Below, piece by piece: positions 1-64,000 of a stretch of DNA of 64,000 nt (positions within the stretch are counted from its first letter, which is position 1; every line of letters begins with the position of its first letter). Under the pieces are notes generated by a model. The model was not told where the DNA came from, searched no databases, and saw only the letters and a program-made list of their open reading frames with translations. The position numbers and the translations under genes were made by a program. The stretch is from a virus. Its lineage: Duplodnaviria > Caudoviricetes. The DNA lies in IMG/VR virus record IMGVR_UViG_3300008255_000098, one strand, 5' to 3'.

Positions 1-585
1 GATAATGAACCAGTTTATGCGTGGTCTTGTAGGAATTTGAGATTTGGCTGTGAGCGACAAGTAGAAGCGTTTGTTGGATATATTTTTGATGAAGCTCGAA
101 TACAAAAATTTGATCCTTGGCTTGTTGCAGCAATGGCATGGCATGAATCTAGATTTAATCCATTTGCGGTGTCAAACGAAAATGCTTTTGGTATTCTCCA
201 AATGCTAAGAAGGTCTAGATGGTCTTCAGGATTACGGTTTGTTCATAATCCACAATATAGGACTCGTTGTAGAAATGAGTTGGGTTCATGTCAGCGAGAA
301 ATTATAGAAAGATCCATATATTGGACCAGAAAAACAATATCTATCTGTGGGTCAATCCAGGGCGGACTACGAATGTATAATTCAGGTCGTTGTGACGGAC
401 CACGTAGATATTCAAGAGCAGTTTTAGGATTACAACAAAGATTTTTAGCAGAAGCTAATGAATTTAAAGCAAACGGACATTTTGAAAATTTGACATTTCA
501 TTATTTACCAATAACATGTTCAAATAGTTTAGCAAATAACATTTTTGCTGACAAACAATCCATTATTGTGACTACTTATCTGTGA
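1..585 (+). CDS. Lytic transglycosylase (SLT-like), 5'-truncated by the window edge
   Basis: LVAAMAWHESRFNPFAVS..AFGILQM and GLRMYNSG motifs; frame is open from base 1. Confidence 0.75.
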   Translation, partial: DNEPVYAWSCRNLRFGCERQVEAFVGYIFDEARIQKFDPWLVAAMAWHESRFNPFAVSNENAFGILQMLRRSRWSSGLRFVHNPQYRTRCRNELGSCQREIIERSIYWTRKTISICGSIQGGLRMYNSGRCDGPRRYSRAVLGLQQRFLAEANEFKANGHFENLTFHYLPITCSNSLANNIFADKQSIIVTTYL

Positions 586-591
586 GAAATT

Positions 592-867
592 ATGAAAATA
601 CCCTTTTTTAAAAACACCGCTGGTGAGCCTTCTGCATCTTTGACAATGGCTTTGATAGCATTTCTTGTTGTCACATTATGGCTATTGATATGGTTAATAG
701 CCACTCCCCTTGGAGCCGCTATTCCAGAATTTGATGCTGGAACTGCAATGACCTATTTAATGCCAATTTTGACTTTGTATTTTGGTAGAAGATATACTGC
801 CAAAATTAAAAATGGTGATAAAGCGGCTGAGATTAATTTAGAGGCCCCTACGCCACCAGAAACTTGA
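592..867 (+). CDS. Small two-TM membrane protein, holin-like
   Basis: Two hydrophobic helices and a basic C-terminus, directly after the transglycosylase. Confidence 0.4.
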   Translation: MKIPFFKNTAGEPSASLTMALIAFLVVTLWLLIWLIATPLGAAIPEFDAGTAMTYLMPILTLYFGRRYTAKIKNGDKAAEINLEAPTPPET

Positions 868-1005
868 AAAATACTTTTTAAGTTAAAAGCAGTTCACAAC
901 GTTATATTTACAACAAAAGGAATATAAAACCCATTCATAATTTTTACATAAATAAATATAAAAACATCAAAGATAATAAATATTAAAAATCAAGATTTAG
1001 AAAAC

Positions 1006-1139
1006 AATATTTTAAAAAAACTGTCTGGTTCAGGAACTGAGTCGGACACTAAACAAAAACGGAATAAGGCGTTGCCATTAGGGTAAGTCTGCGACCTCCG
1101 AAACCCATCCCACGACTAAGTTGTAGGTGGGTAGTTCAC
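1006..1139 (+). mobile_element. Orphan IS200/IS605 right end / TnpB omega-RNA-like module (type A1)
   Basis: Encodes a TnpB-like tail NILKKLSGSGTESDTKQKRNKALPLG*; ends in a hairpin plus GGGTAGTTCAC; near-identical to 26572-26680. Confidence 0.75.
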
Positions 1140-1176
1140 GTGTTAGACTATTAGCTCCTAAGATGGAAAGTATAAT

Positions 1177-2052
1177 ATGGCAAATATAAAATCAGTACCA
1201 GAACTACAAAAACGCATCCGTACCTTAGTAAAAGAGGAGGTCGCTGCGGCGCTCCGAGAAGATATTAACCCTCAATTTAGGAAGGTTTATAACAAAAAAG
1301 AGTTTTCTGCCTGGCTGGTAAGACAATTTTTTTCACATAAAAGTAGAACCAAAATTTGGTATGACCCATCGGTAAATGAAACTAATGTGTTAGAAAAGAT
1401 TTCTGAACTTACACAAAAAGGAGTCTTTCCGGCTACTCCAAAAGCTTTAGTGTCTACTTGGAATATGAAGGGACAATTAAATAAAGCTATGGGTGAAATG
1501 GACCGTGAAGAAAAAACAGCAGCCAGAAAAGCAGCTAAAGCAGATTCTTCTAGTGACGAAGACAAAGTAAAATATAAAACTGGAGAAGTATCTCTGAGAG
1601 ATATTGGCCAGGAGCTTGGTGGAGTCACCCCTACCATGATAAATAAGCTTGGGGCCAAAGCTATGGAAGATTTCAAAACTTTAAATTTTGGCAAAAGACC
1701 AGAAACACTAACTCCCGCAGAAAAAAATCAACAGTTTGAACAAACAGAACAGGCGAGACATGACGCCGCTGAGGAGTTTGCAGAGTTATTGCATAACTCT
1801 GCCTCTGTAGAAGAATTCTTGGACACCCTAAAACGCAATATGGTTTTGTCTCCAATGGATCTCAAAACTATTACGCCAGAAGAACTAGATGGATTAGAAA
1901 TTCTTAAAGAAAAAGATCCTGAGCGAGCCAAGCTTATTTTGATTCAGGATATCGAAGAAGATGATAATTTATTCAAGTCGTACCAGTCTGCTGTCTATAG
2001 GAAAATTTTCCCGGCTGGTAAACGAGGAAGACCTAAAAAGGTAGTAGACTAG
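1177..2052 (+). CDS. Hypothetical protein with a sigma-region-4-like HTH and terminal AT-hook-like motif
   Basis: VSLRDIGQELGGVTPTMINKLGAKAM resembles the sigma4.2 HTH; C-terminal KRGRPKK. Confidence 0.45.
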   Translation: MANIKSVPELQKRIRTLVKEEVAAALREDINPQFRKVYNKKEFSAWLVRQFFSHKSRTKIWYDPSVNETNVLEKISELTQKGVFPATPKALVSTWNMKGQLNKAMGEMDREEKTAARKAAKADSSSDEDKVKYKTGEVSLRDIGQELGGVTPTMINKLGAKAMEDFKTLNFGKRPETLTPAEKNQQFEQTEQARHDAAEEFAELLHNSASVEEFLDTLKRNMVLSPMDLKTITPEELDGLEILKEKDPERAKLILIQDIEEDDNLFKSYQSAVYRKIFPAGKRGRPKKVVD

Positions 2053-3413
2053 TGTTCACACAGATTTCCAATAATTTGGAACTAGAGGGGTGGCAGTTGA
2101 TGCGCACCCTTCAATGTTTAAAAATATATGAGTTTGACAACATATACGACATGTCAGGATTTTCTTTAAAAATTTTGTCAATGAAGTGTTCGTCTAAAAT
2201 TGAAATATCGGTTACCCCAAATGAGTTTACTAAGATTGTTGAAGTATCCATTATTTCTGAAAATAACTGTCAAAAAAAAAGTTAAAAAAATTATCAAAAA
2301 TATTGAGGACATATACAATTATTACAAAAATACTAAATTAGTATAATGGGTAAAAATAAAAAAGAAATTGATGGTGAAACTTATATAGTAAGTGAAGAAA
2401 TTGATTTCAACGACATTGACTTAGAAAACATGGTCGATAATAGTGAGCATGTTACAAATGTCAAAATTTCTTACTCTAATGACACTAATGACACCAATGA
2501 TAACGAAGAACTTGTTATTGACAATCCTGATTCAATTGAAGAAAGAATATGGCTTGAAGTAGTTATTGAATTTTCCTCGGAGGAAGAAAAAAACTATACC
2601 GGAATTTTGGAAACGATACATATATCAAAAGATATAACTCATTTCTATTTATTGCTTAATAGAGAGCAAGCTTGTGAAATTGTTAATAATTTTGCGAAAG
2701 ATACATTTGCTGGAAATAAAATATTCCTGAAAAAATATAAAAGTTTTTATCTTAATCAAGAGTGTGTATTACATTTAGAGGACAAATGCATTATTACTAA
2801 TTGTAGTATGCAAGATTTAGATCATAAAGATATATTTGTAAAAGTAAATTTTAGTATTATTTACTGATGTTGGTTCCTAATTATACACAAGGATTTTATA
2901 ATGACTAAAAAGACTAGCCCAAGAAAAGAACACGACCTTGTTAAAGAACGTCGTTCCAGATATATTAAAAATTTGATTGAAGAAGCGATTGTTAATGTTA
3001 TAGCTGAACAAGAAAATCAGTTACAGGCAACACAACCGGAAGCATTGCCTCCTCCCGTGGCTACTCCGCAAAATCAAGCGCAGAAAACCGTTCAGGCGGA
3101 ACAAAATTTTTCTGTAGATGATTTGATAGAAGCACTTAATGTTGTTCGAGGTGGTAGGTCATTTTCAGACCCTGAAGTTTACGGAAAGCTTGTTACTTTT
3201 TTCAAGAATACTTCTGACGAACAACGTGTTGTTCTAGAGAATTTATTGACACAAATAGCAGGTTTGGTTACAGGAATCGAAGAAAAAGAAGAAGAAGAGG
3301 GGAAACAAGGTCCGAGTGGGCAACCAACTTCACAAGACGGAGCCCCACAACAATCAGCGCCAATGCCTGGCGCACAAACAGCGGTCGGCGCCGCAGGAGT
3401 AGGCGCTGCCTAG

Positions 3414-3752
3414 GTGAATAAAATTAGTAAATTGCTGGCTAATCAAAAATTTTTGATCGTTATAGCAGTTCTATTAGTTGTGTTCAATATTGTCGATGCT
3501 GGAGTTTCATATTGGGCAATTTGTGTAGTAAAAATTGCACGTGAGGCTAACCCATTTATGAGAAGCTTATTGGAAACTTCCCCAATTTTATTCTTTGTAA
3601 CCAAAATTACTTTTTCTTCTTTTGCGGCAGTGTTTCTTTATCGCCTCAGAAAAAACAGTTTTGCCACGATTGGATTATTTGCGAGTTTTTTGGGATATTT
3701 CGCTTTAGTCATATTTTTGCTCACAGAAGTTGTAATTTTCGTAAACATATGA
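3414..3752 (+). CDS. Membrane protein (DUF5658-like)
   Basis: NIVDAGVSYWA..EANPFMR..FFVTK pattern with three TM segments. Confidence 0.5.
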   Translation: MNKISKLLANQKFLIVIAVLLVVFNIVDAGVSYWAICVVKIAREANPFMRSLLETSPILFFVTKITFSSFAAVFLYRLRKNSFATIGLFASFLGYFALVIFLLTEVVIFVNI

Positions 3753-4123
3753 AATCATTAGAATTTTTATTAGGTTCACATGTTTGGGTATGTGTGCTAG
3801 TATAAAGTATAGGTCAAAATGACAGAACTTAAACGAAAAACAGAAATGCGTAGATTTAGACTAAAGCGTATTGAAGACGAATCAGGAGTGTCAGGTACGG
3901 GATACGTATCCGAAGGAATTAAATTTTCTAATGGAAATTGTGTAATTACCTGGCTCACAGATACAAGTAGTATGGGAATATATCACAGTACTGTTGAATT
4001 ATTACATATACACGGACATTCTGGACGTACGATTATCGAGTGGATAGATAATGAAAATGCTACTGGTTCTGGGACAGTATTAGATAATTAAAAAAATAGA
4101 TTACTCGATTAGTAAAAAAGAAG

Positions 4124-4153
4124 TTTACAACATACTTAGGATCTGCTATACTG
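4124..4153 (+). promoter_or_regulatory. Sigma70-like promoter upstream of the first tRNA cluster
   Basis: TTTACA, 18 nt, TATACT with an extended -10 TG; ~30 nt before tRNA-Glu. Confidence 0.5.
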
Positions 4154-4184
4154 ATTTAACAAACTACTTTTTATAGTTATTTTT

Positions 4185-4259
4185 GGCCCTATAGTTTAAT
4201 GGTAGAACAGCCGCCTCTCAAGTGGCTAACGGAGGGTTCAATTCCCCCTAGGGTCACCA
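4185..4259 (+). tRNA. tRNA-Glu(CTC)
   Basis: Cloverleaf; GCCGC-CTCTCAA-GTGGC; encoded CCA. Confidence 0.9.
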
Positions 4260-4425
4260 AAATAGTAAAATTTGTCACAACTCTTTTAGAGGTTGTGAGT
4301 CAATGTTCTCTGAAAACAGAATACGTCTTTATTAGTTTGTCTGTACTAACACCAGTAAACAGACAACTGTAAAGGCGAGTTAGCGTTTGTAAATCATTCA
4401 GTTTACCACGCTCTCGCTAATACTT

Positions 4426-4501
4426 GCCAACTAAGCTAATCTGGTGAAAGCACTCGGTTGAAGCCCGAGGTAGCCCGGATCAAAACCGGGAGTTGGTACC
4501 A
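4426..4501 (+). tRNA. tRNA-Phe(GAA), atypical T-loop
   Basis: CTCGG-TTGAAGC-CCGAG; T-loop ATCAAAA; CCA. Confidence 0.85.
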
Positions 4502-4598
4502 AATCCAAAATAATAGAATAATAGAATAATAGAATTACCATTCTATAGACCGTCAGGCAGGAATTTTTTTCCTTCTATGAAGGACATAAAATAATAAT

Positions 4599-4723
4599 AC
4601 CGCCAGTTCTTGGCGGTTACATGTGTGGAGCTATAAATAAGACTTCTTCTTTACAAAAGAAGAAGCACAAAGTAGTGAAACCCGAAGCCTAACCCACCGC
4701 CCTAGCGTGGGTGAGTAGTTCAC
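4599..4723 (+). mobile_element. Orphan IS200/IS605 right end / omega-RNA-like module (type B1)
   Basis: GTGAAACCCGAAGCC..CCCAC..GTGGGTGAGTAGTTCAC, shared with 32882-32947. Confidence 0.7.
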
Positions 4724-4795
4724 AGGTTATTGGTGTAATGCGTAGCACAATGGATTCCAAACCCATTAGTTAGAGTTCGAGTCTCTAGTAGCCTG
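4724..4795 (+). tRNA. tRNA-Trp(CCA)
   Basis: AGGTTAT/GTAGCCT acceptor; loop TTCCAAA; TTCGAGT T-loop; no encoded CCA. Confidence 0.8.
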
Positions 4796-4865
4796 CTAAT
4801 AATGATAAAAGGTGGGAAACATCTGTCTGGCCAATAATATTGATTGGCTATAGGCCATATATTTT

Positions 4866-4940
4866 AGGATCATAGCATAATCTGGCTAGTGCTCTCCCCT
4901 GTCACGGGAGAATGTGTGGATTCGAATTCCACTGGTCCTG
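4866..4940 (+). tRNA. tRNA-Asp(GTC)
   Basis: CTCCC-CTGTCAC-GGGAG; canonical T-arm. Confidence 0.88.
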
Positions 4941-5069
4941 CTAAATTATCAGCATGATGGAGTAACAGGCAAATTGGCCTAAAATAACATGAAAATTGAG
5001 TTCGAGACGCTTATAATGTGTGGTTTTAGCTCTCGATGATGATAATTCCCCCATTTTATGATGGGGCAT

Positions 5070-5146
5070 GGGCTTTTGGTGTAATGGACAAGCACGTCGG
5101 GCTCTTAACCCGTAAAGTCAGAGTTCGAGTCTCTGGAGGCCCACCA
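5070..5146 (+). tRNA. tRNA-Lys(CTT)
   Basis: Loop CTCTTAA; cloverleaf; CCA. Confidence 0.9.
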
Positions 5147-5454
5147 AATATTTTTCAAGGTTACAAGGAGTCAAATGAAATATAAAGTAGAGTTTGAGGT
5201 CTCAACAGATATAAAATATTCTTCTATAGAAGAATGTATAGAGGACTTTTGGGATCTATTCATTGCAAATGGTCGTCTTACTGTTTTAGAAAATAAAATT
5301 AGATTATTAATTGATATTAAAAAAAATCTAGTTCCTCCAGTAATGCAAAAAGCTGCCAATGAAGCATACAAAAATCAAGAAAATACTTATAACAGTGTAA
5401 AAAACTTTTCTGTTTCTCCTTTAGAAGAAGAAGAAGATAATAAATAAACATTTT

Positions 5455-5526
5455 GCGTCCGTAGTCTAATGGAAGGGCATCGGCCTTCTAAGCCGGGGTG
5501 TGTAGGTTCGAGTCCTACCGGACGTG
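5455..5526 (+). tRNA. tRNA-Arg(TCT)
   Basis: CGGC-CTTCTAA-GCCG; GCGTCCG/CGGACGT acceptor. Confidence 0.88.
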
Positions 5527-5536
5527 CTAATATCAT

Positions 5537-5651
5537 TTAGTGGTAGTTTAGTGGTAGAACACCCGCAGATAACGGCCTGATGCAAGTTTGATTCTTGCAC
5601 ATGTTGGCACTCTGGGGCTTGGAAACACATGTTTGATTCATGCTCACTAAA
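5537..5651 (+). tRNA. Aberrant tRNA-like element with two T-arms (Ile GAT-like), possibly a pseudogene
   Basis: TTAGTGG/TCACTAA acceptor, D-arm, CCG-CAGATAA-CGG, two TTTGATT-looped stems. Confidence 0.45.
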
Positions 5652-5660
5652 TGAATATTT

Positions 5661-5737
5661 CCTGCTGGACGGTTCGGTGTAACCTGCCCTCTCTGATAAA
5701 GAGGGCGCACCAAGTTCAACTCTTGGCAGCAGGACCA
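5661..5737 (+). tRNA. tRNA-Ile(GAT)
   Basis: CCTCT-CTGATAA-AGAGG; CCA. Confidence 0.85.
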
Positions 5738-5766
5738 AATAAATTAATAATAGAAAATAGGATAAA

Positions 5767-6354
5767 ATGAAAGATAAAATAGAAGAAATCTGGTTTACAT
5801 CAGATACTCATTTTGGTCATACTAATATATTGAAATATTGTGATAGGCCATTCGCAAACATTGAGGAACACGATGAATATCTAATTTCTCAATGGAATAA
5901 AGCAGTAAAGCCTAACGATAATGTTTATCATTTAGGAGATTTTGCATTTGGAAACGACACGTTTATCAAAAACATCATACGTCGCCTAAATGGAAAAATA
6001 CACTTTATTACTGGTAATCATGATAAAATTATTAACTCTAACAAAACAATACAAGATTCTTTCGCAAGTTATCAACAATATTGCGAAATAAAAGTTTCTA
6101 CAAAAAACAGTAAACAGAAACAATCAATTGTAATGTTTCATTATCCGATAGAATCTTGGAACAAGTGTTATCACGGTGCTTGGCATTTACACGGGCATTG
6201 CCATGGTACTTTTCCTAGTACAAATTTCCAAGCGAGAGTTGATGTAGGAGTGGATATTTGGGAATATACACCAGTCTCATATGAACAAATTAAAAATCAT
6301 ATGAGCGGAAAAGAGTTTAAACCCATAGACCACCATGGTAAAAGAACGAAGTAA
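5767..6354 (+). CDS. Calcineurin-like metallophosphoesterase
   Basis: SDTHFGH, HLGD, GNHD, HGHCH motifs. Confidence 0.88.
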   Translation: MKDKIEEIWFTSDTHFGHTNILKYCDRPFANIEEHDEYLISQWNKAVKPNDNVYHLGDFAFGNDTFIKNIIRRLNGKIHFITGNHDKIINSNKTIQDSFASYQQYCEIKVSTKNSKQKQSIVMFHYPIESWNKCYHGAWHLHGHCHGTFPSTNFQARVDVGVDIWEYTPVSYEQIKNHMSGKEFKPIDHHGKRTK

Positions 6355-6379
6355 CCACTATGCAGCATAGACTGCGCAT

Positions 6380-6454
6380 GGGTCTCTAGCACAACGGCAG
6401 TGCAATGGCCTTTTAAGCCACAGGTTGAGGGTTCGAATCCCTCGGGACCCACCA
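6380..6454 (+). tRNA. tRNA-Lys(TTT)
   Basis: TGGC-CTTTTAA-GCCA; CCA. Confidence 0.92.
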
Positions 6455-6510
6455 AACACTGAAAAGATAAATAACACTGTGTTATATATTTACTGTGTAT
6501 AGGTCATTAA

Positions 6511-7125
6511 ATGAATAATTTCAAAAACATTGCTACTGCAAAGGCAACTAACGATAACAAAAAATTATATGAGGCGAGTCTTGGTAGAATTTGGCAACAT
6601 GTTGTTGAAGCAGATGAAAAATCAATTGCTATACTTACTTCATGGCGAGCAGCAAACAACAAGAAACAAAACCAAAAACAGTTTCAAGATTTAAAAGCTG
6701 CGGTGCGAGGTCTCGGTTTGGGGTTCGTCCAAATAAGAGGGCACTGGAGAGAGTGCCAAAACGACTCTGTTCCGTACGAAAATTGTCCAGAAGAAGAATT
6801 AGTAGATGCAATTGAACCATCACTGTTTATTATTGGAATAAAACAAGAACAAGCAGAGATGTTATCAAATCAATATAAACAAGATGCTTATATTTTTGCT
6901 GGACCTGAATCTAAAGGTAAAGTCGTTTTATTATTCAAAGGCGGCGAGTCAATGGAAATTGGTTCTTTCAAACCCCAAACTTTGGGACAAGCCTATTCGG
7001 AACTAATAAAATCTAAATTAGCTAGTCCAAAATATTTTAAATTTGAAGGAATAGAGTATACTGCACAAACTTGGGTAGAAACTCTAATAGAACAAGAAGT
7101 TAGAAAAACACTAGCAAATATTTAA
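6511..7125 (+). CDS. Conserved phage protein (DUF3293-like)
   Basis: ILTSWRA..L..AVRGLGLGF and YKQDAYIF patterns. Confidence 0.35.
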   Translation: MNNFKNIATAKATNDNKKLYEASLGRIWQHVVEADEKSIAILTSWRAANNKKQNQKQFQDLKAAVRGLGLGFVQIRGHWRECQNDSVPYENCPEEELVDAIEPSLFIIGIKQEQAEMLSNQYKQDAYIFAGPESKGKVVLLFKGGESMEIGSFKPQTLGQAYSELIKSKLASPKYFKFEGIEYTAQTWVETLIEQEVRKTLANI

Positions 7126-7133
7126 TAATTCAT

Positions 7134-7203
7134 AATTAGGGTAGCTTAAATAAAGCCTATTGTCGTATAATAGAAGTTCTAGGTCAAATCCTAGTCCTAA
7201 TTC
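7134..7203 (+). pseudogene. Degenerate tRNA (CGT anticodon position)
   Basis: ATTAGGG/TCCTAAT acceptor; CTATT-GTCGTAT-AATAG; 6-nt T-loop; D-loop lacks GG. Confidence 0.45.
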
Positions 7204-7205
7204 AT

Positions 7206-7281
7206 TCAGGGTTAGCCATCTGGTGAAAGCACTCGCCTGTTAAGCGAGTCAAGGTGAGTTCGATCCTCACACCCTGAGCCA
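7206..7281 (+). tRNA. tRNA-Asn(GTT)
   Basis: CTCGC-CTGTTAA-GCGAG; CCA. Confidence 0.9.
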
Positions 7282-7345
7282 GTATACCAATGTGTCTCTT
7301 ATAAAAGCAACAGTGCCAGTGTCACAGGTAAAATATAAATAATAT

Positions 7346-7419
7346 TCGGGGATCGTTCAATGGCAGGACCGGAGACTCTGAATCTCCTTATCTAGGTTCG
7401 AATCCTAGCCCCCGGACCA
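7346..7419 (+). tRNA. tRNA-Gln(CTG)
   Basis: GGAGA-CTCTGAA-TCTCC; CCA. Confidence 0.9.
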
Positions 7420-7468
7420 GTATTTGTTTAGTACAGCGGAAGATAAATATTTTCACTTAATGTAATAT

Positions 7469-7539
7469 TCGGGATTCGTCTAAAGGCAAGACTATAGGCT
7501 TTGAACCTATGAATGTTAGTTCGATTCTAGCATCCCGAT
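7469..7539 (+). tRNA. tRNA-Gln(TTG)
   Basis: ATAGG-CTTTGAA-CCTAT. Confidence 0.88.
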
Positions 7540-7731
7540 CTAAAATAGCTTTGCTTTGCTTGGAATCATTTATGTAGTCCGGTCATCCGGTATGTAAACG
7601 GTTAGAAGGTTTGAGTTTGTGTTCAAATAATATTCCTTTGTTTGAAACATTCACGTGTTACGCAACTCTGTTGCGACATAAATGTCTAGAAGATTTAAAA
7701 TCTGGATTACTCTCAAAATATGTTATTTTTA

Positions 7732-7810
7732 CGGCGTGTAGCCCAGTTTGGTTTAGGGCACCTGCTTTGGGAGCAGGAGGTCGTGGGTTCAAATCCCTCC
7801 ACGCCGACCA
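7732..7810 (+). tRNA. tRNA-Pro(TGG)
   Basis: CCTGC-TTTGGGA-GCAGG; C1-G72; CCA. Confidence 0.92.
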
Positions 7811-7875
7811 AAATTAAATCCGGTGGTGAGTATTGTGGTCCTAACAAGGATGGTTTTAGGATAATTTTTAATTTT

Positions 7876-7950
7876 GCGTCTGTAGTTCAAAGGACAGAGC
7901 ACGGGTTTCCTAAACCCGGAATGAAGGTTCGAGTCCTTCCAGATGCGCCA
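7876..7950 (+). tRNA. tRNA-Arg(CCT)
   Basis: CGGGT-TTCCTAA-ACCCG; CCA. Confidence 0.92.
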
Positions 7951-7964
7951 AATTTTTTTATCAT

Positions 7965-8042
7965 CAGTCAGAGTGCCATGAGGTAGGCAACCGCATTCGG
8001 ATTGCGGAAGACGTGTGAGTTCGAATCTCGCCTGACTGACCA
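7965..8042 (+). tRNA. tRNA-Pro(CGG)
   Basis: CCGCA-TTCGGAT-TGCGG; CAGTCAG/CTGACTG; CCA. Confidence 0.82.
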
Positions 8043-8220
8043 AAATCTTTTCACCTATTATACTATTGATAATAAGCTGCGTCGCAGATTGAATCCTGCG
8101 ATTTTACCATTTATTTTAGGTGGGTCTGTGACGACCGAAGAAGAAAAAGAAGAAGAAGCCCGACCCATCAATTTTTTTGCTCTCTTCTTCTTTATGGGCA
8201 GTCTACTAGGTGATAAATGG

Positions 8221-8292
8221 GGGGGTTTAATTTAATCGGGAAAATACATGCTTCGCAAGTATGAGTCATGGGATCGTAACCCATAACCTCCA
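8221..8292 (+). tRNA. tRNA-Ala(CGC)
   Basis: G3:U70 identity pair; CATGC-TTCGCAA-GTATG; T-loop ATCGTAA. Confidence 0.8.
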
Positions 8293-8379
8293 CTATCCGC
8301 AGTTTAGAAGTGCCAGCTAGGTTAGTGGTTCGTCAAGATGGCTTCCAGATAGCAGGAAGAGTAAAAGAATAAACAATAT

Positions 8380-8465
8380 GTCGATGTGGGGGAATGGCAG
8401 ACCCGCTAGTCTCAGAAGCTAGTTCCCGAAAGGGAGTGCAGGTTCAAGTCCTGTCATCGACACCA
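8380..8465 (+). tRNA. tRNA-Leu(CAG)
   Basis: Loop CTCAGAA; long variable arm; CCA. Confidence 0.9.
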
Positions 8466-8537
8466 AATTTCGCAAGCTAAAATCCAGGCAATGACTTTGA
8501 ATTATTTGAGAGTTGATGGTTCTCATGCGAAATTTAT

Positions 8538-8622
8538 ACCGACGTGGGGGAATGGCAGACCCGCTAGTCTAAGAAGCTAGTATAGCGAAAGCTGTGTGCG
8601 AGTTCAAGTCTCGCCGTCGGTA
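8538..8622 (+). tRNA. tRNA-Leu(AAG)
   Basis: Paralog of the Leu(CAG) gene with loop CTAAGAA; variable arm. Confidence 0.85.
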
Positions 8623-8666
8623 CAAATGTTTTTTCACACAATTTTCAGGTATAAGATAAATTCATG

Positions 8667-8742
8667 GTGTCCATAGTGTAAACGGTGAACATGGTCGGTT
8701 GTGACCCGGCAGTTAGCGGTTCAAATCCGCTTGGACACACCA
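8667..8742 (+). tRNA. tRNA-His(GTG)
   Basis: GTCGG-TTGTGAC-CCGGC; A73; CCA. Confidence 0.87.
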
Positions 8743-8798
8743 AGGTTTCATAAATATAATGGCGTCACAGTCACTAAATTGGTTTATTTTCGAAACAT

Positions 8799-8874
8799 GC
8801 CCAAGTACGCTAAAGGCAGTGCGGCTTTTCTCAAAAAAAAGTGGTTGTGAGTTCGACTCTCACCTTGGGTACCA
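8799..8874 (+). tRNA. Class I tRNA with CAA anticodon (nominally Leu, no variable arm)
   Basis: CTTTT-CTCAAAA-AAAAG; 5-nt variable loop; GCCCAAG/CTTGGGT; CCA. Confidence 0.7.
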
Positions 8875-9207
8875 AAACAGGAATAAATAAAATCTATGGA
8901 AACAACACCTAAAGCTGGAAAATTATACAAAGTGGTTGGTCCAGCAGAGTTTGTTCCAAATTTAGAAAGTTACGTCAGTTCATCATTCAAGTATCAATTA
9001 TATCGAATAACAGAAGAAATTCCTATAGGGGAAATTTTATTGTTTGTCGAAATACAACAAAACGTTGTTGAAAACAAATATTTACCTACTCTATTTGGTG
9101 ATAAAATAGAAATACTTCTTTACAAGTTCTTGTATGGGGAAAAAATCATTTATTTGGAGTGTTATAATGACGAAATGTTGCGTCAAGTGGAATAACATTC
9201 AGCCAAA

Positions 9208-9301
9208 TAAACAAAAACGGAATAAGGTGTTGTCACTAGGTGAGTCTAAGACCTTCGAAACTTATCCACGTCAGCTATACTGTCGTGGGAGGGTAATTCA
9301 C
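9208..9301 (+). mobile_element. Orphan IS200/IS605 right end / omega-RNA-like module (type A3, diverged)
   Basis: TAAACAAAAACGGAATAAGG..GAGTCTAAGACCTTCGAAAC..GGGTAATTCAC, homologous to A1/A2. Confidence 0.7.
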
Positions 9302-9347
9302 CATAGCCACATGAATAAGTATTATAGATTGCCTAATATTAGGCTGA

Positions 9348-10256
9348 ATGGAAAAAAATATGCGTGCATTAGTTTTAGGTGGAGGAGGCGCTAAGGGCGC
9401 ATTTCAGGCTGGAGTTTTTAAATACCTAGCCGAACAGGGAGAAAAGTTTGAAATCATCTCTGGTACGTCTGTAGGCGCTTTGAACGGGTCTTTCCTGGCT
9501 CAGTATGTTTTAGGTGACGAAGCCAAAGCATCACAGGAGTTAATATCTCTTTGGGAAAAAATCGAAGATAAAAAAATCTATAAGAAATGGTATTTTGGTA
9601 TTCTTGGCAAAGCTCCATTTCTTATGCCAAGATGGCTAGGTGGAAAGAAAAGCATGTTTACCACAAAACCATTAGAAAACAATATCAGTGGACTTTTGGA
9701 TTTGGAAAGAGTTAGAAGTTCAGGACATAAACTCCGAATTAATACAATAAACATAGATACTGGTGAATTAGAAGTGTTTGATGAAGATTTTGACCTGCTC
9801 AAAAAAGCAGTTTTAGCAAGTTCTTCTTTTCCTCCTGCTTTTGCTCCGGTAGAAATCAATGGAATGAGATATTTGGACGCAGGCGCACGAGAAATAGTGC
9901 CAATAGAAGCTGCAATAAAAGCTGGTGCTACAGATATTGTTGTAATTGCTTGTAGCCCATACAATGTAATAGGAAATTTAGCTAAGAAGCCATCAGGGCT
10001 TGATATAGCATTTCGGACAATAGACGCAAGTGGGGTTGAAATAGAAAAATGGGATTTGAAAATTGTTGAATTATATAATGCTTTAATAAAATCTGATAGT
10101 CCAATGGCGGGAGATAAAAAGATAATAAAGGTTACAGTTATTCGTCCAAAACAAGCTTTGTTAAGTGACACTTTAGATTTTAACCCTGAGAGGATCAGAA
10201 CAAATATTGAAAGAGGATATTTAGCTGCACAAGGGTTAGACAAAGTTTTAGAGTGA
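9348..10256 (+). CDS. Patatin-like phospholipase
   Basis: GGGAKG, GTSVG nucleophile elbow, DAG motif. Confidence 0.9.
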   Translation: MEKNMRALVLGGGGAKGAFQAGVFKYLAEQGEKFEIISGTSVGALNGSFLAQYVLGDEAKASQELISLWEKIEDKKIYKKWYFGILGKAPFLMPRWLGGKKSMFTTKPLENNISGLLDLERVRSSGHKLRINTINIDTGELEVFDEDFDLLKKAVLASSSFPPAFAPVEINGMRYLDAGAREIVPIEAAIKAGATDIVVIACSPYNVIGNLAKKPSGLDIAFRTIDASGVEIEKWDLKIVELYNALIKSDSPMAGDKKIIKVTVIRPKQALLSDTLDFNPERIRTNIERGYLAAQGLDKVLE

Positions 10257-10307
10257 AATATGTCAGCGAGCCTTGAGCACATAGGGCAAGTCCTACCGCT
10301 GACCCTC

Positions 10308-10382
10308 GCCTCATAAGCATAAATGGTGATGCACCGGCTTTGTAAACCGGAAAATTCGGTTCGATTCCGAAATGAGGCTCCA
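10308..10382 (+). tRNA. tRNA-Thr(TGT)
   Basis: Loop TTTGTAA; GCCTCAT/ATGAGGC; CCA. Confidence 0.88.
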
Positions 10383-10408
10383 AAAAATTCTACTATATTG
10401 TAGAAAAC

Positions 10409-10479
10409 GCCCTGTTAGTATAATGGTATTACCCTCGCCCCGTAAACGAGGAACGTCGGATCGTTACCGACACAGGGCT
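10409..10479 (+). tRNA. tRNA-Thr(CGT)
   Basis: Loop CCCGTAA (C33); T-loop ATCGTTA. Confidence 0.78.
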
Positions 10480-10494
10480 CTAAGTTAAAAAAAT

Positions 10495-10569
10495 GCATCC
10501 GTGGTCTAATGGAAGGGCACTGGTCTACGAAACCAGTTCATGTAGGTTCGAATCCTGCCGGATGCGCCA
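10495..10569 (+). tRNA. tRNA-Arg(ACG)
   Basis: CTGGT-CTACGAA-ACCAG; CCA. Confidence 0.92.
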
Positions 10570-10739
10570 AACGTATACAGAAAAATATACTAAATTAGTT
10601 TACAAGGCTGGGCGTTAAAAACCCATCCATTTACTTTTAATCCACAGGACGGAGAATTGTTCACCAGGGGTTAAGAACCTTTGATAGAAAGAGCGGAAGT
10701 GCATAAAGTTTTTGTAGAAACAATGAAATAATTTAACAA

Positions 10740-10820
10740 ATATTTTGGTAGCTCTATAATCTTGAGACATATAGGGCTGGTAGGCGAGGTCTCGGCCGGG
10801 TTCGAATCCCGCCAAAATAT
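10740..10820 (+). ncRNA. tRNA-like structure with acceptor stem and T-arm but no recognisable anticodon arm
   Basis: ATATTTTGG/CCAAAATAT; CGGG-TTCGAAT-CCCG; GCTCTATA/TATAGGGC hairpin. Confidence 0.45.
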
Positions 10821-10822
10821 TT

Positions 10823-10896
10823 GCCTTTGTAGTATAATGGTATTACACTTGCCTGGTATGTAAGAAACGAGAGATCGATACTCTCCAAAGGCTCCA
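10823..10896 (+). tRNA. tRNA-Thr(GGT)
   Basis: CTTGC-CTGGTAT-GTAAG; T-loop ATCGATA; CCA. Confidence 0.85.
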
Positions 10897-11020
10897 AAAA
10901 ATAGTTTTGCGGTATTAATTGAATGGCTTAGTCCTGCTTGAGGTGTTTCTTACGACATTATCTGGTACTCCACTCTTGTTCTTCCAGCCTCTTCAAATAA
11001 GTATGTAACTCATATTTCAT

Positions 11021-11094
11021 GGGCAAATAACTCAGTGGCAGAGTGCCTCTTTTACATGGAGGAAACGGCAGTTCAATCCTGTCTTTGCCTACCA
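11021..11094 (+). tRNA. tRNA-Val(TAC)
   Basis: Loop TTTACAT; CCA. Confidence 0.88.
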
Positions 11095-11144
11095 ATAAAA
11101 CCACAGCAGGGAGATTGATTCGATACCAATATTCCGCACTGTAT

Positions 11145-11221
11145 GCACGATGGGCTGGCTGGGATTAGGCACCTTCTCGACATGGAGGATTAGACAGGTT
11201 CAATTCCTGTGTCGTGTACCA
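11145..11221 (+). tRNA. tRNA-Val(GAC)
   Basis: Loop TCGACAT (C33); CCA. Confidence 0.78.
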
Positions 11222-11596
11222 AATTTTGTAGGCTATGAGCATTATTACAATCTGTGAAGGAAACAAGTATTATATACATCAACAACGTATTTTTAGCGGT
11301 CTTTTTTTTGGCATGTGACACAAAGCTAAAATTTAGCATTTAGAGGTTTATGAAAAAATTAAATTTAGGTATTCTTTATAAAAATGGGAAGGTAGTAGAT
11401 CATCGTTCAGCTTTACAGGTTTTTTTAAATCCCTTTTTACGAACAGCGGGATTTGAAATTTGCTCTATCTTTTTAGATGGGGAATTTGACAAATACGAAG
11501 TTAGAAAACTAGAAAAGGCGCAAGAATTTAATTTTGATTTATATTCTTGGAATGATTTTGATGAGGTAGAAAAGAAAAGACGAATAATATAAATTT

Positions 11597-11667
11597 GCGG
11601 GTATGGTATAATGATATTATGTTTGGTTTCCACCCAAAGGATCTGAGTTTGATTCTCAGTACCCGCT
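11597..11667 (+). tRNA. tRNA-Gly(TCC)
   Basis: TTTGG-TTTCCAC-CCAAA; GCGGGTA/TACCCGC; U73. Confidence 0.85.
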
Positions 11668-11689
11668 CTAAGTTAGTCAAATATTATTT

Positions 11690-11765
11690 CGGGCGTTAGT
11701 GAAAAGGATAATCACGCAGAACTCCGAATTCTGTATTACAAGTTCGATTCTTGTACGCTCGGCCA
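11690..11765 (+). tRNA. tRNA-Arg(CCG)
   Basis: CAGAA-CTCCGAA-TTCTG; CCA. Confidence 0.87.
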
Positions 11766-11883
11766 AATAATCTATGAAGCCTTATAGATAGTGGTTACAC
11801 ATGAGACTAGACTGGCGGTGGTTACACGCATTGTATCGTGTTTATGTGTAACCGTGTGGTCGCTCCACGATAGATTATTTTTT

Positions 11884-11954
11884 GCCTACGTTCTTAGGTT
11901 GAGAGCAAACGTTTCATAAGCGTTTTGGTGAAGGTTCGAATCTTTCCGTAGGCA
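11884..11954 (+). tRNA. tRNA with CAT anticodon (elongator Met or Ile2)
   Basis: AACGT-TTCATAA-GCGTT; GCCTACG/CGTAGGC. Confidence 0.8.
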
Positions 11955-11977
11955 CTAATATTTCAATAATGAAATAT

Positions 11978-12048
11978 GCGGGATTGGTATAAAGGTATTA
12001 CACGACATTGCCAATGTTGAGACATCGGATCGTTTCCGATATCCCGCT
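11978..12048 (+). tRNA. tRNA-Gly(GCC)
   Basis: CGACA-TTGCCAA-TGTTG; T-loop ATCGTTT. Confidence 0.85.
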
Positions 12049-12081
12049 CAAAAATAACATTCTAAAATAGGAAATAATATC

Positions 12082-12534
12082 ATGTATATTGTAGAAAAAA
12101 ATTCCAAAAAAAAGGTAGATGCGGAAGAATGGTTTGAATTCGAATCATATGGAAAAATTATATATGACCCGCCTCGGCCAGGAATGAAAAAAAATAAAGA
12201 TTGGTGGGTTATCTTTTCTGTAGATCGTGAAATAACAAGATATTTTCGTTGGCAAATTTTGTGGAATTGGGGAATTAAATTATACCAACCGTCTTGGGAC
12301 GCACATATTTCTATTATTAGAGGCGAACGTCCTGCAAATGATAAGATGCATCTTTGGAAGAAATTTCATGGGCAAAAGTTCAAATTCAAGTATTCAAATA
12401 AAGTATTTCAGGCTGACAATAAGCCAGAATTCTGGTACATACACGCACAGAGTCCGATTATCAAGGAAATACGTGAAGATTTTGGATTTCAATCAGATTG
12501 GACATCTCATATAACAGTTGGAAAAACATGTTAA
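12082..12534 (+). CDS. 2H phosphoesterase-fold protein
   Basis: Two Hx(S/T) motifs, AHISII and SHITVG, about 70 aa apart. Confidence 0.6.
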   Translation: MYIVEKNSKKKVDAEEWFEFESYGKIIYDPPRPGMKKNKDWWVIFSVDREITRYFRWQILWNWGIKLYQPSWDAHISIIRGERPANDKMHLWKKFHGQKFKFKYSNKVFQADNKPEFWYIHAQSPIIKEIREDFGFQSDWTSHITVGKTC

Positions 12535-12563
12535 CAAATGTAACAAACTGGTTTACAACTTTT

Positions 12564-12598
12564 ATTAACTACCCACCCGCAACGGGTGGGTAGTTAAT
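12564..12598. repeat. Perfect 16-bp inverted repeat resembling an IS200/IS605 subterminal hairpin
   Basis: ATTAACTACCCACCCG-CAA-CGGGTGGGTAGTTAAT; arm matches GGTGGGTAGTT of module A1. Confidence 0.75.
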
Positions 12599-12769
12599 CT
12601 AACGGCATTGCACATTTAAATTTTGATGGGGGTTAGTTCTAATCCTTCAATTGATTATATAGAATGCGTATATATTGGTGCAAGCTCATCTAAAGCCGCA
12701 CAGGCTAGAAAATTAGTGGCAAATGCTGTTTATCCAAAAGGTTATACACCTGGCAATTGAAACTTTTTT

Positions 12770-12841
12770 GGGGGTATGGTGTCAATGGGAACACGCTGAC
12801 TTGGCTAGCCAGAGTTTTGAGTTCGAGTCTCAATATCTCCA
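12770..12841 (+). tRNA. tRNA-Ala(GGC)
   Basis: G3:U70; loop TTGGCTA with pyrimidine 37. Confidence 0.75.
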
Positions 12842-12851
12842 CTAAATAAAT

Positions 12852-12945
12852 GGAAGAGAAACCAGTCAGGGTACTGGGCACGCCTGGAAAGCGTTGCGGA
12901 CGGGCTAAGAACCTGTTTGGGCTTCGATTGCTCTCGCTTCCGCCA
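12852..12945 (+). tRNA. tRNA-Ser(GGA)
   Basis: Loop CTGGAAA; long variable arm; G73; CCA. Confidence 0.85.
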
Positions 12946-13070
12946 AAATAAAGATGTATTCTTTTTAAATAGTAAAAAACGTGAGAAGTAAATTCAAGAT
13001 GCAACAAAAAAGTATTGTGAATATGTTGATTTGATTATCAAACAAACTATAAGCTATATTTAAACAAACT

Positions 13071-13161
13071 GGAAGGTAACCTATGACGGTGATTAGGCTT
13101 GCCTGCTAAGCAAAGTGGACTCGTGAAACAGTCTGGGGTTCGACTCCTCTGCCTTCCGCCA
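13071..13161 (+). tRNA. tRNA-Ser(GCT)
   Basis: Loop CTGCTAA; variable arm; G73; CCA. Confidence 0.88.
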
Positions 13162-13244
13162 AGTTTAAACAAAATGGTTTAGATATTTTAGTTCAATCTA
13201 AAATTTTGTCGTGTTATAAAATATTGTTACGATAGGAAAAATAT

Positions 13245-14843
13245 ATGTGCGGAATTTTTGCCTATAAAGGAAGTTTGATTCCCTTTGAGGAACTAGAAAA
13301 GCAATTTATGAAATTGCAACATAGAGGACCAGACAACATGCAAATAGATGTTGACCCTCAAAAAAAAGTATTTCTAGGTTTTCATAGATTATCAATAATG
13401 GATTTAACTTCCAAAGGAAACCAACCATTTGTTGATGGTACAATACGTTTGTTGTGTAACGGAGAAATCTATAACCACGAGAGTCTAAAACAGGAAATAA
13501 ATTACAAATGTCACTCTGCAAGTGACTGTGAAATTTTACTACCACTTATTGAAAAATTTGGGTTGCTTGAAACATCTAAAAAATTAGATGCAGAGTTTGC
13601 ACTAATATGGTATGACCATAAAACACAAAAAATGATGGCTGCACGTGACCCAATTGGCATTCGTCCTTTATTTTGGGGGAAGACAACTTCTGGAGAAATA
13701 GCCTTTGCGTCCGAGGTCAAAGCATTAGTGGACATTTGTGAGTTTGTTGAAGCATTTCCACCGGGATTTATTTGGGATGGCAATGAATTAATTGAATTTA
13801 GTGATGCAGGCTGTCAGCCTAAAAAAACTCTTTCCGGGTCAGAGCCCATGAAAGAAAAAGAAGTCCTGTACGGAATATCCTATAAGCTTACAGAGGGTGT
13901 TAGAAAGAGGATGGGGGCTGACGCTCCGATTGGATTTTTGTTGAGCGGAGGTCTTGACAGTAGTCTAATTTGTGCTTTGGCAGCTAAAATCTCTGACAAG
14001 CCTATAAAGACGTTTTCTGTGGGGTCAAATATTGACGCAATTGATAATAAATATGCAGAATTAGTTGCAAAACATATTGGCGCTGAACATACTACAGTAT
14101 TGTTTACACAACAAGATGCAACAAGTAGACTAGATGAGCTAATTCGAAAATTAGAGACGTGGGATATTACGACTATCCGTGCTTCTGTTGGAATGGATTT
14201 TGTATGCGAGTGGATACATAAAAATACAAATATTAAAGTGTTGATGACAGGAGAAGTTAGTGATGAATTATTTGGATATAAATATACAGATTATGCCCCG
14301 AATGCAACTGAGTTTCAAAATGAAGCAATTAAAAGAATGAGAGAATTATACATTTATGACGTACTTCGAGCGGACAGGTGTATTTCTGGGCATTCGTTAG
14401 AAAGCAGAGTTCCTTTTGGAGATTTAAATTTTGTAAGCCATGTGATGAATATTCCAGCTGAAATGAAAATGAACACACACGGGCAAGGAAAATATTTATT
14501 ACGCAAAGCCTTTTCCAATATTAACCTTTTGCCGGAAGAAATCCTTTATAGAGAAAAGGCAGCGTTTTCAGATGCAGTTGGACACTCAATTGTTGATGGA
14601 ATTAAGTTTTATGCTGAAACCAACATAAGTGATAAAGAGTTATTAGATGCAAAACAAAAGTACAGTTATGGAACTCCTCTGACAAAGGAAGCTTTATTGT
14701 ATCGTAATATTTTTGAAAGACACTATCCTGGCAGAAGTGAGTTAATTAAAGATTTTTGGTTACCAAATAAAAATTGGGAAAATTGTAATGTTACTGATCC
14801 AAGTGCTCGTGTGTTGCCTAATTACGGAGACAGCGGCAAATAA
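13245..14843 (+). CDS. asnB: Asparagine synthetase B (glutamine-hydrolysing)
   Basis: N-terminal MCGI Ntn domain, HRGPD, NGEIYNH, LSGGLDSS, GEVSDELF, LESRVPF. Confidence 0.95.
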   Translation: MCGIFAYKGSLIPFEELEKQFMKLQHRGPDNMQIDVDPQKKVFLGFHRLSIMDLTSKGNQPFVDGTIRLLCNGEIYNHESLKQEINYKCHSASDCEILLPLIEKFGLLETSKKLDAEFALIWYDHKTQKMMAARDPIGIRPLFWGKTTSGEIAFASEVKALVDICEFVEAFPPGFIWDGNELIEFSDAGCQPKKTLSGSEPMKEKEVLYGISYKLTEGVRKRMGADAPIGFLLSGGLDSSLICALAAKISDKPIKTFSVGSNIDAIDNKYAELVAKHIGAEHTTVLFTQQDATSRLDELIRKLETWDITTIRASVGMDFVCEWIHKNTNIKVLMTGEVSDELFGYKYTDYAPNATEFQNEAIKRMRELYIYDVLRADRCISGHSLESRVPFGDLNFVSHVMNIPAEMKMNTHGQGKYLLRKAFSNINLLPEEILYREKAAFSDAVGHSIVDGIKFYAETNISDKELLDAKQKYSYGTPLTKEALLYRNIFERHYPGRSELIKDFWLPNKNWENCNVTDPSARVLPNYGDSGK

Positions 14844-14850
14844 AGTATAA

Positions 14851-14920
14851 GACGGGGCACCTCGGGGGTACATACGACTGCAAATCGTCATGTTTAAGAG
14901 TTCGACTCTCTTCCTCGTCT
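14851..14920 (+). tRNA. tRNA-Cys(GCA), weak D-arm
   Basis: ACGA-CTGCAAA-TCGT; GACGGGG/CCTCGTC; U73. Confidence 0.75.
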
Positions 14921-15255
14921 CTAGTGTAACCAGTTTAAAAAATCCTGTTTTGTGTTATTCCTAGCACAGAGGCAGGATTTGTTAGTTAACACCAAAGAAG
15001 CGGAAAATGAAGCTATTTTAGCTGAACTTGATAAGAACGGGTTTGTTTGGGTGTCCGTGACAAATAAACAGAATGAACATATCAAAATTACCAAAACGAC
15101 AACTTGGAAAAATGGTGATTTAGTTTTATGTTTATTTAAAAAAGAGTTGCATGTCATGTTAGTTAAAAAAGAATCTATCTTAGAAGATAAAGAACGAGTT
15201 ATTTTTGTATGTCCTAAAAATATTTTTGGAAAAGCAACACAAAGGAAGAACAAAA

Positions 15256-16170
15256 ATGACTAGGTATAAAAAAATTGAGAATATCCTTGTTGTTTACAAA
15301 AAGAGTAGTCTCCAAGAAGCTATTGACCACAATAACAAAAAAATCTTAGACTTAGTAAAAGAGAATCACCCATCAGTAGCAGATTATGTAATGGCGGATG
15401 AAGCACACTCTTTATCCCGTAAAAATGTTAAAGATGCTCTGGACGCCAAATTTCATGTTGAATATCAATATGATGTTGTTGAAAACGAAGTAAATAATTA
15501 TGATTTAGTAATAACTGTAGGAGGAGACGGAACATTTTTGTGGGCGTCAAAGTTTGTTAATTCTAAAGTACCAATGCTGGGAATTAATTCTTCCCCAACA
15601 ACTAGCTTTGGCTTCTTTACTGCATACAAAGGCAGCGACAGAGATTCTCTTATGACCTTGGCTGTTGATTTAGAAAGGCTAGGAATCAAAAGCTTTTCTA
15701 AGAAAAAAGTTGAGGTTGATAGGTTGTCACTTTTTGTAAATGGAAAAATGCTTCAAGACCACATTTTGAATGAAGTTTTATTTGCCGCTGAACATCCAGC
15801 AGCAATGACAAAATATGAAATTGTTATTTCGGATGGTCAAACATCAACCGTAGAAGTTCGTGAACCGCAAAGCTCTAGTGGAGTCTGGATTTCAGCACCA
15901 GCAGGATCGACTGGCGCAAATTATAGTGCTGGAGGTCAAGTATTAAATTTATTTGATCGTCGTGGGCAATATATAGTTCGGGAACCAGCAGTGGGTGGGA
16001 TGTGTTCCCTACACGGGTTTTTCTCACACGGCTCATCTATTAACTTTCTTTGCAAAACAAGAAAAGCGATTCTTGCATGTGACGGAACAAATATTACAAT
16101 TCCAGTGACTATTGGAGATTATATTTCTATTCAACATTCTAAAGAATCGCTTATTATTTTAGGGAAATAA
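15256..16170 (+). CDS. nadK: NAD kinase
   Basis: ITVGGDGTFL, LNE, SAPAGSTGANYSAGG, DG motifs; start moved to MTRYKK. Confidence 0.85.
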   Translation: MTRYKKIENILVVYKKSSLQEAIDHNNKKILDLVKENHPSVADYVMADEAHSLSRKNVKDALDAKFHVEYQYDVVENEVNNYDLVITVGGDGTFLWASKFVNSKVPMLGINSSPTTSFGFFTAYKGSDRDSLMTLAVDLERLGIKSFSKKKVEVDRLSLFVNGKMLQDHILNEVLFAAEHPAAMTKYEIVISDGQTSTVEVREPQSSSGVWISAPAGSTGANYSAGGQVLNLFDRRGQYIVREPAVGGMCSLHGFFSHGSSINFLCKTRKAILACDGTNITIPVTIGDYISIQHSKESLIILGK

Positions 16171-16448
16171 ATGAAATTTTGGAATAAAGATTTAATTATT
16201 GCCCAAAGAAATTGAGTTATAACCCAAAAGCTTTTCCTATAGATAAGAAATTTTTACGGGCTTAGAAGAAATAGAAGTTTTTGACAAAAAGCGTGTAGAA
16301 CTCTTTTTGGGCGTAGAAAGGATTGAATTGTTATTAGTAAATTAATACAACCTTTGCGTATATACTTTTAACTAAAATAGGTTTAAAACCAATGGAAAAT
16401 AGCTCATACTAATCAAGTAAACAAACTTTTAGATTACGAAGAAATATA

Positions 16449-16892
16449 ATGAATTTTGAAACTCCGAAATTAGCTGTTGATTGTATTGTAATAACCCCGA
16501 AGGGAGTCGTTCTTATAGAACGAAAGAATCCGCCTCATGGGTATGCAATTCCTGGCGGGTTTGTTGATGTTGGAGAAACTTTAGAAAATGCAGCTCGACG
16601 TGAAATGAAAGAAGAATTAAACCTGGATGTAAAAATCCTTGGTAGATTAGGCATTTATGATGAGCCCATTCGTGATCCAAGGCAACATGTAATTTCTGTT
16701 GTTTATGTCGGGAAAAGCGAGTTATCTCCTGTGGCTGGCGATGATGCAAAAGAAGCATTTGAAATTCCTTTGAAAATTGTTGATGGAGAGCCAGTTTTCG
16801 ATCGTAAATTTGCGTTTGATCACGAAACCATTCTTAGAGACTTTATTAAATCGGAATTTCTACAAGTTTATAGATTATATTACGGTAAATAA
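16449..16892 (+). CDS. Nudix hydrolase (ADP-ribose pyrophosphatase-like)
   Basis: PGGFVDVGETLENAARREMKEE Nudix box; RDPR, AGDDA, AFDH. Confidence 0.92.
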   Translation: MNFETPKLAVDCIVITPKGVVLIERKNPPHGYAIPGGFVDVGETLENAARREMKEELNLDVKILGRLGIYDEPIRDPRQHVISVVYVGKSELSPVAGDDAKEAFEIPLKIVDGEPVFDRKFAFDHETILRDFIKSEFLQVYRLYYGK

Positions 16893-16893
16893 T

Positions 16894-18111
16894 ATGGAAA
16901 AAACATATACACGAAGAGGATGGATACGTTCTATCCGAAAGAGTAAGAAACTCAGTTTTATCAGTGCCACTGATGGACAGGATGAGTTTCAGCTTACTAT
17001 TAAACATTTTGGAAAAGAAGACGATAGTAAAGTTTTTGGAGACTTTAAAGTAGGAGCTTCATTTGAAGCGTTTGGTAAAGATAGCTATACCCCACGTGGA
17101 GATTACGAATTTTCTGTAAAGGAAATTAAAATTGTTGGCGAAGCGGCTGACGATTTTGCTATTCAACCTAAAAAACATAGTGACGATTTTTTGCGAACTA
17201 TTCCTGAAGAACGTGGCAGAACTGCTTTATATCAGGGAGTTTGGAGAATTAGGCATAAGGTTTCACAAGAGTTACATCGGTTTTTTACGAGCAAAGATTT
17301 TATACAATTCTGGACACCTTGCATTACATCAGCGGATTGTGAGGGTGCAGGAGAAACATTTTCAGTAGAAACTGACTGGCTTAAAAGCCATCTAACGGTT
17401 TCTGGTCAACTGCATGGTGAAGTTGGTATGATGTCCTGTGGGAAGATTTATACTTTTGGGCCGTGTTTTCGTGCGGAGAAATCAACTGGTCGTCGTCATC
17501 TTGCAGAATTTTGGATGTTAGAACCAGAAATGGCTTTTTATTCTCTAAAAGAAACAATGGACCTTGTAGAAGACTTACTCAGCCATGTTTTTAGAGTCGC
17601 ATCAAATGAATATGAAAAAGAATTTGAGAAAATGCGGGTTTCAATGGACCATATTACTGAAATGATATCTTTGCAAAAAGCGTGGCTCCGCATGACATAT
17701 GAAGAAGTTTGTGATAAATACGGGCTTGTTTGGGGCACGGATATTAATGCTGAGTTGGAGCGCAAGCTAACAGAAGATTTAAAATCACCAGTATTTATCA
17801 CTCATTGGCCAAGGGAAATGAAACCTTTTTACATGAAAAATGACGGAATCGTAGCAGAGTGTTTTGACCTCATTTTCCCAGAGGTCGGAGAACTCATAGG
17901 GGGCTCTGTACGTGAAGAAAATTTTGAGAAACTTAAAAAATCAGTAGTTGATTCTGGAATAGATGCACAATCAATGGATTGGTATCTTAAAACTAGAAAA
18001 CACGGAACAGTGCCACATGCAGGTTTTGGATTGGGTTTTGAGAGACTTATAATGTATATTTGTAAGTTAGAAAAGATTCAAGATACGATTCCATTTCCAG
18101 TTAGTTATTAG
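16894..18111 (+). CDS. asnS: Asparaginyl-tRNA synthetase
   Basis: OB domain GWIRSIR, LTVSGQL, FRAEKS..RHLAEFWMLEPE, ELIGGSVRE, PHAGFGLGFER. Confidence 0.92.
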   Translation: MEKTYTRRGWIRSIRKSKKLSFISATDGQDEFQLTIKHFGKEDDSKVFGDFKVGASFEAFGKDSYTPRGDYEFSVKEIKIVGEAADDFAIQPKKHSDDFLRTIPEERGRTALYQGVWRIRHKVSQELHRFFTSKDFIQFWTPCITSADCEGAGETFSVETDWLKSHLTVSGQLHGEVGMMSCGKIYTFGPCFRAEKSTGRRHLAEFWMLEPEMAFYSLKETMDLVEDLLSHVFRVASNEYEKEFEKMRVSMDHITEMISLQKAWLRMTYEEVCDKYGLVWGTDINAELERKLTEDLKSPVFITHWPREMKPFYMKNDGIVAECFDLIFPEVGELIGGSVREENFEKLKKSVVDSGIDAQSMDWYLKTRKHGTVPHAGFGLGFERLIMYICKLEKIQDTIPFPVSY

Positions 18112-18128
18112 AGCAATTATGAGGAAAA

Positions 18129-18450
18129 ATGGGTTGGGCTACAGTATATGTTGAAAAATTGTTTTCTGGAGAATGTGTTGATTTTCGTCTACTAGGAAAT
18201 TCAACGCAACCAATTATTAAATCTGGGGAACACGTTTTTGTAGAACCAATTACAGAAAATACCGAACTGTCTATTAAAGACGTTGTTTTGTGTAAGGTTA
18301 GTGATAAACAATATTTGCATTTGGTTACAATAATTTGAGGAACAGATATCAAAATATCAAATTTCAAATAATATCGGAAAGGATGCCGTGCTTCTAACAT
18401 ATTGGCAAAGAAAGAAATGTTTAAGCAGATTCCAAAGAAATTCACATATA
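18129..18450 (+). pseudogene. Disrupted S24/S26-like peptidase gene
   Basis: GNSTQPII..G..V.VEP..DVVLCKV..YLHLV followed by a premature TGA. Confidence 0.4.
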
Positions 18451-18454
18451 AAAT

Positions 18455-19246
18455 ATGCAAACTTTTGATTTAATAAAAATGAAACAGTCGTGTGCTTTGG
18501 CTGCTGAGACGTTATTGTTTGTTGGAGATATTATCAACGAAGGGATGTCTACAGGGGATATAGATATTTTAGTGCATGAATTTATTCTTGGGGCATTTGC
18601 TTATCCCTCCCCACTTCACTATCAAGGGTTTCCAAGATCAATTTGTACAAGTAGAAATAATGTAATGTGCCATGGAATTCCAAATAAAAATGAAATATTG
18701 GAAAATGGCGATATAATCAACATAGATATAACTACATTTTTTCCAACCCAAGATGGTTTTCACGGAGACACTAGTGCTACATTTTATATTGGAACCCCTT
18801 CAGAGGAAGCACAGCGTATAACAAGAACTGCTCGTGAGTGTTTAGATTTAGGAATTGCAGTGGTGAAGCCAGGAGTTTATTTTGGAGACATAGGGGATAA
18901 AATTGTTTCGCATGCTTTACAAAATAAATGTTCTATAGCACCCGAGTTTGTTGGACACGGTATTGGTAAAGAATTCCACACTAACCCATATATTGACCAT
19001 TGTGGGAAAAAAAACACAGGAAAAATTATCGAGGAAGGAATGATTTTTACGATTGAGCCAATTTTAAATCTTGGTACTTCTGAACATATAATTTTAGAAG
19101 ATGGATGGACTGTAATAACAAAAGATGGTAGTTTAAGTGCGCAATTTGAACATACAATTTTAGTAGTCGAAAATGGTTGTGAAATCTTGACAGAAAGAAA
19201 TAGACCACTTAAAAACTCATTAGAAACTATTAGTAATAAAATTTAA
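18455..19246 (+). CDS. map: Methionine aminopeptidase type I
   Basis: SICTS.NN..CHGIP, DIINIDIT, HGDTS, GHGIG..FH, FTIEP, SAQFEHT. Confidence 0.95.
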   Translation: MQTFDLIKMKQSCALAAETLLFVGDIINEGMSTGDIDILVHEFILGAFAYPSPLHYQGFPRSICTSRNNVMCHGIPNKNEILENGDIINIDITTFFPTQDGFHGDTSATFYIGTPSEEAQRITRTARECLDLGIAVVKPGVYFGDIGDKIVSHALQNKCSIAPEFVGHGIGKEFHTNPYIDHCGKKNTGKIIEEGMIFTIEPILNLGTSEHIILEDGWTVITKDGSLSAQFEHTILVVENGCEILTERNRPLKNSLETISNKI

Positions 19247-19257
19247 GGAATTGTAAT

Positions 19258-19593
19258 TTGATTTTTACCGATAAAAATAAAAAATTTGGTAGTTGTAAGT
19301 TATGTCTTCGTGGAGAAGTTAAACTAACTTCACACCATCTAATTCCACGTACTTTACACTCAAATAAATGGTTCAAAAAAAATTACGAGCCAAATAAGCT
19401 ATTGATGACAGTGCCACTATGTGAAGATTGTCATAGAATGGTTCACAACACATTGTCCGAAAAAGACCTAGGAAAAAATTTTAATACTTTAGAATTGCTT
19501 TTATCACACCCTAAAGTATATAACTTTATTAGGTGGGTCCGCAGACAAAAGAAATCAAAAATTAATAATTTCAAACAGGAAAAAAATAAATGA
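19258..19593 (+). CDS. HNH-like endonuclease
   Basis: CKLC..TSHHLIP..LCEDCHRMVH. Confidence 0.7.
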   Translation: MIFTDKNKKFGSCKLCLRGEVKLTSHHLIPRTLHSNKWFKKNYEPNKLLMTVPLCEDCHRMVHNTLSEKDLGKNFNTLELLLSHPKVYNFIRWVRRQKKSKINNFKQEKNK

Positions 19594-20045
19594 TTGATCA
19601 GTTTAAAGATGATTTTAGATTTTTGTCTAATTTTTTTGATAGTCCATTCACACATAATGGAATTGTATTTCCTACTAATGAACATTTTTACCAAGCAATG
19701 AAAACTTTGAATATTGCTACTAGGAAGAAAATTGCGGCCCTGGACAGTCCAGAAAAAGCAAAGAAGTATGGCAGAACGCTTGTCCTGCGTCTTGGCTGGG
19801 AGGAAAATAAAATTCGTGTTATGCGCAAGGGGTTGGAACTTAAATTTATCACGGGTAGTCTTTTAGCCGAGATGTTACTCGCAACATTTCCAGAAGAACT
19901 TTTTGAAGGAAATTATTGGGGTGATACATTTTGGGGAGTTGATTTAAAAAATAACAACGTGGGAGAAAATTGGCTCGGTAAATTACTTATGGAAAGAAGA
20001 GATTGGCTTTTAAATAAAAAAACTGAAGAGGGAAAGCATGAGTAA
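19590..20045 (+). CDS. NADAR (YbiA-like) family protein
   Basis: FLSNF, TNEHFYQAMK, EGNYWGDTFWG, GENWLGKLLM. Confidence 0.92.
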   Translation: MIDQFKDDFRFLSNFFDSPFTHNGIVFPTNEHFYQAMKTLNIATRKKIAALDSPEKAKKYGRTLVLRLGWEENKIRVMRKGLELKFITGSLLAEMLLATFPEELFEGNYWGDTFWGVDLKNNNVGENWLGKLLMERRDWLLNKKTEEGKHE

Positions 20046-20559
20046 AAGAAAAATTGAAAAATGTCCGCTATGTGGTTTTAGTGATATCTATGTCGGGGCA
20101 ACAGCCGTGGAGTGTGGATACACTAATAAATGCAAAAACTGGACACAAAAGCAGGCTAACGTTGTGAAAGAATTATTCAAAAAACAAGAAGCTGCGGCAG
20201 AAATACACAAAAACAATAATTTAGGTTGGGATGAAGATGAAGAAACAACTTCCCCAAGTGGCGGCTTTTATTTGTATGACGGATTTTCAGATTAAATGGT
20301 AACAACAGAACAGGATATCAAATTTATTTGGGATACTTGGGGAGATACTAAGCCCTGGTATTGCCCTAAGTGTGATTCTTTGTTGGCCCCGGATGTATAC
20401 TCCTCTTGTGACGGTACCGATGAAGAAATACCAAAAAATCTTTGGAAGCCACACGAAAATGTTTTCATGGAAAGCTCTGTTACATTTGAGCAGTTTTCTG
20501 AAATTACAAAACGACAAAACGACTTGTAAAAAAATGTTTACCTAAGCATAATTACACCC

Positions 20560-20916
20560 ATGTACAAGTATACAGCAACAGTAGTTAAAATTATAGATGG
20601 CGACACACTAGATTTATTAATTGATTGTGGTTTTGGGATTTCAAAAAAAATTCGGGTGAGATTATTTGGTATTAATGCACCAGAAGTTTTTGGCATTAAG
20701 CACGATTCAGAAGAACACAAAAAGGGAATTGAGTCCACAAAATTCGTAGAAGATTGGCTTAAAGGTTGCGGGGATGAAATAATTGTTCTTACCCACAAAG
20801 ATAAAAAAGGGAAATTTGGAAGATATTTAGCTGAAATAATCAACCCTAAAACACTTGCTGTCTTAAATGAAGAAATAGTAATTAATGGATTTGCCGAAAG
20901 TAAAATTTACGATTAA
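20560..20916 (+). CDS. Thermonuclease (SNase-like)
   Basis: IIDGDT, VRLFGINAPE, KFGRYLA, LNEEIV..GFA. Confidence 0.9.
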   Translation: MYKYTATVVKIIDGDTLDLLIDCGFGISKKIRVRLFGINAPEVFGIKHDSEEHKKGIESTKFVEDWLKGCGDEIIVLTHKDKKGKFGRYLAEIINPKTLAVLNEEIVINGFAESKIYD

Positions 20917-21552
20917 AAATATACAGAAATTGTTTTATGGCACACCCTCAATATGAATAGGAATTATTATGCGTAAAATATTTTATCTCTTTTTGTTAGT
21001 TGGTTTGTTAGTATCTGGTTGTGCAAAATATGCTACTAATCAAAGACTTTCCACTAGTTTGTCAGCTACCACTCAACAGTTGAATGCTTACAGAACAGAA
21101 TCGAGTGAAACTTCTTTGGCAATTTATCAGTGTGTTCTCACCCAAGAATATTCTTTAGAAGCTGAGAGAATGTGTGAGCAGTCTGAAGGACATTTTTCAC
21201 ATATGTGTGCTATTAGTGATACTTGGGAATCATATTGTATGAATACCGAAGAAACTTCTAACGGCGAGGTATTAACAAATCCAAGAATCGGAGTTATTCT
21301 CGCCTTGAGAAATGTTATTTCAAATATAAGAGAAAACTATCTTAGGAATACACAAATTGAGGGCAGGGAAACGATAGTAAACGTGGAAAATGATTTTGTT
21401 AGAACTCCTGAATAAAATAAAATAAAGCTTTAAAGTTTCTATTTTAAATAAACTTTTGAAGTTTATATCTCAAACAAACTGTTTTATCACTATAGAAGCA
21501 ACAAGACACAATTAGCAATTTATTTATTGTATTTGTAGTATTTGGTGTTATA

Positions 21553-22032
21553 GTGATACACATGCGGAAAACTACTAAACATTTTTGGATAGAACAGTTA
21601 CGAGATCTAGAAAGATATTGCAACGAAAAAGGCTATAGAGTAGTGGTTAAATCTACCGGGATAGAAACGATAGATTTTGCCAATAAACTTATAACCCTAA
21701 ACAGCAAAAAAAATGATGAAACTACTTTTTATCTTTTGTTGCACGAAATGGGACATGCCCGTTTGATGAACAACAATGAAAAATATAAAAAAACATGTGG
21801 ATATGTTTTTGAAAATTTTTGTAAGAGTAGTCTCACACACGCAATTGCAATTTTAGAAGAAGAACTAGACGCTTGGAAAGAAGGACTTGTCTTAGCAAAA
21901 ACAATTAATTTTTATGTAGACCGTAGAAAGTGGGAGGCAATTAAAACTAAATGTATCTCCTCTTATGTGGCCTGGGTAGATAGTAAAAAGCAAGTTTCTA
22001 AAAAACAGGAAAATAAGAAAGATAATAAATGA
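21553..22032 (+). CDS. HExxH zinc metallopeptidase-like protein
   Basis: LLHEMGHA with downstream EEELDAW. Confidence 0.55.
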   Translation: MIHMRKTTKHFWIEQLRDLERYCNEKGYRVVVKSTGIETIDFANKLITLNSKKNDETTFYLLLHEMGHARLMNNNEKYKKTCGYVFENFCKSSLTHAIAILEEELDAWKEGLVLAKTINFYVDRRKWEAIKTKCISSYVAWVDSKKQVSKKQENKKDNK

Positions 22033-22781
22033 AAAAGAATATTAATTTGGTGGAAAAATCCAGACCTAAAAGTAAAGCACATTTAAAGGATGAAGAATTA
22101 TTTTATAAATATGCCATTACTAAAGATGGAAATTTGCGGAACACTTTGGTTCGTAATAATCAAGCACTTGTTACGTATATAGTAAATAAATACTATTCCA
22201 ACAGGAACGAATATCGAAAATATCGAGAAGATATCTTACAAGAAGGCACGCTCGGGCTAATGTCGGCGATTGATAGATACAAAGTAGAGTTAGGATACAA
22301 GTTTTCAACCTATGCTACTTGTTGGATCAGACAAGCAGTGAATAATTATCTTATCAATGTTGAGCCGTTAATCCATGTTCCTAGTCACATAAGGACACAA
22401 CACAATAAAATTGTCAAACAACTCAAAGAAGAAAATAAAACACTCCAAGCTCTTATCGCTGAAGGAAATAAGTCTGTAGAAATTAACGGAGAAAAAGTGA
22501 GTAAAAAGATGATGTGGTCGGTACAAAGTGCAATATGTACACATTATATTTCTTCAATAGACAAGCCCATAAACTCGAAAAACAGTGACGGGACTTCAGG
22601 CACTCTCAAGGACATTATTCCAGAACATAAACCAAGTTTGGATGTTATTTTTGATAGTATCAAGATGGTAGAAGTTATTAAAAATGGACTTGAAGCTTTG
22701 AATGATAGGGAGCGTAATATCTTACTACTGCGTTTTGATATAATTAATGAAAAAGATGTTTTAAGCGCAGAAACTAAATGA
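22029..22781 (+). CDS. RNA polymerase sigma70-family factor (regions 1.2-4.1, lacks the 4.2 HTH)
   Basis: NQALVTYIVNKY, DILQEGTLGLMSAIDRY..GYKFSTYATCWIRQAV, LNDRERNILLLRF. Confidence 0.88.
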   Translation: MKKNINLVEKSRPKSKAHLKDEELFYKYAITKDGNLRNTLVRNNQALVTYIVNKYYSNRNEYRKYREDILQEGTLGLMSAIDRYKVELGYKFSTYATCWIRQAVNNYLINVEPLIHVPSHIRTQHNKIVKQLKEENKTLQALIAEGNKSVEINGEKVSKKMMWSVQSAICTHYISSIDKPINSKNSDGTSGTLKDIIPEHKPSLDVIFDSIKMVEVIKNGLEALNDRERNILLLRFDIINEKDVLSAETK

Positions 22782-22819
22782 ATTAGAAAAAATAAGAGAA
22801 TTCAATAGAGGAAATACAA

Positions 22820-23092
22820 ATGATTAAAAAAAAATATGTGACAATTGCTGAAGGTACAGATTTTCGTACAATTGCAAAAATTATGACGACAAAAGGGTAT
22901 GTAATGAATCACGCAACCGCAAGGAACGTTTTGATTTCTGCGATCAAAAAAATACTAGCTCACTCTGCAAATGAGTTTGGAGTTAAAATTAGTCCTGAAA
23001 TGTTGAGTAAACTAGTTAAAGATCAAAGGCTTCATGGAGCTTTAGCGGACGTACTTTATAGAGTACAAAATCAACAAAAGGAAAACAAATGA
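22820..23092 (+). CDS. Small HTH-like protein, candidate detached sigma region 4.2
   Basis: DFRTIAKIM..NHATARNVLISAIKKI directly after the truncated sigma. Confidence 0.4.
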   Translation: MIKKKYVTIAEGTDFRTIAKIMTTKGYVMNHATARNVLISAIKKILAHSANEFGVKISPEMLSKLVKDQRLHGALADVLYRVQNQQKENK

Positions 23093-23330
23093 CAATCGAA
23101 GTTAAAAAACCAGATCTTCTTGCGGTAATAAACCGACGTGGCCGTACTTTAGAAGAATTTTTGGCAGAACTTGGGGTTTCTGACAGAAAAACTCTTGATA
23201 GAAAAATATCCTTATTAAAATCTCACTATACTGTAAGTGATACTTTTATAAAACAAGCTTATTTATTAGTTCCGAGTAAGCCAGTTGTAAAAATTGTAGA
23301 AGAGCCAGTGAAAATAGAAGCAGTAGCAGC

Positions 23331-23396
23331 GGGGGTGACTTCGGGGGTGACTTCGGGGGTGACTTCGGGGGTGACTTCGGGGGTGACTTCGGGGGT
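23331..23396 (+). repeat. 12-bp tandem repeat (GGGGGTGACTTC) x5.5, encoding (GVTS)n in ORF 23089-23487
   Basis: Five perfect units plus GGGGGT. Confidence 0.95.
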
Positions 23397-25693
23397 AGAA
23401 GACAAAAGTCAAAAAATCGAAGAACCTACCCGAACAAAAGAACGAAAAGTTGTTAGACAAAAAAAGTCTTCTAACAAAAAACAGTAGATAGATTAGATTA
23501 AATCTTTAAAAGTGCGGACAAGTATGGTAAAATGTTTAAATGGACAAACAAAATAAAAATCTAAGATTTACCGAAGGTAAGCTTGTGATGTATTCAAAAA
23601 AAAATACTCGTTCGGGACTTATCAAATATTTCTTACCAACAACAAATAAAAATAAATCTATATATAGTTATTTGCAGCGTGTAACAGGAACGGCACATAG
23701 ATATGTTGAAACATATGTTGATAACATGAAACGAGGAGTTCCGTTTTTGTTGATCGAAGACCCAAAATTAGTCAGCACGAAAGAAAAATATTTTTTATAT
23801 CAAGGTACAAATTCAGACGCAAATAGTCGAGCTAAAGGACAAATGTTTTGGAGAATTAAATTTTTATACAAAGAACAAATTTATGTGTCTTATTTAACTA
23901 GAAAGCAATATTCACAAGAGTTGGTTATTGCAGTTCTAGCTAGACTAAATAAGGACTATTCAATTGGAGGAAAAAACAAAACTATCTTTTAAAAAAGTTA
24001 AAGATCTTGGCAGGGTATGTGTCTTTCTAAGCGCAGAAACACTAAAAATAGCAGGAAATATAGCAGCTGCGCCATTAGCAGACCGTAAAAAAACTATGAT
24101 TTTTCCGCTAAATTTAGCGGCTAAAGCATACCAAGCAGTTAGTGACGGGTGGAATGCTTCTGTATGTAAACATATAAATTTACAGTTGGCCTCTTCAGGT
24201 ATTCACCCAGGCACAATTATTATTTCGCAAAAATCTATTATTGGTGTTCCAAACTCGTCTCTTTTACTTAGAGATAGAAAATATATTCTCATTCCAGAAA
24301 ATGAATATATTATGTTTTTGAATGTTGAACATAGCCAAATTAGTGATAATTTTTTGATTAAAGTGTTGTGGGGAACAAGAATCTTATTTATAAATTCACA
24401 AAAAGGAATTGAAACTTTTGAAGAAATATTTTCTTTAGCTTACGATGGAAAAACAAGAAACAAATTTTGATAAATTTATTATAGACAATTTTGGACTTTT
24501 ATTTTTAAAAGTCGGGATAGTTCCGGGAAGTATTTTAGTATGTGAAAAGCCAACAGTAATTTTATATAATTATGAAAATAAAATTAATGAAATAAACTTA
24601 TTAGAAAAAGACACGTTAGTTTTCTTAGGAACATTTGATAATTTTATTAGAAATAATATGTTTTTTTGGAGTGACGCTACTTTTTTAGGAATGATACATG
24701 GTAAATTTTACAATATTTTAATTTCAGATTTTCGGGCAAGAATTTTTAGAAATTTTGTTGTTTGGAAACAAGATAAATGATTAAATACAAAAGTAAAATA
24801 ATTTGTTTAACAACTCTTGCTACATTAAAACACGCCTATGGAATAGTGCCAGGAAATATTTTCTCTATTAGTGAAACCATCGAGTGCCATGAAATATGTG
24901 AAAAAATAAGCAAAGACCATATTCTAGAAACAGAAACTACGAAATTTATGGACAGAGTAGACGAAATACTTACAGCAGGCAAGTATATGATATTTTTAGA
25001 TATTGTTTTTGATCCAATCACTCATGAACATTTATTTTTGTTTTTACACCCAAATGGAATATATGGAAAAATTTGGAAGAAAAACCATTCGATCAGACAT
25101 TTAAAAGACTGGTTAACATGGGGAAAAGAAGAGAATAATGCCAGATAATCCAAGATATAAAAAAGGGGCACTGTGGCTAACGAGAACAAGCATACATGCG
25201 TTTTTAGACAGAGAACACAGTGAAAATAATGCTTTCTCTATTATTCCAAAAGGGGAATATGTAATGTTATTAGTTTATTTTTTGAATAAGAATTATTCTG
25301 AACATATTTCTATTTTATGGAACGAACATTTGTATTATGTTTATGATGTAGATACCGCATACCAATTTAACATTGATCCAGGACATCACAATACTAAACA
25401 AAGTTAAAATAATTTTAGTAGTAAATTAGTTTTGGCGCTATTATTATTCATGTGGCGCAAAACAAATACACTTTAGGAAAAATGTTTCAGGTGTTATCAA
25501 CTACATCAGTAATCACCACAAATCCAAATTGTTCACAAAATCGAACAATAACACACGTTGACCACAAAAAAATAGCAGTTGGGGAGATTTTATTATTAAT
25601 AGATTATTTTGATCTAGGAATATCAGGAATTTGGGTGTGGCTTTATTATGATAGTGTGGTATGGCAAGTGATGGAAAAAAATAATTTTAAGAA

Positions 25694-26515
25694 ATGTTGG
25701 AGGTTGTTATGAGGCCGGTAGTGTTGTTCAGAGCAGGTTTGGCAGAAGAAAAAGAAATGCAGGTTTGTGCAAAATATTTTCCTGTTATTACCCAACGAAG
25801 TCATGTTAAAAAAGATGATCTTATTATTCCTAGGTATTCAGCAATACCGTGGTACAAAGAGTTTGAAGAAGACGTAGTATATTCTGGCGGAAGGATAATC
25901 AACTCTTTTCGAGAGCACAACTATGTAGCGGATTTAAAAAATTGGTATTATCATCTTGAGGAATATACTCCAAGAACTTGGTTTTATTTGGATCAAATAC
26001 CCCAAGATGGTCCTTTTGTTTTGAAAGGACAAACAAGCTCTCTCAAACATAGTTGGAACACACACATGTTTGCTAAAAACAAACAAGAAGCAATTCAAGT
26101 ACATTCTAGATTATGTGAAGACAGTTATATTGGAACACAATTAATTTACGTGCGTCAGTTTGTTCCTTTGCGACGCCTTGCTGATGGTTTACAAGGTTTG
26201 CCTATATCTGAAGAATATAGATTTTTTGTACTCAATGGGGAAGTATTAAGTGGAGCATTTTATTGGTCTGAACATAGTGAGTATATTGAAGAACAAGGCA
26301 TAGATATTAGTTCAAACAATGTTCCAAAAGTCTTTTTAGATAAAATTATTTCTATTGTTAAGCCGCATATTCCATTTTTTGTAGTTGACATAGCACGAAC
26401 TGCAAGCGGGGAGTGGATAGTAATAGAATTAAATGACGCTCAAATGAGTGGGTTAAGCGATAATGATTCTGAAATATTGTATTCAAATATGAGAAAAGTG
26501 TTGTCTGAAAAGTAA
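25694..26515 (+). CDS. ATP-grasp domain protein (R2K/DUF4343-like)
   Basis: PFVLK, EEYRFFVLNG, VVDIA..WIVIELNDAQMSG. Confidence 0.75.
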   Translation: MLEVVMRPVVLFRAGLAEEKEMQVCAKYFPVITQRSHVKKDDLIIPRYSAIPWYKEFEEDVVYSGGRIINSFREHNYVADLKNWYYHLEEYTPRTWFYLDQIPQDGPFVLKGQTSSLKHSWNTHMFAKNKQEAIQVHSRLCEDSYIGTQLIYVRQFVPLRRLADGLQGLPISEEYRFFVLNGEVLSGAFYWSEHSEYIEEQGIDISSNNVPKVFLDKIISIVKPHIPFFVVDIARTASGEWIVIELNDAQMSGLSDNDSEILYSNMRKVLSEK

Positions 26516-26571
26516 ACTGTTAACCTCCAATATAATTATCTTTGAGCAAAAAACAACAAGATTTAAAAATA

Positions 26572-26680
26572 CTGTCTGGTTCAGGAACTGAGTCGGACAC
26601 TAAACAAAACGGAATAAGGCGTTGCCACCATTAGGGCGAGTCTAAGACCTCCGAAACCCGCCCCTGGGCGGGTAGTTCAC
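26572..26680 (+). mobile_element. Orphan IS200/IS605 right end / TnpB omega-RNA-like module (type A2)
   Basis: CTGTCTGGTTCAGGAACTGAGTCGGACAC..GAAACCCGCCCCTGGGCGGGTAGTTCAC; near-identical to A1. Confidence 0.78.
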
Positions 26681-26718
26681 AGCCACGTAAATATCGTAAA
26701 CAAATTCTTTGAAATTTT

Positions 26719-27081
26719 GGGGATAAATTGGATTCGACTTGGGAAACAACGGAACAATAACGTTGTAGTGGATGTTCACGCCCACTTAAATATCGTGAAC
26801 AAATATAAATGCAGATAATGCACCACTTGCTCTTGCTGCCTAAAAAACACTAGAGCCGTTGAACGGATAATGTGCTTCGATTACCGGGAAATGTCATTTT
26901 AGAGGCTAGACGAAATTACCATTGGATTGCTTTTGAGTAATTAGTTTAAATTAGTAAAAGTAAGAACCCGCTGTAGATGCTTGTAGCTTAGATGCGGAAA
27001 ATCTAAAATCAGGATAGACAACGTAAATGTTTTTCTAGAAGTTCTTGAGGACGAGGGCATCGAAGCCCTCTATCTCCACCA
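26719..27081 (+). ncRNA. ssrA: tmRNA, tag (A)ADNAPLALAA*
   Basis: GGGGATAAATTGGATTCGAC 5' end, G3:U70 acceptor, TATCTCCACCA 3' end, pk1, tag ORF 26811-26843. Confidence 0.95.
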
Positions 27082-27466
27082 AAATAAACTATTGCTGTAA
27101 TATGGATACTACAAACGAACAATATATAAATCGCCAAGATTTAAAAACACCTACTAAAAAGCTATCAGCACAGGTTGCCCATGATGTAATGCGTATAAAT
27201 TTATCTTTTGCGGGTGCAATTAAGAATTTTTCTGATTTTTCTTGTGAGTCAGAAAACCTTCCAATTTGTATGGTTTATTACGTCAAAAAATGGAGCCAAA
27301 CTTCTAGCTTTAGAAGAGAAAATCAAACAAACTACTATTCCATACGCCATGCAGCGAAACGCTGAGTATAATTTTGTATCCAAAGATACTCAACAGCATT
27401 GTGTATTGGGCTAGATATAAAATCAAAAATAAATTCTTTAACAAAACGATTGCAGGTTTACAAGTT

Positions 27467-28267
27467 ATGAAAACATTTATATTATATTTTATTACTTCAA
27501 TAATATTATTGTGTCCGTCAACAACACACGCCCAGACACTAACAACAGCTACTAATTACCCTATTGTTTTATCAACATTTCAAACAACTTATGGAGATTA
27601 TGGCAGGTATCACGGCCGAGCACGCAATATTAGGGTTGCTGCTGAACTTGTCTCAGGAATAGTACTGCAACCAAACGAAAGATTTTCGTTTAATGAAGTA
27701 GTTGGTGAGCGAACTAGGGAAAATAATTTTAGTGTTGCGCCGGTAATTGGTTCTGGAAGACTGCGATCCGGAATAGGCGGCGGTGTCTGTCAATTAGCGA
27801 GTACAATATATGCTGCTGCGCTTTATTCAGGAATGAATATAATTGAACATCACCAACACTCTAGAATTAGCAGATATATAAGTCCCGGTTTAGATGCGAC
27901 AGTAGATTGGGGTACTAAAGATTTAGTATTTGAAAATCCTTATTCATTTCCTGTGGTGTTGTTTGTTAGTATTTTACCTGGGCGATTACCAGCCGAACAA
28001 GCCGTAAAAGTAACTTTCTTGGCCCCAAGACACGGATATGAAGTAAATGTCTATTTTAATAGACGTATCAATGCCCGAGCTAATACAATAGAAGAGGTTG
28101 AACAAAGTATTCCGTTAGGACAAAGACATGTGGTAGAAACAGGAACACCGAGGGTGCAAGTTACAATGCGTAGAAGAATAACTAATTCGTCGAATGGAAC
28201 AGAAACTTTAGAACAAAATTATATGGTTTATCCTGCCTCAGATAGAATTTTTCAAGTTTCACCATAA
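27467..28267 (+). CDS. VanW-like protein with a C-terminal G5-like domain
   Basis: R..NIRVAA, FSFNEVVGER, GGGVCQLASTIY, H..HS..YISPGLDATV, DLVFEN; signal peptide. Confidence 0.85.
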   Translation: MKTFILYFITSIILLCPSTTHAQTLTTATNYPIVLSTFQTTYGDYGRYHGRARNIRVAAELVSGIVLQPNERFSFNEVVGERTRENNFSVAPVIGSGRLRSGIGGGVCQLASTIYAAALYSGMNIIEHHQHSRISRYISPGLDATVDWGTKDLVFENPYSFPVVLFVSILPGRLPAEQAVKVTFLAPRHGYEVNVYFNRRINARANTIEEVEQSIPLGQRHVVETGTPRVQVTMRRRITNSSNGTETLEQNYMVYPASDRIFQVSP

Positions 28268-38815: not shown

Positions 38816-39118
38816 ATGGCGACGACTTTTACACAAGTTAAAATTGGAGAAGTTTTCACGGTTTTATTATTAGAGCATCCTAGCACAGGGTATGTTTGGA
38901 CTCTAAAAAATCCAAGTGAAGATATCATGTGTGAGGTTCAAATTAAGTTTGATGCATCTAATGGCTTTCAGAAAATTGGCGGGCTCGTTACCAAAATTTT
39001 TTCTTTGAGTCTTAAAAAAGCAGGCGAATTTGAACTCGTATTTACAAAAATACGGCCGTGGGAAAAAACTTCTAATCCAATTGAAGTACATATTGAGAAC
39101 ATAATGGCTAGAGAGTAA
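38816..39118 (+). CDS. Chagasin-like (I42) cysteine protease inhibitor
   Basis: LEHPSTGYVW and ..RPWE motifs. Confidence 0.75.
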   Translation: MATTFTQVKIGEVFTVLLLEHPSTGYVWTLKNPSEDIMCEVQIKFDASNGFQKIGGLVTKIFSLSLKKAGEFELVFTKIRPWEKTSNPIEVHIENIMARE

Positions 39119-39121
39119 AAT

Positions 39122-39421
39122 ATGTATAAAATATTTCCGATTGGTAAAAACATTGTTGTTTCTCCTATAGATTCGATAGAAGAAGTAAATGAAAACGATG
39201 TGTCAAAAATCATTGTACCAGATGACGCAAAAAATTCCAAGAATATTGGTAAAATAGTCAAAGTAGGTAACGAAGCGAAACTTGCTTTCGGCCTTCTGGA
39301 GGAAGGCGATGTAGTATTTTATCGACCTCATACAGGCGTTGAAATAGAAGTAGATGGTAAAAAATATCTAGTTGTCCACATGGAAATGTTATTAGCGGTA
39401 GTAAAAGATATAGACGATTAA
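39122..39421 (+). CDS. groS: GroES-like co-chaperonin
   Basis: PIGKNIVV, IIVPDDAK, GKIVKVG, GDVVFY..GVEIEVDGKKYLVV..LLAVV. Confidence 0.85.
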   Translation: MYKIFPIGKNIVVSPIDSIEEVNENDVSKIIVPDDAKNSKNIGKIVKVGNEAKLAFGLLEEGDVVFYRPHTGVEIEVDGKKYLVVHMEMLLAVVKDIDD

Positions 39422-42400
39422 TATGGCAAAACATAGCACTAAAAATACTGATTTACAGTTTGGAGAAGCGTATCGAACAACCAAGAAGACATCTTGGTCA
39501 AAATATGACAAGTATTTTACAGTAGTAGAAGTGCCAGAAGACGAATTGTTGCTTTTTAGAAGCTTTCTTCCGGTAAAAGGAAAACCAGGAGTTAGTTTAG
39601 CTTTATTTGTCTGGCTCAAGAAAAAAGAAACAATTTGTATGACAACAAGTGATACCGAGTGTATATTCTATGTCAAACATGTTGATTGGGAAGACAGGCA
39701 TATTTCCGTTATAACAAATCAAGTAATTGATGACAAGCCAAAAGAAGTAAATTAGTTGATAAAATGTCTTGGAGTACTACAAGTAATTTAATATTGGGAA
39801 AAAATAGAACATTATATTACCACAGCAGAAACAACTTATCAAAGTGCGAATGATAATATTTCGGGCGTGACTGCTGAATATTTCAATATCCCAGGAAAGT
39901 CTAGAAACAGGTTGGTGGAATGGATATTGCGCCGCTGTTTGTTCAAAATTTATTATTCTGTAATAATGGTATTTTTACAGAAATATTACAAGGTTTAGAA
40001 ACATGTGTTTGTCTGTTACACCTATGGAAAGGGAAAAAAAATGAGTAAAAATAGAAAACGTTTTTCATGTGGACACCGAGGTTTTGGCGCTTTTTGTCAC
40101 AGGTGTCAATTTATTGAGAAACTTGAACAAATGGTTGAGGCCGGGAAACAACTTGTTGGACATCACGGCGAAAATCGTAAATATAAGTGGTCTTTAACCA
40201 GTATGCGTGAAGAAATTAAACGTCTTCAGAAAAACGGACGTGGACAGTGAGCGGGGAAGAAGGCAAGCCCAATCGAGTTACATTTTTTCGGATAACCCCG
40301 CAACTTAAGACCTTCAAGGAAGGAACGGTTCTTAAGACAAAAATAGATTTATATTATTCAACAGAAGAAGATATCGTCGAAACGGGCGGGGAAGACAATT
40401 GGAGTCCACTGGCGGTCTTAGGTGGTGTCTTGGGTGGGGGGCAAGCAGGAAATCCCGCAGCGGGCACCGCCATGCCGCCGCCGAGTTTTTCGCAGTCAGC
40501 CGATTTCATTCACAAAGAAGCGACTGTTATGTTTGTAGAAGCAGCACAATTTCGAGCCAGTGACAGTAGAATTTATGTGCGAGCACATTTAATCTTTGGC
40601 GAAAAGGTTGTTTGGGTAAATGTATTACGAATTCCGCATCGCCGATGGAGCTATATGATTCGTGAAGAACAAAAAACTATAATTAAAGACGAAATTGAAA
40701 AAATGTTCGAAGTATTGTTGGAGTAAAAAATGGATGATTTTGATACAAAAGCACCGTCGTTGCAGTTAGATGCTGAATTCTTTTCCTCTTGGATGAAAAG
40801 AATGGACGAAGATGTTGCCCTTAGTTTTGTATTGTCAGGTCTTTCGTTAAATCGAAATAAAACTTTAGAGGCGTTTGACGTAGCTTGCCAAATAATGGAC
40901 ATAAGAACTAGTAATAAACTTAAATCAGAAAAGTTTTCCATAGATAAACAAAAAAGTGTCACAGAACTAGTTGAATCTTTATTAGCGTCAATAGATGCGA
41001 AAAAATTAGGAGCGAAAAAATGACAATTAAAAAAGCACCATATAAAGATTTACCATATCATTTAGTCGAAACAGATCCTGAAGTTCGATTTGAAAAAGAA
41101 ATAGGCCATCACCCGAAATCACGTGAAATTATAAATGCAATGATTTACATTGATAAACATTTCAATAATTTAGAATTTGACATTAGGGTTGGTGGAGACG
41201 GGGATTATGGAGAAAGTCTAATGTATTTGTTAGACGTGTATTTTGATGCTTTAGATGTTAAAACAACTAATAAGTAGGATAATATTATGACACAGGTGGT
41301 TTTTCTTTTTTCCTTATTACTGGCACTGTTTTCTTTTTCGATTTTTGGATTTAAGAAAATCGAAAAAGATCATGAAAAAGCAATCAAAAAAATTGGTGAA
41401 GATTATAAAGCAACAGTCAAAAAAATTGATGAAGATTTTGAACAAAGTCTTAAAAACCGAATAAAGAATTATAAAGCATCTATTGACGAACTTACTAAAG
41501 TGGCAGAAGGAAAAATTGAATTGTTAATTTTGGATCAAAAAGTTCCTCAGGATAAACTAAACTGATGTTTTTTATTAATTCGATTGATGGAGTTTGTGAA
41601 GCAAAAGAAAAACTTCAATCTGTTTTTATCAAAAAATATCCAGATAAAAATAATCAAATTAAGTTTTTTGTCAGCATTGACCCAGAAAATGGTGGATATA
41701 CAATTTTAGTGTCAATTAAAAACAAATCATTAGTTCCACGTTTTCCAGAAACAGTAAATGGCTATCGAGTCGTAATTGACGGCATAACGAAATTTTCAAT
41801 TCCTCCGTCGATGGATTATACGTGAACGACAGAAAATATGAAGAGTTAGAAGCCTGGGAAAAGGCTTTCGTAGATCTAAATGCAAAAATAGGCAACGATG
41901 CCTGGGGCGCACGATTAGAGGGCGACGGCGCAAAAGGATATAGGCTGCGTATTTTTGTTGAAAATAAACAAATTAAAGATATCGTTATGGTAGAAACTAT
42001 GGGGATAATTAGAGAGTTTCCTATTGTTTTTACCGAATATAGTCAAGAAGCGTACACACTACGAGAATCAATAAATTTAGAACAAGAAATTAGTGTTGAA
42101 AAGAAAACGGATAATACTAAATGAAAAATAAAATCGAAAAAATAGAAACTTGTCAAAGTTATATTGACGGAGAAGACTTTCTGTGTAGTTTTCCTGAAGA
42201 CATATTAGCAATGTCTGTAAAAAAGGACGAAAAGACATTTTATCATTCTGGAAATGAACTTTTTTGGGACCCTTGGCCAAGTGATATTAATGTTGAACGA
42301 CGTATTGGACCTTGGGTTTTGTTGAAAGAAGAGGGAAACTTACAATCCAAAGTTTTTGGCGAAAATGTTAGAGTAATAAGAAAACATGATGATAAAGTTT

Positions 42401-44293
42401 GGTATGTTTGGAGTTTTCATCACCGAGGTAAATTTTACCGTGATTTATTCTATGGCGAACTGATTTATGTCCCGCTTTATGGAAATGCGGAAAAAGAAAA
42501 AATTCAGGACCCTGATAAAGAAGTTATTACCAAGGTTTTTGGCAAAAATAGAAAATTTCCAAATAGTTATTTTATGTCCACAGAAAAAAACCGATATAAC
42601 CAAGCACTTATTGATCTGGAATGGTACCGAAAATTAGCAACAGCTAGAAAACGTAAGATTTCACTAGAAAATAAAAAGAAACTAGCAATTGTAAAAGGAA
42701 TTTCTTTGCAGGAACTTAATGTTGTTAAGAGAGAAGAAAAACAAAAAAAGAAACGTATTGCCCGCACACAACAATGGGTTACTGTTGCAAATGACGTGTA
42801 TTCAAGTTATGAGTTTTTACAAACTTTAATTAAAACAATGACGGATGACAGAGAATTTTCGCAAGAGTGGTTTGACGAGGGCAGAAGAAAAATGCGTGCG
42901 CTCTCAACCACATTACGACCCATGCGTACACATTTTCCGAAAAAAAGTAAAATTTTATGAGCGATTTTTGTTTGTTGCACATACATTACTATGTTAGTTG
43001 CTTAATATGCTAACGACAGAAGGAAAACTTATGGGAAAAATGCAAGTAACACTTACAGTGCAGACTGAAATAGAGTGTAGTGAAGTAAATTTAGAAGAAT
43101 ACCAAGAAAAACTTGATCTCCTTATTCAGGATTTAGAAGAAATGGATCTTAGAGTTGACGTGGAATCAGAAGTTCCGCTTTGGGAACAAAATGAGGAATA
43201 ACTTATATTAGATTTAAATTCTTGGATTTGTATTATAGTTGGAGAATAATAACGTGCCGCCGCCCATCAATGAGCAGCATAAAATTGCACGAGATGTTCT
43301 GCACTACTATGGAAAAATGGCTCAAAACTTTTACCGTTTACAATAACTTTTTTGTGTGTTATGTCTGCTGTGTTCGGATTGAGTTTCTGAAGCTCCCGAG
43401 AAAACATTATTTAGCAGAACAGAAAATAGGAAACAAATGAGTAGTGATGCAAGTGCGGAGTTAGTTTTTGGGTTAGACCTCGGTGACGACGACGACATTC
43501 CCGAATGGTTAGATAAAGTTCTAAGCTCCCAAAAGAATAAGGCTTTTAGGTTCAGTTATTACGGGTCTGGTGGCTGGGTGGGAACGGTGCTTGCCTTTGG
43601 ACCTTCTATGAGCGGCGAGGACTATGTGCAATGTGTGGACATAGATTTAAAGGACTACTCTGTAGAATTTTTAGAAACCTTACGGGCATTGCCTGGGTAT
43701 GAGCCACTGGAAAGCGAGACGCCACGTTGGCTTCTCTTAGCTAATTATAGTTGAACAAATAGAATATTACCTTGCGACCAGGAAAATTATTTTATTCCAT
43801 ATCAGGAATTACCGCTTGCCCTGTAGATAAGCCAGAAATTGCTAAAGCACGGCGCATGGGCACTAAAACTATATTGCCTTGGTATTTTGAAGATAATTTG
43901 TGGACTATTAAGCCAAAAGAAATATTTATAGTTTTGGCTGTAGGAGATGCCTGTCCTAAAACATATGTGGAATTTTATCGCATAAAATTCCCATGGCTTG
44001 TTCTCGCAGGAGAAAAAGTGGCACTAATAGAAACCTTGAATGAACAATTCACGGATGTAACTCCGTTTTGATATAACATATTTAGAATTATGAAGAGTTG
44101 TATTACGGCTAAAAAACTTTTACCGTTTACAATAATTTTTTTGTGTATTATATCTGTTGTGTTGTTTATAGTTCTTATTATGGGAACTTCACCACTTGGC
44201 ATTAGTTTGGTTATCGCCTTTGCCTTTTCAATCTTGATCGGATCTGCAATAATCGAATTTTTAAGCAGATTTATCTAACAAAAGGATTTTTAT

Positions 44294-45409
44294 ATGTCTA
44301 TGTTTTCAGTGTCCGTAGAAAAAGTAATAGTAGTTCCGCATCCTCACGCTGACAGACTTGAAGTTGTTCAAATAAATGGATATCAGTGTGTCGTTGGTAA
44401 AGACGAGTTCAAATCAGGAGATATAGTTGCATATATCCCTGAACAAGCCATAATTCCCCAAAATATCTTAGAAGAGATTGGACTTGTTGGCCGTCTTGCA
44501 GGGAAAGATAAAAACAGGGTGAAGTCTACGCAAATTAGAGGAGTTCTTTCCCAGGGAATTGTATATCCTGGCCGAGATTATTGGAAAATTGGCGATGACG
44601 TCACAGAAGAACTTGGAGTAGAAAAGTGGATGCCTCCAGTACCAGCAAAAATGGCTGGAGAAGTTTTTTCGGCCGGTGTCAATAGGACGGTTCACTATGA
44701 TATTGAAAACTTCAAAAAATTTCGGAATGTTCTTGTCGATGGCGAACCTGTGGTAATTACAGAAAAAATTCACGGAACATTCTTTTGTGCAGGTGTTATG
44801 CCTAATTTTATGGCACACCCAGAGTATGGAAAGTTAATTGTTACGAGCAAAGGGCTTGGAGCACGTGGTTTGGCATTTAAATATGATGCTGAAGCTAATG
44901 AAAATAATTTGTATGTTCGAGTTGCCCGGCATTATTCTTTAGAAAATAGGATTACTTCTATTTTCAGAAAGACTTTGTTTCCAACAGGACTTGTTGGCTC
45001 TGAAGAAGGTGAACCAGTGTTTGTCTTGGGAGAAATTTATGGTATACAGGATTTAAAATATGGGGCCAAAGTAGATAAAAATATAGATATCGGATTCAGA
45101 GTTTTTGATATCTATATAGGAGTTCCTGAGCGAGGGAGATTTTTAAGTGATTCCCAACTTGACAAGGCTTGCGCTGCTCTCGACCTTCCTAGAGTGCCAA
45201 TAATTTATCGTGGTCCATATTCGGCAAATATTCTTCAAGAGCACACAGACGGTCGGGAAACGGTCAGCGGCAAGGATTTACATATACGTGAGGGGATAGT
45301 AGTGAGAACGCAGATTGAGCGCACAGATAGCAAATTAGGAAGAGTTCAACTAAAGAGCGTTAGTGAAAAATATCTTTGCCGCCGTGGCGAAACAACGGAG
45401 TATAATTAA
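44294..45409 (+). CDS. RNA ligase (DRB0094-like, OB fold plus ligase domain)
   Basis: HPHADRLE, TEKIHGT, GEIYG, VFDI, REGIVV, LKSVS..YL. Confidence 0.88.
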   Translation: MSMFSVSVEKVIVVPHPHADRLEVVQINGYQCVVGKDEFKSGDIVAYIPEQAIIPQNILEEIGLVGRLAGKDKNRVKSTQIRGVLSQGIVYPGRDYWKIGDDVTEELGVEKWMPPVPAKMAGEVFSAGVNRTVHYDIENFKKFRNVLVDGEPVVITEKIHGTFFCAGVMPNFMAHPEYGKLIVTSKGLGARGLAFKYDAEANENNLYVRVARHYSLENRITSIFRKTLFPTGLVGSEEGEPVFVLGEIYGIQDLKYGAKVDKNIDIGFRVFDIYIGVPERGRFLSDSQLDKACAALDLPRVPIIYRGPYSANILQEHTDGRETVSGKDLHIREGIVVRTQIERTDSKLGRVQLKSVSEKYLCRRGETTEYN

Positions 45410-46483
45410 TGGGAGTTTCTAGAAACTGGTTTGCGTAGAGGTTTTTGAAGACCATACCGTAGACAAAACAATGTTTGCGGCAAAAATATTTTGAAAAATG
45501 GAAGTATGAATGGGAAACTTATTGTATATCTTGAAAAATTTCCGGGAGAATGAGAGAAAAGATGACTAAAAATTTACAAAGAATGGCCTTTATACCTGAA
45601 CTTGAAAGCAGGGTAGCTCTTGAAGAAGATTGGGGGTGTTCAATATTTAATGAGTATAGAAACTCTGGTATCTCTGAAGCAGATGGGCATGGAAAAATAA
45701 GTTTTTCTATTGGCGACGGTAAAAGTTTTTACGACAGAACTTTTCCAGCTGGAAGTGAATTTCTTGTGAAAAGAATTTACGTAAGAAGCGGTGCCACAGA
45801 ATATTCTAGCGTTACCTTAGCGGTAGTGAATACTACAGACCGAAATATTTCCAAGCTCAAAAAAGGTAATAAACTATATTGTAGATTTTGGGTTAAATTA
45901 GAAGATTTTAATAACGCAAAGTTTTTGATCAAACAAGATAAAACTATTTCTAAAACTCCAACGGAACATGCAAACAAGCCTGTAACGCTCGGGAGATACA
46001 AAAAGACAAAATCTGCAAATTATTATGTGAAATTTGTTCACCCTGATCCAGAGTTGTGTTTTGCTGGTAAGGTTAGCGGATTTAGAAATACAAAAAAATT
46101 TCTAGGAGAGCGGTGTCCAGATCTTGTCGCCGCTGGATGGGCAGAAAAAATAACAACTCAAACACATAATGATTCTTTATTCCCTTTTGTCAGCAGAACT
46201 GTAAATTATTATTCTTATACACCCAAAAAGATTTTTTCAACGACTATTCCTGATGACTGGGAAGAAAACCACAAAACTGAAAAGTACAGAGTAGAAAAAC
46301 TCAGTAATTGGATGAAATATCAAAAATATTTTTGTTATGACCACCCACTAAATGACGAAATTTTCATTCCCACAGACAAAGCAGAGCGAGTAAAACTTGG
46401 ACTTCTTACTGATAAATCGGAGTTAATTGATGTACCATTGGCTGGGGGGAAACTATCTATTTTTGACATAGAATTGAGGTAAA

Positions 46484-46930
46484 GTGCGTTTTATGAGCAA
46501 AAAAAAGTTAGCCGGTATAGAAAAAGAAGCACGTTCAGCATGTATGATTGTGTTAAATCCGAGTGGCGATGGGTCTATTTTAGCCATTACTAGGAAACAG
46601 GAATATGACAATATTGGTCTTCCAGGCGGAAAAATAGATACTGCCCTGGGGGAAAACTCTGCGGATGGTGCTGTCAGAGAGTGTTTTGAGGAGACAGGAA
46701 TACTTGTAGACAAAACTACTATTGTTCCAGTTGTGTGTCAGTTAGCTAAAACTTTAGTTTGTGTTACATATTTTGCGCCTAATATTATTGGTGGGAAACT
46801 TTTACCCGCAAATAAAGAGGGTACCCCAATGTGGGTTCACCCGCATATGTTGTTAAAAGATACTTGTGCGTACAAAAAATACAATATAGCAGTGTTTGAA
46901 AAGTTGATGAGTAAAAGTATTTTGTTTTGA
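46484..46930 (+). CDS. Nudix hydrolase
   Basis: GLPGGKID..GENSADGAVRECFEETG. Confidence 0.85.
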   Translation: MRFMSKKKLAGIEKEARSACMIVLNPSGDGSILAITRKQEYDNIGLPGGKIDTALGENSADGAVRECFEETGILVDKTTIVPVVCQLAKTLVCVTYFAPNIIGGKLLPANKEGTPMWVHPHMLLKDTCAYKKYNIAVFEKLMSKSILF

Positions 46931-47812
46931 ATGCAAAGCAGATAACGTGAACAAACACTTGTGAACTTTGTTATACCAGGTATAACATTGGAGAAATATC
47001 TAGTTCACTATGCTGCGAAATTGGTGGGAAAATATTTTAGGAAATAGAACTATTAATAATTGAGTAATTACAGGGTGTTAGGAACCTATTTACTTTTGTA
47101 GCTGTAAATGCCTGCAAAAAAACACACTGAACTCAAATATAAACCATTTGTTGGACGAATGTTTTCCATTCGTAAACATAAAACAATTACTGGATATCCT
47201 GTTACTCCAAATGTAAATCGTACAAAATATACTCACAAAGACTTTGGAGATATTGTTTTAATTTTTGATGAAACAAATACCCAAGTTAGGGTTACAGACC
47301 GAAATGGAAAAGTTGTCTGGATCCCAAAATTTTTCCTCCTTAGCGAAATTAAAAATAGTCAATTTCAAAAAATTGATACTATTACTGAGTTTGTAAACAA
47401 ATTTATTTCTTTATCTGTGGATGCTAAAGTTTTATTAGACAATGATATCGTAGATAAAAAAGAGCTATCTGATGTTCTAAATAAGTTAGAAGAAGAAATA
47501 AATAACCTTAGAAATTTTGCTGACGATTATAATCCAACATGTAAAAACAATTAGGTGTGAAAATTTATTAAAATTTTGTATCATCTTATTGAATAAGTAA
47601 GGATAAGTATGGAAATTATAAAGGTGTTAGATAAACTAGCAATAACGCTAACCCCAATAAACATTGTAGCGACAATACACATTGCTGGATATTGTTTCGC
47701 TATCGGGCACTATGTAATTGGGACATTATTATTATTCAATATACTAATAATGACAAACACATACAAAAATTCGTTGCACATTGTGGAATCAGCACAAAAG
47801 TGAGATTAAATT

Positions 47813-48370
47813 ATGACTTCTGGGAATGACAATAATTCAGCAGCACCATTTGACTTACAAATTTTATCACAAATTGCAAAAATGCCTGGTGGAGAGTCTT
47901 TTTTGTATAACAATCTTTGTGGTCGAGTAGGAATTGTTCTGAGTAAAGCTCATGTATGGGAAGGTCTAAAATTTAGTCTACTTCCTGCATCTGCGGGCAA
48001 AACTTGTTTATTTACTGCAAATTTAGTTTCTCATACTCACGGTCCTTCGCCATGGATGCCCGGTGAGGTAAATTTGTTTTTAGACGGGAAAAAACTTAGC
48101 ATATCACGCAAAGAAATAATGTTAATAAATCCAAATAAAAATTTGTTAAATCTTTCTTTTGTTTTTACTGGAATTATGCCCTATGAAAGAAACTTTTACA
48201 AAACCGTAACGGTATTAAAAGGTGGAAAATATAAAAATCAAATGTCAAAAAAAGTAGATTTTTTGGTCACTAACCAGCCTGCTGCAACAGGCAAATATTC
48301 TAAAGCTTTAGAATACGGTGTCCCAATAATTACCGAAAGTAAGTTCATGGCACTGGCCAGAAAAATCTAG
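47813..48370 (+). CDS. BRCT-domain protein
   Basis: FVFTG..KKVDFLVTN..GKYSKALEYGVPIITESKF, like the NAD-ligase BRCT domain. Confidence 0.8.
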   Translation: MTSGNDNNSAAPFDLQILSQIAKMPGGESFLYNNLCGRVGIVLSKAHVWEGLKFSLLPASAGKTCLFTANLVSHTHGPSPWMPGEVNLFLDGKKLSISRKEIMLINPNKNLLNLSFVFTGIMPYERNFYKTVTVLKGGKYKNQMSKKVDFLVTNQPAATGKYSKALEYGVPIITESKFMALARKI

Positions 48371-48412
48371 TCAAATAAGTTCAAAAACCTGTAAACGTGT
48401 GGTATACCGGGA

Positions 48413-48643
48413 ATGACAAAACTCGGAGATGCACTCATGACGATTACGTACGACTACTTTTGCAATGACTGTGAAAAAGAGTTCACAGCTGAACAATCCA
48501 TTAAAGATGAACCACTGACCAAGTGTCTTATTTGTGAAGGTAATGATGTCTTTCGCCTTCTTAGTAAAGATAGTACCTTTATATTAAAAGGCAGTGGTTG
48601 GTTTTCTGACCTTTATTCAACTCCAACAAATAAAAAAGAATAG
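48413..48643 (+). CDS. FmdB-family zinc-ribbon protein
   Basis: YDYFCNDC..F...QSIKD.PL..C..C..FILKGSGWF. Confidence 0.85.
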   Translation: MTKLGDALMTITYDYFCNDCEKEFTAEQSIKDEPLTKCLICEGNDVFRLLSKDSTFILKGSGWFSDLYSTPTNKKE

Positions 48644-48647
48644 TAAA

Positions 48648-49940
48648 ATGTTTAATCCTACACACAATACAAGTCAATGTATTCATATGTCTCCAGGCAA
48701 TAAGGTATCTATTGCTGGAAGAGTTGTATATTTTCGTAAGCACGGCGGGGTGTCTTTCGGAAAGGTTATAGACCAACACGGCAGCATCCAATTTTGTGTA
48801 CGAAAGGCCGAAACACCAGAACGGTATTTAGACTGGCGTAGTGAAATCAAGATAGGAGATATTGTTTATATTTCTGGGGAAACTTGGATTTCAGCCAGTG
48901 AAGAAAAGAGCGTATTGGTTACAGAAGATTTACAAATTTTACGACATTCCACACATCCTTTCCCGAACAAGGCAACAGGAATTGTGGACCCTGAAATAAA
49001 GATTCGTAAGAGGTATTTAGATATTATTACCAACCCCGAAGTTAAGAAGGTGTTTCAAACACGCTCTAAGATTGTATCTGAGATTCGTAGGTTTCTAGAG
49101 AGTTATGACTTTATGGAAATTGAAACGCCTGTGTTGCAAGTAAATGCATCAGGCGCTCAGGCAAAGCCGTTTTCAACGCACCACAATGCATATGATTCGG
49201 ACATGTATTTGCGTATTGCCCCTGAAACTTATTTAAAGCGTGCAGTAGCGGCATCTTTTGATCGAGTGTACGAAATTGGAAAGAACTTTCGTAACGAAGG
49301 TGTTGATAGTGCTCATTTGCCCGAATTTACATCGGTAGAATTTTATGCAGCTTATTGGGACTATAAGGATAACCTAAAGTTATTTCGAGAAATGTTGGCA
49401 GCGTTGCTGGAAACGGCGGGTCATGGTGGTGGTACTGTCGTGTTCCAAGATTCTATATATAATTTTAATGACATTGAATGTGTAACTTTTGAAGAGATTT
49501 TTCAAAAGTATGTCGGAAAGTCAACCGCAGAATTCCAAAACAAGGAAATTGATACAATTTTCAAGGAAAGGGTTCGTCCAAACCTTATACAGCCTATCTT
49601 TGTTTTGGACTATCCAGCATATATGAGCCCGCTTGCTCAACGGAGTCAGGATGGAAAGACGGTGGAACAATGGCAATTTATTGTAGGAGGGGCAGAGCTA
49701 GTAAAGTGTTATACTGAGTTGACTGACCCAATTTTACAAAGAAAGCTCCTAGAAGAACAGGTTGCCCAACGTGTTGGCGGCGATGACGAGGCTATGATGC
49801 TTGAAGAAGATTTTTTGGAAATGCTCGAATATGGCTGCCCGCCATGTAGTGGTCTTGGTCTTGGTATTGATAGGTTGGTGGCTCTCTTGACTAACCAAAC
49901 ATCCCTGCGGGATGTTGTACTTTTCCCCACAGTGTTCTAA
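48648..49940 (+). CDS. lysS: Lysyl-tRNA synthetase (class II)
   Basis: RKRYLDII, EIETPVLQ..GAQAKPF.TH, LRIAPETYLKR, FRNEG..HLPEFT, PPCSGLGLGIDRL. Confidence 0.95.
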   Translation: MFNPTHNTSQCIHMSPGNKVSIAGRVVYFRKHGGVSFGKVIDQHGSIQFCVRKAETPERYLDWRSEIKIGDIVYISGETWISASEEKSVLVTEDLQILRHSTHPFPNKATGIVDPEIKIRKRYLDIITNPEVKKVFQTRSKIVSEIRRFLESYDFMEIETPVLQVNASGAQAKPFSTHHNAYDSDMYLRIAPETYLKRAVAASFDRVYEIGKNFRNEGVDSAHLPEFTSVEFYAAYWDYKDNLKLFREMLAALLETAGHGGGTVVFQDSIYNFNDIECVTFEEIFQKYVGKSTAEFQNKEIDTIFKERVRPNLIQPIFVLDYPAYMSPLAQRSQDGKTVEQWQFIVGGAELVKCYTELTDPILQRKLLEEQVAQRVGGDDEAMMLEEDFLEMLEYGCPPCSGLGLGIDRLVALLTNQTSLRDVVLFPTVF

Positions 49941-50113
49941 GCAAAATAGTAAGTTACTATGAAAAAATAAATGTACAATATTCCAGTTCCAGCTCAGAAT
50001 TTTTACCGATTTGAGCACAAAAAATAGCTTTTTTAAAGAATGCGGTATACTTTTTTCAAAAAAATGTTACAACAAATTAGTCATTAGTCAATTTTAATTA
50101 GAAAGTCATTATA

Positions 50114-50686
50114 ATGAAGAAATATTTTTTGTTCGATTGTGAAACTGGCGGAATTGATAGGAATACAAGTTTATTAACACTGTTTGGAATGATTTTAGAT
50201 GAAAAACTAACAGTACAAGATACGATTAGTCTTAAAATTAAGCCAGATGACGGTGTTTATCATGTTAAAGCAGCCGGGCTCAAAGTCAACAAAATTAATT
50301 TAGTTGAACACGAAAAAGAAGCCACAACAGCTACGGAAGCAGCAAGAGAATTTGAAAACTTTATTTGTAAACACTCTTTAGGAGAAACAAAACTAATTCC
50401 TACCGGACATAATCTTTCATTAGATGTTGAATTTTGCAAGAGGAACTTCTTACGAGGAGACCAAGATGAAGGTGGAGGCTGGGATAAATTCTTCTCATAT
50501 CGCAGTTTAGATACTGCGACTTTAGCACATGGACTAATTTTAGCTGGCAAATTACCAGAAGATTTAGATTGCAGTCTGTCGTCATTAGCAAAATACTTTG
50601 AGATTGACTATTCAGGCGCACATAATGCAGAATTTGATGCTAAGCTTACTTTGGCGATTTTAATATTTCTTATTAAACTTATGTAA
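50114..50686 (+). CDS. DEDDh 3'-5' exonuclease
   Basis: FDCETGG, GHNLSLDVEF, LDT, AHNAEFD. Confidence 0.88.
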   Translation: MKKYFLFDCETGGIDRNTSLLTLFGMILDEKLTVQDTISLKIKPDDGVYHVKAAGLKVNKINLVEHEKEATTATEAAREFENFICKHSLGETKLIPTGHNLSLDVEFCKRNFLRGDQDEGGGWDKFFSYRSLDTATLAHGLILAGKLPEDLDCSLSSLAKYFEIDYSGAHNAEFDAKLTLAILIFLIKLM

Positions 50687-50719
50687 AATGACTGCCTATA
50701 CTTATTTAAAGGAAAATAT

Positions 50720-51403
50720 ATGAAATATCTTGTAGACGTCGATTCTAGAATAAACTTGGTAGAACCTGAAAAAAATATTGCAGCACCAGGATTTGTGGTA
50801 TTTAGTGGTCCTTTTACTGAGGACAGTGCAAAAAAGTTTCGTGAAGAGTTAGAGTCTGCTGAAGCGCACAGCAAACGCTCTGGACAAGAGATTATCCCTT
50901 TGGTAATTGATTCTTTTGGTGGTGGTGCATATGCGTTATTGTCAATGGTGGATACAATCAAAAATTGTAGTTTACCTGTCGCTACTATTGTAGAAGGAAA
51001 GGCGATGTCTTGTGGAGCAATATTGTTTTCTTGCGGCGCTGAGGGCCACAGATATGTTGGTCCTAATGCAACGGTTTTGATTCACGATGTAGCTTCTTTC
51101 GCCCATGGTAAAGAACCAGAAATTCGTGCTAGTGCAAATGAAGTAGACCGACTTAATAAAATTGTTTATAAACTTCTTGCGGAAAATTGTGGTCATGAAG
51201 AAAACTATTTTTATGACATTGTTGCAAACCATCGAGGTGCCGATATGTTTTTATCACCTGAAGATTGTGTTAAACACAATCTTTCCAATCACATTGGCAT
51301 ACCAGAAATAAATGTATCTATCAAAATGGATTATAGTTTTGGTCTTCCAGAACGAGTCGAGGTGAAGAAAAACAAAAACAAGAAAAAAAATAAAAACAAG
51401 TAA
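50720..51403 (+). CDS. clpP: ClpP-like protease
   Basis: IDSFGG, GKAMSCGA, PNATVLIH, FLSPEDC. Confidence 0.85.
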   Translation: MKYLVDVDSRINLVEPEKNIAAPGFVVFSGPFTEDSAKKFREELESAEAHSKRSGQEIIPLVIDSFGGGAYALLSMVDTIKNCSLPVATIVEGKAMSCGAILFSCGAEGHRYVGPNATVLIHDVASFAHGKEPEIRASANEVDRLNKIVYKLLAENCGHEENYFYDIVANHRGADMFLSPEDCVKHNLSNHIGIPEINVSIKMDYSFGLPERVEVKKNKNKKKNKNK

Positions 51404-60729: not shown

Positions 60730-61410
60730 ATGAACAACAACCCTCTTAAAGATATCATTAAACAAGAAGTATCGTGCGTAACAAAAGAATTTCTGACTGA
60801 AAGTTTCCGTGGGTTTCGTTTAACTGATTTTAAAAAACTTGATTCAAAAAAGAAAATGGCTGAATATGCTGAAAAATATTTGCCATTTCTTAACTCTGGC
60901 TCATCACGCTTAGTATTTGGACTCGGGTCAGGGAAAGTACTTAAAATCGCAATAGATGATTTTGAAGATAGTTTTGGGGTTCAACAAAATATAACTGAAG
61001 TAGAGCTTTTTACAAAAAATAAAGCAATCGGAAATTATATAACAAAAATTTATAGTTTTGATAATGAGAATTATTATTGGATAATCACCGAGGCAGTCAA
61101 AATTTTTGAAGACAATAAAGATATCTTGTCAAAGTTTACCATCCCAGAAGATTTTTTAGCATATTTCACTGATGCGTGTTATGAAAATTCTTCAACCAGA
61201 GCAGCACTGGAATCCCTAATACAATCAAAAAAAACAGACAAAGACTTGCGTGCCCTTTTTAAAGGCATAAAGCTGAATGACCTAGATAAAAAGTTACTAA
61301 GAGCGACCTTTATTGTAATAAAACATGGCATTGTTGATGTCGAGAGTTATGGGCAATGGGGAATGACAATAGATGGACGAATAGTTTTAGCGGATTACGG
61401 GCTAGAATAA
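60730..61410 (+). CDS. Protein-kinase-like fold protein
   Basis: NSGSSRLVF..VLKIA..QNITE, H..D...QWG..GRIVLADYG. Confidence 0.6.
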   Translation: MNNNPLKDIIKQEVSCVTKEFLTESFRGFRLTDFKKLDSKKKMAEYAEKYLPFLNSGSSRLVFGLGSGKVLKIAIDDFEDSFGVQQNITEVELFTKNKAIGNYITKIYSFDNENYYWIITEAVKIFEDNKDILSKFTIPEDFLAYFTDACYENSSTRAALESLIQSKKTDKDLRALFKGIKLNDLDKKLLRATFIVIKHGIVDVESYGQWGMTIDGRIVLADYGLE

Positions 61411-61472
61411 GTTTAAACTGTTGGAGAAATGTGTTATTCAATAAACGAACCTAAAACTAGAGCGGATTTATT

Positions 61473-62090
61473 ATGAAGCAATATCCAACAATTCCTGCCA
61501 AAAATAAAACGGGTGCTACCCATTTTTGGGTATTTAACAAGCTTGATGGTTCAAATATTAGGGCTGAGTGGTCAAAAAACCGAGGGTTCTACAAATTCGG
61601 CTCCAGAAAACGGCTACTTGGCACAGACCAAGGTTTAATTTCCAAGGCTTCCATGCTTGCGACAATACAAGAAGAGAAGTTTCGTGAAGTATTTAAGATA
61701 GCTAAGATCGACCGAGCAATTTGTTTTTTTGAATTTTTGGGTCCGAATTCCTTTGCGGGAAATCATGTTGATACAGATGAACATAGTTTAGTTTTATTTG
61801 ATGTTGATGTGTATAAACATGGACTATTAAATCCAGGCGAGTTTCTCAAAATTTTTGGTGAAAGTAATATTGAAATTCCAAAATTGTTACATTATGGAAT
61901 AATCGACCAGAACATCGAGTCTCTCATCCATTCAGGAAGTCTTCCAGGGATGGGCTTTGAAGGCGTTGTATGCAAGGCCCGCCGCCCGAAAACATTTTCT
62001 GAGCCTATCATGTATAAGATTAAAAACCAAGCGTGGATTGACAAAGTGAAGGCCAATTTTGACAAATCAAAATGGGAAGAGTTGTTGTAA
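61473..62090 (+). CDS. ATP-dependent RNA ligase-like nucleotidyltransferase
   Basis: FNKLDGSN (KxDG), FEF, LFDV, FEGVVCK, YKIK. Confidence 0.75.
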   Translation: MKQYPTIPAKNKTGATHFWVFNKLDGSNIRAEWSKNRGFYKFGSRKRLLGTDQGLISKASMLATIQEEKFREVFKIAKIDRAICFFEFLGPNSFAGNHVDTDEHSLVLFDVDVYKHGLLNPGEFLKIFGESNIEIPKLLHYGIIDQNIESLIHSGSLPGMGFEGVVCKARRPKTFSEPIMYKIKNQAWIDKVKANFDKSKWEELL

Positions 62091-64000
62091 AAAAGAAAGA
62101 CATTACCAATTTAATAATGGGACTTTCCAAGACTTTGTAGATATAACTTTTTTTTGGGAAACAAAACAAGTATTCGCTGTCCAGTAGATGGATTCAAAGT
62201 TCTATCAAATAATAATGTTTTTATTATCTACTCTAAGCATAAGGGCACAATCACCAAAAGGTGTAGAACCTCTACAAAAGTTAGCTCAATTATTAGATGA
62301 AACATTTAAACCTTTATAAGCCAAGTGAAAAATAACAATATATATAATTTTACAGGTGATAAACGCTTTGAAACAAAAGACGAAATTATTCCTGTTTTTG
62401 ACTCAGCAGAGGAAAGGCACATTGGTCGTTATGGTAAAACTCCTTTAGAGGTGTTTGTTGTAAAAGAAGGCATGTCCTGGCTAAAAGAATGGTTTCCTGA
62501 CTTTGCAATTAATAATGGGTTCAACTATTTTTATGTCAAAAACCCCGGCAAACAAAAAAATGACCAAATTCGTATTCTTTTTTATACTGAGTTTTCAATA
62601 GCAGAACTAAAATTTTGTTTTCCATACCCAATAAAGACTTATAGTGGCCCTGAGGAAATTACAATTTTAATTACTGTTGACTTTTGGTTCAAACAATTCT
62701 TACATAATTCAATTGACTATAAAATAAACATGCCAAAAGATTTTGATTCTGCTAAAGGGAAAGAGGTTATTGAGCATTTGCGTGTAGTTTTAGATAATGC
62801 ACTTCAGATTTAGATAACAGTAGGTGGACATAGTAATGATAACTAATAATACCTATACGTGGATTAAAACAATCCCAAAAACTAAGGCTGAAATTGTTGA
62901 AGCTATTCAAAATACTATTGAAAATAAAGAAATTTCAATTTGGCTTCTGTCTTGGTTACCAGATTTTCTAATTGAAAATAGATTTGATTTTTCTGCAATA
63001 CATTTTGTGCCTAGTAACGGCTTTAGTGAAATTTTTATATATTTTGATACAGAAACCACAGAGTTGTCTGTTGATATATTTATTAGTCACAGAAATGACT
63101 TTTTAGTCAACTGTAATGGTTTTGTTTTTTTTGATGGGGCCATCGAAAATTGGTTTTTAGAGTTTATCCGAATTTTCCACCCCTTTAATCCTAAAACAGA
63201 TGTAGAAGAGTTGGCTGCAATAATGGCTGAAATACTTCGAGACTTATAACAGAAAACCGTGTCGAAGGTAACAAGTTGAAATCTAATCTGTTTGTGTTAT
63301 ACAAAACGAAAGTAGAAATTTCATCTCTCTAATAGAGAAATTAGAGATTTCCACTTAGTATAATTAAAGAGGCAATATGAAAAGAAACAAAGTGTACCCA
63401 GTGGTTGTGAAAGAGTGGACAGAGAGCGAGCGAGGCTGGGGCACCCGCCCAGATGGTTATTCGGTGCATCTAACAAATGCTGATAGTGAAAAATTTCTTG
63501 CTGAATATGACGAAAGAGAAAAGAAGCGCAATCCTTCCAGCGGTGTTCCAGAGTGCTGTTCCTTCCCAGAGGTTGGGAGTATAGTTAAAGATGTTGGAGA
63601 AGAGGTATATCAAAAACTTTTGGATTGTCGTAAATCTAATTCATATGGTTATTGGATTTCTTCACTTAGGGAACTTAATACCCCGAAGGAAAATAAAGAA
63701 CAAGAAAAAGCAGAACAACTTGCTGCTGCTGCAAAAGCAAAAGCGATTCAAGATCGAGAGACTCTGCGGGAAAATGCACTTAATAAACTTACAAATGAAG
63801 AAAAAGAAGTGCTTGGGTTGAATAAAAATCCAAAAACAAGTAAGAATCCTAATTTTCAGTGGCACTGAATATAAAACATTTAGGAATGTTTCTATACTTA
63901 TAGATATGAAAAATATTGAATCAGATATTTTAGCAGAAATAACTTCTTCAGTAGAAATGGTAAATGGAGTTATCAAAATTCCAGACATCAGTTATGCTGA

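Follow-up and report, generated by a model that had tools for sequence, protein, structure and literature searches.

The closest described relatives of the repeats analysed here are ISGst2 of Geobacillus stearothermophilus, which uses TTTAT as its TAM and TTCAC as its TEM, and its PATE-like derivatives, which "often encode omega-RNAs" and need TnpB in trans (Meers et al. 2023, PMC10055086). The copies in our window (the whole 64,000-nt stretch of phage DNA analysed) have the same TTTAT/TTCAC pair and a right-end omega-RNA, a likeness in end motifs and layout. First, the gene-less derivatives of ISGst2 keep both ends together with the omega-RNA, whereas most phage copies are without the left end. 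Second, ISGst2 resides in a bacterial chromosome, whereas the phage copies lie in a ~200-kb groundwater phage, with no tnpA or tnpB in the DNA examined.

Transposase-free elements of this layout are also described in Haloquadratum walsbyi, where PATEs such as HqIRS71 show near-terminal palindromes and arose from IS605-type transposons through loss of the core, and where PATEs retaining a C-terminal coding remnant are on record (PMC3119063). These have an archaeal host, are unrelated in sequence to the phage copies and had been described by the time omega-RNAs became known. PATEs with omega-RNAs have already been described and, as it stands, the phage modules are ordinary transposon decay of a described kind. 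A further comparison is with ISDra2, whose TAM is TTGAT. In the ISDra2 TnpB structures (PDB 8H1J, 8BF8, 8EXA), as in our viral contig L090, the scaffold overlaps the 3' end of tnpB and the guide lies past the element end. The ISDra2 TAM differs from TTTAT, and the window copies are protein-less.

Five modules and the tnpB 3' end

The sequence-only reading of the window proposed five modules, ending at 1139, 4723, 9301, 26680 and 32947, in two sequence types, A (1139, 9301, 26680) and B (4723, 32947). Mutual alignment and a covariance model (CM) place all five at these ends on the + strand, and alignment together with repeat finding separates the same two types, the latter as families D7, D11, D12 and D15. 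The alignment is strongest across the final ~50 nt. The covariance model, trained solely on scaffolds from other contigs and run unfiltered on both window strands, recovers every module, A_9301 weakly; these matches, and one to a candidate ending at 897, are all on the + strand.

1010-1139, + strand: type A module A_1139 (CM 52.3 bits, E 1e-10)
4580-4723, + strand: type B module B_4723 (CM 90 bits, E 2e-19)
9166-9301, + strand: type A module A_9301 (CM 15.1 bits, E 0.06)
26558-26680, + strand: type A module A_26680 (CM 43 bits, E 2e-8)
32821-32947, + strand: type B module B_32947, extent of the CM match (46.5 bits, E 3e-9)

The bare motif RTTCAC is not enriched in the window (59 found against 65 expected); therefore, the evidence is the whole module. 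In Rfam, no family matches the modules, at the gathering score or at E up to 10 (two modules).

In other viral contigs, full-length tnpB genes end in ~130 nt to which the modules are homologous. Scanning viral contigs with a 16-nt type B motif gave 73 loci, 47 of which carry the same hairpin-TTCAC tail. At 22 of these 47 an ORF of 382-469 aa stops 5-6 nt short of the element end, and all 22 ORFs terminate in the same ...GGGTAGTTCAC. Pfam analysis of five such ORFs found OrfB_IS605 and the Cas12f1-like TNB domain in each, and an HTH in four. Within ...GGGTA(G/A)TTCAC, the bases TA(G/A) form the stop codon of tnpB; since the ORFs end 5-6 nt before the element does, the (G/A) of (G/A)TTCAC is the third base of the stop codon (TAG/TAA). 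A hairpin followed by TA(G/A)TTCAC is present in all five modules, TTCAC being the right-end cleavage motif (TEM). Type A is likewise a tnpB tail, in contigs L002 and L090, and the type A-linked TnpB of L090 matches the ISDra2 TnpB structures with E 1e-78 over residues 4-366. In elements of other loci, TTTAT precedes ~20 left-end motifs with a hairpin. Full elements measure 1340-1820 nt between their left and right ends, gene-less mini-elements 84-412 nt. Among genomes, those of Bacteroidota most often carry the type B right-end family, a hint as to both the host range and where a TnpB could come from.

Changes on both sides of a pair are seen at 13 of 26 pairs in the type B set and at 9 of 36 in the type A set. 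This covariation is not proof of an RNA role, because the hairpin at the right end serves TnpA as a DNA substrate too. The earlier description of the modules, as TnpB omega-RNA scaffold and right-end hairpin without the protein gene, agrees with the tnpB 3'-end homology and the covariance model; judged by sequence, the modules are protein-less omega-RNA scaffolds.

The absence of tnpB from the window was also confirmed. With eight TnpB proteins as queries, tblastn finds C-terminal tails at the modules only and no other tnpB fragments in the window, and Pfam finds no tnpB among the large ORFs. Neither tnpA nor tnpB is present in the window. A further ~34 kb of the same genome, at L098, L102 and L126, also gave no tnpB; the tnpB search thereby covered ~98 kb of ~200 kb. 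The survival of 3' ends only is non-random, though a common deletion junction explains the pattern.

Individual copies and fragments

Read 5' to 3', A_1139 has a tnpB-tail remnant, then the scaffold, with its 12-bp stem 1 beginning at 1021, its core stem and its right-end hairpin, and finally TTCAC. Its CM score of 52.3 bits compares with 52.4 bits for the TnpB-linked L090, and tblastn aligns it to the TnpB C-terminus with E 9e-6. All 36 predicted scaffold pairs are kept in A_1139 and in A_26680. Upstream of the A_1139 module, two features were located.

907-1009, + strand: decayed left end of the A_1139 mini-element (alignment with the intact L080 left end)
860-897, + strand: possible older, AT-decayed right-end relic, ending GCAGTTCAC (CM 15.3 bits, E 0.06, weak)

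The TAM position of this element (907-911) reads TTTAC. Substitutions, most of them G to A, disrupt its left-end hairpin, and the shared deletion junction comes next. The left-end hairpin is decayed far more than the scaffold, a difference that could reflect constraint on the RNA. The candidate relic is stacked immediately upstream of the element.

The other type A copies are preserved to different degrees. A_9301, which ends TAATTCAC, keeps the core and right-end hairpin, and roughly half of its stem 1 is gone; the tail of a 99-aa ORF (8896-9195) extends into the 5' part of the module. A_26680 begins 43 nt past the stop of ORF 25694-26515 and has an intact scaffold, a short right-end hairpin and no left end. 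A near-identical type A mini-element with intact TTTAT and left end is found at L080, on a co-occurring contig, and the type A copy of L004, a locus of the same ~200-kb genome as the window, has its left-end hairpin deleted. One junction between left-end remnant and tnpB tail is common to A_1139, A_26680, the L004/L126 copy and L080. This indicates a single loss of the protein, after which the mini-element multiplied; the four copies, which occupy different sites, spread as a gene-less unit. The "repeated loss" of the protein put forward by the sequence-only reading is thus not supported, the type A copies pointing instead to one mini-element that multiplied.

For type B, B_4723 consists of scaffold and right end without a left end (no left-end profile match), adjoins tRNA-Trp, and aligns by tblastn to TnpB residues 389-421. 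Between tRNA-Phe and B_4723, a 9-nt tandem repeat AATAATAGA is present in three copies (4510-4536). B_32947 belongs to a longer structure.

32642-32646, + strand: TTTAT, the TAM of the B_32947 mini-element (motif and spacing as at ~20 left ends elsewhere)
32647-32715, + strand: left end with nearly intact subterminal hairpin (nhmmer left-end profile, E 7e-6)
32716-32947, + strand: interior and degraded type B scaffold/right end of B_32947 (CM 46.5 bits)

Since TTTAT, the left end and the right end are all present, 32642-32947 is a complete ~300-nt mini-element. The canonical stem 1 is missing from B_32947 and its right-end hairpin is bulged. The type B interior at 32742-32818 is shared with L004 (4451-4526), elsewhere in the same genome. 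In an nhmmer search of the window with the left-end profile, 32644-32715 is the sole significant match, so that four of the five modules are without one. Compared with the features of a PATE (both palindromic ends, left TAM, no ORF), 32642-32947 shows all of them and 907-1139 shows them with a decayed left end; the 4723, 9301 and 26680 copies are right ends only.

The type B copies of the window score 90 and 46.5 bits, against 107-150 bits for TnpB-linked scaffolds and 145-150 bits for gene-less mini-elements elsewhere. Integrity across the modules is graded, with 1139 and 26680 intact and 9301 and 32947 broken. A_1139 and B_32947 show opposite patterns: the better preserved part is the scaffold in A_1139, but the left end in B_32947. 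Selection on the scaffold RNA shows no consistent sign across the copies.

Outside the modules, one fragment and two end-like hairpins had been pointed out, and they fared differently.

57399-57433, + strand: type A stem 1 followed by T7, terminator-like (family D7; fold; blastn to L004, 89%)
10610-10664, + strand: left-end-like relic, ending TTGTTCAC and preceded by TTTAC (motif search, direct reading)
12567-12595, no strand assigned: perfect 13-bp palindrome plus GGGTAGTT (direct reading; weak CM matches on both strands)

The fragment at 57399 is real, and is type A stem 1 alone (57399-57426), then T7; 57399-57433 lies 7 nt upstream of tRNA-Gly. The hairpin near 10612 resembles a left end rather than a right end by motif search and direct reading, and the 5' arm of 10610-10664 is ~90% like 32650-32672. 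At 12564, the palindrome (12567-12595) is indeed like the right-end hairpin, but TTAAT replaces the expected TTCAC; it lies just past ORF 12082-12534. The loop of this palindrome (12580-12582) reads CAA here and TTG, the reverse complement, in contigs of two other runs; either the loop has inverted or the difference arose in assembly.

Flanks, targets and alternative readings

We compared the DNA that follows each TTCAC, the position of the guide in a working omega-RNA. Two flanks fall in known RNA genes or copies of them.

4724-4796, + strand: tRNA-Trp (CCA) (ARAGORN; Rfam tRNA, 47.6 bits)
26681-26711, + strand: flank of A_26680, a diverged copy of the internal tmRNA segment 26780-26810

The first base of tRNA-Trp comes directly after TTCAC; therefore, the "guide" of B_4723 is the 5' half of the tRNA, and RNase P processing of tRNA-Trp would be expected to cut it from the scaffold. 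The internal tmRNA segment is itself preceded by GTTCAC, and the tmRNA gene begins at 26719. The duplicated tmRNA stretch of ~31 nt, with its GTTCAC, occupies 26675-26711 and 26774-26810, which suggests a past rearrangement or the use of an alternative TTCAC boundary at the tmRNA gene. The flanks of 9301 and 26680 have AGCCAC.T.AAT in common. The claim that every flank differs holds in part: the 9301 and 26680 flanks are mutually related and the 4723 flank is tRNA-Trp, and difference is otherwise automatic at separate sites, because the insertions were made at different TTTAT sites.

The guides were searched for off-locus targets next to a TAM, and none was found: IMG/VR has no exact 20-nt match to four of the guides, and no TAM-adjacent near match (<=5 mismatches) occurs in the ~118 kb made up of the window, the three further same-genome loci and the co-occurring contig L129. 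The sequence-only reading had favoured a distributed guide repertoire over decay. This finds no support in the copies, of which the integrity varies, four of five have no left-end profile match and one has a tRNA as its guide; moreover, two flanks are interrelated and these searches gave no targets.

The modules are probably the right-hand parts of ISGst2-like IS200/IS605 elements from which an internal deletion has removed the genes; these would be PATE-like and decaying. Within that reading, A and B are two PATE-like families as judged from their sequences. Each mini-element would have been made once by internal deletion, and a Y1 TnpA acting in trans would have pasted copies 3' of TTTAT. 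Insertions would have gone to tolerant intergenic DNA, chiefly tRNA arrays. Without transposase or TnpB at hand, the copies would decay, each being at its own stage, and the "guide" of each copy would be whichever DNA adjoins the insertion. Any scaffold-shaped RNA made by read-through would do nothing unless TnpB were present; given a cognate TnpB, the only role open to intact copies would be the known one, cutting alleles of their own site that lack the insertion and are flanked by TTTAT. All module copies are co-oriented with transcription, which counts against a plain-decay reading; a promoter scan upstream of the modules gave no consistent promoter. On this reading, a ~200-kb groundwater phage has been colonised by numerous copies of ISGst2-like IS605 elements and their gene-less omega-RNA derivatives, with the tRNA arrays as the main location.

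Alternatively, the intact mini-elements may be transcribed and act in trans as working omega-RNAs, the TnpB being supplied by the host, by a co-infecting phage or from some unseen stretch of this genome. Their targets would be empty alleles flanked by TTTAT in the genomes of siblings or rivals, and their role homing or competition, as proposed for PATEs. We consider this unlikely. The scaffolds of 1139, 26680 and 4723 are structurally sound, and other phage contigs often carry protein-less mini-elements whose scaffolds are fully intact; a near-identical type A mini-element with intact TTTAT and left end is present in a co-occurring contig. The literature holds that PATE omega-RNAs would work in trans (PMC10055086), and Bacteroidota genomes, in which the right-end family is common, are a possible TnpB source. 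However, neither the window nor ~34 kb more of the genome contains a tnpB, two of the five scaffolds are degraded, RNase P acting on tRNA-Trp would remove the 4723 guide, and neither empty-site nor off-locus targets were found (IMG/VR exact; ~118 kb). Use in trans of the three best copies by an external TnpB is likewise unlikely. If some copies were so used, they would amount to an RNA-guided counterpart of the homing endonucleases found in T4-like phages. It is quite doubtful that this jumbo phage keeps the mini-elements as a cheap kit for homing or competition, borrowing TnpB from a host that may belong to the Bacteroidota or from a second phage infecting the same cell; if true, the intact copies would guide cuts at TTTAT-flanked, uninserted rival alleles, for example beside tRNA-Trp or tmRNA, dragging flanking phage markers along.

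We give little credence to the idea that the relics have been reused structurally near the tRNA and tmRNA genes, to terminate transcription, mark processing sites or stabilise RNA. The GC-rich hairpins stand out in an AT-rich genome, stem 1 with T7 at 57399-57433 is like an intrinsic terminator, the palindrome at 12567-12595 sits right behind an ORF and several copies lie directly ahead of tRNA or tmRNA genes. However, T-runs are absent from the full modules, no + strand terminators are predicted at the modules, terminator sites are not enriched (14 found against 9.5 expected), and neutral tolerance of insertion predicts placement in tRNA arrays too. Lastly, we give next to no credence to the hairpins having arisen by chance or to a repeat peculiar to the phage that has nothing to do with IS605, a reading for which the non-enrichment of bare RTTCAC and the lack of an Rfam match would speak, since CM matches reach E 2e-19 with a model from TnpB-linked sequences of other contigs; the tnpB-terminal ORFs, Pfam domains, tblastn matches to the TnpB C-terminus and CM matches together refute this reading.

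Phage genome and assemblies

The source is a ~200-kb groundwater/aquifer phage, of which several assemblies represent the same strain at 99.9-100% identity. Two independent assemblies (L102 and L103) terminate inside the A_1139 module, at ~1049, as would be expected of a repeat; this repeat family fragments assemblies of the phage. If the modules are decaying mini-elements, the assembly-breaking family is explained as IS605 relics. Among the contigs of four DNA runs, all of the same strain, there are no joints spanning a module and only short-sided joints, which arise from tRNA look-alikes. L089 and L080/L129 show no synteny with the window. Orthologous loci of ORF 1177-2052 were not found; homologues of ORF 31792-32607 are only ~50% identical, and modules are absent at all six that were searched. 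Cultured-phage records gave no blastn match to the first 12 kb of the window or to either module type.

The window DNA is AT-rich, with nearly all genes on the + strand, and contains 39 tRNA genes and a tmRNA at 26719-27081; its gene content includes a translation and NAD-metabolism set. Along with the 39 tRNAs and the tmRNA, the phage encodes an asparagine synthase, NAD kinase-like and NAMPT/NAPRTase-like proteins, RNA ligase and two class II aminoacyl-tRNA synthetases (genes at 13245-18111, 35084-36676, 44294-45409 and 48594-49940). A ~90-nt promoter-like intergenic stretch (55144-55232) is 85% conserved at L004 1300-1386, a distant site of the same genome, and reads TTTACA/TTTGCA ... TATACTAT; in L004 it sits just upstream of a type A relic. 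Within ORF 23089-23487, a 12-nt tandem repeat CGGGGGTGACTT occurs in at least five copies (23318-23396). Finally, a well-formed tRNA at 30143-30220 has the anticodon TTA, which reads UAA, yet the window ORFs are continuous under code 11.

Follow-up and report, generated by a model that had tools for sequence, protein, structure and literature searches.

Does a guide-RNA scaffold that ends exactly where a phage tRNA gene begins represent an RNA device, or the mark left by a transposon? This question is raised by a junction in a 64,000-nt stretch of a large phage genome (hereafter, the window), at which an earlier sequence-only reading had placed an omega-RNA scaffold directly against nucleotide 1 of tRNA-Trp. 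That reading had proposed that RNase P might separate the scaffold from its guide, that the unprocessed RNA might act against tRNA-Trp genes, or that the element might favour tRNA genes as insertion sites. From the analyses described below, we consider that the locus is most probably the immobile scar left when an ISGst2-like IS200/IS605 element inserted at its usual TTTAT target, and that it stands beside tRNA-Trp because of where the element landed. The phage was found in sequencing runs from aquifer and groundwater metagenomes. All ORFs of note in the window are on the + strand, and they include two class II aminoacyl-tRNA synthetases, NAD-pathway enzymes and an RNA ligase. Its RNA genes comprise 39 tRNAs called by ARAGORN, one more found by Rfam and a tmRNA.

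The junction itself was examined with both tRNA-finding approaches. ARAGORN called a tRNA-Trp with a CCA anticodon at 4724-4796 on the + strand, and the Rfam tRNA family matched 4724-4795 at 47.6 bits, as compared with a gathering score of 29. The gene, which we place at 4724..4795 with no encoded CCA end, has the properties of a bacterial-type tRNA-Trp, i.e., a cloverleaf, the CCA anticodon, an A1:U72 pair and the discriminator G73 (the G at 4795), together with an acceptor stem of 7 bp (AGGTTAT / GTAGCCT). The A1:U72 pair and G73 are identity elements for TrpRS. Given the full acceptor stem, the A1:U72 pair and the discriminator at 4795, the A at 4724 is nucleotide 1 of the tRNA. TTCAC occupies 4719-4723 and its final C is the base directly before this nucleotide, the junction reading ...GTGGGTGAGTAGTTCAC|AGGTTATTGG... 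The reported abutment was thus confirmed by ARAGORN, by Rfam and by the sequence, and the position of a would-be omega-RNA guide is indeed the 5' end of the tRNA, corresponding to its first 16-20 nt.

The origin of the scaffold was established from its relatives. A scan of IMG/VR and the JGI metagenomes with the 3' motif yielded 142 right ends of the family, all of which (142/142) finish in GTAGTTCAC and are followed by unrelated sequence. In 45 of the 142, an ORF of at least 300 aa (range 300-449 aa) ends 8 nt before TTCAC. The motif closes ORFs of 399-449 aa, and the HTH_OrfB_IS605, OrfB_IS605 and Cas12f1-like_TNB domains found in two such ORFs identify them as TnpB. One contig (L012) has the complete layout: a hairpin at the left end, then tnpA (on the opposite strand), tnpB and finally the right end. 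All of the distinct left ends (18 of 18) have TTTAT immediately beyond the conserved sequence. The TAM of ISGst2 is likewise TTTAT, and its wild-type TEM is TTCAC (Meers et al., 2023; PMC10055086). Taken together, the TnpB ORFs, the layout of L012, the TAM and the TEM show the repeat to be an ISGst2-like IS200/IS605 element. The likeness to ISGst2, an IS605-group element of Geobacillus stearothermophilus with TnpB2 and an omega-RNA, lies in motifs and architecture: TTTAT at the left end, a terminal TTCAC, a subterminal hairpin, a scaffold that overlaps the 3' end of tnpB, and a guide formed by the flank of the right end. Unlike ISGst2, the copy at tRNA-Trp keeps only the last 151 nt, without left end, tnpA or tnpB, and is lodged in a large phage.

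This relic was delimited at 4573..4723 (+ strand) by local alignment and by a covariance model. In the alignment, 4573-4723 matches the last ~150 nt of four intact elements (L119, L073, L095 and L068) without a break, through stem 1, GGAGCTATAAATAAGAC, the middle hairpin, GAAACCCGAAGCC, the right-end hairpin and TTCAC. Its 151 nt consist of the last ~40 decayed codons of tnpB and the right end, which together make up a complete omega-RNA scaffold. The 71 nt between tRNA-Phe and 4573 (4502..4572, + strand) are a spacer in which no transposon homology was detected, their local alignment scores against the tnpB regions of four intact elements being no better than those of shuffled sequence. Between tRNA-Phe and the relic, at 4509-4532, AATAATAG is repeated three times in tandem.

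The covariance model, R1, was built from 15 intact elements and contains 31 pairs, 13 of them with compensatory changes. It matched 4578-4723 over all of its positions 1-136, at 88.9 bits (E 3.8e-16). This score is below those of the intact core group (133-159 bits) and inside the range of intact sister subfamilies (54-92 bits; e.g., L006 88.5, L015 91.8, L023 54.5). Few of the 31 pairs are non-standard in the relic and all helices are kept. As judged by alignment and model, the tRNA-Trp copy is a complete, somewhat divergent omega-RNA scaffold, and the identity first proposed for it is borne out by homology and by a model derived from tnpB-bearing elements. Its start at 4599, as originally given, needs correction: the homologous scaffold begins at ~4573-4578, and 4599 is the start of the first stem only. 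The scaffold itself has no match in Rfam, whether by gathering or by E-value thresholds.

The individual parts of the scaffold could be followed across the family. Stem 1 (ACCGCCA gttct TGGCGGT; 4599..4617, + strand) aligns with TCGGCAGGAACTGTCGA or TCGTCAGGAACTGGCGA of intact elements, and its helix is backed by compensatory changes across the family. Downstream, GTGGA (4625..4629, + strand) is predicted by RNAalifold to form the 5' strand of a long-range closing helix with the terminal TTCAC, columns 69-73 pairing with 160-164. Single-sequence folds give the same pairing, and covariation has no bearing on this helix since both strands are invariant in 15 of 15 sequences. The middle hairpin (CTTCTTCTTT acaaa AGAAGAAG; 4643..4665, + strand), which was defined by alignment to relatives, has as its counterparts CTTCT-GCAA-AGAAG, CGTTA-GTAA-TAACG and CTTTG-GCAA-CAAAG. 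It shows compensatory changes at four of five pairs and is longer than the relatives' hairpins by an in-frame 9-nt insertion. The subterminal right-end hairpin (ACCCACCGC ccta GCGTGGGT; 4692..4712, + strand) aligns with CCCATCGCC-TTT-GGCGTGGG of 100+ family members. From the family right ends, TTCAC (4719..4723, + strand) is the transposon-encoded motif (TEM), i.e., the right-end cleavage site, with which the element terminates. The former tnpB frame remains open from 4573 through the scaffold, with an early stop (TAA) at 4690-4692. The open frame and the in-frame insertion would fit divergence within a live gene, followed by recent truncation.

The scaffold also contains, at 4632..4639 (+ strand), the family consensus sequence TATAAATA, which equals the T4 late-promoter consensus. 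This match might suggest that the relic has been kept for the expression of tRNA-Trp, either because TATAAATA serves as a late promoter of the T4 type or because a structured leader modulates RNase P processing. In keeping with retention, the relic is identical across several independent assemblies; however, all of these represent the same phage population, so that their identity is uninformative on long-term conservation. Moreover, GGAGCTATAAATAAGAC occurs identically inside the tnpB codons of the intact elements L073, L095, L109, L119, L150 and L153. As TATAAATA is the consensus of intact elements on unrelated contigs, it was not acquired by the phage, and we ruled it out as an acquired late promoter. 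The tRNA clusters of relatives have no such module, and the other 39 tRNAs of the window manage without one. We therefore regard a role in tRNA-Trp expression as quite unlikely.

The remainder of the element is missing. There is no left end at the relic: within the window, the left-end motif and blastn homology to left ends were found only at 32634-32693. The segment 4574-4625 was considered as a candidate left end with TCTAT as its TAM, and was rejected when it aligned far better with the 3' codons of tnpB and stem 1. No tnpA adjoins the relic, and tblastn with the intact TnpB of L012 gave no match anywhere in the 64-kb window. Lacking a left end, the relic is immobile. Elements that consist only of an omega-RNA and depend on TnpB in trans are known in the IS200/IS605 family (PMC10055086). 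These PATE-like elements (Meers et al., 2023), like those on contigs L054 and L090, resemble the relic in being gene-less, with a full scaffold and right end. PATEs, however, retain their two ends and are movable in trans, and the relic, with only a right end at 4573-4723, is on its sequence a solo right end rather than a PATE. The mini-elements on L054 (1728-1937; 155.6 bits) and L090 are gene-less, ~215 nt long, and join a left end to a full omega-RNA scaffold; they are omega-RNA-only mobile units of the ISGst2-like family.

How, then, could a right end have come to touch the first nucleotide of a tRNA? Insertion of IS200/IS605 elements takes place 3' of the TAM and duplicates no target sequence, and the guide is the DNA beyond the right end (PMC10055086). 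It follows that a right end touching +1 of a tRNA needs only a TTTAT at -5 to -1. In the sequence of events that we favour, an ISGst2-like element of the tnpA/tnpB type would have inserted directly 3' of such a TTTAT in front of tRNA-Trp, the ancestral junction presumably having been TTTAT|AGGTTAT (TTTAT joined to AGGTTATTGGTG). With no target duplication, its right end would have been left in contact with nucleotide 1. A later deletion would then have taken away the left end and tnpA together with almost the whole of tnpB, leaving the terminal 151 nt, i.e., the omega-RNA scaffold. Because an IS605 right end turns whatever DNA flanks it into its guide, the insertion site alone is enough to make the tRNA 5' end the guide, which would be a by-product of the landing site, not a designed feature. 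Fusion of a scaffold to nucleotide 1 of a tRNA therefore needs no special mechanism.

Suitable targets are at hand in the window. The leaders of its tRNAs are T- and AT-rich, and the AT-rich TTTAT target resembles these T-rich leaders. At 8533-8537, a TTTAT lies directly against nucleotide 1 of tRNA-Leu(AAG) at 8538, and is a present-day target resembling an empty site. This is one of 44 intergenic TTTAT sites on the + strand, as delimited by a crude intergenic mask. Counting the site presumed to have been used at tRNA-Trp, the odds of abutment are ~2/45 (~4%) per insertion, or ~20% for at least one of five copies.

The number of copies comes from the 17-nt 3' motif, which occurs five times on the + strand of the window with at most 3 mismatches, as compared with 0.04 expected occurrences. 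The motifs end at 1139, 4723, 9301, 26680 and 32947 and fall into two subfamilies, one comprising the ends at 1139, 26680 and 9301 and the other those at 4723 and 32947; the scaffold subfamily of the tRNA-Trp copy is marked by GGAGCTATAAATAAGAC...GGGTGAGTAGTTCAC. The sister copy at 32647-32947 (~300 nt) is a left-end-to-right-end deletion derivative of the same subfamily as the tRNA-Trp relic. It has TTTAT at 32642-32646, a left-end hairpin at ~32664-32687, a remnant of the region upstream of tnpB at 32790-32815, and a shortened right end in which the scaffold is reduced to its last ~60 nt. The copies at 1004-1139 and 26552-26680 have the same left boundary (TTTAAAAA.ACTGTCTGG), which lies at the 5' edge of the scaffold. 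This common boundary argues for copies of one defined, if putative, unit over independent truncations. Deletions to the scaffold edge at these two places as well as at tRNA-Trp might point to selection for scaffolds, or to an ancestry among omega-RNA-only elements. Preservation of a complete scaffold is more than a long-dead relic needs, and the relic at tRNA-Trp may simply be young.

The sequence-only reading had counted three of six copies just upstream of tRNA or tmRNA genes, and had taken this to suggest an insertion preference or the use of tRNA processing. Two right ends do stand just before RNA genes, at 0 nt (tRNA-Trp) and 38 nt (tmRNA). The third copy does not hold, as 57389-57436 has only a stem-1-like hairpin (GTCTGGTTCAGGAATTGAGTCGGAC) followed by TTTTTTT, 5 nt before tRNA-Gly, and lacks both a right end and TTCAC; it resembles a terminator that may derive from a fragment of a relic. 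An RNA gene begins no more than 40 nt downstream of two of the five right ends, as compared with 9% of crude intergenic positions, which gives a binomial P of ~0.07; the true P is higher, because the crude mask overstates intergenic space. Among 136 related right ends from elsewhere, with 125 distinct flanks, not one was followed by a tRNA in the next 130 nt, in a search that detected the window junction as a positive control. Across these right ends we see no preference of the family for tRNA genes, and the proposals of insertion preference and of use of tRNA processing are not upheld.

An allele without the insertion was sought in the phage's own assemblies, in collection scans and among the relatives examined, and was found in none of them. 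The junction 35-mer had no match in IMG/VR, and a 23-mer of the tRNA-Trp had none in the JGI metagenomes, a collection that does not contain this phage. Seven assemblies with the neighbouring gene proved to be the same phage, and all three that reach the locus (L028, L030 and L031) carry the relic. In Logan, one contig of 419 nt spans 4616-5034 identically, and no contig of four further runs has a joint bypassing the element. Relatives that are nearest at the protein level (49-63% identity) arrange their tRNAs in another order. Their loci have no tRNA-Trp at the site, except for L026 and L027, in which the tRNA-Trp sequence is different. No copy of the scaffold was found in ~100 kb of tRNA-cluster DNA from relatives, which indicates a lineage-specific relic rather than a conserved accessory of tRNAs.

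These comparisons also bear on whether the tRNA-Trp entered the phage along with the right end, through recombination or through an imprecise excision that took the flank with it, in which case the junction would be older than its arrival in this genome. TnpA can take an alternative downstream TTCAC and thereby capture flanking DNA (PMC10055086), and the wholly different tRNA order of the nearest relatives, with this tRNA-Trp at no examined relative locus, would be compatible with such an import. There is, however, no TTCAC between tRNA-Trp and the next tRNA, and the 5' 19-23-mer of this tRNA is on no other contig in the collections searched. An imported junction is, in our estimation, a most improbable origin.

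The proposal that the scaffold guides against host tRNA-Trp genes was then set against genomes. The first 19 nt of the tRNA-Trp matched no tRNA in 185,579 species genomes, which speaks against this proposal. Seven matches of the 19-mer were obtained, all in a conserved coding sequence (KVIGVMRM.D.GE.DDKIIAV) without TTTAT, and six of the seven were in Bacteroidota MAGs (L038, L040-L044). The encoded protein looks like an inorganic pyrophosphatase. As TTTAT is missing upstream, the identity to this pyrophosphatase-like DNA is probably coincidence. Host tRNA-Trp was rejected as a target, the matches being TAM-less coding DNA only. Likewise, the first 16-19 nt had no second site in the window and none in IMG/VR.

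A broader form of this proposal is that the unprocessed scaffold-tRNA RNA is loaded by a TnpB encoded elsewhere, whether in the phage, the host or a co-infecting phage, and directs it to cut TTTAT-AGGTTATTGG... Its targets would be relatives with an uninserted tRNA-Trp locus (TTTAT-AGGTTATTGGTGTAATGCGT), and the result would be preferred inheritance of the tRNA region, an advantage that homing endonucleases confer on their own region in T4-type phages. The completeness of the scaffold, with all helices kept, is what such a role would call for, and the conserved 5' end of a tRNA would be a good homing target. A dependence on TnpB in trans has its precedent in the omega-RNA-only elements described above, and in the metagenomic mini-elements that join a left end to a scaffold. 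On the other hand, the 64-kb window has no tnpB, and no target with or without a TAM was found in the window, IMG/VR, the JGI metagenomes or the 185,579 genomes. In the predicted fold, moreover, the would-be guide is locked in the acceptor and D stems of the tRNA, and RNase P should remove it. We consider both action in trans and the proposed targets unlikely.

How the scaffold-tRNA RNA would be processed can be gauged from its predicted fold. As no terminator-like site was found on the + strand of the relic, transcription from promoters further upstream in the tRNA operon probably continues through it, and the relic would form a structured 5' leader co-transcribed with that operon. In this fold, the scaffold closes on itself through GTGGA and TTCAC and the tRNA acceptor stem is separate, giving two modules. 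It is a reasonable inference that RNase P should cut at 4723/4724 and release a scaffold without its guide, as the sequence-only reading had suggested. The efficiency of this cut might be altered by the helix that extends to -1 and by a possible C(-1):G73 pair. Disarming by RNase P is, however, largely moot, since there is no tnpB in the window. A literature search returned nothing relevant on natural links of omega-RNAs with tRNAs or with RNase P. In engineered tRNA-guide RNA arrays, guides are released by RNase P and RNase Z. The relic resembles these arrays in that its scaffold is joined directly to a tRNA and processing enzymes would set its end. In the arrays, however, the cut preserves the spacer, whereas in the relic the guide is 3' of the scaffold and would be removed by RNase P.

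A more far-reaching possibility is that the junction is a fossil, or still a tool, of RNA-guided homing into the phage tRNA cluster, in which the 5' end of tRNA-Trp would be both guide and target of TnpB, the element would spread among co-infecting phages, and RNase P would compete as a built-in off-switch. Such a switch would couple the arming of a nuclease to tRNA maturation. We hold this to be very improbable. A close parallel is SegB, a protein-only GIY-YIG homing endonuclease in the tRNA gene cluster of phage T4. SegB is a selfish DNA-cutting element among phage tRNA genes, with a target in the tRNA region of competitors, and an intact ancestor of the relic could have acted in this way. 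SegB, however, is intact, whereas the relic has lost its nuclease gene. If a partner TnpB were found, the locus would become a natural test of tRNA processing against guide-RNA maturation.

In our preferred reading, that of an insertion scar, the junction looks like an ordinary mark of transposition and not like a new RNA device, in an element family that is itself already known. The locus is a clear further instance of ISGst2-type TnpB elements that have entered a large groundwater phage and decayed to guide-RNA scaffolds. Two minor observations were made elsewhere in the window. At 56143-56215, a tRNA-like sequence was matched by Rfam only (33.4 bits), with no call by ARAGORN. At 23318-23396, a perfect 12-nt tandem array (CGGGGGTGACTT) lies in the ORF at 23089-23487.
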